A DNA stretch of 36,062 nucleotides, from the NCBI GenBank assembly GCA_005800795.1, contig SYEN01000232.1, positions 1-36,062 on the forward strand, in the 5' to 3' direction. The position numbers were made by a program, and so were the translations under genes. The notes beneath the pieces were generated by a model. It was not told the origin of the DNA and ran no database searches. It saw only the letters and a program-made list of their open reading frames with translations. Shown one piece after another: positions 1 through 36,062 of the stretch; positions within the stretch are counted from its first letter, which is position 1; the number at the start of each line of letters is the position of its first letter. Origin of the DNA: Burkholderiales bacterium (GTDB taxonomy: Bacteria; Pseudomonadota; Gammaproteobacteria; Burkholderiales; SG8-41).

Positions 1-1007
1 GCGGCATGCACTGCCTGAAGTACGGACTGACGGTGCATAATATTCTGAAGCTGCGCGCGTATACGGTTGAGGGCGAATTGCTCGAAATCGGCGGCGATGG
101 GTTGGATGCCGCCGGTTACGATCTGCTGGCGCTGCTCACCGGCTCCGAGGGGCTGCTGGCGGTGATCACCAAAATCACCGTCAAGCTGCTGCCCAAGCCG
201 CAGCGCGCGCAATGCGTGCTGGCGGCTTTTGATGACCTGGTAAAGGCCGGGCAGGCCGTGGCCAATATCATCGCCGCCGGCATCATCCCTGCTGGGCTTG
301 AAATGATGGACAAAATCACCACTGGCGCAGTGGAACCCTTCGTCAATGCCGGTTATCCGCTGGATGCGGAAGCGATTTTGCTGTGCGAGTCCGACGGCAC
401 TCCGGAGGAAGTCGCCGACGAGATCAAGCGCATGAAAGCCGTGATGCAGGCCAGCGGCGCGACTGAAGTGCGCGTGTCGCAAGACGAAACTGAGCGAGTC
501 CGGTTTTGGGCCGGGCGCAAGAATGCCTTTCCTGCGGCGGGCCGCTTGTCGCCGGATTATTACTGCATGGACGGCACCATCCCGAAGCGCGCGCTGCCGC
601 AAGTGCTCACCGCCATCGCCGACTTGTCAAAAGAGTACGGCCTGCGCTGCATGAACGTGTTTCACGCTGGCGACGGTAATTTGCATCCGCTGATTTTGTA
701 TGACGCCAACCAGCCAGGGGAGCTTGCGCGCACCGAAGAATTTGGCGCAAAGATTCTAAAACTGTCGATCGACGTCGGCGGCACCATCACCGGCGAACAC
801 GGCGTAGGCGTGGAAAAAATCGATTCCATGTGCGACCAGTTTCGTGCGCCGGAACTGGCGATATTTCACGCAGTGAAGCAGGCGTTTGACGCAGGCGGGC
901 AACTGAACCCCGGCAAGGCGGTGCCCACGCTGCACCGCTGCGCGGAGATGGGGCGCATGCATGTGCATGCGGGCGAGGAGAAGTTTCCCGAGTTGCCTCG
1001 GTTTTAG
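1..1007 (+). CDS. glcD: Glycolate oxidase FAD-linked subunit GlcD, 5' end cut by the window edge
   Basis: The frame of ORF 6..1007 stays open to position 1. The translation is the C-terminal part of an FAD-linked oxidase (GEHGVGVEK, LNPGKAV). glcE- and glcF-like genes follow in the E. coli glcDEF order. Confidence 0.85.
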   Translation, partial: GMHCLKYGLTVHNILKLRAYTVEGELLEIGGDGLDAAGYDLLALLTGSEGLLAVITKITVKLLPKPQRAQCVLAAFDDLVKAGQAVANIIAAGIIPAGLEMMDKITTGAVEPFVNAGYPLDAEAILLCESDGTPEEVADEIKRMKAVMQASGATEVRVSQDETERVRFWAGRKNAFPAAGRLSPDYYCMDGTIPKRALPQVLTAIADLSKEYGLRCMNVFHAGDGNLHPLILYDANQPGELARTEEFGAKILKLSIDVGGTITGEHGVGVEKIDSMCDQFRAPELAIFHAVKQAFDAGGQLNPGKAVPTLHRCAEMGRMHVHAGEEKFPELPRF

Positions 1008-1065
1008 TTGCGCCGTAGCCCACCACCAAGCCTCTATCGTGTCCACAAAACACAGTCACCCGACA

Positions 1066-1175
1066 CCGTCGTTCCCGCGCAGGCGGGAACCCATAACACA
1101 GTGTCACTTGAGGGCAAACTACCCCCATCCTACCTTCACCAAGGATGGGGATACCCGCCTGCGCGGGAATGACGG
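1066..1175. repeat. REP-like inverted doublet in the glcD-glcE spacer
   Basis: ccgtcgttcccgcgcaggcgggaac (1066-1090; 8-bp stem 1071-1078/1083-1090) and its inverted copy gatacccgcctgcgcgggaatgacgg (1150-1175) flank a third hairpin, ccccatcc/ggatgggg (1123-1130/1143-1150). Spurious ORFs across it read VIPAQAGIP, the usual translation artefact of this repeat class. Confidence 0.8.
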
Positions 1176-1202
1176 TATTTGTTTGCAACGGGTTTCTTAC
1201 TG

Positions 1203-2327
1203 ATGGAAGGCGTTGCAAATCAGCTTGCGGAAACCATCCGCGAGGCAAGCACAAATAAAACACCACTTCGAATAGTTGGCGGCGGCACCAAAGATTTCTA
1301 CGGCAATCCAACCACCGGTGAATTGTTGTGCACCAGCTCCTACCGCGGCATCGTCGATTACGAACCCACGGAGCTGGTGATTACCGCGCGCGCTGGTACG
1401 CCGCTGGCCGAAATTGAATCAACCTTGAAGGACAAGGGACAGATGCTGGCGTTTGAGCCACCGCATTTTTCTAAAGGCTTTCCCTCACCCCTAACCCCTC
1501 TCCCGGCGGGAGAGGGGAACAGTACGCTCGGCGGAACCATCGCCGCCGGACTGTCAGGCCCGCGCCGCCCCTACGCGGGCGCGGTGCGCGATCTGGTGCT
1601 GGGCGTTCGTATTCTCGACGGCACCGGCGCTGATTTGCGCTTTGGCGGACAAGTGATGAAGAACGTCGCGGGCTTTGATGTGTCGCGATTGATGGCAGGT
1701 GCAATGGGCACACTCGGCGTGATTCTCGAAGTGTCGCTGAAAACCCTGCCGCTGCCGCCTGCTGAGATCACGCTGCATCAACAGTGTAACGAAGCTGACG
1801 CCCTGCGCCTGATGAACGAGTGGGCCGGTCAGCCGTTGCCGGTTTCCGCAACGTGCTGGACGCATGGCGATTTGCGCATACGCCTGTCAGGTGCCGCCAG
1901 TGCCGTGGAAGCCGCGCGCAAGAAGCTAGGCGGCACTGTGGTGGATGCACCTCTGGCCAGCACACTCTGGAAAGGTGTGCGCGATCACACGGATGCGTAT
2001 TTCACCCGCAGCGGTGCGCTGTGGCGACTGTCGGTGAAATCGTCCGCGCCGGTAATCGTGCTGCCCGGCGTGCAGCGCCTGGAGTGGAGCGGCGCGCTGC
2101 GCTGGCTGCAAACTGATGCCAGTGCTGTGGCCGTGCGCGACGCCGCACAGAAGGCAGGCGGACACGCGACACTGTTTCGTTTGGATGACCACAGCGATGC
2201 CCTACGCAAAAATGGTGGCGTGTTTCATCCGCTATCGCCCGCGCTCGCCGCGATTCATCGCAAACTGAAACAGACCTTCGATCCGGTAGGCATACTGAAT
2301 CCTGGCCGCCTTTACCTCGATATCTAA
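1203..2327 (+). CDS. glcE: Glycolate oxidase FAD-binding subunit GlcE
   Basis: The track ORF starts at TTG 1179, inside the REP element. ATG 1203 gives MEGVANQLAETIREASTNKTPLRIVGGG, which lines up with the E. coli GlcE N-terminus as I recall it. Motifs: GQVMKNVAGFDVSRLM, GGHATLFR, LNPGRLY. Confidence 0.85.
   Translation: MEGVANQLAETIREASTNKTPLRIVGGGTKDFYGNPTTGELLCTSSYRGIVDYEPTELVITARAGTPLAEIESTLKDKGQMLAFEPPHFSKGFPSPLTPLPAGEGNSTLGGTIAAGLSGPRRPYAGAVRDLVLGVRILDGTGADLRFGGQVMKNVAGFDVSRLMAGAMGTLGVILEVSLKTLPLPPAEITLHQQCNEADALRLMNEWAGQPLPVSATCWTHGDLRIRLSGAASAVEAARKKLGGTVVDAPLASTLWKGVRDHTDAYFTRSGALWRLSVKSSAPVIVLPGVQRLEWSGALRWLQTDASAVAVRDAAQKAGGHATLFRLDDHSDALRKNGGVFHPLSPALAAIHRKLKQTFDPVGILNPGRLYLDI
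1472..1522. repeat. Palindromic REP-type element embedded in frame in glcE
   Basis: tccctcacccctaacccctctcccggcgggagaggggaac contains the perfect palindrome cccctctcccg-g-cgggagagggg (1495-1517). It is translated as GFPSPLTPLPAGEGN, and on the opposite strand as SPAGRGVRGEG. Confidence 0.7.
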
Positions 2328-2330
2328 AAT

Positions 2331-2352
2331 ACCAATAAAAACAAATACTTAT
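2331..2352 (-). repeat. AT-rich motif family, copy a
   Basis: The reverse complement of accaataaaaacaaatacttat is ATAAGTATTTGTTTTTATTGGT, which matches the consensus GTAAGTATTTGTTTTTATTGAC. It lies 18 nt upstream of the glcF start, in opposite orientation. Confidence 0.6.
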
Positions 2353-2369
2353 AACTGCTACCCTACCCC

Positions 2370-3623
2370 GTGGAAACCCGACTCGCCGCCGTTATCAAGA
2401 ACACGCCGCAAGGCGCAGAGGCCGAAAGCATCCTGCGCAAGTGCGTGCACTGCGGCTTTTGCACAGCGACGTGCCCGACCTATCAATTGCTCGGTGACGA
2501 ACTCGACGGCCCTCGCGGGCGCATTTACCTCATCAAGCAAGTGCTGGAAGGCGCGCCTGCTACGGCCAAGACGCAGCTGCATCTGGACCGCTGCCTCACC
2601 TGCCGCTCGTGCGAAACCACTTGTCCGTCGGGCGTGCATTACAGCCGCCTGCTCGACATCGGACGTGCTGAAGTCGAAAAACAGGTTGGCCGCACGCCAG
2701 CAGATGCGCTCGGGCGCGTGGCGCTGCGCTCGGTGGTGCCGTTTGCAGGCGTATTTGGATCGCTACTTAAATTGGGACAACTCGCACGGCCTCTGCTGCC
2801 TGCCGCACTCAAGCAAAAAGTGCAGCCGCGTGCAGCCAGTGCAAAACCCTGGCCGAAAAACAATCATCCGCGCAAGATGCTGGTGCTCGAAGGCTGCGCT
2901 CAACCCAGCCTGTCACCCGCCACCAATGCGGCCGCCGCGCGCGTGCTCGACCGCCTGGGCATCACGCTGCTGCGTGCCCCGGACGTGCGCGGCGCCGGTT
3001 GCTGTGGCGCGCTGTCGTTTCACCTGAATGCGCAAGGCGAAGCGCTCGATTTCATGCGCAGGAACATTGACGCATGGTGGCCGCATCTTGAAGCGGGCGC
3101 GGAACAAATCGTTATCACCGCCAGCGGCTGCGGCGTGATGGTTAAAGACTACGAGCACGCTTTGCAGCACGATTCGGCTTATGCGGACAAAGCCCAACGC
3201 GTGTCGGAATTGGCCTGTGACATTAGCGATGTCATAGCCGCTGAGTCTGCCGGACTGCAGTCGCTCCTCGCACCGCACGCCTCACGCCTTAACAACAAAA
3301 TCGCGTTTCATGCCCCCTGCACCTTGCAACATGGCATGAAGAAAAAGGGCGCAGTCGAAGCACTGCTCACCGAACTGGGCTTTGAACTCACCCCGATAGC
3401 CGACGCCCATTTGTGCTGCGGTTCCGCGGGTACGTATTCGATTTTGCAGGCGGAACTCGCCCAACAGCTGCGCGCGAACAAAATCGCCGCGCTCGAATCG
3501 GGCATGCCCCACGAGATTGTCACCGCCAACATCGGCTGCCAATCCCATCTGCAGGCGGCGACCGAGTTGCCAGTACGGCATTGGATTGAACTGCTGGATG
3601 ACACAATGACAACGCCCGCATAA
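2370..3623 (+). CDS. glcF: Glycolate oxidase iron-sulfur subunit GlcF
   Basis: GTG start. Two 4Fe-4S motifs, CVHCGFCTATCP and CLTCRSCETTCP. Two CCG-type cysteine regions, CCGALSF and CCGSAGTY. The N-terminal ~60 aa are nearly collinear with E. coli GlcF as I recall it. Confidence 0.9.
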   Translation: METRLAAVIKNTPQGAEAESILRKCVHCGFCTATCPTYQLLGDELDGPRGRIYLIKQVLEGAPATAKTQLHLDRCLTCRSCETTCPSGVHYSRLLDIGRAEVEKQVGRTPADALGRVALRSVVPFAGVFGSLLKLGQLARPLLPAALKQKVQPRAASAKPWPKNNHPRKMLVLEGCAQPSLSPATNAAAARVLDRLGITLLRAPDVRGAGCCGALSFHLNAQGEALDFMRRNIDAWWPHLEAGAEQIVITASGCGVMVKDYEHALQHDSAYADKAQRVSELACDISDVIAAESAGLQSLLAPHASRLNNKIAFHAPCTLQHGMKKKGAVEALLTELGFELTPIADAHLCCGSAGTYSILQAELAQQLRANKIAALESGMPHEIVTANIGCQSHLQAATELPVRHWIELLDDTMTTPA

Positions 3624-3668
3624 GGCGGGCACGTTCTGTGGGCCCACCCTATTTCGCGACCCGATCAC

Positions 3669-5321
3669 GTGATTACAGAAACGAAACAGCAGAAACCGCG
3701 CACCATGCGACAACTCGCCAAGAACTACGACTTCATTATCGTCGGTGCCGGCAGCGCGGGCTGTGTGCTGGCCAACCGGCTGACCGAATCAGGACAGCAC
3801 CGTGTGTTGTTGCTCGAGGCCGGGCCAGACAGCCGTCATCCGTGGCTGCGCATTCCGTTGGGTTACGGCAAGCTCTTCACCGACCGGCGTTTCAACTGGT
3901 GCTACCAGACTGAGCCGCAACCACATTGCGCGGGCCGCAACATCGTTGCGCCGCGCGGGCGCGTGCTCGGCGGTTCGAGTTCGATCAACGGCCTCATTTA
4001 CATTCGTGGCCAGAAGCAGGATTTCGATCACTGGCGGCAATTGGGCAACACCGGCTGGGGCTTTGATGACGTATTGCCCTACTTTCGCAAAGCGGAAGAC
4101 AACGAGCGCGGCGCCGACGCATGGCATGGCGCGGGCGGCCCGCTCGGTGTGTCCGACTTGCGCGACCGCCACCCGCTGGCCGAGGCGTGGGTCGATGCCG
4201 CCGTGGAGTCCGGCTATCCGCGTAACGCGGATTTCAACGGTGCTACGCAGGAAGGCGCGGGCCTTTACCAGACGACAATGCGGCGCGGCGTGCGCAGTTC
4301 CACCGCCGCGGCCTACCTGGCACCGGTGCGCAACCTCGCCAATCTGCATGTGGTATCGGAAGCGCTGGCCACCCGCATTCTGTTCGAAGGTCGGCATGCG
4401 ACAGGCGTCGAATACACCGTTGGCGGCGTGAAACACGTCGCGCACGCCAACGTCGAGGTCATCGTAGCGGCCGGGGCATTTAACTCGCCGCAGCTTTTGC
4501 AACTTTCGGGGCTGGGTCCGGCAGATCTCATGAGGGCGCACGGCATCCCCGTGATCGCGGACTTGCCCGGCGTCGGCGCGGAACTCAGCGATCACTACTT
4601 CACCCGCATCATCCTGCGCGCGAAAGAGCCGCTGTCGCTCAACGATGCGGTGCGTCAATGGCATCGTGGCGCCGCGGCGGCGCTGCGCTACACCTTCCAG
4701 CGCCGCGGTTATTTCGCCATCCCCGCGATTTCGGCCGGCTGCTTTCTGCGCGCGCACCCCACCGCCGCCACACCCGACATTCAGGCGTCCCTCGGCCTCT
4801 ACTCAGTGCAGAACATCGGCGAGACCTTGCATCAGTTTTCCGGCGTCACTGCGGTGTGCTGCCTGCTACGTCCAGAGAGCAAAGGCAACGTGCGTATCCA
4901 GTCTGCCGATCCACAGCAGGCACCGGCGATCAACCCGAACTACCTGGCCTCCGAGAAAGACTGTGACACGATGATTCACGGCCTGCGCGCCGTGCGGCGC
5001 ATCCTGCAGGCACCTGCCATCAAACAGCACATCGCTGAGGAATTTGAGCCTGGGCCAGCTTGTGCCAGTGATGACGAACTGCTCGAGTATGCGCGTCAAC
5101 GCGGATCAACGGTCTACCACCCGGTCAGCACCTGCCGCATGGGGCAAGATGACACAGCGGTCGTCGACGCGCGTTTGCGCGTGCGCGGCTTTGCGGGCCT
5201 GCGCGTGATCGATGCATCCGTGATGCCGTCGCTGGTATCGGGCAATACCAACGCGGCGACTATCATGATTGCGGAAAAAGGTGCCCAAATGGTTCTTGAA
5301 GACGCGAAGGCACGAGCGTAG
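3669..5321 (+). CDS. GMC-family FAD oxidoreductase (choline/alcohol dehydrogenase-like)
   Basis: Motifs: [18 protein letters not shown] dinucleotide fold, [17 protein letters not shown] signature, and HPVSTCRMG in the C-terminal active-site region. The start is GTG 3669; ATG 3705 is an alternative and neither has a strong SD. Confidence 0.85.
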
Positions 5322-5346
5322 TCAGCCCACGTTGTATGTTTGCACA

Positions 5347-5449
5347 GTACCTGGTACCGAACTTTAGGTGTACCGCCTAAGCCATTGAGGTACTAGTACT
5401 TTTCAGTACAGCGGCGTACTATCCCCCGAACTTCGGTACGGGGAGGTAC
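5347..5449. promoter_or_regulatory. Array of nine GTAC palindromes filling the methyltransferase leader
   Basis: GTAC starts at 5347, 5354, 5370, 5390, 5396, 5406, 5416, 5436 and 5446. The sites at 5396/5406/5416/5436/5446 share one 10-bp phase. The array includes GGTACC (5353-5358) and the 10-bp palindrome GTACTAGTAC (5390-5399). The last site sits between SD GGAGG (5442-5446) and ATG 5453. Confidence 0.6.
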
Positions 5450-5452
5450 ACG

Positions 5453-6688
5453 ATGCTCGGCTTTGAATCGGCACAGGCAACCGGTAGTCTGCGGGTTACC
5501 GGCACATCCATACTGACTAGGCGCGCGCGCGCGCGCGAGGTCGCCACTAAGGACATTCCCGTCTATCAGGGCGAGTTGTGGACGGCATTACAGCGGCAGG
5601 CCAGCAGCATCCACGAGATTTCCTACCGCGCGTGTTACAAGCCGCAACTGCCCGCGTATTTCATCGAGCGGCTTACCGAACCCGGCGACATGGTTTACGA
5701 CCCATTCAGCGGGCGCGGCACCACGGCTGTTGAGGCCGCGCTGCACGGTCGCTGTGTCATCGCCAACGACGTCAATCCGTTGTCGGCGATGCTCACGCAG
5801 CCGCGACTGGAATTGCCCTCGATTTTGCAAATCGAAACGCGGCTTGACACGTTGCGCTTCAAGGTAAAGCAACAACGCGATATCGATCTGTCGATGTTCT
5901 ACCACCGCGATACCGAACGCGAACTGCTGGCACTGCGCCGTTACCTTACCCTGCGGCGCGCGGACTACACCGAAGACGCCACAGACCGCTGGATACGCAT
6001 GGTGGCCACCAACCGGCTGACCGGACATTCTCCGGGATTCTTCTCCGTCTACACCCTGCCACCGAATCAGGCGGCCTCGCCCGAAAACCAGATAAAAATC
6101 AACGAGCGGCTGAAGCAAAAGCCCGGATATCGCGACGTACGCGAGCTGATCCTGAAAAAATCCCTGCAACTGCAAAGCAAACTCACCCCGCAACAGCGCG
6201 AAAAACTGAAAGCCGCCGCCGACAGTGCCACCTTCATGAACGACAGCGCCGCCAGCACGCTCGGCATTCCCACCGCAGCGGTCAAACTCACCGTGACCTC
6301 GCCGCCGTTTCTGGACGTGGTGCAATACGCCAAGGACAACTGGCTGCGCTGCTGGTTTAACGAACTCGATGCCGCCGATATCGCTGCGCGCATCACCATG
6401 AGCCGCACCGTATCGCATTGGTCCACCGCGATGCTCGACGTATTCCGCGAGCTGTATCGTGTGACCGCACCCAATGGCTGGGTGGCATTTGAAGTCGGCG
6501 AAGTGCGCGGCGGCAAAATCAAACTCGACGAGGTCGTCGCCCCCATCGGCATCGCAGCGGGATTCGCCTGTATGGCGGTGGCGATCAACACACAGAGGTT
6601 CACCAAAACCGCGAATATCTGGGGCGTTTCGAACAACAGCAAGGGTACTAACTCGAACCGGATTGTGCTGTTTCGCAAACCCGTGTAA
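5453..6688 (+). CDS. Solitary N4/N6-type DNA methyltransferase (motif I before motif IV)
   Basis: SD GGAGG lies 6 nt before the ATG. The AdoMet-binding motif DPFSGRGTT is at residues 83-91 (followed by AVEAALHGRCVIANDVNP). The catalytic motif TSPPF is at residues 282-286. No restriction-enzyme-like ORF is adjacent. Confidence 0.8.
   Translation: MLGFESAQATGSLRVTGTSILTRRARAREVATKDIPVYQGELWTALQRQASSIHEISYRACYKPQLPAYFIERLTEPGDMVYDPFSGRGTTAVEAALHGRCVIANDVNPLSAMLTQPRLELPSILQIETRLDTLRFKVKQQRDIDLSMFYHRDTERELLALRRYLTLRRADYTEDATDRWIRMVATNRLTGHSPGFFSVYTLPPNQAASPENQIKINERLKQKPGYRDVRELILKKSLQLQSKLTPQQREKLKAAADSATFMNDSAASTLGIPTAAVKLTVTSPPFLDVVQYAKDNWLRCWFNELDAADIAARITMSRTVSHWSTAMLDVFRELYRVTAPNGWVAFEVGEVRGGKIKLDEVVAPIGIAAGFACMAVAINTQRFTKTANIWGVSNNSKGTNSNRIVLFRKPV
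5521..5537. repeat. (GC)8 dinucleotide tract in the 5' part of the methyltransferase ORF
   Basis: gcgcgcgcgcgcgcgcg encodes RRARARE (codons 23-29) and lies upstream of the conserved methyltransferase core. Confidence 0.9.
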
Positions 6689-6723
6689 TAAGGCACCGGC
6701 TGGTCATCGCGCAAAAATACGCC

Positions 6724-8112
6724 CTAAAAAATATCCTTTAAAAACAGATACATATCATCCATTTCGTGCAGCAACGCCACGCGTTCGCGCAGTTGTTCAT
6801 ACTTCAGCTCATTCAACGGCCAGCGGCTCTGCAGAAAACAGTCGCGAAATTTGTCCTCGGCAGCTTGCGGTGAAATTGGGCGGCCCTCACTGCCCGCGAC
6901 ATCCTTGATGCGGCAGGACACCTCGCCATGGTTGCGTGTCTGCATACGCAACTCTACCGGCCCGCGTGTGCCGGTTTGCGTGGCATCCACTTTCACTACA
7001 ATTTTGCTCATGTGCACGGCAATGGCGGGATCGCGCGCCGCATCCGGCTGAATTTCGGCAAGGCCCAGCCGGCGGCGCACCAGCGCGCAGGCGATCGAGT
7101 AACGCAGATTGAATTGCGCGGCCACCTGCGCATCGCCGCTGGGGTCGTAATCCCCGCCGACAATGCGCTCGATATACGGTGTGATGGTGGCTTCCACCGA
7201 TAACACGTCATCGGGCTTGAGATCGTATTGATTGACCAGTTGCAGCGTGGCATCAATCGCCGTGTGATTGCAACCGCAACTCGGATACAGCTTGATGGTA
7301 GCCTGATCATTGTCAAAGCGCGTGCCGAGTTCGTGCAGCAGCACCGATGGATCGCCCGGCTGATACAGGGCATAGAAGCCGAATCTGCCTTCAATCACAT
7401 CCGGCGGCGCGGTGATGCCGCGTTGCGCGAGCAGCGCAGACTGCACGCCGGAGCGTGCGGCAAACGCCGCCAGCATGCGCTTGGCCAGCGAGGGTTGTAT
7501 GTTGGCTTGCTGTGTGCCCGATGCCTGCAAAAACGCCAGCCCCAGTGCGTGTTGCGTCTGCCCGACATCGAGCTTCAGCAAACGCGCGCAGGCCGCAGCC
7601 ACGCCAAACCCGGCCATTGCTGCCGTGTAATGAAAACCGCGATTCGGGTAAGCCGCAGCCGCGCCAAAGCGATGCGTAATGTCGCAACCCAGCACCAGCG
7701 CAGCCAGAAACTCCCGGCCCGAAGCATGCTGACGCTCGGCCATCGCCAGCACTGCCGGCAGCACGGCCACATAGGCATGTACCGCCACACCCAAACCAAT
7801 TGAGTCGTATTCGATGGCAGCGGCTGTTGTACTGTTAAGGAATGCCGCCGACGCTGCGGGCAGGCGCCCGCCAGAGCCACCAGCGCCAGCAGAAACACCG
7901 TATCCCCACACCGCGGCATCGGCACGTCCACCTTCTTCCGCCAGCATATCGAAGGTCTCACGGCACCCCGGCGCGTCCGCACCCGCCCACGCTGACGCGA
8001 GCGTATCCAGCATCAACAAACGAGCAGTGTCGAGATTGGCGGTGGGTATCGCCGCGAACGGCGTTTCTATCGCGTGCTGCGCCAACCGACCTGTGATGCT
8101 GCTCACGCCCAT
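6724..8112 (-). CDS. MmgE/PrpD-family protein (2-methylcitrate dehydratase-like)
   Basis: 462-aa ORF with the length and overall pattern of the MmgE/PrpD family (N-terminal LLMLDTLASAWAG, C-terminal PSCGCNHTAIDA region). Last gene of a minus-strand cluster. Confidence 0.7.
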   Translation of the reverse strand: MGVSSITGRLAQHAIETPFAAIPTANLDTARLLMLDTLASAWAGADAPGCRETFDMLAEEGGRADAAVWGYGVSAGAGGSGGRLPAASAAFLNSTTAAAIEYDSIGLGVAVHAYVAVLPAVLAMAERQHASGREFLAALVLGCDITHRFGAAAAYPNRGFHYTAAMAGFGVAAACARLLKLDVGQTQHALGLAFLQASGTQQANIQPSLAKRMLAAFAARSGVQSALLAQRGITAPPDVIEGRFGFYALYQPGDPSVLLHELGTRFDNDQATIKLYPSCGCNHTAIDATLQLVNQYDLKPDDVLSVEATITPYIERIVGGDYDPSGDAQVAAQFNLRYSIACALVRRRLGLAEIQPDAARDPAIAVHMSKIVVKVDATQTGTRGPVELRMQTRNHGEVSCRIKDVAGSEGRPISPQAAEDKFRDCFLQSRWPLNELKYEQLRERVALLHEMDDMYLFLKDIF

Positions 8113-8142
8113 CTGCGCGCGAACGTCAGGCTCCAGCGGGCT

Positions 8143-9846
8143 TCAGTGTCCACCTGCGCCTCCCGGCGTCCACGCTGTCGGCGCCAGCGCCGTGTCGTCG
8201 CTGATCACATCCAGCAGCACCGGCTTGTTCATGGCCAGCGCCTTGGGCAGCAAGTCGCGCAACTGCGCCGGCGTCTCCACCCGGAACGCTTCGCAACCCA
8301 TGGCCTTCGCGATGGTCGCAAGATTCGCGGTCTTGGAAAAGCGCCACATTTCATCTGGTTTGTATTTGTCGCCGCGCTTGCCGCGATAAGCGTTGCCCAC
8401 CAGCGGGATTTCCTGATTGAGCGAGCTGTTGTTGTTGACCACCATCACCAAGTTGATGCCGTGGCGCGCGGCGGTTTCGAGTTCGCCAATGTGATAATAA
8501 AACCCGCCATCACCACTGAACAGAATCACCGGCTGGTCTGGCAGCGCACACTTCACGCCCAGCGCGCCGGGCAGGCCCCAACCGAGCGAACCGGCGCAAC
8601 GGATATAACGTTGTGTGGCATGACGCATCTCGATCAACTGCCCCGTCCACATGCCCGCATGGCCGGTGTCGGATACCACCACGCCGTTGGCGGGCAGCGC
8701 TTCGGTTATCTCCTTGCAAATGCGCTCGGGGCGCAGCGGCGTGGCATCCGAGTTGTAGTGTGCCACCACGCTCGCGCGCCAGTCGGCGACGATTTGCTGC
8801 ACGCGTTTCACCCACGCCTGCGCACCCGCAGCAGGTGAACCCGCCAGCGCGATCATGTGCCTTAGCGTCGCTTTCGCATCACCCAGCACAGATGCCGCGT
8901 TCGGATAATTCCGACCCAGCTCCTGCGCGTCGATATCGATCTGAATCACCGTCACGCCCGGCGCGGGAATTTTCCAGTTGGCGGTCACCTGCGCACCCGC
9001 ATGGCTGCCGATGAACAGCACCAGGTCAGCCTCGGATATCGCACGGTTCGCGCACTCGCGTGAATACACGCCCGGCACGCCCACCGCCAGCGGATTGGTA
9101 TCGAGTATCGCACCTTTGGCATTGAGCGACGTCGCCACGGGGATTTGCAGTTTCTCGGCAAACGCCACCAGCTCGGCCTGTGCGCCTGACGCGGTAACGC
9201 CGCCACCGGCCACGATAATTGGCCTCTGCGCTTGGGCGAGCACCGCCAGCGCGGCTTTCACACGCTCGATTTCCGGCTCGGGCCGGTACGCGGGTACTAC
9301 CGTGTAATTTTTCTCGATAATCGGCGCCGGCAAATCCGCCTCGCACTCGATGCCCTGCCCGTGCGAACCGCGCAGCCGCAGATGCACCGGCTTTGGCGCA
9401 CCGGTGGTAGCGGCGCGAAACAGTTGCCGCATCAAATCGGGTAGACGCGACACATCGTCGAGTTGCAGATTGAGTTTTGTCATCGAATCAAACTGCGCGA
9501 AATCCTCGACCTCCTGATAAGCGTAGCGATAACGGCTGGGCGTGCCCGGCCCGCCGGTAATCGCGATCACCGGCGCCCCCGCCAGATAGGCATCACGCAG
9601 GCCCGCCACGATGTTGGACGCACCGATCTGCTGCCCCATGCACAAGCTCGGCCGGTTGGCCGCGCGCGCGTAACCATCGGCCATGTAAGCCGCAGCTTTT
9701 TCACCATGCGTGAGAATTTTCTGAATGCCGAGTTCATCCATCTCGGCCAGCACCTCCATCAAAATCGTCGGCACAAAAAAAGCATGTGTGATGCCGTAAC
9801 CCTTCATGACTTCGGCGAAATAGCGTGCTCCGGTGGTTTTTGGCAT
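8143..9846 (-). CDS. Thiamine-diphosphate-dependent enzyme (acetolactate-synthase-like)
   Basis: 567 aa. N-terminal pyrimidine-binding-domain pattern (YGITHAFFVPT...GEKAAAYMADGYA). ThDP/Mg motif GDGGFYYHIGELETAARHGINLVMVVNNN. Confidence 0.85.
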   Translation of the reverse strand: MPKTTGARYFAEVMKGYGITHAFFVPTILMEVLAEMDELGIQKILTHGEKAAAYMADGYARAANRPSLCMGQQIGASNIVAGLRDAYLAGAPVIAITGGPGTPSRYRYAYQEVEDFAQFDSMTKLNLQLDDVSRLPDLMRQLFRAATTGAPKPVHLRLRGSHGQGIECEADLPAPIIEKNYTVVPAYRPEPEIERVKAALAVLAQAQRPIIVAGGGVTASGAQAELVAFAEKLQIPVATSLNAKGAILDTNPLAVGVPGVYSRECANRAISEADLVLFIGSHAGAQVTANWKIPAPGVTVIQIDIDAQELGRNYPNAASVLGDAKATLRHMIALAGSPAAGAQAWVKRVQQIVADWRASVVAHYNSDATPLRPERICKEITEALPANGVVVSDTGHAGMWTGQLIEMRHATQRYIRCAGSLGWGLPGALGVKCALPDQPVILFSGDGGFYYHIGELETAARHGINLVMVVNNNSSLNQEIPLVGNAYRGKRGDKYKPDEMWRFSKTANLATIAKAMGCEAFRVETPAQLRDLLPKALAMNKPVLLDVISDDTALAPTAWTPGGAGGH

Positions 9847-9929
9847 GGAAAAATCTCGCTAATGTAAACAGGAAGTAAAACCAAACTTAGGGCACGGAAA
9901 TCGCCCGGCCCAACAGAACAGGATCGCGC

Positions 9930-10580
9930 CTACACCAAGGGCCGCGAGTACAGCGGCAACGCCGCCAGCGTCGGCATGCCGCTCGGTGGCGAGGTACGCG
10001 CCACATTCATCAGCATGGCGATCATGGCGTAGTAGCCCACCACGCCGATGAGATCGACGACGCTTTCTTCGCCGAAGTGTTTGACGGCGCGCGCGTAGGT
10101 GGGGTCGGACACGCCGCGATTCTTCAAAAGTTCGTTGACGAAATCATAGACAATGGCTTCGTCTTTTTTCATTTTCTCAGGCCGGCGGCATTCGGCGAGT
10201 GCTGCAATGGTGTCCGGATGCAATCCGCCTTTTAACGCGTGTGGCACGTGCACCGCCCACTCGAACTGGCACGACCAATCGCGCGCGGCCATCAGCCCAG
10301 CCATTTCCGCCAGCCGGAACGGCACCTTGACGCCCCAGCGGATGTAAGCGCCCAGCGCCTGTGTCGGGCCGGTGAGGCCAGGGCTGCGCATCATCGGCAC
10401 GAACGGGCCGCGTACGTCTTTGCGCGGACCAGCGGTGATATCGGCGGCGGCTTTTTTCTGCGCAGCGTTGAGTTTTTCCGGCGGGATACGCGGCAGACGT
10501 TCGCGCAGGATGTCGACACGCATTTGCTTTTTTTGTTTGACGGCGGGGGCGTGTTTGGCGGCGGCAGTGGATTGGGGCAT
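9930..10580 (-). CDS. Carboxymuconolactone decarboxylase (AhpD-like) family protein
   Basis: 216 aa with a CMD-family pattern (LMAARDWSCQFEWAVHVPHAL). The RBS AAAGGAAAAATA immediately precedes the ATG. Confidence 0.65.
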   Translation of the reverse strand: MPQSTAAAKHAPAVKQKKQMRVDILRERLPRIPPEKLNAAQKKAAADITAGPRKDVRGPFVPMMRSPGLTGPTQALGAYIRWGVKVPFRLAEMAGLMAARDWSCQFEWAVHVPHALKGGLHPDTIAALAECRRPEKMKKDEAIVYDFVNELLKNRGVSDPTYARAVKHFGEESVVDLIGVVGYYAMIAMLMNVARTSPPSGMPTLAALPLYSRPLV

Positions 10581-10587
10581 TATTTTT

Positions 10588-10607
10588 CCTTTAAAACAAA
10601 TAGTTAC
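10588..10607 (-). repeat. AT-rich motif family, copy b (left half only)
   Basis: The reverse complement reads GTAACTATTTGTTTTAAAGG, running straight into the RBS and ATG of the CMD-family gene. Confidence 0.5.
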
Positions 10608-10639
10608 AAAAATAGGCGCAACACGTCAATACTCTATTT

Positions 10640-10754
10640 CCGTCATTCTGGCGAAAGCCGAAATCCAGCGCGTCACCTTATGCGAAGCATCTGAATTTTG
10701 CATCCTGCGGATCGAAGTCATCGTACTGGATTCTGGCCTTCGCCAGAATGACGG
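10640..10754. repeat. REP-like inverted doublet
   Basis: ccgtcattctggcgaaagccgaaatccag (10640-10668) and its inverted partner ctggattctggccttcgccagaatgacgg (10726-10754) are separated by 57 nt. The architecture matches 1066-1175. A spurious ORF across it reads RHSGESRNPA. Confidence 0.8.
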
Positions 10755-10809
10755 CGTGGGTGATCAGCTTTTCCATGCAGCCAGGCGCACGGAACGCAAC
10801 GGCTACGCC

Positions 10810-12078
10810 TTACGGCGCCGCGTAGTTGTCTTCGACCACTGCCTTACTGCCCACCGTACACGGCGGCATCGCATATTCCTTGCCACGCCAGGGCGGCGCG
10901 CGATCCATATTCAGCGTTTGCAAAAACGCCACCAGATCTGCCGACTCACGCTGCGTGAGTTTCAGCGGCCGCAGCAGGCTTTCGCCGTCGGTGTGCAGCC
11001 GTTCTATGTTCAGCTCCGAGTAGTGGCGAACCACCTGCTCCAGTGTCATCATTTCACCGCTGTGCATATAGGGCCCGGTGTAACCCACGTTACGCAGCGA
11101 CGGCACCTTGAACTCGCCAAAGTTGCGACGCTCCGGTTTCAAATGCGTGGTCTTGGTAGCGGTTGCGCGCGTGGCGTCGTCGTTATACGGCCCCAGCAGA
11201 TTGAATTTGCTGCCCAAAAGCAGCTTAATGCCATCGTGGCGGCCGCCATCCACCTTTTTGCTGCCTCCCTCGATGAAATGCGACACACCGATATCGTGAA
11301 ACTCGCCATTGGTGAACATGGGCCCAGTGTGGCAGGTGCTGCAAATGCCCTTGCCGATGAATATCTGCAGGCCGCGACGGGCGTCACGCGGATACAAGCC
11401 GGCCGCAGCCTTGTCGCCACGCGCCAGCGCATCGCGGAACTGATCGAATGGCGTGAATTCCGTCGTCAGTGTTTCCTGAAACGCAGCCATCACCTTGCCG
11501 ACACCCACCAGCACGGCTTCGTCATCCTGCTTCGACGGACTGATGCCAAAGGTTTTTTCATAGCGGCACGACAGGTCTGCATCCTTGCGCAGGTATTGCG
11601 CCACGTGCGCGGCATTCGACCCGAGTTCGCGCGCATCAAGAATCGGCCGTATGCTTTGCGACCACAGGCTGTCTGCCGCGCCATCCAGCGCGAACCAGCG
11701 GTGATGGCGCATGTTCATCAGCGTGGGCGTATTACGGTCGACCAGCGCCAAACCCTGATTGCGCTTGACGCCATCCGTCCAGTTGTACTCAGCAATATGG
11801 CAGGTGCCGCAAGACACCTTGTCATTTGCCGACAGTTTTTCGTCGAAGAACAACCGCTCTCCCAGATCAACCGCGTGCGTGTTACCCGACACGCGATTCG
11901 AGGGATCAGGCGACCATTTCATCGGCCACGGGCCGTGGCGGAGTATGCGGCTCACTTCCGCTTCGTTGAACTCGATCACGCCCGGTTCGTTGGCTTGGGT
12001 CGCGCCCGCAAACCACACCGCGCTCATGGCGCTGACGGCGAGCGCGCCCGCCGTCAGAATTGTTTTCATTTTTTTCAT
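10810..12078 (-). CDS. Di-haem cytochrome c peroxidase family protein (CCP/MauG/MbnH-like), secreted
   Basis: Signal peptide MKKMKTILTAGALAVSAMSA. Two CxxCH motifs (CGTCH, CSTCH). Distal region GPYMHSGEMMTLEQVV. The start overlaps the upstream stop as ATGA. Confidence 0.85.
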   Translation of the reverse strand: MKKMKTILTAGALAVSAMSAVWFAGATQANEPGVIEFNEAEVSRILRHGPWPMKWSPDPSNRVSGNTHAVDLGERLFFDEKLSANDKVSCGTCHIAEYNWTDGVKRNQGLALVDRNTPTLMNMRHHRWFALDGAADSLWSQSIRPILDARELGSNAAHVAQYLRKDADLSCRYEKTFGISPSKQDDEAVLVGVGKVMAAFQETLTTEFTPFDQFRDALARGDKAAAGLYPRDARRGLQIFIGKGICSTCHTGPMFTNGEFHDIGVSHFIEGGSKKVDGGRHDGIKLLLGSKFNLLGPYNDDATRATATKTTHLKPERRNFGEFKVPSLRNVGYTGPYMHSGEMMTLEQVVRHYSELNIERLHTDGESLLRPLKLTQRESADLVAFLQTLNMDRAPPWRGKEYAMPPCTVGSKAVVEDNYAAP

Positions 12079-12509
12079 TGCAGCACCACACTGGTTGTCA
12101 TGCGCTCAGTTACGTTTGCCACGCCACCATCGGCGCCCGCGCGCACCTCGAAAATATACTCCCATCGGCCGGGCATGTGAAACATCAAGCCTTCAGCGCG
12201 ATACTTACCCGCGCCGCTGCTGGTGACGGCAGTTTTGTAATTCATGCCATGACGGTGTTCGGGCATGTGGGCATCGACGCGCACGCTGTGCGGAGCAGCC
12301 GCGCCGTCCTTGGCGCATACTGAAAGCTCCACCACGAAGTGCTGGCCGATGACGATTTTGTCGGGTAGGGTGCGCCAGGCGACTGCGTAGTGTTTCGCAT
12401 CGATGATTTGCGGCTTGGCACCCTTGCCTGCGCCCAGGTCCGGTACACAAGCGCAGGCGAGCCCCGCGCCAGTCAACAGTACCAGCCCGGCAAAAACTCT
12501 CCAGTTCAT
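12075..12509 (-). CDS. Small secreted His/Met-rich protein (possibly YtkA/FixH-like fold)
   Basis: 144 aa with an N-terminal signal sequence. Contains HMPEHRHGMNYK and MFHMPGRWEYIFEV. ATGA overlaps at both ends couple it to the neighbouring genes. The fold assignment is tentative. Confidence 0.65.
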   Translation of the reverse strand: MNWRVFAGLVLLTGAGLACACVPDLGAGKGAKPQIIDAKHYAVAWRTLPDKIVIGQHFVVELSVCAKDGAAAPHSVRVDAHMPEHRHGMNYKTAVTSSGAGKYRAEGLMFHMPGRWEYIFEVRAGADGGVANVTERMTTSVVLQ

Positions 12510-13330
12510 GGCTTCATCGCATTGCCAAAAATCGCATCGCCATTTTTGTAGGCTACGCGCTCCGCCACTTCGAGCGGCAACTCCGTCATCCAGCCGCGCG
12601 ACCAGTTGGCATGCTCAACCACGTAGTGCCAGCGTTCGGCGGTATAAGTATCGGTTCCAACCATGAAACGATCCGGAAATTCCATAAACGCAGCACGCCA
12701 ATCAGAATCAAGCTTGCCGCCGGGGGCATGATCGTTTCTGAATGCGAGATCGCACCACAGGTTTTTGTATTTGCGCAGCATCTCGCGCACCTTATCGGGC
12801 CGCTCAAAACCCGAATGCGCCCACAACACGCGCGCATCCGGATCCTGCTTGAAAATGCGCTCCACCGCATCGGCATCGGAGTGCGCGTGCAGAAACAGTT
12901 TGTACTGCTTAGCCCATTGCACAACCTGCCGCGCCACGGGCGCGTCAACATCCGCGCCGAAGACATGAAATTCGCCGATGGCGGCATAGCGGTATTTTTT
13001 CAGGCGCTCGCGCAAGTACGTGGCGACGGTTTCATCTTTGAACCAGGCGCTGATGTCGGCACGCGTGCGGTAGGTGCGCAGCGACGGCAAAATCAGGTCG
13101 GGTGCTTCCGCGTACAACTTTTGATTGCCGTCGTCGTTGGTGCTCGACACCAGCGCGCGCTTCACCCCCGCCTTACGCAACAGCGCGATGGCCTCTTTCG
13201 GCGGCATGCGCTCCCACGCCTCCTGGCTGTAATGGATATGCGCGTCGAAAATCGGCAATGGCGCCGCCGCCCATGCCACAGGCCCGGCAAGCAGGCCCAC
13301 GCAAAGTAGCAGTCGTAGGAATTTTGGCAT
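12506..13330 (-). CDS. Secreted metal-dependent amidohydrolase (TIM-barrel, Amidohydro_2-like)
   Basis: Signal peptide MPKFLRLLLCVGLLAGPVAWA. Metal ligand pattern FDAHIHY, LHAHSD, LWAHSG, VGTDTY. Confidence 0.75.
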   Translation of the reverse strand: MPKFLRLLLCVGLLAGPVAWAAAPLPIFDAHIHYSQEAWERMPPKEAIALLRKAGVKRALVSSTNDDGNQKLYAEAPDLILPSLRTYRTRADISAWFKDETVATYLRERLKKYRYAAIGEFHVFGADVDAPVARQVVQWAKQYKLFLHAHSDADAVERIFKQDPDARVLWAHSGFERPDKVREMLRKYKNLWCDLAFRNDHAPGGKLDSDWRAAFMEFPDRFMVGTDTYTAERWHYVVEHANWSRGWMTELPLEVAERVAYKNGDAIFGNAMKP

Positions 13331-13388
13331 GGTGAAAGTTTATCAGGTTGCGGCTGCAGTAATCCATGCCGCCATTGAACCAAAAATC

Positions 13389-13416
13389 ATAACTAATTGT
13401 TTTTATTGACTTTTTT
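13389..13416 (+). repeat. AT-rich motif family, copy c
   Basis: ataactaattgtttttattgactttttt. Its 22-nt core taattgtttttattgacttttt (13394-13415) is identical to 34920-34941. Confidence 0.75.
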
Positions 13417-13562
13417 GTCACCGTCAAAATCTCACTGACTGCATGCGGTTTGATACACTCGGACGGTAGTCTCCCTCGCAGCAACCCGCAGTACCTGTCG
13501 GACTTGTTCGACCCAACCCTGATTCTTCATTCTTAAGTTCACTCCCAAGAAAAGGACTCGCC

Positions 13563-14201
13563 ATGATTTACGAAGTCAGAACCTATACCGTCAAACCGCG
13601 CTCAATGCCCGAAGTCGAAAAACGCTTCGGTGAAAAGTATGAGCAGCGCAAAAAATACTCTGAGCTCGCCGCGTTCTGGAAAGTTGAAGTCGGCCCCCTC
13701 AACACCTTCATGCACGTGTGGGGTTACAAGGATATGGCCGAACGCGCCACCATCCGCGCCGCAGCGATAAAGGATGGCGCATGGCCGCCACCCATCGCCG
13801 AATTCCTAGTGAGCCAGAAATCCGAAATCATGAATCAGACTTCGTTTTCGCCCGAATTGAAGCCCAGCAACAACGGCCCATGGTTCGAGTGGCGCGAGTA
13901 CACCCATAACCCCGGCCAGTTGCCGATCATGATGAAAAACTGGGAAGTCGCTCTGGAAGCGCGTCTGAAATTCGGCCTCATCACCGCGCTGTGGTACAGC
14001 GAACTGGGCGGCTTGAACAAGTGGATCCACGTGTGGCCGTACAAATCGCTCGACCAACGCAACGAAGTCCGCGATCAGGCCCACAAGACCGGCGCCTGGC
14101 CGCCCTCCGCGCGCGCCAAGACCGATGGCCGCCCGATTGAATCGCTTTCGATGCAGGAAAACAAATTCATGACGGCAGCGAGCTTTTCGCCGATCAAATA
14201 A
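13563..14201 (+). CDS. NIPSNAP-family protein (two-domain)
   Basis: 212 aa. MIYEVRTYTVKP... and the second repeat WFEWREYTHNPG... are typical NIPSNAP half-domains. SD AAAAGGA lies upstream. Confidence 0.7.
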   Translation: MIYEVRTYTVKPRSMPEVEKRFGEKYEQRKKYSELAAFWKVEVGPLNTFMHVWGYKDMAERATIRAAAIKDGAWPPPIAEFLVSQKSEIMNQTSFSPELKPSNNGPWFEWREYTHNPGQLPIMMKNWEVALEARLKFGLITALWYSELGGLNKWIHVWPYKSLDQRNEVRDQAHKTGAWPPSARAKTDGRPIESLSMQENKFMTAASFSPIK

Positions 14202-14218
14202 CGCGTTATTGCGCCACT

Positions 14219-14249
14219 AAAAACGAGAGGCGTTGCCTCTCGTTTTTTT
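14219..14249. terminator. Bidirectional rho-independent terminator between convergent genes
   Basis: AAAAA-cgagaggc-gtt-gcctctcg-TTTTTTT. The perfect 8-bp stem is 14224-14231/14235-14242, with an A-run on one side and a T-run on the other. Confidence 0.8.
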
Positions 14250-15246
14250 ATTCCAATTTGATGCCCGCTGCCTTCACCACCTTCGCCCACATCGCCAGTT
14301 CCGTGCGCACCATCCCGGCAAAAAGCTCTGGCGAGCTGGCGACAACCTCCACGCCTTCATTGGCGAACACCTTGCGCACGTCGGGTGACTGCAACGCGCG
14401 TACGACTTCGCCGTGAATTTTTGCCAACACCGCCGGCGGTGTTTTCGCCGGTGCGAACAAGCCGTTCCACGGCCCGTGGTCATAACCCGTCACACCGGAT
14501 TCGGCGAAGGTCGGCACTTCGGGCGCGGCAGGCGAACGCGCAGCCGTCGTCACCGCGATGGCGCGCAACTTGCCGCTGCGTACATGCGGCAGCACACCCA
14601 CGGTGGTGCCGATGTTGAGTTGCACCTGCCCGCCAATGGTGGCGGTCACCGCTGGCCCGCCGCCGGTGTATGGGATATGCACAAGATCAATGCCGGTCAT
14701 GGCCTTGAGCAGCTCCATCGACATATGCGTGCCGCTCGCCAGCCCCGCTGAGGCGAAATTAATGGTGCCGGGCCTGGCCTTGGCCATCGCCAACACATCC
14801 TGCAGGTTCGTCCCGGCGAAGCTCGGATGCGCCGCCAGCAAGTTGGAAAATCGCGTCAATTGCGAGACCGGCGCGAGATCGCGCTCCGTGTCGTACGGCA
14901 TACGTTTGTGCATGCTCGGGTTCACCGTGATGCCCGACGCCACCACCATCAGCGTGTGGCCATCGGGTGCTGCGCGCACCACCAGTTCGGTGCCGATGAT
15001 GGTTCCCGCGCCGGGCCGGTTGTCCACCACCACCGGCTGCTTCCACGCATCCGACAGGGAACGGGCGATAAGCCGCGCGGTAAGGTCGGTCGATGCCCCC
15101 GGCGATTGCGGCACAATGACACGGATCGGACGCGAGGGGTAGCCAGCCACATTTACGGCAAGCTGTTGTGCAAGGGCGCCACCGCTAATGACCAATGCCG
15201 TCCCAGCAAAAATCCATCCGGCCACCTGCCCTCTATCGCCCTTCAT
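14248..15246 (-). CDS. Bug-family (TctC-like) periplasmic substrate-binding protein
   Basis: Bug signature RPIRVIVPQSPGASTDLTAR...VVDNRPGAG...PYTGGGPA. I prefer ATG 15246 (AAGGAG SD 5 nt upstream, then a signal peptide) over the track start at 15279. Confidence 0.85.
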   Translation of the reverse strand: MKGDRGQVAGWIFAGTALVISGGALAQQLAVNVAGYPSRPIRVIVPQSPGASTDLTARLIARSLSDAWKQPVVVDNRPGAGTIIGTELVVRAAPDGHTLMVVASGITVNPSMHKRMPYDTERDLAPVSQLTRFSNLLAAHPSFAGTNLQDVLAMAKARPGTINFASAGLASGTHMSMELLKAMTGIDLVHIPYTGGGPAVTATIGGQVQLNIGTTVGVLPHVRSGKLRAIAVTTAARSPAAPEVPTFAESGVTGYDHGPWNGLFAPAKTPPAVLAKIHGEVVRALQSPDVRKVFANEGVEVVASSPELFAGMVRTELAMWAKVVKAAGIKLE

Positions 15247-15271
15247 GCTGTCTCCTTCACCCATTGCAGGG

Positions 15272-16267
15272 TTATTCAATCTTGATCCCGCCCACTTGCA
15301 CGACCTTGGCCCACTTCGCCGACTCCGATTTGATCAACGCGGTGAACTCCGCAGGCGTGTTACCCACGGCCTCACCTGCTTCGCTAGCAAAGATTTTTTT
15401 CACCTCGGCCGACTGCAGCATGCGCACCACTTCGGCGTTGATCTTGGCGACGATCGCGGGCGGCGTTTTGGCGGGCGCGAGCAACCCGTTCCACGGCTCG
15501 TGGTCGTAGCCCGGCACAGTTTCAGCTATCGCGGGAATTTCCGGCGCCGAAGGTGAACGTTTAGCCGAAGTCACCGCCAGCGGGCGCAGCTTGCCGCTGC
15601 GCACATGCTGCAGCAAGCCTACCGCGGTGCTGACGATCAACTGCGTCTGCCCGCCGATGGCCGCGACCATGGCCGGGCCGCCGCCTTTGAACGGCACTTG
15701 CACGATGTCGATGCCGGTCATTTGCCGAAGCAACTCAGCCGACATATGCGTGCCGGTGCCAGTGCCCGCCGAGGCGTAATTCAAAGTGCCGGGTTTCGCC
15801 TTGGCCAGCGCGATCATGTCGGCGAGCGTTTTTGCCGGTAGCGACGGATGCGCGCAAATCATGTTGGGAAAGCGCGACAACTGCGTGATCGGCGAAAAGT
15901 CGCGTATCGGATCGTACGGCAGTTTTTTGTACAGCGCCGGGTTGATGGTGAACGATGACGCCACCACCAGCATGGTGTAGCCATCAGCGGCAGCACGCGA
16001 GACGATTTCGGTGCCGCTGGTGGAACCCGCACCCGGCCGGTTATCGACCACCGCGCTTTGCTTGAACGCATCGTTCAGCTGCTTCGCCACCAGCCGCGCG
16101 GTGAGATCGGTCGAGCCGCCCGGCGATTGCGGTACGACAATACGGATCGGCCGCGCCGGATAATTGGCAGCGGTGTCGGTTTGCGCATGGACATGTGCGC
16201 TCACGAGCAGGCACGACGCGACCACTGCGGGAACCAGGGTTACGTGTTGAACAAGTCGCATGGGCAT
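15272..16267 (-). CDS. Bug-family (TctC-like) periplasmic substrate-binding protein, tandem paralogue
   Basis: Signal peptide plus RPIRIVVPQSPGGSTDLTAR...VVDNRPGAG...PFKGGGPA. By eye it is about 60 percent identical to the downstream Bug gene. Confidence 0.85.
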   Translation of the reverse strand: MPMRLVQHVTLVPAVVASCLLVSAHVHAQTDTAANYPARPIRIVVPQSPGGSTDLTARLVAKQLNDAFKQSAVVDNRPGAGSTSGTEIVSRAAADGYTMLVVASSFTINPALYKKLPYDPIRDFSPITQLSRFPNMICAHPSLPAKTLADMIALAKAKPGTLNYASAGTGTGTHMSAELLRQMTGIDIVQVPFKGGGPAMVAAIGGQTQLIVSTAVGLLQHVRSGKLRPLAVTSAKRSPSAPEIPAIAETVPGYDHEPWNGLLAPAKTPPAIVAKINAEVVRMLQSAEVKKIFASEAGEAVGNTPAEFTALIKSESAKWAKVVQVGGIKIE

Positions 16268-16280
16268 CCTCGATATTAAT

Positions 16281-16310
16281 GTAAGTATTTGTATTTATTG
16301 ACTAATTTAA
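16281..16310 (+). repeat. AT-rich motif family, copy d
   Basis: gtaagtatttgtatttattgactaatttaa lies 14 nt upstream of the Bug gene start at 16267, in opposite orientation. Confidence 0.65.
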
Positions 16311-16447
16311 AAACCTGATTGATACAAAACCTGAATGACGCCATCCGGAATCGCAGGCACTGCGTCCGCAAACACGCACGCCAATGAGCAGCGTACTGCA
16401 ACAGACACGCCGCGGGAGAGACGCTTGCGCTTCCGGTTTTCCCATTG

Positions 16448-17473
16448 CTATTTGATCGCCAGCGGATTCACCGGCGACCCGACCGCGCCGGTGATCGGCA
16501 GCGCGGGCGCCACAAACAAAAACTCATAACGTTTATCCGCCGCGCAGTCCTTTGCCAATTCGGTGAGATTAAAAATCTCGCCGACGGTAAGGCCCATCAC
16601 CGGGATGCACACCCAGTGCCACGGCTGTGTGGTATCCGGCGTTTCGTTGGGCCGGACTTCGGCGCCCCAGGTGTCGGTGGCGACACCTGCGACTTCTTTT
16701 TTGTGCAGCCACGACACGGTTTCAAAGGCGAATCCTGGCGCGTCGCCGCCCGAATAGCCGTCCCAGCTTTTGCTGTCGAGGCAGCGCTGCACGTGCCCGG
16801 TATGCACCAGCAGAAAATCACCGCGCCCGACTTTCACACCCTGCTTTTGCTCGGTGTAGTCGAGTATCTCGTTGGTGATGGCAAAGCCATCGGGCAGATG
16901 TTTCTTGCCCATCGCACGCGCGACATCCAGCAACACGCCGCGCCCCACCATTTTTTCGGCGGTCTTTTCAATGCCCGCTTTCGCCGCACCCGCGCTGGAT
17001 ACATTGCGGCAGTCGTAGCCGTTCCACATGAAATTTTCGTAGAGGATGTGGCCGAGGCCGTCCCACTGTGTACCGCACTGCAGCGGCATGATGATAATGT
17101 CGTCGGTGCCGCGAATCTTGCGGTGATCGAGTATGCCCGAATACGCATCGGTACCGGTGCGTGTCATCAGGTGTATCGGATTGAAGCGCCCGAGCGCCGG
17201 GTAGTTGCTTTTCGCGCCCTGCGGGCCGTTGTTGTCGTACTTCAGCGCCAGCGACATCACCTTGCCTTTTTTCACCAGCTTCGCCGCCGCGACGATGTGA
17301 TCGGCGGTGGTGAAATTCAGCGTGCCGATTTCGTCATCTTTTCCCCAGCGGCCCCAGTTTTTGTATTTCTTCGCGGCGGCGTGTACGTCCTTGCGTGTCA
17401 GCTTGCGGTTTTTTTTGTCGAGCGTGGTGAATCCCCTGGGTGTCTTGAGCGCTTTTAGTACCTTGGCAGCCAT
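16448..17473 (-). CDS. Cyclase-family protein (putative formamidase/hydrolase)
   Basis: I prefer ATG 17473 (GGGAG SD) to the track start at 17512. The pattern WGKDDEIGTLN...GTQWDGLGH...LLVHTG resembles the putative cyclase (kynurenine-formamidase-like) family. Confidence 0.6.
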   Translation of the reverse strand: MAAKVLKALKTPRGFTTLDKKNRKLTRKDVHAAAKKYKNWGRWGKDDEIGTLNFTTADHIVAAAKLVKKGKVMSLALKYDNNGPQGAKSNYPALGRFNPIHLMTRTGTDAYSGILDHRKIRGTDDIIIMPLQCGTQWDGLGHILYENFMWNGYDCRNVSSAGAAKAGIEKTAEKMVGRGVLLDVARAMGKKHLPDGFAITNEILDYTEQKQGVKVGRGDFLLVHTGHVQRCLDSKSWDGYSGGDAPGFAFETVSWLHKKEVAGVATDTWGAEVRPNETPDTTQPWHWVCIPVMGLTVGEIFNLTELAKDCAADKRYEFLFVAPALPITGAVGSPVNPLAIK

Positions 17474-17634
17474 ATTTCTGCTCCCTCGAAAAAAATAGTC
17501 GGAATGATTCAAGGCAGTCTATCGGCAGCCCGTGGCACGGTCAACGCGCATTCAACGTCGGCGGCTCGCTGCACAACCGCCCCGCATGGTTCATAATCCG
17601 CCCTCCGCGTACGCGGCCCACAAAAAGTCCCAAC

Positions 17635-19089
17635 ATGAGCGAAACCACCACCTACGACGCCGTGCCTTACGAGTCCTTTCCATTCGCGCAATCTCATCCC
17701 GCGCGCATGAGCGGCATGGCCAAACTGTTTGGTCTGCCGGCGACGAACCTGGCCACCGCGCGCGTGCTGGAGCTCGGCTGCTCGTTCGGCGGCAATCTAC
17801 TGCCGATGGCGGTGCAGTGTCCCGGCGCACAGTTTACAGGCGTTGATTTGTCACAAGTGCAGATCGACTACGCCAACAAAATCAAGAGCGAACTTGGCGT
17901 CACCAACATCACCTTTCGCCAGGCGAACATTCTCGATCTGGCTAAGGAAACCGCGCAGTACGATTACATCATCACCCACGGCGTGTACAGCTGGATTCCA
18001 CCGGAGGTACAAAGTGCGATGCTTGACCTCTACGGCAAACAGCTTGCGCCCAACGGCGTGGGTTACATCAGCTACAACGTGTACCCCGGCTGGAAAATGC
18101 GTGAAGTGGTGCGCGAAATGATGCTGTTTCACGTCGGCCATCTGAAAGATCACACCACCAAGCTCGCGCAGGCGCGTGCCATCCTGCAATACGCAGGCAA
18201 GTTACACGCCAACAACCAGGCAGCGTTCGGGCGGCTGATGGCGGAGGAAGCCAATCTCCTGATGCGCTGCTCGGACAGCTACATCTATCACGAGCATCTC
18301 GAAGCCAATAACCGACCCTGTTATTTTCATGAGTTCGTCGGTGCGACAGCAAAACATGGCCTGTCGTATCTGGGCGAATCGTCGCTGTCGGACATGCTGC
18401 CCGACCGCCATGGCGCAGATCTGGCCAACACTGCGCGGCAGATTTCCGATGGCAACATCATTGCCTGCGAGCAATATGTGGATTTGTTGACCAACCGCGC
18501 GTTTCGGCAAACGCTGTTGATTCGCGCCGACCGTGCGGCGTCGGTGCAGCGCGCGCTGTCACCGGCAAGCTTTCGTGATCTGCATGTCAGCGTGCAATTG
18601 AAGCCCGCCACAGTCGAGCCGCAGTTACAAACTACCAAGACACCGCAGCCAGTGGCGCACGCGGTATATTCAGACGTACACGGTCGCCAGATCAACGCCA
18701 ACCAGCCGCACGCCAAAGTGATGATCGACACCCTGGTGGCGGCCAGCCCCTATAGCATTCCGTTCACACAGGCCGTGCAGGCCGTTGCCGCCTACGCGCA
18801 GTCTGCGGGGCTTCAACTGGACGCCGCGACGTACGTCTCATCTGAGCTGGCGGTGTTGCTGGGCCAGGGTGTCGCCACCCTGTTCGGCGAAGCCCAATCG
18901 CGGCCCGCGGCTGATGCCGCAAGAATCGCGCCTTACGCGCGATGGCACGCCGCACGTGGCAACGTTGTCACCAACGCGCTGCACGGGCTAGTACAACTCA
19001 CGCCGGAGCAGGCGCAGGCTGTCAAATCGGGCACGCCCGCTTCCGCCGCACAACAGGCCGAGTTGATGACACTTGGCTTGATGGTCTGA
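17635..19089 (+). CDS. Class I SAM-dependent methyltransferase with a long C-terminal regulatory-type domain
   Basis: AdoMet motif VLELGCSFGGN, then YDYIITHGVYSWI, then a ~300-aa C-terminal extension. The architecture resembles the family that includes the rickettsial protein-lysine methyltransferases. Confidence 0.7.
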   Translation: MSETTTYDAVPYESFPFAQSHPARMSGMAKLFGLPATNLATARVLELGCSFGGNLLPMAVQCPGAQFTGVDLSQVQIDYANKIKSELGVTNITFRQANILDLAKETAQYDYIITHGVYSWIPPEVQSAMLDLYGKQLAPNGVGYISYNVYPGWKMREVVREMMLFHVGHLKDHTTKLAQARAILQYAGKLHANNQAAFGRLMAEEANLLMRCSDSYIYHEHLEANNRPCYFHEFVGATAKHGLSYLGESSLSDMLPDRHGADLANTARQISDGNIIACEQYVDLLTNRAFRQTLLIRADRAASVQRALSPASFRDLHVSVQLKPATVEPQLQTTKTPQPVAHAVYSDVHGRQINANQPHAKVMIDTLVAASPYSIPFTQAVQAVAAYAQSAGLQLDAATYVSSELAVLLGQGVATLFGEAQSRPAADAARIAPYARWHAARGNVVTNALHGLVQLTPEQAQAVKSGTPASAAQQAELMTLGLMV

Positions 19090-19145
19090 TTGGACTGGTT
19101 GGTCTGTTTGGCCCGACGCATCTACTACATTTTGGAAAGGCAATC

Positions 19146-19826
19146 ATGGCAGCATCGCACAGCAGCCCCCCGCAAACCCTGGAAAGCGATCTGGAAGTCA
19201 GCCCCGGCGATTGGCCGGCGCAGGAGCTTTATCATCTGATGACCGCACTGGTGGTGCCGCGCCCGATCGGCTGGATTTCAACGATTTCCGCCAAAGGTGT
19301 GAGCAACGTTGCCCCTTATTCGTATTTCAACATGATGGGCAATGACCCGCCTTACGTGGCTTTTGCCTCCACCGGTGTGAAGGACAGCCTGCGCAATCTG
19401 CGCGAGGTGCCGCAGTTCGTCGCCAACATCGTCACCATGCACGTGCTGGAGGAAATGAATTTCACTGCAACGGATTTCCCGCCCGACGAAAGCGAGTTCG
19501 GCTGGGCGCAGCTGACCGCCGTGCCGTCGGCTAAAGTGAAGCCATTTCGCGTCAAGGAAGCGCGTGCGCACATCGAGTGCGAAGTGAAGCAAATCATCAC
19601 CGATCACAATACCAACATCATCCTTGGGCGCATCGTGCATACGCATGTCTCCCCCGGCGTGTGGAAAAATGGCCGCATTGATCCGCGGCTGCTCGATCCG
19701 GTATGCCGTTTGTCCGGCTCGGGGTACGCGCAGTTGGGCGAGCTGATCAACGTGCAGCGGCAGTCGTGGACAGATATCAAAAACACCCAGGGCAAGTCGG
19801 CAATGGCGAAGGCGGTCAAGCGCTGA
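19146..19826 (+). CDS. Flavin reductase-like (FMN-binding split-barrel) protein
   Basis: The family pattern starts after ATG 19146 (LYHLMTALVVPRPIGWISTIS...NVAPYSYFN). The track ORF start at 18942 overlaps the preceding gene and its extension is Arg-rich junk. Confidence 0.75.
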   Translation: MAASHSSPPQTLESDLEVSPGDWPAQELYHLMTALVVPRPIGWISTISAKGVSNVAPYSYFNMMGNDPPYVAFASTGVKDSLRNLREVPQFVANIVTMHVLEEMNFTATDFPPDESEFGWAQLTAVPSAKVKPFRVKEARAHIECEVKQIITDHNTNIILGRIVHTHVSPGVWKNGRIDPRLLDPVCRLSGSGYAQLGELINVQRQSWTDIKNTQGKSAMAKAVKR

Positions 19827-19865
19827 CGTTCTAGGCCGGATTTTCGGGCAACAATAAGAAATACT

Positions 19866-19893
19866 TTAAGTATTTGTTTTATAACACTTTTTT
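19866..19893 (+). repeat. AT-rich motif family, copy e
   Basis: ttaagtatttgttttataacactttttt ends 10 nt upstream of the Bug gene ATG at 19904, in the same orientation. Confidence 0.6.
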
Positions 19894-19903
19894 GGATATT
19901 GTT

Positions 19904-20899
19904 ATGTGTAATACCCAACGCATCACCCGCACAATGGCCGTTGCAGCGCTGGGTCTGCTGGCCGTCCTGGCGGCCGCTCCCGCTACCGTTAAAGCAGCCG
20001 AACCTTACCCCAACAAACCGGCACGGCTGATTCTGCCGTTCGGCGCCGGCGCCTCAACCGACATCATCGGCCGCATCTTCGCGCAGCGTTTCGGCGAGAT
20101 GTGGGGTCACCAAGTCATCGTTGATAATCGCCCTGGTGCGGGTGGAATCATGGGCACCGAAATGGCGGCACGCGCCACGCCCGACGGCTACACGCTGTTC
20201 ACCTACGGCATCAACCAGACCATCACGCCGCACCTGCACAAGAAGCTGTCGTACGACGTGCTGCGTGATTTTGTGCCGGTGTCGCTCTATGCCACCATGC
20301 CCAACATTTTGTGCGTGAACCTCAACCTGCCCGTCAACACGGTCAGCGAATTCATCAAGCACGCGAAGGCCCATCCGGGAAAACTGCGTTACGCCTCTTC
20401 GGGCATCGGGGCGACGCCGCACCTCACCATGGCGCTGTTCGCCACCGTGACCGGGCTCGATATGATTCACGTGCCGTACAAGGTGGCCTCGCAGGGCTAC
20501 ACCGATACCATCGCCGGCGAGATTCAAACATTCTTCTTCAACCTGCCCGGACCCCTGCCGTTCGTGAAGGCCGGCAGGCTGCGCGCCATTGCTGTGACAT
20601 CCGGCAAGCGTGCCGAGCAAGTGCCCAATGTGCCCACCATCATCGAATCCGGCGTTCCCGATTTCGAAGTCACCGTGTGGCAGGGCTATGCCATGCCCAA
20701 GGGTGTGTCGCCCGCACAACTCAAAAGCGTGCATGCCGCGATGATGAAAGCGCTTGCCGTGCCCGACCTGAAAACACGCTTTTTCGATAACGGTGTGGCC
20801 GCCGCGCCGCAGACGCCCGAGGAGTTCGGTAACTTCATCCGCAAGGAGTATGCGCGCTGGGGCAAGGCCATCGCGGTGTCCAACGTCAAGGTCGAATAA
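19904..20899 (+). CDS. Bug-family (TctC-like) periplasmic substrate-binding protein
   Basis: Signal peptide (AVAALGLLAVLAAAPATVKA), then PARLILPFGAGASTDIIGR...VDNRPGAGG. The start is ATG 19904 or 19934; the track start at 19874 is less likely. Confidence 0.8.
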   Translation: MCNTQRITRTMAVAALGLLAVLAAAPATVKAAEPYPNKPARLILPFGAGASTDIIGRIFAQRFGEMWGHQVIVDNRPGAGGIMGTEMAARATPDGYTLFTYGINQTITPHLHKKLSYDVLRDFVPVSLYATMPNILCVNLNLPVNTVSEFIKHAKAHPGKLRYASSGIGATPHLTMALFATVTGLDMIHVPYKVASQGYTDTIAGEIQTFFFNLPGPLPFVKAGRLRAIAVTSGKRAEQVPNVPTIIESGVPDFEVTVWQGYAMPKGVSPAQLKSVHAAMMKALAVPDLKTRFFDNGVAAAPQTPEEFGNFIRKEYARWGKAIAVSNVKVE

Positions 20900-20997
20900 C
20901 CGCCCCAGCAGCGCCAACGACATTGCCGCACGGCGGTTTTGAAACAGGATTACGCGTTGTGGGACAAGCTGATTAAAACACAGAGGTTTAAGCGCGG

Positions 20998-22024
20998 CTA
21001 ATTCGCCCCCAACAACGGCAACAGCCGCAGCGCATTATCGCGGTCTATCGCACGGTGCTCCACGGCGGTAAAGCGCTGATATTTTGCCAGTGCCTCGTTC
21101 ACCTCCTTGCCGTCGCGAAACGGGTAATCGGTGCCGTACAGAAATTGCGATACCGGCGCGATGTGCAGCAGCGCGTCCAGCGCACCAGGGTGGTTGCCTT
21201 GTGCCATGTCGTAGTAGAACTTGGCCAACTCGTGGCGAAATCCACTAGGCACTTTTTCCTTCATGCCTTTGGTGAAGTTTTCCTCACGCTCAAAACGCGA
21301 CACCAGAAACGGCGTGACGCCGCCGCTGTGCGAGAAAATCCATTTGATATCCGGGTAGCGCGCCACCGCTCCGTGAAACATCAGGCTCGCCATGGTGCGC
21401 GTGGTGTCCACCGCGTAACCTATGGTGCTGCCCACCACGCCACTGGGAATCTTGCCGCAGCATTGGGGCGACAGCGGGTGCGTGTAGACCACCGCCTTGC
21501 GGCGATTGAGTTCTTCGAGCACGGGCCAGAACATGGGATCGCCCAAGTAACGGCCACCGTAACTCGTCATCAGGCAAAAACCCTCCGCCTTCAAGGTATC
21601 CAGTGCATAGGCAATTTCAGCGAGGCTGCCTTCAGTGTCGGCAAAGGCAGAGAGGCAAAACTACCGAAGCGGCCCTTGTGCGTGCTGGCGAGCTTGGCCG
21701 CATGTTCGTTGGCTTCGCGCGCCATTTTGCGGCGCTGCGCGTCGTCGCCCACCGTCATCGCCGGCTGGATCAACGACAGCAGCGACGTTTGGATGCCGCT
21801 TTTATCCAAGTCATCAAGCGACATTTGCACCGACCACTTCGCGTGGCCCTGCCCCATTTGCTTGAGCGACGAAGAATAGCCGGGCGAGACAAAAGATGAT
21901 GCACGTCGATACGCCGCCCCGGCACAGTGCCCCCGCCATCGGTGGACGCGCACCCCGGCAACCACGCACTCGTACCCAACGCCGCCATGCCCTCCAGAAA
22001 TCCCCGCCGATTCAGTTCGCTCAT
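20998..22024 (-). pseudogene. Amidohydrolase-2-family gene with a Tat/lipobox leader, broken by two 1-nt frameshifts
   Basis: Three consecutive minus-strand ORF pieces (22024-21770, 21965-21591, 21594-20998) read as one protein if one nt is restored near 21894-21897 (IDVHH[H]FVSPGY) and one near 21637-21641 (LPLP[D][19 protein letters not shown]). The leader is MSELNRRGFLEG...WLPGC. Confidence 0.7.
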
Positions 22025-22050
22025 GCCGCTGCCTCCTCTGTTTAATTATT

Positions 22051-22073
22051 ATTTAAAAACACATACTTACGTC
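22051..22073 (-). repeat. AT-rich motif family, copy f
   Basis: The reverse complement GACGTAAGTATGTGTTTTTAAAT lies about 30 nt upstream of the RBS and ATG of the frameshifted amidohydrolase, in the same orientation. Confidence 0.55.
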
Positions 22074-22082
22074 AATATCGCA

Positions 22083-23675
22083 CTACGTCCCCCGCAATGC
22101 CGCCGCCGCCATTTCACGCAGCTTCGCCTTCTGAATCTTGTTGCCGTTAGCGCTGGGCGTAAAAGGAAATTCAGCAATGGGCAGCACATGCTGCGGCACT
22201 TTGTAATTCGCCACCCGCTGTTTGCAATGCGCGATCAGCTCGGCCTCGTCCACCGCTGCGCCGGCTTTCGGCAGCACGAACGCCACCGGCATCGTCCCGC
22301 GCGGGCCATCGATGCCGACCACCTGGCTGACTGCCACGGATGGATGTGCATCCAGCACGGCTTCGATTTCCAGCGGGTTCACCAGAAAGCCCGACAGCCG
22401 CAATACGTCGCCCATGCGTGTAAGAAAAATAAACTCGTTATCCGCCAGCGTGTAACCGAGATCGCCGGTCTTGAACCAGCCGTCTTCGGTAAACGCCGCC
22501 TGCGTCGCCTCGGCGTTACCGAAGTAGCCCATCAACATGCTCGGGCCCTTGAACTCGAGTTCGCCGTGTTCGCCGTGCGCAAGAATCTTTCCGGTGTCGT
22601 TGCTGCGGGTGCGCACGCGCGTTGCGGCATTGATCAGCTTGCCACCCCCCATTTCACGTTGCTCCGGCGGCAAATCCACCGGGCGTAGCGAGAGCACCGC
22701 CTGCAATTCACTGGAGCCGTAAATGCCCATCAGCTTCAAGCCACGTTCTTGCGCCGGCCGCGCCTGCCCCGCGCGCACGCCCATCACCGCACGCACCGTC
22801 GGGTAGGGAATCTGCTCTTTCGACGCCGCGAGCAACTGCGCCACGATATCGCCAGTGGCCGGCAGATGCGTCACATGGTATTGCCTGATCGCCCACGCCG
22901 CCGCGTGCACCTCAAATGTGGTCAGCATCACCAGCAGCTTGCCGCCCGCGATTGGACACAGCGCGTGACTCATGCCAAAGGTGCCGCACATGGGCACCGT
23001 CAGCAGCGTCACCGCGCCCTCGTCACCATAGCCAAAACCGCGTGCGGCCTCGGCGGCATGGCCTGCAATCGACGCCTGATGATGCAGCACGAACTTTGGC
23101 AGCTTGGTAGTGCCCGAGGTGGTGAATATCAGGCAGCCCAGATCGGGGCGCGCGTGATCGTGGGGATACGGCGCGCACGCCGCCAGATCGGCATACCTTG
23201 TAACCGGCTTGCCGAGAGCCGTATGATCGACAATGGGATCGCCCGGCTCGCTGTAAGCCACAATCGCTTTTAAGTCCTTCAGTGCTGGCACGCCTGCATC
23301 ACGCAGAATGCCGTCGAAATCAATGCCGCGATAGCCCGGCCAGTAAATCAGCACCTTGGCGCCGGAGCGTCCGACAATATCGGCAATCTCGTTCGAACGA
23401 AAACGCGTGTTGACCGCCACCACAATGGCGCCCAGCCGCGCCGCCGCAAAAAAACACGCCGGCCAAGCGGGCACGTTGGGCAGCCACACCGCAACACGGT
23501 CGCCTTCACGCACCCCCAGATCATGCAAGCCTTGCGCCACCCGGCGGCTTTCTTCGTCCAGAGCGGCGGCGCTCACCGGCTGGTCGCGATCGACCAGCGC
23601 TATACCGCCCACCGCCACGCGGCGCGCCAGCAGTTCGGTCAGAGTTTGTGGATTGGCGTTATTGGTATTACTCAT
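22083..23675 (-). CDS. AMP-dependent acyl-CoA synthetase/ligase
   Basis: 530 aa. AMP-binding motifs IFTTSGTTKLPK, GYGSSE-type (IYGSSE) and TGDLGY. The start overlaps the pirin stop as ATGA. Confidence 0.85.
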   Translation of the reverse strand: MSNTNNANPQTLTELLARRVAVGGIALVDRDQPVSAAALDEESRRVAQGLHDLGVREGDRVAVWLPNVPAWPACFFAAARLGAIVVAVNTRFRSNEIADIVGRSGAKVLIYWPGYRGIDFDGILRDAGVPALKDLKAIVAYSEPGDPIVDHTALGKPVTRYADLAACAPYPHDHARPDLGCLIFTTSGTTKLPKFVLHHQASIAGHAAEAARGFGYGDEGAVTLLTVPMCGTFGMSHALCPIAGGKLLVMLTTFEVHAAAWAIRQYHVTHLPATGDIVAQLLAASKEQIPYPTVRAVMGVRAGQARPAQERGLKLMGIYGSSELQAVLSLRPVDLPPEQREMGGGKLINAATRVRTRSNDTGKILAHGEHGELEFKGPSMLMGYFGNAEATQAAFTEDGWFKTGDLGYTLADNEFIFLTRMGDVLRLSGFLVNPLEIEAVLDAHPSVAVSQVVGIDGPRGTMPVAFVLPKAGAAVDEAELIAHCKQRVANYKVPQHVLPIAEFPFTPSANGNKIQKAKLREMAAAALRGT

Positions 23676-24532
23676 GTTGTCAGGGTTCCATTCTGATAGT
23701 CGCGAATAGTCTGTTCGATTTCGTCACGCGTGTTCATAACAAAGGGGCCGTATTGCACCACCGGCTCCCGGATCGGCTTACCCGCCAGCAGCAAAAAGCG
23801 CGCCGGGACGTCGTCGGCCGCCACCGTAATCCGGTTACCCGGCGACAGTACGCCGCCGCATTGCGGTTTCAAGACGCGCACTTCATCGCCGGCACCGACC
23901 CGCAACGCGCCTTCGTAAAGATAAATAAACGCGCTGTAGTCTTCGGGCAGGCCGTAATGAAACAGCGAACCGTTGGGCAACTCCACGTCGAGATACAGCG
24001 GATCCGTCGAGCGCCCGGTAATCACGCCTTCAGTCTCCACCCCGGCAACATTGATCGAGCCCGCGATGATTCTCGCGGTGACGCCGTCGGCCAGTGTCAC
24101 CGTGGGAATTTCGTGCGGCTCGATATCGCGGTACCACGCCGGTTTCATCTTCTCGTTTGCGGGCAGGTTCACCCACAACTGAAAACCCCGCATGCGGCCT
24201 GCGGTCTGTTGCGGCATTTCGGAGTGGATAATGCCGCGCCCCGCCGTCATCCACTGCGCGCCGCCGCTTTTGAGATCGCCCTTGTTGCCCATGTGATCTT
24301 CGTGCAGCAAATGGCCATCGAGCATGTACGTCACGGTTTCAAAACCGCGATGCGGATGCGCGGGAAAGCCGGCGATGTAGTCATCCGGATTGTCGGTCGA
24401 AAACTCGTCGAGTATCAAAAACGGATCGACATAAAGGCCTCTCTGGCTGCCCAGGCTGCGCCGCAGCTTGACGCCTGCGCCATCCGAGGTGGGCACGGAA
24501 GGAATCACCTGCTGCAAGGTGCGTACGCTCAT
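23672..24532 (-). CDS. Pirin-family protein
   Basis: Cupin metal motif FPAHPHRGFETVTYML...HED, plus WMTAGRGIIHSEMP. I prefer ATG 24532 (GGAG SD overlapping the upstream stop) to the track start at 24640. Confidence 0.85.
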   Translation of the reverse strand: MSVRTLQQVIPSVPTSDGAGVKLRRSLGSQRGLYVDPFLILDEFSTDNPDDYIAGFPAHPHRGFETVTYMLDGHLLHEDHMGNKGDLKSGGAQWMTAGRGIIHSEMPQQTAGRMRGFQLWVNLPANEKMKPAWYRDIEPHEIPTVTLADGVTARIIAGSINVAGVETEGVITGRSTDPLYLDVELPNGSLFHYGLPEDYSAFIYLYEGALRVGAGDEVRVLKPQCGGVLSPGNRITVAADDVPARFLLLAGKPIREPVVQYGPFVMNTRDEIEQTIRDYQNGTLTT

Positions 24533-24536
24533 AAAA

Positions 24537-25538
24537 TTACTCCGCCTTGATGCCCGCCGCGCGCGCGATGGTAGTGAAGCTCGCAATTTCACCCGCGATG
24601 ATTGTGTCGAACTCCGCTGGACCAGTCGGTTTGGGCTCAAGGCCTATCGGCAGCCAGCGTTGTTTCACGTCGGCATCGGAAAGTATGCGGCGTATCTCGC
24701 TGTTCAATTTGCTGACAATGGCCTTGGGCACCTGCGCCGAAGTCAACATGCCGAACCACAAGTCGGCGGTGAAGCCGGGCAACCCCGCCTCGGACAAAGT
24801 GGGCATGTCGGGAATCAGCGCGTCACGCTGCGCGGACGACACGCCCAGGCCAATGACGCGGCCTTCCTTCACCATATTGAGCGCGCTGGCGATGGGCGAC
24901 ATGAACAATTGCACACGCCCGCTGATGGTTTCGGTCAATGCCTCCGGTATCCCCTTGAACGGCACATGCACCAGGTTGATTCCGGCGGCTGCCTTGAACT
25001 GCTCGGCAGCGAAATGCGAGCCGCTGCCCACGCCCGCCGAGGAAAAATTCAATTGACCCGGTTTGGCTTTCGCCACGGTCAGCAGGTCTTTCAATGTTTT
25101 CACACCCAGCGCGGGTGCGGCGACCAACACATATTTTGACACGGCGGTTTGCGTGATACCCGACAGATCCTTGCGCGTGTCGTACGGCAGCTTCGCGTAA
25201 ATGGCCGCCGCCACCGCATGGGCCGTGGACACCGACAGCAGCGTGTGGCCGTCTGGATTGGCAGTCGCCACCAGATTCGCGCCCACCGTGCCGCCTGCGC
25301 CAGGCCGGTTATCGACGATCACCTGCTGCTTCCAGGATTCAGTCAGCTTTTGTGCGACGTAGCGCGCGGTGATATCCGGTCCGCCGCCGGGCGTAAAGCC
25401 GATGATGATGCGGATGGGCTTGCGTGGATAGTCGGATTCCACGGGTTGCGCGGCCGCGCTCGCATTGATACTCGCGCTCACGCTTGCAAACGCTACTATT
25501 GTTATGCCCGAAAGAATCCTGAATTTGTCGCGGCTCAT
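24537..25538 (-). CDS. Bug-family (TctC-like) periplasmic substrate-binding protein
   Basis: Signal peptide, then PIRIIIGFTPGGGPDITAR...VDNRPGAGG...PFKG. Confidence 0.85.
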   Translation of the reverse strand: MSRDKFRILSGITIVAFASVSASINASAAAQPVESDYPRKPIRIIIGFTPGGGPDITARYVAQKLTESWKQQVIVDNRPGAGGTVGANLVATANPDGHTLLSVSTAHAVAAAIYAKLPYDTRKDLSGITQTAVSKYVLVAAPALGVKTLKDLLTVAKAKPGQLNFSSAGVGSGSHFAAEQFKAAAGINLVHVPFKGIPEALTETISGRVQLFMSPIASALNMVKEGRVIGLGVSSAQRDALIPDMPTLSEAGLPGFTADLWFGMLTSAQVPKAIVSKLNSEIRRILSDADVKQRWLPIGLEPKPTGPAEFDTIIAGEIASFTTIARAAGIKAE

Positions 25539-25645
25539 TGGCGCTCGATTCTCTGTGATGTCGTGAATATTATCATTCGTGCAGCGGCCTCAGCGCACTT
25601 GGCTGGCCGCGTACCACGGACAGGCGCGGCTATAATCGATGGGCC

Positions 25646-26794
25646 ATGCCAGCCGCGATTGCACTCCTGTTAACCCTTTCCACCGCGCTGTTCATCGCTT
25701 CCAAGGGCAATCGCATTCTGGTCACACTCACCGCCGTGGATGCGGGGGCGGGCCCACTGCAAATCGGCATCCTGTTCGCGCTGCACGGGCTGTTTCCCTT
25801 TCTGCTGGCGATTGTCGCAGGACGCCTGGCCGACCGTATCGACAACCAGCGGTTGATCTACAGCGGCATCGCCGTATTTGCATGCAGCCTCGCGCTACCG
25901 TACATATGGCCCGGTCTGGGCACGCTGTTTGTTTCTGCGGCTGTCGGCGGCCTCGGCAATATGCTGTTCGTGCTCGCATTGCAGAATCTCATCGGCGTGT
26001 TGTCCACAGCCGCCACGCGCAGGCGAAATTACAGCTGGTATGCGCTGGGCGAATCGGCCGGGCATGGCCTGGGCCCGATAGGCATCGGCCTGTGCATCGA
26101 CAACTTCAGCACCTCGACAGCGTTTTTGATCGCTGCCTTGTTCAGCGCGATTTGGCTGCCGGTGGCGTATTGCTTTCGGCAACATTTTCCCGCAGTCAAA
26201 CCGCAGGAACTCAAAGCAGAAAATACGACTCGCAGCAGCCTCGATCTGCTCAAGCTGCCCGCGATGCGCATGGCACTTATTACCAATGGCGTGTTCATGA
26301 TCGGCTTTGATTTGTTCAACCTGTACATTCCCGTGTACGGTCGCGGTCTGGGTCTTAGCGCCACCGCTATCGGGCTCATCGTGGGTGCCTACGCACTCGC
26401 GGCGGTCATAACGCGCGGTTTTCTACCCGTGGCCAGCGCGCGCTGGAGCACGCGGCACATTCTCACGCTGGCGCTCGCAGCACCCGCTTGCGCGTTCGTG
26501 TTGATACCGTTCATCGGCAGCGTGTGGCTGTTGGCGCCACTGGCGTTCGTAATCGGCCTCGGCGTCGGCTGCGGCATGCCGCTATCGATGGAACTCGCCT
26601 TCAACGCTTCGCCAGAAGGCCGCACGGCCGAATCCGTTGCCATGCGGCTTACCGTCAGCTTTGGCGCACATGTTTTCATACCGCCGCTGTTTGGCGCGCT
26701 CGGGGCGGCCATCGGATTGGCGCCCGTGTTCTGGGTGTGTGCCATGGCGTTGGGTGGCGGTGCGGCCATGCATGCGCGGCACAAGACCGAATAA
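25646..26794 (+). CDS. MFS-type transporter
   Basis: 382 aa, hydrophobic throughout with multiple predicted TM segments. Short charged loops (GRLADRID) are typical of the MFS motif A region. Confidence 0.7.
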   Translation: MPAAIALLLTLSTALFIASKGNRILVTLTAVDAGAGPLQIGILFALHGLFPFLLAIVAGRLADRIDNQRLIYSGIAVFACSLALPYIWPGLGTLFVSAAVGGLGNMLFVLALQNLIGVLSTAATRRRNYSWYALGESAGHGLGPIGIGLCIDNFSTSTAFLIAALFSAIWLPVAYCFRQHFPAVKPQELKAENTTRSSLDLLKLPAMRMALITNGVFMIGFDLFNLYIPVYGRGLGLSATAIGLIVGAYALAAVITRGFLPVASARWSTRHILTLALAAPACAFVLIPFIGSVWLLAPLAFVIGLGVGCGMPLSMELAFNASPEGRTAESVAMRLTVSFGAHVFIPPLFGALGAAIGLAPVFWVCAMALGGGAAMHARHKTE

Positions 26795-26834
26795 GAGCGA
26801 AATCAGCAAGGTCGTCCACGTCAGTGGCAATACC

Positions 26835-26863
26835 GTAAGTATTTGTTTTAATTGATCTTTTTT
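26835..26863 (+). repeat. AT-rich motif family, copy g
   Basis: gtaagtatttgttttaattgatctttttt lies in the spacer between two convergent 3' ends. Confidence 0.65.
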
Positions 26864-27661
26864 AAACGTCCACTAATCCCAGTGCATGCAGCATCTTGCG
26901 GCTGAACACGCGCCCATTACCCCAAAAGGTCATCCGCGCATTACCGGTAATGAGTTTAGCCGACCAGCAATTGGCGGCCTGTTCCTCCTGCCATACCGGG
27001 TATTCGAGCGCCTTGCCCAGCGCATCGATCAGGAACGCGATGTGTTCTGCACTGATGTCCGGCGCGCCGGCAAACACGCCTGGCCATTCCCTTTCACCAC
27101 ATCATCCATTGCGTAAAGCGCCAACTCAAATACCCGTAAATTGAGCTTGCGCGGATCAGCGCCGGCATGCATCAGCAACTGCCCCAGCGCCACATGATTG
27201 GTCGTGCCAATGGCCGTCGCCAGCGCAACTTTCATCGCGGCAGGATCAGCCGCCAGCGTGGACAGCAATGTCTTCGCATCCCGCAACGGCGAAGCCGCCG
27301 GCACGATAAACGCCAGATATTCCGAGTAAAGATTCGCCACGGGTGTTAACTCCGTATGATCGTAATCGCTAATGCCCTGAACACGGTTGCTCAACAGCGG
27401 CGTCGCGCTGATCGACAACACATGCGGATCGCCCACCCTCGCCCGCAATGCATCCCAAGCCTTGCCGCCACCCTTACCAGAGATGTTGGTGATATTCATC
27501 GGCATATCCACGAGACCGGCGCTTTGCATGATGTGCATCAGCGTGCGGGCAAGTCGGTCCTGGCCGCCGCCGGGTGGGGTGCCTACGATGAATTCAATTG
27601 CTTGGGTGAGGCGCCAGCCATCTCCGCCTATAGCTATGTTTGTATCAGGTCGATTCGGCAT
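26862..27661 (-). pseudogene. Decayed Bug/TctC-like binding-protein gene
   Basis: ORF 27661-27029 (IEFIVGTPPGGGQDRLAR...) continues in another frame as ORF 27077-26862 (VFAGAPDISAEH...). Compared with the intact Bug genes here, roughly 50 residues of the hinge/second lobe are missing. There is no signal peptide after the first ATG. Confidence 0.5.
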
Positions 27662-28030
27662 TTTTTTCCTTTTTTTCAGATTTGAAGGCCTATCAGCGCT
27701 AATTGCAGGAACACCGCAAATAGTGTGTGTTAATGCTGCCAGTCATTAAATTTCAATAAATTCAAATAAATACACAAACCAAATCGATTAATGCGCCGAC
27801 ACTTTACAGGCATCCTCGCAGGATGCTCTACCACGCCACATCCCCCATAAATCAACAAACGAATGTAAATGCTTCACAAAATTAAGCGGAACTATTTACC
27901 ACTCTCCTGTTCGCCAAATCTGTAACTTACGCGAAACGATTTAGCAATAATTGAAACAATCAAGATACTGCGTCGCCAAGTTTGCTTTCTTCGAGTTCCC
28001 AAATTACGACATTTCCAAGAGGGTGTCGCC

Positions 28031-28504
28031 ATGAATCTCACGGATCATTTTACGCTTGAAGAGCTGGTGTTTTCCCAGACCGCCGTGCGTGACAACATTG
28101 ATAATAAGCCGAACAACGGACAGTTCCAAAATCTCAAGAATCTGTGCGTCAACATCCTTGAGCCAGTTCGCGTGAGTATAAACAGGCCCATCGCTGTCAC
28201 CTCCGGCTTTCGCAGTGAGCGGCTAAATAAAGCGGTCGGCGGATCGCCCGATAGTCAGCACATGAAAGGACAGGCTGCGGACATCGTGTGCTTTGGGATG
28301 TCCGCAAAATCGCTGTTCAAACGGATCCTCGAGTTGGGCATTCCATACGACCAGATCATTTACGAAGGCGCGCAGACGAACGCGTGGGTTCACATATCGT
28401 TCGACGCCGTGCAATCCCGACGCAGCATACTGCTGGCGACGTTTCCACCTGCGGGCGGCGTTCAATACGCCAAATTGACCAAGACAGAAGCAATGAATCT
28501 ATAA
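28031..28504 (+). CDS. Peptidase M15-family (endolysin-like D-Ala-D-Ala carboxypeptidase/L-Ala-D-Glu peptidase fold)
   Basis: HFTLEELVFSQTA...VTSGFRSERLNKAVGGSPDSQHMKGQAADI...WVHIS carries the H-x6-D...H zinc motif of phage-type M15 peptidoglycan hydrolases. There is no signal peptide. It lies in the lower-GC region. Confidence 0.8.
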   Translation: MNLTDHFTLEELVFSQTAVRDNIDNKPNNGQFQNLKNLCVNILEPVRVSINRPIAVTSGFRSERLNKAVGGSPDSQHMKGQAADIVCFGMSAKSLFKRILELGIPYDQIIYEGAQTNAWVHISFDAVQSRRSILLATFPPAGGVQYAKLTKTEAMNL

Positions 28505-28578
28505 ACGGCTGTTCACTCGGTCGACAAATCGCAAAATGGAAAACCCTCAAGTTCAAATCAGCATCTCAGGAGATGGAT

Positions 28579-29127
28579 ATGAATAGCCTTCCTAGAATAG
28601 CCGCAATCTGCATCGCCCTGACATTGCCGGGCTGCGCCAATCTCGGCGGCGGGATTGCAACCGCCGCGTGGCCTTGGCCAGAGAACAGTGTGAAATTGTG
28701 CGGCCCCTGCAACGCGAAGCAGGCGTTGATTGCCTTTAATGATGCAAGCAAATTTTGCCGCGACGTGCAGAACTATTATGAATCAGGCGGTCGACGGCAA
28801 GGTTCAAACCAAGTCTACATAGGCGCATTAGGCTCCATCGCAGGGAGCGTTCTGGCCCCGATATCAAAAGGAACGGCGGCTACCGCCTGGTCCGGTTTAT
28901 CTGGCGCGACCAATGCATTACAGTTGTCGATTGACGAAGCATTTTCTGCCAACGTTGCGGTCAAGCGGCGTGTTGCCGTCTCGGACGCGGCAAAAACTGC
29001 AGCGAACGCATACAACACTGAAACAGACTACGACAAGAAATTTGCATCAGCGGTAAACATGGCTCGCAATTGTGCAATGGGGGCGGCCGACGCGGATAAA
29101 ATTATTCTAAAAGCAATAACAGATTAG
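28579..29127 (+). CDS. Lipoprotein of unknown function
   Basis: AGGAG lies 6 nt before ATG 28579. The signal plus lipobox is MNSLPRIAAICIALTLPGC. The mature part is Ala/Gly-rich with four further Cys. I recognise no family. Confidence 0.7.
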   Translation: MNSLPRIAAICIALTLPGCANLGGGIATAAWPWPENSVKLCGPCNAKQALIAFNDASKFCRDVQNYYESGGRRQGSNQVYIGALGSIAGSVLAPISKGTAATAWSGLSGATNALQLSIDEAFSANVAVKRRVAVSDAAKTAANAYNTETDYDKKFASAVNMARNCAMGAADADKIILKAITD

Positions 29128-29207
29128 CGACCGGCAATTGAATCAAAAGAATGTCTTATAAGAGATTGGCATCCAAGTCGTTCCCCGTCCGAAGTCGAGG
29201 AGCAAAC

Positions 29208-30284
29208 ATGAATCTGCCAAAAATCACGAACCGGTCTCACCTGCTTTTGATGGCGCTGTGCGCATCGGGATATGCAGGTAGTGGTTACTGTGCAAGTTCC
29301 GATACTGTGAGCATCGTTGAATTGCAGAAGTGCCGGGATGCTGGCGATAACGATGCCAGTCTCAAGTGCTATCAATTGTTGACAAAGGCATCCGAGAAAG
29401 CGACAACGGTGCTGGCGGACAGGTCCAAATCCGCATCCATCGAAGGCTGGGACACCCAATACACCCGGGGAAAAATCCTCGACAACATGGAATTTAGTTA
29501 TTTCACCGCAGGCACCGGCGCACGCATAGGTGCCGACCAGACCACGGCTAACATGCTCTACGAAGCGCAGATATTCAAGAATATCTCGTGGTACGAGTGG
29601 AAACTCGGACAATCGAAGATTTGGCTCGATATACCCGTCAAAATTACCGTGCGGCAACTCACGGAAAACTCTAAACCCGTGCGCACCCCCAGCTATGTCC
29701 CGGGCGTGCGGCTTTATATGTCCTCAGACGCTATCTTGAACGAGAAAAATTACCTCACCTACTACAGCTTGGGCTTTCATCACTATTCCAACGGACAGGA
29801 AGGCACGCCAGAGACACGCGAGGGGCTGGCAAATACGCGCAGCGGCAGTTTCAACTCTAACTACGTTGAAGCGGCAGGCCATATCTTCCAGAAGGACGCC
29901 GACTGGGTGGAAACGGGCCGATTGGCGTTTCGCCAACACCTTTATGGCACTTGGGAGTCGTTTCAGTTGGAGCGATATCCCAAACGCCACGTATCTCTCG
30001 AACTCAGAACACCAGAATTCTTCCGCGACCGCCCTACGCAATTCCGGCTGACCGAAACCGTGAGCTGGGGTAACCGATACGCCGTCAAAAACGACGTGAT
30101 CCCCGCGCTAAACGCCGAAGCCCGCATTCGAGACAGATTTCACACGACTTTTGAAGTGCTATCGCGCGTTAGCCCCAGGAGCAGCCTTGCATGGTATGTT
30201 CGCTACGACCTCGGGCGCGACTACTACAATATCAATTTCCAGAATCGCATGAATCGTTTTCAAATTGGCGTCGCGGCGCGGTAA
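29208..30284 (+). CDS. Outer-membrane phospholipase A (OMPLA/PldA)-like protein
   Basis: GAGGAG SD before ATG 29208, then a signal peptide. The catalytic-type motif is HHYSNG (His-x-Ser-Asn-Gly). NSKPVRTPSYVPG and the C-terminal YYNINFQNRMNRFQIGV resemble the E. coli PldA segments SSPFRETNYEPQ and LIDYNFNQTRVGVGV as I recall them. Confidence 0.7.
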   Translation: MNLPKITNRSHLLLMALCASGYAGSGYCASSDTVSIVELQKCRDAGDNDASLKCYQLLTKASEKATTVLADRSKSASIEGWDTQYTRGKILDNMEFSYFTAGTGARIGADQTTANMLYEAQIFKNISWYEWKLGQSKIWLDIPVKITVRQLTENSKPVRTPSYVPGVRLYMSSDAILNEKNYLTYYSLGFHHYSNGQEGTPETREGLANTRSGSFNSNYVEAAGHIFQKDADWVETGRLAFRQHLYGTWESFQLERYPKRHVSLELRTPEFFRDRPTQFRLTETVSWGNRYAVKNDVIPALNAEARIRDRFHTTFEVLSRVSPRSSLAWYVRYDLGRDYYNINFQNRMNRFQIGVAAR

Positions 30285-30300
30285 TGCGCGTAAGGCAGCG

Positions 30301-31242
30301 TCAGGGTCGTGAGTGGCTCCGCGCACTGCCATCTGCCCACAACACCAACACATCCCAAACCGTCCGATTACAAGGCGTAGCCACGCCCACCTTCTGCCCC
30401 AACCGCACGACGCCCCCTGCGAGCGACTCCACCTCAAGCCGGTTGCCGTTTTTCAAATCGTGATGCAACGATGAATCCATCGTCGCCGGCACGCTGTCGG
30501 CGAATTTCAATCGGTCATCCGCGTAATCTTCCGGCAACGCCACGCCCAACGCCCTCCCCACGGCGACGGCTTCTTTCATCAAGTCATGCAGGAAGGCGCG
30601 CGTTTGCGGGTTTTCGCAGATGGGACCTATCGTTGTGCGCATACTCGCGGTGGCGCCGGAAAGTCCCACCAGAAACGTGTATTTCTCCCACAGCGTGCGG
30701 CGGATGTCGATTGATAGTTCGGCCTGGATGCCGGCTTTGAGCAATGCGGCGAGCAGATTTTCCGAGCGCTCGGATTTTTTGCCATCGTATTCGCCGAACA
30801 CCAACCGCTGCAACGTACCGACCTGATTGATCACGCCGGGGCGCGAGATATGCGTGCCCACGTAAGCCACGCCGCCCATCAGCGCTTGTTCGCCGAAGAT
30901 GCTACCGAGGATGTCGTCTTTCACCACGCCGTTTTGCAGCGACAACACGGCTGTGTGTGGCCCGGCGATGGGCTTCAAGATTTTTGCCACGGCTTCGGTA
31001 TCCCATAGCTTGACGGCGAACAGGATCAGGTCTGGCGTGCCTGCTGATGTGGGGTCGTCGATGACTTTGACGGGCTTTACCAGTGTATTACCCAGCGTGG
31101 CGTTTTCGATCAGCAGGCCGTGCTCACGCATGGCTGCAAGATGCGCGCCACGCGCAACGAAGGTAACATCGCAACCCACACTGGCCAGACGCCCGCCGTA
31201 GAGGCCGCCGACGCCGCCGGAACCCATCACGAGTATTTTCAT
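30301..31242 (-). CDS. Ketopantoate reductase (ApbA/PanE) family oxidoreductase
   Basis: N-terminal Rossmann motif MKILVMGSGGVGGLYGG. The length (313 aa) and C-terminal domain pattern fit the 2-dehydropantoate 2-reductase family. Confidence 0.75.
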   Translation of the reverse strand: MKILVMGSGGVGGLYGGRLASVGCDVTFVARGAHLAAMREHGLLIENATLGNTLVKPVKVIDDPTSAGTPDLILFAVKLWDTEAVAKILKPIAGPHTAVLSLQNGVVKDDILGSIFGEQALMGGVAYVGTHISRPGVINQVGTLQRLVFGEYDGKKSERSENLLAALLKAGIQAELSIDIRRTLWEKYTFLVGLSGATASMRTTIGPICENPQTRAFLHDLMKEAVAVGRALGVALPEDYADDRLKFADSVPATMDSSLHHDLKNGNRLEVESLAGGVVRLGQKVGVATPCNRTVWDVLVLWADGSARSHSRP

Positions 31243-31246
31243 TTTT

Positions 31247-31267
31247 CCTTTAAAAACAATTGGTTAC
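31247..31267 (-). repeat. AT-rich motif family, copy h (left half only)
   Basis: The reverse complement GTAACCAATTGTTTTTAAAGG runs directly into AAAGGAAAA-ATG of the ketopantoate-reductase-family gene. Confidence 0.5.
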
Positions 31268-31284
31268 GACGATTCAGCGCGCTA

Positions 31285-31878
31285 TCACTTTGCCCCGGGC
31301 TTTTGATGGTTATGCCGCATTTCCGCCAGCATGTTGCAAAACAGCGCGCCTTGTTCGAGCGCGTCTTCCACCGCAACATGCGTATGCGGCAACGGGTCGT
31401 ACCAGTGGCGCGGCAGAAACTCCTTGGTGGTGCGCTGCCAGTTGGTGTTGGTGAGCGACATCGCAAGCGTACGCAGGTCAATGCCCGAATGCCGGAACGG
31501 GCTGGCGCCGGTGAACTTGAACAAATACCACTGCACAAACATGAAATCGAAGGTCACCGGAAACCCGACAAACACCGGCAAGCCCGGCAGCTTTTTCAGC
31601 CACGTCAGCAGCGCGCGCATCGCCTGCTCAGGCGGCTGTGTGTCCTTGCGATGCGCGACCCAAGCCTCCCTTTGCGTCTCCCACCACGCCATGGTAACGG
31701 GATGTCCGGTGGCGCCGGGGAGCATTTCAAGATTGACGGAGAACGTACCAATCAGCGTTTTGTCTGCAAGGTAAGCCGCGCAGCCCACACTCAGCATTGA
31801 ATGCGGTCCGGGGATGGGGCCATCGGTCTCTACATCGGTGCTGACGTAGATTTCGGGCAGATCGGGATGTTCGGCCAT
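31285..31878 (-). CDS. DEDDh-type 3'-5' exonuclease domain protein
   Basis: Exo I is DVETDG, Exo II is the FDFMFV region, and Exo III is HTHVAVEDA (H-x4-D). Confidence 0.65.
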
Positions 31879-31895
31879 GTAGGACTCGCAAAAAC

Positions 31896-32933
31896 TTATA
31901 GCGCCTTAAGCGAATCAATCACCTTGCGCTCGATCACGATGCCCTCGACACGCCGCCGTTCACGCTCCTTGTTGGCGCGCTCCGACGGTATGCGGATTTC
32001 CGACACGCCCGCGCGTTTGGGCAGCGCCTTCATCTCGCGCACGTACTCCGACATGCGCTGCTTGAAATCGTCACCCGGCAGCATGATTTCGGGGTTCACC
32101 GCCCAGAACAAAAAGCCGTAGTCGCGCACCATGCCTTTCGACAGGAACGACCCTGCCAGCAGGCCCAGCGCTTGTATCGCGAAACTCAGGCCGTAGCCCT
32201 TGTAGACGTGCTCCTTACCGCCGAAAGGTGTAACGCCGCCTTTCAGCACGGCCGTGGCATCTTGCGTAGGGTTGCCGTGTTCATCGACGCCGACACCTTC
32301 GGGCAGTGGCTCGCCCAGGTGCGCGTGCAGCATGATGTCGCCCCACATCAGCGAGGCAGTACCGATGTCGAACGTGATCGGCCCTTCCTCCGACGGAAAA
32401 CCAAAACAGATCGGGTTTGTGCCCAGCGCGGGCTTGGTTGCCCCGGGCGGCACCACGTGCGGCTGCGCGCTTGCGGTGTGCATGGCGACGTAGCCTTCCT
32501 TTACGATTTGTTCGACAAAATACGCGTTGCGCCCACTGTAGTAGCTGTTGTAGACACCTACACAGGCTATACCGTGCGCCTTGGCTTTTTCCAGCGCTTT
32601 TTGCGCGGCGTGATAACACGCCACATAGCCGACGTTGTTGCCGGCATCCATGAGTGCGGACACCGGCGTTTCTTTAATCACGGTGATCGGCTTGCGGCCG
32701 AGCTTGAGTTTTTTGTCGGTCGCCATCGCCAAAATGCGCGGCAGGCCCGCAAACTTGTAGCCGCACAGCATGTTGTCGATCAGCTGATCGACCACGATAC
32801 GCGCGTCGTCAGCGCTGTAGCCGATGCGCTTGACCGCCGTCTCGCCGATGTCACGCGCTTCCGCTACTGTTAGGCGCACGGTGTCGGATTCGTCGAGGTC
32901 AAGCAGGTTATTGGTTGAAGTAGCAGATTTCAT
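31896..32933 (-). CDS. Ldh_2-family (malate/L-lactate/sulfolactate dehydrogenase-like) oxidoreductase
   Basis: The pattern is [12 protein letters not shown]...[12 protein letters not shown]...D.GTAS...G...GGKEH.YKGYGL. Confidence 0.75.
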
Positions 32934-32988
32934 GTGATGTCTCTGAAAACCTTTCTGAAGTTGCCGCAGTGGCGAGCGCAGTGGCGAA

Positions 32989-34473
32989 TTAGCCCTTCGT
33001 CACCGCGGCCCCTGCACCTTCACCCGCAATCTTGCCAAACACACAGCCCGACACCAGCCCCGTGCCCGCAGGGTAGTTGAAATAAAAAATCCCACCGACC
33101 ATCTCGCCTGCGGCGTACAAACCGGGGATCGGCTGATAACCCAGATCGAGTACCTGGCCGGTTTCGTGATTGATGCGCAAGCCACCGAAGGTGAAGGTGA
33201 TGCCGCAAGTCACGCCATAAGCCTCGAATGGCGGCGTGTCGAGCACATGGGCCCAATTGGTCTTGGGCGGCTCAATGCCGACGGTGCCACGGCCATCACG
33301 GATGGCGTGGTTATAGGGCACCTGGGTTTGCACTGAGACGTTGTATTCACGCACGGTCTTGAGAAACTGCTGCGCGTCGACACCTTCCATATTCTGCGCA
33401 AGTTCTTCCAGCGTGTTGCCACTGAATTTGGTGACCTCGCGCCCGCTGTATTCTTTTTTCAGCAGCGCTTTCGATTTGGCGTCGAACACCTGATAAGCAT
33501 ATTGCCCGGTTTGCTTCAACACCTCGGCGCCGTATTTGGCGTAGGTGTAGTTGTAAAAATCAGCGCCCTCGTCGACGAAGCGCTTGCCCTCGGCGTTGAT
33601 CATCAGAGAATACGGATAGCTATGGCGATACGGATCGTGCGATTTCTCGACGATGCCGAATTCCGGTGCGTGGCGCTCCCACGACACCGCGTGACGTCCC
33701 GACCAATTGCCGTACGGACAAGCGCCGATGTCCAGCGCCATTTTCAAACCTTCACCGAGGTTGTGACGCGTGCCGCGCACTTTGGCGAGCTCCCAGCCCG
33801 GACCGAGATAGCGCGTGCGCCACTCGGGGTTCGACTCGAAACCGCCACAGGCGAGAACCACCGCTTTCGCGCCGTACTCCACCGGCACGCCTTTTTGTTT
33901 GGCGCGCACGCCTTTGACGTTGACCCCGTCGTAGATCAGCGAAATCGCGCGTGTTTCGTAAAAAATCGCAATGCCTTTTTTCGCCGCCATTTTGGTGAGA
34001 TCGTCCACCAATCCTGCGCCCCCGCCGTTCAAATGCAGCGGAAAGCGCCCGAAAAATTTGCGCTTGCCGTTCACAATGGCCGACTGATTGGCGTAGTTTG
34101 GCGTGAACGAACCGCCTTGCTTGCGCAGCCACACCATGGTGGGGAAACTCTTGGTGATCAGCGCTTCGCTCAAGTAGGGATCGGTGCGAAATGCGGTGAC
34201 ACGATATAAATCATCGTAAAACTCATCGACCGAATTGGAATCCCAGTCCGTGTTCTTGGCTTCATCCTCGGGTATATCGGTGAGTTGTTGGAGTTCCGCA
34301 ACCTTACTGTACGCAAACCGCATCACCCCGCCCGCGAAACGGCTGTTGCCGCCGGATTCATCGATATTCGCTGCTTCCAGTAAGGCCACTGACGCGCCCA
34401 TGTCACTCGCCGCCAGCGCTGCGCACAGCGCTGCATTGCCCTTACCTACCACTACAACATCATACGATTGCAT
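32989..34473 (-). CDS. FAD-binding dehydrogenase, fumarate-reductase/TcuA-like flavoprotein
   Basis: N-terminal YDVVVVGKGNAALCAALAA...GGNSRF and C-terminal GLYAAGEMVGG are typical of the FAD_binding_2 family. The N-terminus resembles tricarballylate dehydrogenase TcuA. Confidence 0.7.
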   Translation of the reverse strand: MQSYDVVVVGKGNAALCAALAASDMGASVALLEAANIDESGGNSRFAGGVMRFAYSKVAELQQLTDIPEDEAKNTDWDSNSVDEFYDDLYRVTAFRTDPYLSEALITKSFPTMVWLRKQGGSFTPNYANQSAIVNGKRKFFGRFPLHLNGGGAGLVDDLTKMAAKKGIAIFYETRAISLIYDGVNVKGVRAKQKGVPVEYGAKAVVLACGGFESNPEWRTRYLGPGWELAKVRGTRHNLGEGLKMALDIGACPYGNWSGRHAVSWERHAPEFGIVEKSHDPYRHSYPYSLMINAEGKRFVDEGADFYNYTYAKYGAEVLKQTGQYAYQVFDAKSKALLKKEYSGREVTKFSGNTLEELAQNMEGVDAQQFLKTVREYNVSVQTQVPYNHAIRDGRGTVGIEPPKTNWAHVLDTPPFEAYGVTCGITFTFGGLRINHETGQVLDLGYQPIPGLYAAGEMVGGIFYFNYPAGTGLVSGCVFGKIAGEGAGAAVTKG

Positions 34474-34584
34474 TGCTTCCCCTTAAATTCTCTCTCATTT
34501 CAAACAGTCATCTTCGCGCATGGAAACAATGGGGCGTTATCCCATTGCGCCTCGTACATTGTTCGACGTTACAGCTTTCCGGCG

Positions 34585-35313
34585 CTAGATTTTGACCTCC
34601 GCCGCCAGCACTTCCGCTACATGCAACACCTGCGTCGAGGTATCACCGCGCCGCCGCAAGCGGCCTTCGATATTGAGCATGCAACCCAAGTCGCCCAACA
34701 CCACCGCGTCCGCGCCGCTGGCTTTGATGTTGTCGCATTTGCGGTCGGCGATGTGCGTGGAGATATCGCCATACTTCACCGCAAAGGTGCCGCCGAAGCC
34801 ACAACAGGTTTCACACTCGTCCATTTCCTTCAACGTGAGACCTTTTACTGTTGCCAGCAGCGCGCGCGGTTGCGCTTTCACCCCCAGCTCGCGCAGGCCT
34901 GAACAGGAGTCATGGTAAGTAATTGTTTTTATTGACTTTTTAACTGGCGGAGAAAACTTCATCACGTCCACCAAGAATTCCGTCAGTTCGTAAGTGCGCG
35001 CGCATAACGCATCCACGCGCGCGCGCTCCGGCTGATCGTGAAACAAATCGGGGTAGTGCGTGCGAATCATGCCTGCGCACGACCCTGAAGGCGCCACCAC
35101 GTAATCAAAATCCTCGAACTCGGCGAACACCTTGCGCGCCAATGCCAGGGCGGATGCGCGATCACCCGAGTTGTAACCCGGCTGCCCGCAACAAGTCTGC
35201 GTATCCGGAACGATCACTTCGCAGCCCGCTGCCTCCAGCAACTCAAGGGCTGCGAAGCCGATGCGGGGACGCATCAGGTCGACGAGGCAGGTGACGAACA
35301 GGCCGACTCGCAT
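34585..35313 (-). CDS. LutA/YkgE-like (Fe-S)-binding CCG-domain protein
   Basis: MRVGLFVTCLVD...CCGQPGYNSG...YHDSCSG...CCGFGGTF has two CCG motifs. I prefer ATG 35313 (TGATG overlap with the upstream gene) to the track start at 35343. Confidence 0.8.
   Translation of the reverse strand: MRVGLFVTCLVDLMRPRIGFAALELLEAAGCEVIVPDTQTCCGQPGYNSGDRASALALARKVFAEFEDFDYVVAPSGSCAGMIRTHYPDLFHDQPERARVDALCARTYELTEFLVDVMKFSPPVKKSIKTITYHDSCSGLRELGVKAQPRALLATVKGLTLKEMDECETCCGFGGTFAVKYGDISTHIADRKCDNIKASGADAVVLGDLGCMLNIEGRLRRRGDTSTQVLHVAEVLAAEVKI
34915..34943 (+). repeat. AT-rich motif family, copy i, inside the LutA-like CDS
   Basis: ggtaagtaattgtttttattgacttttta is an AT-rich patch in a GC-rich gene. It is read on the minus strand as VKKSIKTITY. 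The 22 nt at 34920-34941 are identical to 13394-13415. Confidence 0.7.
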
Positions 35314-36062
35314 CAGCGATACAGCCCCTTCTTCACCAACCACTCCTGAATCAAATCCGCCACCTGATCACTATTGCGATCCATCATGATCATATGCGAA
35401 TTACCCTTGATCCCGGCTTGCGGAAGATTGATCGCCTCAAAACTTCCGCCTGCCGCCTTGATCTGTTCGCCAAACTTCATCTGATTGGCGCGGATTGTCG
35501 GCCAGCGCGAGTCTTCCTCGATGTAATCGCCATACACAGCGAGTATCGGCGTGTTCTTCAGGTTGGCCACAAGCTTGGCGTCGCCAGGCCCAGCAGGCTC
35601 CACCAGCACCAGCGCCTTTACCTTGTCCGGGCGCGCCTGCGCGACGCGTTGTCCAAAGGGGCCGGACTGCGAATGCACCAGCACCACGCACGGGCACACC
35701 TTATCGACCAGCTCGGTATATGCGCGGATGATGGCGTCGTCGGTGGTCACCCAGCGCGGCACGCCCTGTTTGGTGAAATTGTTATAGCCCTCGGCGGGGA
35801 ACTGGCTGCCAGGCTTCAACCGCATCTTCGCCGGATCGCTGTCATACGACCCCGGACCCGCGCCAATGCGAAAGCGGTTAAACGGATCGGCCTTGGTCAA
35901 AAACACGGGCTCGCCCTTGAACACATCCGGGTACATCGCCCAGCCGCTGCGACCACGCTCGACGGCATCGGAGTTGTAAACCGGCCAGCCCTTCTTGATG
36001 AAATAATTCATCCAGCCCTCACGGCCATCCGGCGTGGTCTCGTAAGTCACGCCGGTCAGTCC
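35313..36062 (-). CDS. Alpha/beta-hydrolase fold protein, 5' end probably beyond the window
   Basis: Nucleophile elbow VLVHSQSG and C-terminal GNSHMIMMD (catalytic His region). The frame remains open from 36050 to the window end. Confidence 0.65.
   Translation of the reverse strand, partial: GLTGVTYETTPDGREGWMNYFIKKGWPVYNSDAVERGRSGWAMYPDVFKGEPVFLTKADPFNRFRIGAGPGSYDSDPAKMRLKPGSQFPAEGYNNFTKQGVPRWVTTDDAIIRAYTELVDKVCPCVVLVHSQSGPFGQRVAQARPDKVKALVLVEPAGPGDAKLVANLKNTPILAVYGDYIEEDSRWPTIRANQMKFGEQIKAAGGSFEAINLPQAGIKGNSHMIMMDRNSDQVADLIQEWLVKKGLYR

Follow-up and report, generated by a model that had tools for sequence, protein, structure and literature searches.

A conserved promoter-like element with paired GTAC sites precedes a solitary Burkholderiales DNA methyltransferase gene and may serve self-methylation feedback

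The window analyzed here, i.e., the whole stretch of 36,062 nucleotides of the Burkholderiales bacterium contig SYEN01000232.1, carries a DNA methyltransferase gene preceded by a GMC oxidoreductase gene. The two are separated by a 131-bp spacer (GMC stop codon at 5319–5321, methyltransferase ATG at 5453). The preliminary description had listed nine GTAC tetranucleotides in this leader, starting at 5347, 5354, 5370, 5390, 5396, 5406, 5416, 5436, and 5446; all were found and none was missing. The array also contains, as described, GGTACC (5353–5358), AGTACT (5395–5400), and the palindrome GTACTAGTAC (5390–5399), and its last GTAC indeed lies between the Shine-Dalgarno sequence GGGGAGG (5440–5446) and the ATG. 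The following features were assigned to the locus.

5334–5357, + strand: decayed distal unit with GTAT at 5334–5337 (GTAC in orthologues), inner GTAC at 5347 and GTAC at 5354, then CCGAACTT
5370–5393, + strand: extra GTAC pair, 20 bp apart (the 5370 and 5390 copies)
5394–5399, + strand: predicted -35 hexamer TAGTAC with GTAC 5396–5399 (TTGTAC in all orthologues)
5400–5416, + strand: 17-bp spacer with T-tract 5400–5403, optional GTAC 5406–5409, GGC 5413–5415, and G 5416
5417–5422, + strand: predicted -10 hexamer TACTAT, overlapping GTAC 5416–5419 (logo TACnnT)
5416–5428, + strand: predicted hairpin 5' arm, GTACT plus CCCCG (anti-Shine-Dalgarno), overlapping the -10 and the discriminator
5429–5430, + strand: predicted transcription start, 7–8 nt past the -10
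5439–5449, + strand: predicted hairpin 3' arm with the Shine-Dalgarno GGGGAGG 5440–5446 and the last GTAC 5446–5449
5453–6688, + strand: methyltransferase gene, 411 aa (PF01555, PADLOC MTase_II)
5521–5536, + strand: coding (GC)8 run (RARARA) in the poorly conserved N-terminal region

As assigned by its motifs and profile matches, the gene product is a full-length Type II amino-methyltransferase. It matched PF01555 with E = 1.4e-13 (51.7 bits against a cut-off of 26.7) and the PADLOC MTase_II profile PDLC03325 along aa 32–409 (profile positions 46–423 of 426, E = 2.4e-147). The SAM-binding motif I DPFSGRGTT (aa 83–91) was invariant in 41 homologues; invariant too was the catalytic motif IV TSPPF (aa 282–286), which aligned with SPPF of M.PvuII and SPPY of TTHA0409. 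The order I to IV is permuted relative to the beta-class enzymes, and a helical insert of approximately aa 110–270 separates the two motifs. The first ~35 residues are variable and no HTH match was detected in the protein. The likely DNA-contact loops are kept in homologues at 46–55% identity (Roseomonas, Sphingopyxis, and others). We take TSPPF, the PROSITE N4 signature, to suggest m4C formation; the automatic UniRef name of one relative is adenine-specific. The predicted structure (pLDDT 76), compared with the PDB by Foldseek, retrieved only generic class-I methyltransferases (NNMT, Trm11) with TM of ~0.3, and such generic matches say nothing on specificity. No homologue was found in the phage collection, and the literature search found no report of a GTAC methyltransferase in Burkholderiales and none on this enzyme family.

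The gene is solitary and vertically inherited: its neighbors in the window are metabolic (the GMC oxidoreductase and a PrpD/MmgE protein), no nuclease is present there, and its GC content equals that of its surroundings. For the window, the label "orphan" given to it earlier is appropriate.

The window holds 84 GTAC in total, against 64.5 ± 6.4 in shuffled sequences. Outside 5347–5449 the densest 103-bp stretch of the whole window contains three. Under a Poisson model the probability of at least nine is 1.7e-12 per stretch (about 2e-12) and ~6e-8 over all positions, and among the 256 tetramers compared this cluster is the most extreme in the window, which confirms the cluster described earlier. 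The common 10-bp phase of five of the nine sites also proved correct for the window, with a chance probability of ~0.9%. In the orthologues, however, the remaining GTAC distances were not centered on 0 modulo 10 once the 20-bp pair described below was set aside, and the notion of a 10-bp-phased operator array had to be given up. The 8-mer CCGAACTT does recur in the leader, but its second copy starts at 5426, not 5427, and the separation is 69 rather than 70 bp; since at least two copies of an 8-mer occurred in 21 of 100 shuffles, this repeat is not unusual.

More than 500 orthologous loci were found, and leaders and flanks were examined in the best-matching 80, which include none from a cultured organism. 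Several source genomes of the orthologues were assembled from long reads, among them MFD05942.bin.2.252 and MFD04850.bin.2.27 (L022, L043) and ME-04may21-LR-25 (L060). A readable leader was present in 75 loci (uncultured Burkholderiales, 62–94% protein identity); five orthologues directly abut glcF and have no leader, so any circuit based on it would be dispensable. All 75 readable leaders contain the asymmetric, non-palindromic unit cTTGTACTTTT-N9-gGCGTACnnT, in which the two GTAC are spaced by 20 bp, and in a few loci by 19 or 21. Across the 80 loci the GTAC density was 20 per kb in leaders and 1.9 per kb in flanks, and all 112 GTAC-N16-GTAC pairs fell in leaders, none in the remaining 511 kb. 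GTAC enrichment was seen in orthologous leaders down to 62% protein identity, and this recurrence supports the view that selection maintains the array as a cis-element of the methyltransferase gene. Most orthologous leaders carry three to six GTAC, the nine-site density being limited to the closest relatives of the window. In family members at 46–55% identity (Roseomonas, Sphingopyxis, and others) the 380 bp upstream of the gene are free of GTAC. Upstream of the distant chromosomal relatives L160–L163 no repeated palindrome was seen, whether GTAC or another, and the only plasmid relative scanned (L157) has no upstream GTAC. Three plasmid relatives all lie in unrelated mobile-element contexts.

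The geometry of the unit reads as a sigma-70-type promoter, a prediction drawn from conservation and spacing. Among 66 proximal units summarized in a logo, the -35-like TTG is 98–100% conserved and the -7 T of the -10-like TACnnT occurs in 66 of 66; the T-tract TTTT (92–98%) and GGC (95%) are also kept, and the middle of the spacer is variable. The spacer measures 17 bp, or 16 and 18 bp in the 19- and 21-bp variants. The -10 candidate TACTAT pointed out earlier thus coincides with the best-conserved part of the unit in orthologues. Between the second GTAC and the ATG there is a fixed distance of 36–41 nt. Transcription would start at 5429–5430, given the distance of 7–8 nt from the -10, the consensus G-C-A at unit positions 32–34, which fits a pyrimidine(-1)/purine(+1) start, and the fixed distance to the ATG. 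The -35 hexamer is a poor consensus match, TTGTAC agreeing in three of six positions and TAGTAC of the window in two; no other locus has A in second place of the -35. A simple consensus promoter/terminator scan of 5100–5700 called no site, its thresholds excluding a 3-of-6 -35.

Other sigma factors were compared with the logo by eye and rejected. For sigma-54, GG-N10-GC gives a partial fit, but GC is only 45–61% conserved; sigma-32 (CTTGAAA/CCCCAT) and ECF sigma factors (GAACTT/CGT) do not fit in the -10 or in the spacing. The T-tract could be taken for the tail of a glcF terminator in only 22 of 73 distal-most units, which makes this no general explanation of it.

The leader also contains GTAC outside the proximal unit. 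The distal unit aligns with CTTGTACTTCCATACAGTACCTGGTAC of L002–L013, a GTAC-N16-GTAC pair located 62 bp upstream of the proximal unit; in the clade of the window its -10-like hexamer lacks the -7 T and the T-tract is lost, and three GTAC are kept. Many orthologues, distant ones included, also have a GTAC placed 6 bp before the -35 GTAC (GTACTTGTAC); in the window this is the 5390 copy, which together with the -35 GTAC makes up GTACTAGTAC. The spacer GTAC (+10) occurs in some of the loci, and GTAC 5370 is common only to the window and L001. Recurrent extra copies in orthologous leaders thus occupy +10, -6, and the vicinity of the Shine-Dalgarno sequence. After masking of the paired sites, the extra GTAC amounted to 6.3 per kb, compared with 1.8 in the flanks and 3.8 expected from leader composition.

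The unit is confined to this gene. Among 100 exact matches in metagenome contigs, 79 lie 42–157 bp upstream of an orthologue and eight at contig ends, the others being chance hits or remnants; a profile search of 1.08 Mb revealed no significant copy elsewhere. An element that stands before no other gene is most economically read by the enzyme itself. In 54 of the 80 loci the gene immediately upstream, in the same orientation, is glcF, which makes read-through into the leader realistic. Where a GMC gene is inserted upstream, the leader has remained with the methyltransferase and not with glcF.

These observations bear on the possibility that another protein, either a dedicated transcription factor or a SeqA-like binder of hemimethylated DNA, reads the GTAC pairs and that the array is its operator; the target of the methyltransferase might in that case be this sequence or a different one. 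Sigma-70 contacts leave three conserved features unexplained, the C that precedes TTG, the T-tract, and GGC; these exceed what a promoter or a 4-bp methylation site needs, and the two sites, two helical turns from each other, share one face of the helix. Moreover, CTTGTA of the unit resembles the half-sites of GntR-family operators. Such a reader nevertheless seems unlikely: the element precedes one gene only, its unit has no symmetry, it stays with the methyltransferase when glcF is separated from it, and no linked regulator gene is conserved among the neighbors in the orthologous loci, where there is no conserved downstream partner either. A search for an HTH or C-protein operator system found no HTH family match and no conserved small neighboring gene. 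A GntR/GlcC operator was rejected separately, as the unit is not palindromic and tracks the methyltransferase rather than the glc operon.

The unit might also be an ordinary conserved promoter, its GTAC inherited by descent and without meaning, while the enzyme methylates an unrelated sequence. The conserved geometry is exactly promoter-like, the distant family members lack upstream GTAC, and with the pairs masked the enrichment of extra copies is modest, at 1.7-fold relative to leader composition. However, the bases off the sigma-70 consensus in both hexamers (TAC for ACA in the -35, G at -13, C at -10), which are those that complete GTAC, have not drifted in any of the 75 loci, whereas spacer and remaining leader sequence are scrambled. 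The distal unit keeps its GTAC pair after losing promoter features, the extra copies recur at the same three places, and a cluster such as that of the window has a probability of about 1e-12. Descent without function is therefore an improbable account.

We favor self-methylation feedback, in which the enzyme marks its own promoter and so sets its own level, and give this reading a probability of roughly one half. The core of the array would be the gene's own sigma-70-type promoter with one GTAC in each hexamer, GTAC being the putative modification site of the enzyme. The enzyme would write on both hexamers and on the surrounding extra GTAC and, while bound, would occupy them. Full methylation would lower transcription; DNA left unmethylated or hemimethylated by recent replication or by a shortage of enzyme would raise it. 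The outcome would be negative feedback steadying the enzyme level, and it may couple synthesis to replication.

A second layer may act on the transcript. In the window the predicted hairpin has -16.8 kcal/mol (z = -1.9) and joins the stretch after the -10 to the Shine-Dalgarno sequence, with GTAC 5436–5439 mostly in the loop. A segment complementary to the ribosome-binding site thus lies upstream of it, which at the sequence level is an IS10-type feature. The Shine-Dalgarno sequence is paired in predicted folds of 57 out of 74 loci, and the pairing is kept with differing sequences across loci. RNAalifold gave no consensus structure on a plain alignment of 67 5' regions because the arms are not in one register; it was replaced by a comparison of cognate with non-cognate arms, in which the cognate ones were ~3 kcal/mol more stable, a difference matched by none of 5000 permutations.

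An element acting solely at the RNA level has to be weighed here: the leader would be transcribed from further upstream and GUAC hairpins would control translation or mRNA stability, DNA methylation being uninvolved. The self-complementary GUAC copies pair in predicted folds, GTAC 5416 with GTAC 5446 in the helix of the window clade; the whole leader folds with z = -2.3, and the hairpin that sequesters the Shine-Dalgarno sequence is supported across loci. Against this, the two GTAC of the unit are complementary over 4 bp and no further, RNA leaves TTG, the 17-bp spacing, and the -7 T unexplained, and no promoter-like conservation is seen further upstream. To the lack of an RNAalifold consensus adds the lack of an Rfam match for the leader (E ≤ 10) and for the whole window (gathering score). 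We consider a purely RNA-based mechanism quite unlikely.

The predicted start (~5429–5430) lies 3' of the hairpin 5' arm, so only read-through transcripts would be silenced: those coming in from glcF, the GMC gene, or the distal promoter copies would alone form the hairpin and be poorly translated. The tandem distal promoter copies sit awkwardly with a hairpin that silences their transcripts.

The epigenetic on/off switch suggested in the preliminary description, taken here as heritable phase variation of the pap/agn43 kind, would require a binding protein that competes with the enzyme for GTAC, and despite the several target-like sites clustered in the promoter and a coding (GC)8 run that could slip we consider it extremely improbable. 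There is no sign of such a competitor or of a binding motif overlapping the sites, and a self-repressing enzyme gives negative feedback, not bistability. The run, which no other dinucleotide repeat of the window exceeds in length, lacks conservation, with at most 10 nt in most orthologues.

If the self-methylation reading holds, the leader forms a compact feedback circuit that senses methylation state via sites in both promoter halves, and it would supply a GTAC target and a control logic for a large, unstudied family of solitary methyltransferases, with orthologues in more than 500 species-level environmental Burkholderiales genomes. It would also hint that DNA methylation in Betaproteobacteria may serve the cell cycle or homeostasis, beyond what is known of the GTWWAC enzyme. 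More tentatively, and as something we hold possible rather than probable, the orphan methyltransferase might be a replication-coupled epigenetic timer, its hexamers built from its own 4-bp target, often in tandem and shielded by a hairpin, i.e., the equivalent in Betaproteobacteria of CcrM or Dam, with regulatory roles across the genome. For practical purposes, the 27-bp unit is a signature of the gene start in metagenomes.

The preliminary description knew of no such dense phased array before a methyltransferase gene, but this kind of circuit is already known from CfrBI, LlaDII, and ccrM, which makes it less unprecedented than was supposed. In CfrBI and LlaDII, expression depends on whether the enzyme's own site, located in the promoter of the M gene, is methylated (review PMC3874152, refs 174 and 175; bioRxiv 10.64898/2025.12.04.692298). 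The likeness would consist in a methyltransferase site inside the own promoter, GTAC being the putative site for the gene described here. CfrBI and LlaDII are plasmid-borne R-M pairs, and in CfrBI one site serves the divergent M and R promoters; the present gene is solitary, chromosomal, and vertically inherited, with a candidate site in each hexamer, extra copies, often tandem promoters, and no nuclease. Enzymes of the SsoII, EcoRII, and MspI type autoregulate at their own promoters as well (PMC3874152), but they bind a separate operator via an N-terminal HTH, for which the present protein has no match.

Among the Burkholderiaceae, the orphan M.BceJIV recognizes GTWWAC; its sites are overrepresented in front of genes and overlap with -35 boxes, and its dimer is able to hold two sites at once (PMC5390034; PMC11380664). 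The two cases share an orphan methyltransferase kept across a Burkholderiales lineage and short palindromic sites of the GT..AC type. M.BceJIV differs in being a 283-aa beta-class enzyme of another family with the motif GTWWAC, and no array at its own promoter has been reported. Orthology was rejected: only aa 56–117 matched 8URK/9C3U (E = 3e-4), and length and motif order differ. GTAC itself is a common methylation target, of M.RsaI (m4C, GTA(m4)C) and of M.CviQI, M.PabI, and M.HpyAXII (m6A). M.RsaI is encoded in R. blasticus 28/5 (CP020470, locus 04320). Its m4C fits TSPPF of the present protein and may be taken as a lead; all four enzymes belong to R-M systems, unlike the solitary gene studied here.

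In Caulobacter, according to what Stephens et al. reportedly described in 1995, ccrM carries GANTC in its own promoter/leader and is under cell-cycle control. CcrM, too, is a conserved orphan amino-methyltransferase whose promoter region contains its own target sites and responds to post-replication methylation. It is, however, a beta-class PF01555 enzyme with another motif order, its alignment with the present protein is confined to the motif-I region, and it uses the activator CtrA, whereas no activator site is evident in the present leader. A parallel to the fold-back arrangement is IS10, whose pIN is said (Roberts et al., 1985; Davis, Simons and Kleckner, 1985) to have a Dam site in the -10 and to be protected from read-through by fold-back inhibition. 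Both share a methylation site in the -10 (in the present leader, the putative GTAC) and an inverted repeat that pairs upstream sequence with the ribosome-binding site; transcription of IS10 starts within the 5' arm or past it, with the result that transcripts from outside alone are silenced, and the start predicted here lies likewise. In IS10, host Dam acts on a transposase gene with no feedback loop, whereas in the present case the regulated gene would be the methylase itself.

The nine GTAC positions of the preliminary description were exact, and they fill the spacer between the stop codon of the GMC oxidoreductase gene and the ATG of the methyltransferase gene. The whole window contains 84 GTAC versus 64.5 ± 6.4 expected from dinucleotide shuffles. 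Elsewhere, 103-bp stretches contain three sites at most, and nine in such a stretch have a Poisson probability of 1.7e-12 per stretch. When all other tetramers of the window were checked, no cluster as improbable as that of GTAC was found. The cluster is real and, judged by conservation, it is functional and private to the methyltransferase gene.

Features of the leader and its surroundings in the window
3669-5321, GMC oxidoreductase gene, the upstream neighbour of the 131-bp spacer
5394-5399, predicted -35, TAGTAC
5416-5420 and 5424-5428, hairpin 5' arm just past the -10, CCCCG (5424-5428) extended by GTACT (5416-5420)
5417-5422, predicted -10, TACTAT
about 5429-5430, predicted transcription start
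5439-5443 and 5445-5449, hairpin 3' arm in the Shine-Dalgarno (SD) region, CGGGG and GGTAC, complementary to the 5' arm
5453, ATG of the methyltransferase gene (411 aa), at the 3' end of the spacer

Orthologues of the methyltransferase (62-94% identity) occur in more than 500 species-level genomes, and its relatives in the protein database number thousands. The 80 best-matching loci, all from uncultured Burkholderiales or Betaproteobacteria, were used for comparison. GTAC density in these loci was 20 per kb in the leader zone, compared with 1.9 per kb for flanking DNA. The commonest spacing between sites was exactly 20 bp, and all 112 GTAC-N16-GTAC pairs lay inside leaders, with none in the remaining 511 kb. 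A pair at 19-21 bp was present in 75/75 loci with a readable leader, a set that leaves aside five loci abutting glcF without intergenic DNA and one contig too short. In the leaderless orthologues L038, L056, L058, L075, and L076 (65-70% identity), the gene abuts or overlaps the glcF stop, and both leader and GTAC unit are missing; presumably, these genes are co-transcribed with glcDEF. Leaders mostly contain three to six GTAC sites, the nine of the window being close to the upper end of the range.

Five of the nine sites indeed share one modulo-10 phase (chance about 0.9%). General 10-bp phasing was absent from the leaders apart from the 20-bp pair, and neither the phased operator nor the epigenetic switch proposed earlier found support beyond this pair. 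The quoted sub-motifs were all found in the leader. The second copy of the 8-mer CCGAACTT exists as well, starting at 5426 and not at 5427, and the recurrence is not notable, as two copies are expected within chance.

The conserved pair belongs to an asymmetric unit, cTTGTACTTTT-N9-gGCGTACnnT. Among 66 proximal units (the copies nearest the ATG), conservation reached 98-100% for TTG, 92-98% for the T-tract, 95% for GGC, and 100% for the T three bases past the second GTAC, while the middle of the spacer varied. On this pattern, we read the unit as a promoter with a -35 TTGTAC, a 17-bp spacer (16 or 18 bp where the GTAC spacing is 19 or 21 bp), and a -10 TACnnT. It keeps the three best-conserved positions of each sigma-70 hexamer at optimal spacing. 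The C ahead of TTG is conserved too; sigma-70 contacts do not account for this C, the T-tract, or GGC. The second GTAC lies at a constant 36-41 nt from the ATG, and a consensus G-C-A 6-8 nt past the predicted -10 would suit a start site. A consensus promoter scanner did not call the unit in the window, so what supports the promoter reading is the way the unit is conserved, rather than match strength or data. The window alone, among 17 aligned close relatives and all loci inspected, has TAGTAC in place of TTGTAC, a T-to-A change at the second -35 position, otherwise 98-100% conserved. The same change gives rise to the palindrome GTACTAGTAC and may represent a promoter-down variant.

GTAC itself seems to be under selection. 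The bases completing GTAC depart from the promoter consensus: the -35 has TAC where the consensus is ACA, and the other two are the G at -13 and the C at -10. They are unchanged in every locus, although the remaining leader is hardly alignable. The window clade has another unit, 62 bp farther upstream, in which the T-tract and the -7 T are gone but GTAC-N16-GTAC plus a third GTAC persist; in the window itself the first GTAC of this unit is now GTAT (5334). Extra sites recur at fixed positions: two flank the -35 GTAC, at 6 bp on its upstream and 10 bp on its downstream side, and one lies 19-20 bp downstream of the -10 GTAC. With the pairs masked, GTAC occurs at 6.3 per kb in leaders vs 1.8 per kb in flanks, against 3.8 per kb predicted from leader composition alone. 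The excess of unpaired GTAC is real but modest.

Just past the -10, the leader is predicted to fold back on the SD. The hairpin of the window has -16.8 kcal/mol (z = -1.9), and the SD was paired in 57/74 minimum-energy folds across loci. The sequence of the arms changes from locus to locus with complementarity kept. SD arms paired with their own 5' arm about 3 kcal/mol better than with those of other loci, a difference equalled in 0/5000 permutations, which is supportive and not a strict probability since the loci are related. RNAalifold on a plain alignment found no consensus fold because the arm register shifts. Promoter-plus-anti-SD modules (anti-SD being the 5' arm) occur in tandem, 1-4 per locus. 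The start is predicted downstream of the 5' arm, so the methyltransferase's own mRNA would be without that arm; read-in transcripts from upstream alone would form the hairpin and mask the SD, which would insulate the gene against read-through. Fold-back inhibition is known from IS10, and the predicted pairing of the 5' arm with the SD region of read-through transcripts resembles it. The arrangement is consistent with the frequent location of the gene directly 3' of glcF, which lies immediately upstream in 54/80 loci.

A terminator-like GC-rich hairpin abuts CTTGTACTTTT in 22/73 distal-most units (one per locus); in loci L022, L031, L060, L062, L074, and L077 it (e.g., GCCCCUUCCAAGGGGGC) stops 1-3 nt 5' of TTGTACTTTT. 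It looks like the intrinsic terminator of glcF, its U-tract overlapping the methyltransferase -35 and T-tract.

When metagenome contigs were searched for exact copies of the unit, 100 matches turned up on 76 of them. The majority (79) lay 42-157 bp 5' of an orthologue, 8 were at contig ends, and 13 lay elsewhere, mostly chance matches in low-GC or coding DNA; the match on contig L088 is itself in a leader, interrupted by the contig end. Two of the 13, on contigs L082 and L155, are remnants. L082 (1-260) has a genuine leader with GTACTTGTAC, unit, hairpin, ATG, and the first few codons, followed by an aminotransferase-like tail and a LigD-like ligase with no methyltransferase body, a trace left by gene replacement. 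On the minus strand of L155 (about 1300-1445), the unit is followed after about 25 bp by the start of an IS630-like transposase ORF (MRRTRHHKPLLLTEDERRTLEQWARR...), suggesting insertion between promoter and methyltransferase. The unit profile gave no significant copy away from the methyltransferase gene in 1.08 Mb of sequence, and no regulator gene consistently linked to the methyltransferase loci was found. Since the unit is restricted to one gene, its simplest reader is the product of that gene. Insertion of a GMC oxidoreductase gene between glcF and the methyltransferase gene is confined to the window and to L001, the relative closest to it; in both, the leader remains with the methyltransferase. 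MAG titles "Bordetella parapertussis" or "Streptomycetaceae" stand on several Burkholderiales-type loci (L005, L008, L010, L011, L025, L026, L031, and others) and look wrong.

The enzyme matches PF01555 (Pfam) in the motif-I region and the PADLOC Type II methyltransferase profile over its full length (E = 2.4e-147). Motif I (DPFSGRGTT) and motif IV (TSPPF), separated by a helical insert, are both invariant, as are two loops (aa 192-207 and 384-398) of low confidence in the predicted model. TSPPF occurs likewise in M.PvuII and would suit m4C; GTA(m4)C is the product of M.RsaI. The automatic name of one relative would suit m6A. The best PDB sequence matches, confined to the surroundings of motif I, were N4-cytosine and N6-adenine beta-class enzymes, and a structure search with the predicted model was uninformative. 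Identity with the GTWWAC enzyme M.BceJIV was ruled out. The N-terminal coding region (RARARA) contains a (GC)8 run (5521-5536), the window's longest dinucleotide repeat. Its counterpart in orthologues is mostly 10 nt or shorter, which marks it as a local expansion; slippage by ±2 nt could break the reading frame.

In relatives at 46-55% identity (Roseomonas, Sphingopyxis, and others), the putative DNA-contact loops are conserved, yet GTAC is missing from the 380 bp upstream; nor was GTAC found in the upstream region scanned for the plasmid-borne relative L157. Either the array arose within this Burkholderiales clade or the loops do not set specificity. All three plasmid-borne relatives lie in unrelated mobile-element contexts. 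In loci L163 and L164 (1-2360), a relative at 46% identity adjoins a PF00145 m5C methyltransferase, an NgoMIV-type endonuclease, and an HTH_3 gene, which looks like a defence island, in contrast to the metabolic context of the window.

Altogether, we infer that GTAC is the target of this methyltransferase. The best-supported reading is a promoter with the presumed 4-bp target of the enzyme in both hexamers, combined with feedback and hairpin insulation; GTAC in the -35 and -10 would provide negative feedback dependent on methylation or occupancy. Such control logic is already known from CfrBI, LlaDII, ccrM, and IS10. Self-methylation feedback of comparable logic operates at ccrM. For CfrBI and LlaDII, methyltransferase promoters governed by methylation of the enzyme's own site are documented (PMC3874152). 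What is new here is the enzyme family, and the proposed circuit is unusually clean and very widely conserved.

Follow-up and report, generated by a model that had tools for sequence, protein, structure and literature searches.

The DNA analyzed here, which we call the window, is a stretch of 36,062 nucleotides from a Burkholderiales bacterium. Its first part contains a DNA methyltransferase (MTase) gene, the leader of this gene and several flanking genes, as follows:

3 to 3623, + strand: glycolate oxidase genes glcD (partial), glcE and glcF, identified by Pfam, the conserved upstream neighbors of the MTase gene in its family
3669 to 5321, + strand: GMC oxidoreductase gene (Pfam GMC_oxred_N and GMC_oxred_C), located between glcF and the MTase leader
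5347 to 5449, + strand: leader of 103 bp containing nine GTAC sites, GTAC being the predicted target of the downstream enzyme
5394 to 5422, + strand: promoter-like module within the leader, TAGTAC, 17 nt, TACTAT, with one GTAC per hexamer, conserved across genera
5453 to 6688, + strand: orphan Type II DNA MTase gene, predicted to be GTAC-specific and to modify N4 of cytosine (PF01555, E 1.4e-13; PDLC03325, E 2.4e-147)
6724 to 8112, - strand: convergent MmgE/PrpD-family gene, assigned by Pfam; the downstream neighbor varies across the family

The MTase ORF, as called, encodes 411 amino acids from an ATG start codon and is preceded by a GGAGG Shine-Dalgarno sequence approximately 8 nt 5' of this ATG. 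The stop codons of the MTase and MmgE/PrpD genes are separated by 35 nt (6689–6723), and this neighbor leaves no space for an endonuclease gene downstream of the MTase. In a Pfam and ORF survey of the flanks, no endonuclease, specificity-subunit or C-protein gene was found. An upstream GMC oxidoreductase gene and a convergent MmgE/PrpD gene 35 nt downstream had been named in the original prediction, which was made by reading the DNA without database searches, and both are confirmed by Pfam and by the coordinates. The GMC oxidoreductase gene is a lineage-specific insertion between glcF and the MTase leader, which apart from this genome is present only in the closest relative, G001 (1 of the 61 other loci), and PrpD lies downstream of the MTase in just 12 of 67 loci.

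Profile searches placed the protein in the expected family, with a match to Pfam N6_N4_Mtase (PF01555) above the gathering cut-off (51.7 bits versus 26.7) in which residues 40–108 cover the C-terminal part of the profile (positions 141–212 of 221). The match to the PADLOC MTase_II model PDLC03325 is practically end to end, with residues 32–409 aligned to profile positions 46–423 of 426. The following elements were delimited in the coding sequence:

5612 to 5770, + strand: AdoMet-binding module with motif X (HEISYRACYKPQLPAYFIERL), motif I (DPFSGRGTT, residues 83–91) and motif II (IANDVNP), from the alignment to 2zie and PvuII 1boo
5786 to 6226, + strand: helical insert of approximately 150 residues between β2 and β4, putative target-recognition domain (TRD), with AF2 helices at residues 112–258
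6296 to 6310, + strand: catalytic motif IV, TSPPF (residues 282–286), directly after strand 277–282 and invariant in 44 of 44 aligned sequences
6599 to 6664, + strand: C-terminal loop FTKTANIWGVxNNxxGTNxNRI (residues 383–404), made up of invariant columns

The ORF and the exact residues of motifs I and IV are those given in the original prediction; approximately 198 residues separate the 2 motifs, motif I being the N-terminal one. Residues D83, P84, F85, G87, R88, G89, T90 and T91 of motif I and T282, S283, P284, P285 and F286 of motif IV are invariant in a 30-sequence alignment, and the residues of both motifs are also invariant in 14 relatives with identities down to 44%. The AdoMet-binding module, for which AF2 predicts a strand (80–83), a helix (90–97) and a second strand (101–105), aligns with the motif X/I region at the C-terminus of beta-class N4/N6 methyltransferases (2zie and PvuII 1boo), and TSPPF aligns with the SPPF/SPPY motif of PvuII and TTHA0409. 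When compared with beta-class structures, residues 43–119 correspond to chain residues 205–277, and residues 268–293 to chain residues 32–57. This swapped alignment indicates a circular permutation of the motifs with respect to the beta class. The enzymes of this class (M.PvuII 1boo, TTHA0409 2zie, M.RsrI, M.MboIIA and CcrM) share motif X/I (xPFxGxGTT) and motif IV ((S/D)PP(F/Y)) with the MTase, and their structures are its best PDB sequence matches, in which only a motif X/I block of approximately 70 residues aligns significantly. However, they run from motifs IV to VIII through the TRD to X and I, whereas the MTase runs from X-I-II through the TRD to IV–VIII.

The order of alpha-class enzymes, reportedly set out by Malone et al. 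in 1995, is X, I–III, then the TRD, then IV–VIII. The MTase has the AdoMet region at the N-terminus, the catalytic region at the C-terminus and a large insert between them, and its AF2 model (pTM 0.80) has the canonical strand order with the helical insert 112–258 between β2 and β4. The alpha-like permutation that had been suspected is thus confirmed by the Pfam and PDB alignments and by the model (X-I-II, helical insert, IV–VIII). The N-terminal motif I, which had been set against its usual C-terminal position, is real but not new, since the protein falls in the catalogued family PDLC03325. Several other REBASE-derived models likewise have motif I near the N-terminus, and the permuted order is the usual arrangement in a Type II MTase family that had been catalogued before and no oddity of this gene. 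In Foldseek, end-to-end alignments of the model were confined to non-permuted class-I methyltransferases, and beta-class 2zie aligned over just 146 columns. No PDB structure of a DNA methyltransferase came close, the matches being generic Rossmann methyltransferases (TMq 0.30–0.36), so that the structure backs the topology but not the specificity. We infer that the helical insert 112–258 is the TRD. It contains an invariant loop, WIRMVATNRLTGHSPGFFSVYTLPPNQA (residues 180–207), which is kept in restriction-modification (R-M)-linked relatives from GTAC-avoiding genomes, and AF2 models residues 189–208 with low confidence despite this invariance. The C-terminal loop 383–404, whose pLDDT is low at 383–399 although it is conserved, is probably a DNA-contact element. 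Between orphans and R-M-linked members the putative recognition loops are invariant. A (GC)8 tract was also considered as a candidate phase-variation switch and rejected; its length is not conserved in orthologues (6–16 nt, interrupted), whereas the RRARxRE peptide that it encodes is conserved, which makes such a switch unlikely.

A single-copy orthologue of the MTase was found in 134 of the 151 genomes (89%) of its GTDB family, in 12 of 13 genera, and in 74 of the 79 high-quality genomes of the family (94%). At the genus level, 18 of 20 other genomes had a full-length orthologue; one of the remaining two had only fragments, at the ends of contigs, and the match in the other was weak and unrelated. 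The hosts are one family of uncultured freshwater and soil Betaproteobacteria, and outside it the MTase is sporadic: clear orthologues (more than 50% identity) occurred in just 3 of approximately 390 genomes of the order that belong to other families, matches in 10 of 400 genomes from elsewhere in the class, and just three distant matches (36–41% identity, annotated as 'DNA methyltransferase') in the plasmid collection. In 47 of 61 assessable loci glcF lies directly upstream of the MTase on the same strand. The MTases of the home family form one clade in the tree (92/77 support) with the R-M-linked relatives scattered outside it, and dN/dS within the genus is 0.05–0.13 for the MTase versus 0.11–0.13 for GlcF at a similar dS of approximately 1. 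The conserved glcDEF synteny, the single clade and the low dN/dS show that the MTase is a core gene that has been inherited vertically and is under purifying selection. An orphan MTase has been called persistent when it occurs in 75% or more of a taxon for which there are 5 or more genomes (PMC10609329), and the 89% found in this family is above that value. The orphan status that had been proposed from one locus therefore holds, and more strongly than proposed, for 134 of 151 family genomes and with a dN/dS like that of the housekeeping neighbors.

As originally noted, no restriction partner is adjacent to the gene, and none was found elsewhere in the genome. The PADLOC REase_II profile PDLC03511 gave no significant match (best E 0.36) in this assembly, which is only 62% complete, so that the absence rests mainly on the family-wide search. 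In the family, PDLC03511 matched 1 of 118 genomes (G136) and was found at 0 of 80 orthologous MTase loci; the G136 copy is broken, being truncated and containing a stop, and stands beside a second, 53%-identical MTase. Neither at the locus nor elsewhere in the assembly was the cognate endonuclease found that defines a complete Type II R-M system. At distant loci, a protein of 206–224 amino acids directly follows the MTase in 4 of 13 cases, with a 4-bp overlap in three, and matches PDLC03511 (E 1e-28 to 1e-38). The family of these partner endonucleases is Pfam PF27324 'MjaV', a name taken from precomputed Pfam labels. Our own Pfam and NCBIfam profile searches of the partners assigned no family, a PDB sequence search gave nothing significant and an exact-sequence cluster look-up of the R-M-linked proteins returned no informative names. 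An MjaV-type endonuclease lies behind an MTase 63% identical to the product of 5453–6688 in a Rhodocyclaceae MAG (L156), and genome G254 of the same order has an MjaV-type R-M pair with a 62% identical MTase. Among 14 control genomes, PDLC03325 and PDLC03511 matched only Methanocaldococcus jannaschii. The pairing of distant homologues with an MjaV-type endonuclease indicates that the MTase descends from an R-M system. It had been reasoned that the orphan interpretation would fall if homologues were paired with an endonuclease simply lost here; the pairing does exist at a distance, but the orphan state is family-wide and under purifying selection, and 'simply lost here' is therefore wrong.

The target was predicted from three lines of evidence: the MjaV-type partners of the relatives, the depletion of GTAC in R-M hosts and the presence of GTAC in the leader. 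MjaV recognizes GTAC, at which M.MjaV and M.RsaI make m4C (PMC11033074, PMC2588503, PMC3287169). In two R-M-positive genomes no other 4-bp palindrome is as depleted as GTAC (O/E 0.17 and 0.15), which ranks second in a third; in two of the four R-M-positive genomes its depletion is mild (O/E 0.69 and 0.80). These lines point strongly to GTAC as the predicted target. The Ser variant of motif IV (SPPF) is the form found in N4-cytosine enzymes such as PvuII, and PvuII is among the best PDB sequence matches of the MTase. With moderate confidence, this variant and the published M.MjaV and M.RsaI data suggest that the product is N4-methylcytosine; that SPPF points to N4-cytosine had been part of the original prediction and is supported by its invariance in the aligned relatives. 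GTAC enzymes that make m6A also exist, namely M.CviQI, M.PabI and M.HpyAXII (PMC2588503, PMC3287169). Motif IV of these three is (D/N)PPY, not SPPF.

The MTase leader is the densest GTAC cluster of the 4.27-Mb assembly. The two next-densest clusters have 5 sites each, one in a tandem 9-bp repeat and the other in an AT-rich gene-poor stretch, and look unrelated. At 74 of 80 orthologous MTase loci there are at least 3 GTAC sites in the 320 nt upstream, versus approximately 0.6 expected, and 0 in the 320-nt upstream regions of R-M-linked relatives. The promoter-like module has the family consensus CTTGTACTTTT-N12-GCGTACnAT and is duplicated in some orthologous loci. In this leader it shares only 7 of 12 positions with the sigma-70 consensus, and a simple sigma-70 scan consequently gives no call. 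The paired-GTAC pattern has 5 matches (at 4 places) in the assembly, of which only the one in the MTase leader precedes a methyltransferase gene; a regulon search found it at only three other places, none beside such a gene, and the stricter family consensus matched nowhere in this assembly, the MTase leader included. The intergenic DNA of this genome shows no enrichment of GTAC (ratio of non-coding to coding, 0.89). Without such enrichment, and with a module that does not recur as a conserved element elsewhere, there is no sign of a wider regulon. Autoregulation of the MTase through the GTAC sites of its promoter-like leader is suggested with moderate confidence. Of the regulatory role originally envisaged, self-regulation thus receives a strong hint from the leader, but genome-wide intergenic enrichment of the site does not bear it out.

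Taken together, we consider it likely that the locus encodes an active, stand-alone M.MjaV-like orphan that would methylate N4 of cytosine in GTAC, has an R-M ancestry and would methylate its own promoter. The ancestor of the MTase would have been the modification enzyme of an R-M pair specific for GTAC, with the M gene followed by an MjaV-type R gene. The endonuclease of this pair would have been lost, or never fixed, in the ancestor shared by the members of one uncultured Burkholderiales (GTDB) family. The MTase gene may then have settled downstream of glcDEF and been passed on vertically as a single-copy core gene. Its product would put a methyl group on N4 of the GTAC cytosine on both strands, including those in the -35-like and -10-like hexamers of the leader and in the extra copies present in this genus. 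By methylating its own promoter, the enzyme may allow the methylation state, full or, after replication, hemimethylated, to set MTase transcription, in a feedback loop like those of CcrM or CfrBI. The extended version, in which the MTase is an m4C counterpart of Dam and CcrM and hemimethylation switches its transcription as an epigenetic oscillator or homeostat tied to the cell cycle, we put forward only tentatively.

The gene may instead have been kept for protection and not for regulation, as a 'molecular vaccine' in which GTAC pre-methylation guards against selfish R-M systems, GTAC endonucleases of phages and plasmids, and post-segregational killing. MjaV-type R-M pairs with related MTases do circulate in the same order (G254, 62%; Rhodocyclaceae L156, 63%), the broken endonuclease of G136 is the outcome expected if an invading R gene is free to decay in the presence of a resident methylase, and GTAC has neither an intergenic enrichment nor a regulon signature. 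However, this explanation does not account for a conserved promoter built of the enzyme's own sites, a single case of an invading copy was seen, and a gene present in 94% of high-quality genomes and 12 genera is more strictly conserved than is usual for vaccine-type orphans such as Dcm. We therefore regard protection as the main reason for its retention as rather unlikely. The protective and regulatory roles are not mutually exclusive.

Slightly less probable still is that the same orphan DNA MTase acts on the same target and produces N6-methyladenine (GTm6AC). Several GTAC methyltransferases do yield m6A (M.CviQI, M.PabI and M.HpyAXII; PMC2588503, PMC3287169), and motif IV by itself is no strict determinant of the target base. 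Against this, SPPF is invariant, its Ser variant is that of N4-cytosine enzymes such as PvuII, a top PDB sequence match, and the partner endonucleases belong to the family of MjaV, whose cognate M.MjaV makes m4C (PMC11033074). N4-methylcytosine thus remains the preferred product.

That the protein is a housekeeping RNA (e.g., m2G or m6A) or protein amino-methyltransferase sharing the (S/D/N)PP(F/Y) chemistry, and is a core gene for that reason, would fit its housekeeping-like conservation, its weak matches to UPF0020/RlmKL-like and Trm5 families and its best Foldseek match, the tRNA m2G10 methyltransferase Trm11 (TMq 0.31). These structural matches, however, are generic to the Rossmann fold, while the protein matches a Type II DNA methyltransferase model over its full length and, in relatives of 44–63% identity whose recognition loops are invariant, the gene is translationally coupled to that of a restriction endonuclease. 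GTAC is moreover depleted in R-M hosts and clustered in the MTase leader, and a universal RNA-modification enzyme would not be missing, as the MTase is, from almost every other family of the order, all of which makes this possibility very improbable. The least credible explanation, a functionless remnant of an R-M system whose endonuclease was just deleted, fits the pairing of distant homologues with an endonuclease but is contradicted by the orphan arrangement in 12 of 13 genera with conserved synteny, by a dN/dS of approximately 0.1, equal to that of the neighboring metabolic genes, at a dS of approximately 1, and by a family that forms one clade with all catalytic motifs invariant.

The preferred reading, an active orphan of R-M descent, has counterparts among known systems. 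M.MjaV/R.MjaV of Methanocaldococcus jannaschii and M.RsaI belong to GTAC Type II R-M systems with N4-cytosine methyltransferases. The family is shared with MjaV at the profile level (PDLC03325 for the MTase, PDLC03511/PF27324 for the endonuclease of its relatives), the likeness being one of HMM matches, and MjaV and M.RsaI also share the SPPF motif, the predicted GTAC target and the predicted m4C product, with the M-then-R order present in the relatives. In contrast to these systems, the MTase described here has no endonuclease and is a vertically inherited core gene of a family, not a sporadic mobile defense module; compared with its R-M-linked relatives, it has gained a GTAC-rich leader. CcrM of Alphaproteobacteria and Dam of Gammaproteobacteria are likewise clade-wide, single-copy enzymes without an endonuclease that descend from R-M methylases, and the Caulobacter CcrM promoter contains CcrM's own target sites. 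CcrM (beta class) and Dam (Pfam PF02086) are N6-adenine enzymes with the targets GANTC and GATC, respectively, and their regulatory roles have been demonstrated experimentally, whereas the MTase is a predicted N4-cytosine enzyme of one family only, with no genome-wide intergenic enrichment of its site. CfrBI-type R-M systems tune their expression by methylating their own site, which lies in the promoter of the M gene. By analogy, the predicted target sequence inside the putative promoter of its own gene would allow feedback via methylation here too; CfrBI-type systems, however, are complete and balance M versus R, whereas the loop proposed here, if real, governs an orphan enzyme alone.

Also similar by description are the persistent m4C orphans of archaea, HG10 (Nitrososphaerales) and HG18 (Methanoregula/Methanospirillum group), which target GTAC, and HG1 (Halobacteria), which targets CTAG (PMC10609329). 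They have a 4-bp palindrome as target and make m4C, both as predicted for the MTase, and they likewise occur in at least 75% of a taxon and have sporadic R-M-linked or orphan relatives elsewhere; what sets the MTase apart from HG10, HG18 and HG1, again by description, is its bacterial host, an uncultured Burkholderiales family. The haloarchaeal orphan has motif clusters upstream of orc/cdc6-type origin-binding genes (Blow et al. 2016, PMC4752239; PMC10609329), whereas the cluster of predicted target sites found here is at the MTase's own putative promoter. In the non-subscription literature that we searched, no description of a persistent GTAC orphan MTase of Betaproteobacteria was found.

The gene at 5453–6688 thus probably encodes a persistent orphan, GTAC-specific N4-cytosine methyltransferase, a further case of a conserved orphan methylase of a kind already known, and not a new kind of enzyme. 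Lineage-wide orphans such as Dam and CcrM are the classic agents of bacterial epigenetic control and, to our knowledge, nearly all of the well-studied ones make m6A. The persistent m4C orphans catalogued so far are mainly archaeal (PMC10609329). To these the MTase adds a clear bacterial case, predicted to make m4C and present in 94% of the high-quality genomes and 12 genera of its family, with an R-M ancestry traceable to an MjaV-type GTAC system. The specificity proposed here, GTAC with probably m4C as product, would offer a call for thousands of metagenomic proteins labeled 'hypothetical' or 'DNA methylase'. The predicted 4-bp target is easily assayed by the blocking of RsaI by methylation, and although the hosts are uncultured, self-methylation of the promoter hexamers, by which these bacteria may control their own methylase, is a hypothesis testable from a plasmid in E. 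coli.

The gene under study has an ATG start preceded by a GGAGG ribosome-binding site:

5453-6688, + strand, methyltransferase ORF, 411 aa

As originally predicted, its product carries the motifs DPFSGRGTT (residues 83-91) and TSPPF (residues 282-286). Neither motif varied in a 30-sequence alignment (homologues of 61-93% identity) or in another 13 relatives with identities as low as 44%. The protein matched the Pfam N6_N4_Mtase profile with 51.7 bits (threshold 26.7), and its residues 40-108 matched the C-terminal end of that profile. In alignments with the beta-class crystal structures of TTHA0409 (2zie) and M.PvuII (1boo), chain residues 205-277 corresponded to methyltransferase residues 43-119 and chain residues 32-57 to residues 268-293. 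This swapped order directly demonstrates a circular permutation and bears out the proposed alpha-like arrangement. As such, the permutation is nothing unusual: the PADLOC Type II methyltransferase model PDLC03325 matched over the full length (residues 32-409, E 2.4e-147), and several other REBASE-derived Type II models that also matched have motif I near their N-termini, so this motif order is normal for a catalogued family and no peculiarity of one gene. By mechanism and family, the sequence places the protein as an M.MjaV-like alpha-order Type II enzyme. We also noted a (GC)8 tract (5521-5537), one of two in the assembly, in the N-terminal extension of the ORF, where it encodes RRARARE. Among orthologues of the genus, this run is 6 to 16 nt long and mostly interrupted while the peptide SRRARxRE is kept, and the tract looks more like a side effect of the Arg/Ala codons than a conserved slippage switch.

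An AlphaFold2 model of the methyltransferase (pLDDT 75, pTM 0.80) contained the following elements:

Residues 80-83 (strand), motif I loop, 90-97 (helix) and 101-105 (strand), N-terminal block
Residues 112-258, all-helical insert
Residues 277-282, strand, then SPPF
Residues 338-348, 372-379 and 402-408, strands

The modelled strands follow the canonical order of a class-I methyltransferase, interrupted between beta2 and beta4 by a large insert; this is the alpha order. Collinear Foldseek alignments were obtained solely with Rossmann methyltransferases that are not permuted (Trm11 and NNMT; TMq 0.30-0.36), and beta-class 2zie covered just 146 columns of the model. The best candidate DNA-contact elements are two loops, 189-208 and 383-399, which are invariant but modelled with low confidence.

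The methyltransferase lineage descends from a restriction-modification (R-M) methylase. At 4 of 13 distant loci, a 206-224-aa protein is encoded after the methyltransferase; in three of these loci the start and stop codons overlap by 4 bp. These partners are mutually homologous, match the PADLOC REase_II model PDLC03511 (E 1e-28 to 1e-38) and belong to the family labelled PF27324 'MjaV' in precomputed Pfam annotation. The remaining 9 loci hold orphan methyltransferases amid housekeeping genes. In a Rhodocyclaceae MAG, an MjaV endonuclease immediately follows a methyltransferase 63% identical to that of the window, and the pair sits between ispG and hisS. Among 14 control genomes, PDLC03325 and PDLC03511 matched only Methanocaldococcus jannaschii. 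At a separate locus (L159:1706-3672), an MjaV-family endonuclease is paired with a second methyltransferase subfamily (430 aa, TSPPY, 23% identical to the window's enzyme) that has the same alpha order and adjoins another N6_N4 methyltransferase and an HNH gene.

The predicted neighbours were confirmed, a GMC oxidoreductase gene upstream and, 35 nt away on the other side, a convergent MmgE/PrpD gene; glcD, glcE and glcF also lie upstream. At 47 of the 61 assessable loci, glcF is the immediate upstream gene and has the same orientation, with a spacer of 86-284 nt elsewhere in the family. The GMC oxidoreductase gene (3669-5321), which separates glcF from the methyltransferase leader only in the source genome and its closest relative, is a recent insertion. 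The downstream gene varies across family loci. At seven loci of one genus (L067, L074, L080, L081, L085, L088 and L089) it encodes, after a gap of 0-11 nt, a ~185-aa protein whose N-terminus resembles a signal peptide and whose motifs resemble those of staphylococcal nuclease (DGDTL...RLxGIDAPE); it looks like a secreted homologue of thermonuclease, not a restriction enzyme.

The leader (5347-5449) contains nine GTAC sites, the densest cluster in the 4.27-Mb assembly. The next-densest clusters have 5 sites each: a tandem (GTACGAAYA)x4 repeat just 5' of a 90-aa ORF (C155:6901-6932) and an AT-rich region that has few genes and contains GTACG repeats (C164:1109-1178). At least three GTAC sites occur in the 320 nt upstream of 74 of the 80 orthologous loci (expected, about 0.6); at distant loci, R-M-linked or not, the count is 0-3. 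The core conserved across genera, CTTGTACTTTT-N12-GCGTACnAT, comprises a -35-like TTGTAC and a -10-like TACnAT, 17 nt apart with one GTAC in each, and is sometimes duplicated. In the window, it corresponds to:

5394-5422, promoter-like module TAGTAC-N17-TACTAT, conserved paired-GTAC pattern

The strict family consensus had zero matches anywhere in the source assembly, and the loose paired-GTAC pattern occurred in three other places, none in front of a methyltransferase gene. Because the module matches the promoter consensus weakly (7/12 positions) and is not called by a simple scan, we only infer that it acts as a promoter, from its conservation, and that methylation feeds back on the methyltransferase gene. 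Genome-wide, GTAC was not enriched in non-coding DNA (ratio 0.89), giving no sign of a broad GTAC regulon. Several other genera (L039, L054, L061 and L090) carry two tandem CTTGTACTTTT-N12-GCGTAC copies ~70-80 nt apart upstream of the methyltransferase, which suggests duplicated promoters or operator-like units. One GTAC falls between GGGGAGG, the Shine-Dalgarno sequence, and the start codon (5438-5452, GGAG-GTAC-ACG-ATG), a position kept in most genus-level orthologues.

The absence of a restriction partner held: PDLC03511 had no significant match in the source assembly (62% complete; best E 0.36), and an MjaV-type endonuclease was encoded at none of the 80 orthologous loci. Among 118 family genomes, PDLC03511 matched only G136, where a 118-aa stop-containing endonuclease fragment lies beside a second methyltransferase copy of 53% identity (L114, G136:C18:45759-47272). 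G136 also keeps the resident orthologue. The second copy is apparently a later invasion, now decaying, in keeping with a GTAC R-M element that entered the genome and then had its R gene decay. This second methyltransferase beside a broken endonuclease backs the idea that the resident enzyme serves as a 'molecular vaccine' against circulating GTAC R-M elements, which we consider plausible if rather unlikely, but which leaves the self-site promoter unexplained.

MjaV recognises GTAC, where M.MjaV and M.RsaI make m4C (PMC11033074, PMC2588503, PMC3287169). When observed/expected ratios (O/E) were ranked among the sixteen 4-bp palindromes per genome, GTAC was the most under-represented in two genomes with both methyltransferase and endonuclease (O/E 0.17 and 0.15), and second (0.69) and fourth (0.80) in the other two. 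O/E was 0.82-1.0 in orphan-carrying genomes and 0.78 in the source genome. This depletion, together with putative recognition loops that are invariant between orphan and R-M-linked members, agrees with GTAC as the predicted target. The invariant serine of motif IV favours N4-cytosine as the product; m6A at GTAC is possible, though we think it improbable.

The methyltransferase, nearly always single-copy in the family, was distributed as follows:

Other genomes of the genus: full-length in 18/20; of the other two, one has fragments located at contig ends and one a weak unrelated match only
Same GTDB family: 134/151 genomes, 74/79 high-quality genomes, 12/13 genera; full-length matches 61-94% identity
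~390 high-quality genomes in other families of the order: clear orthologues in 3, from two families
400 genomes from the rest of the class: matches in 10, at 45-62% identity, mainly small genomes

The MAGs that carry it represent uncultured Betaproteobacteria/Burkholderiales and come from lake, groundwater, sediment and soil samples. This narrow taxonomic range, the endonuclease coupling in relatives and the GTAC signals all contradict an RNA or protein methyltransferase, which is very unlikely. Within the genus, dN/dS was 0.05-0.13 for the methyltransferase, on a par with GlcF (0.11-0.13) and between the values of GlcD and GlcE, with similar dS (~1) for the methyltransferase and its glc neighbours. 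These conservation data make a functionless remnant scarcely credible. In a maximum-likelihood tree, the family's sequences grouped as one clade (92/77 support) within a set of sporadic relatives. Synteny, dN/dS and the single clade are as expected for a core gene passed on vertically. The original prediction had allowed for paired homologues whose endonuclease was simply lost here; this is only half right: the R-M descent stands, but the orphan state is ancient and shared, and selection has maintained it. In a second family of the order (L020 in G025, L111 in G210), an orphan copy of 54-56% identity has a different, mutually conserved neighbourhood and no GTAC upstream, and may be an independent domestication.

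The methyltransferase counts as persistent in its family under the published definition, presence in at least 75% of a taxon (PMC10609329). Conserved orphan methyltransferases of this kind are common (Blow et al. 2016, PMC4752239). In evolutionary behaviour, as a persistent orphan, it resembles Dam and CcrM, and its closest known likeness is to the persistent GTAC m4C orphans of Nitrososphaerales and the Methanoregula/Methanospirillum group (PMC10609329). No account of the enzyme of this bacterial family turned up in the literature that could be searched. With its family-wide persistence, clean R-M ancestry and inferred self-site promoter, the enzyme offers a good and easily tested model of bacterial epigenetics based on m4C.
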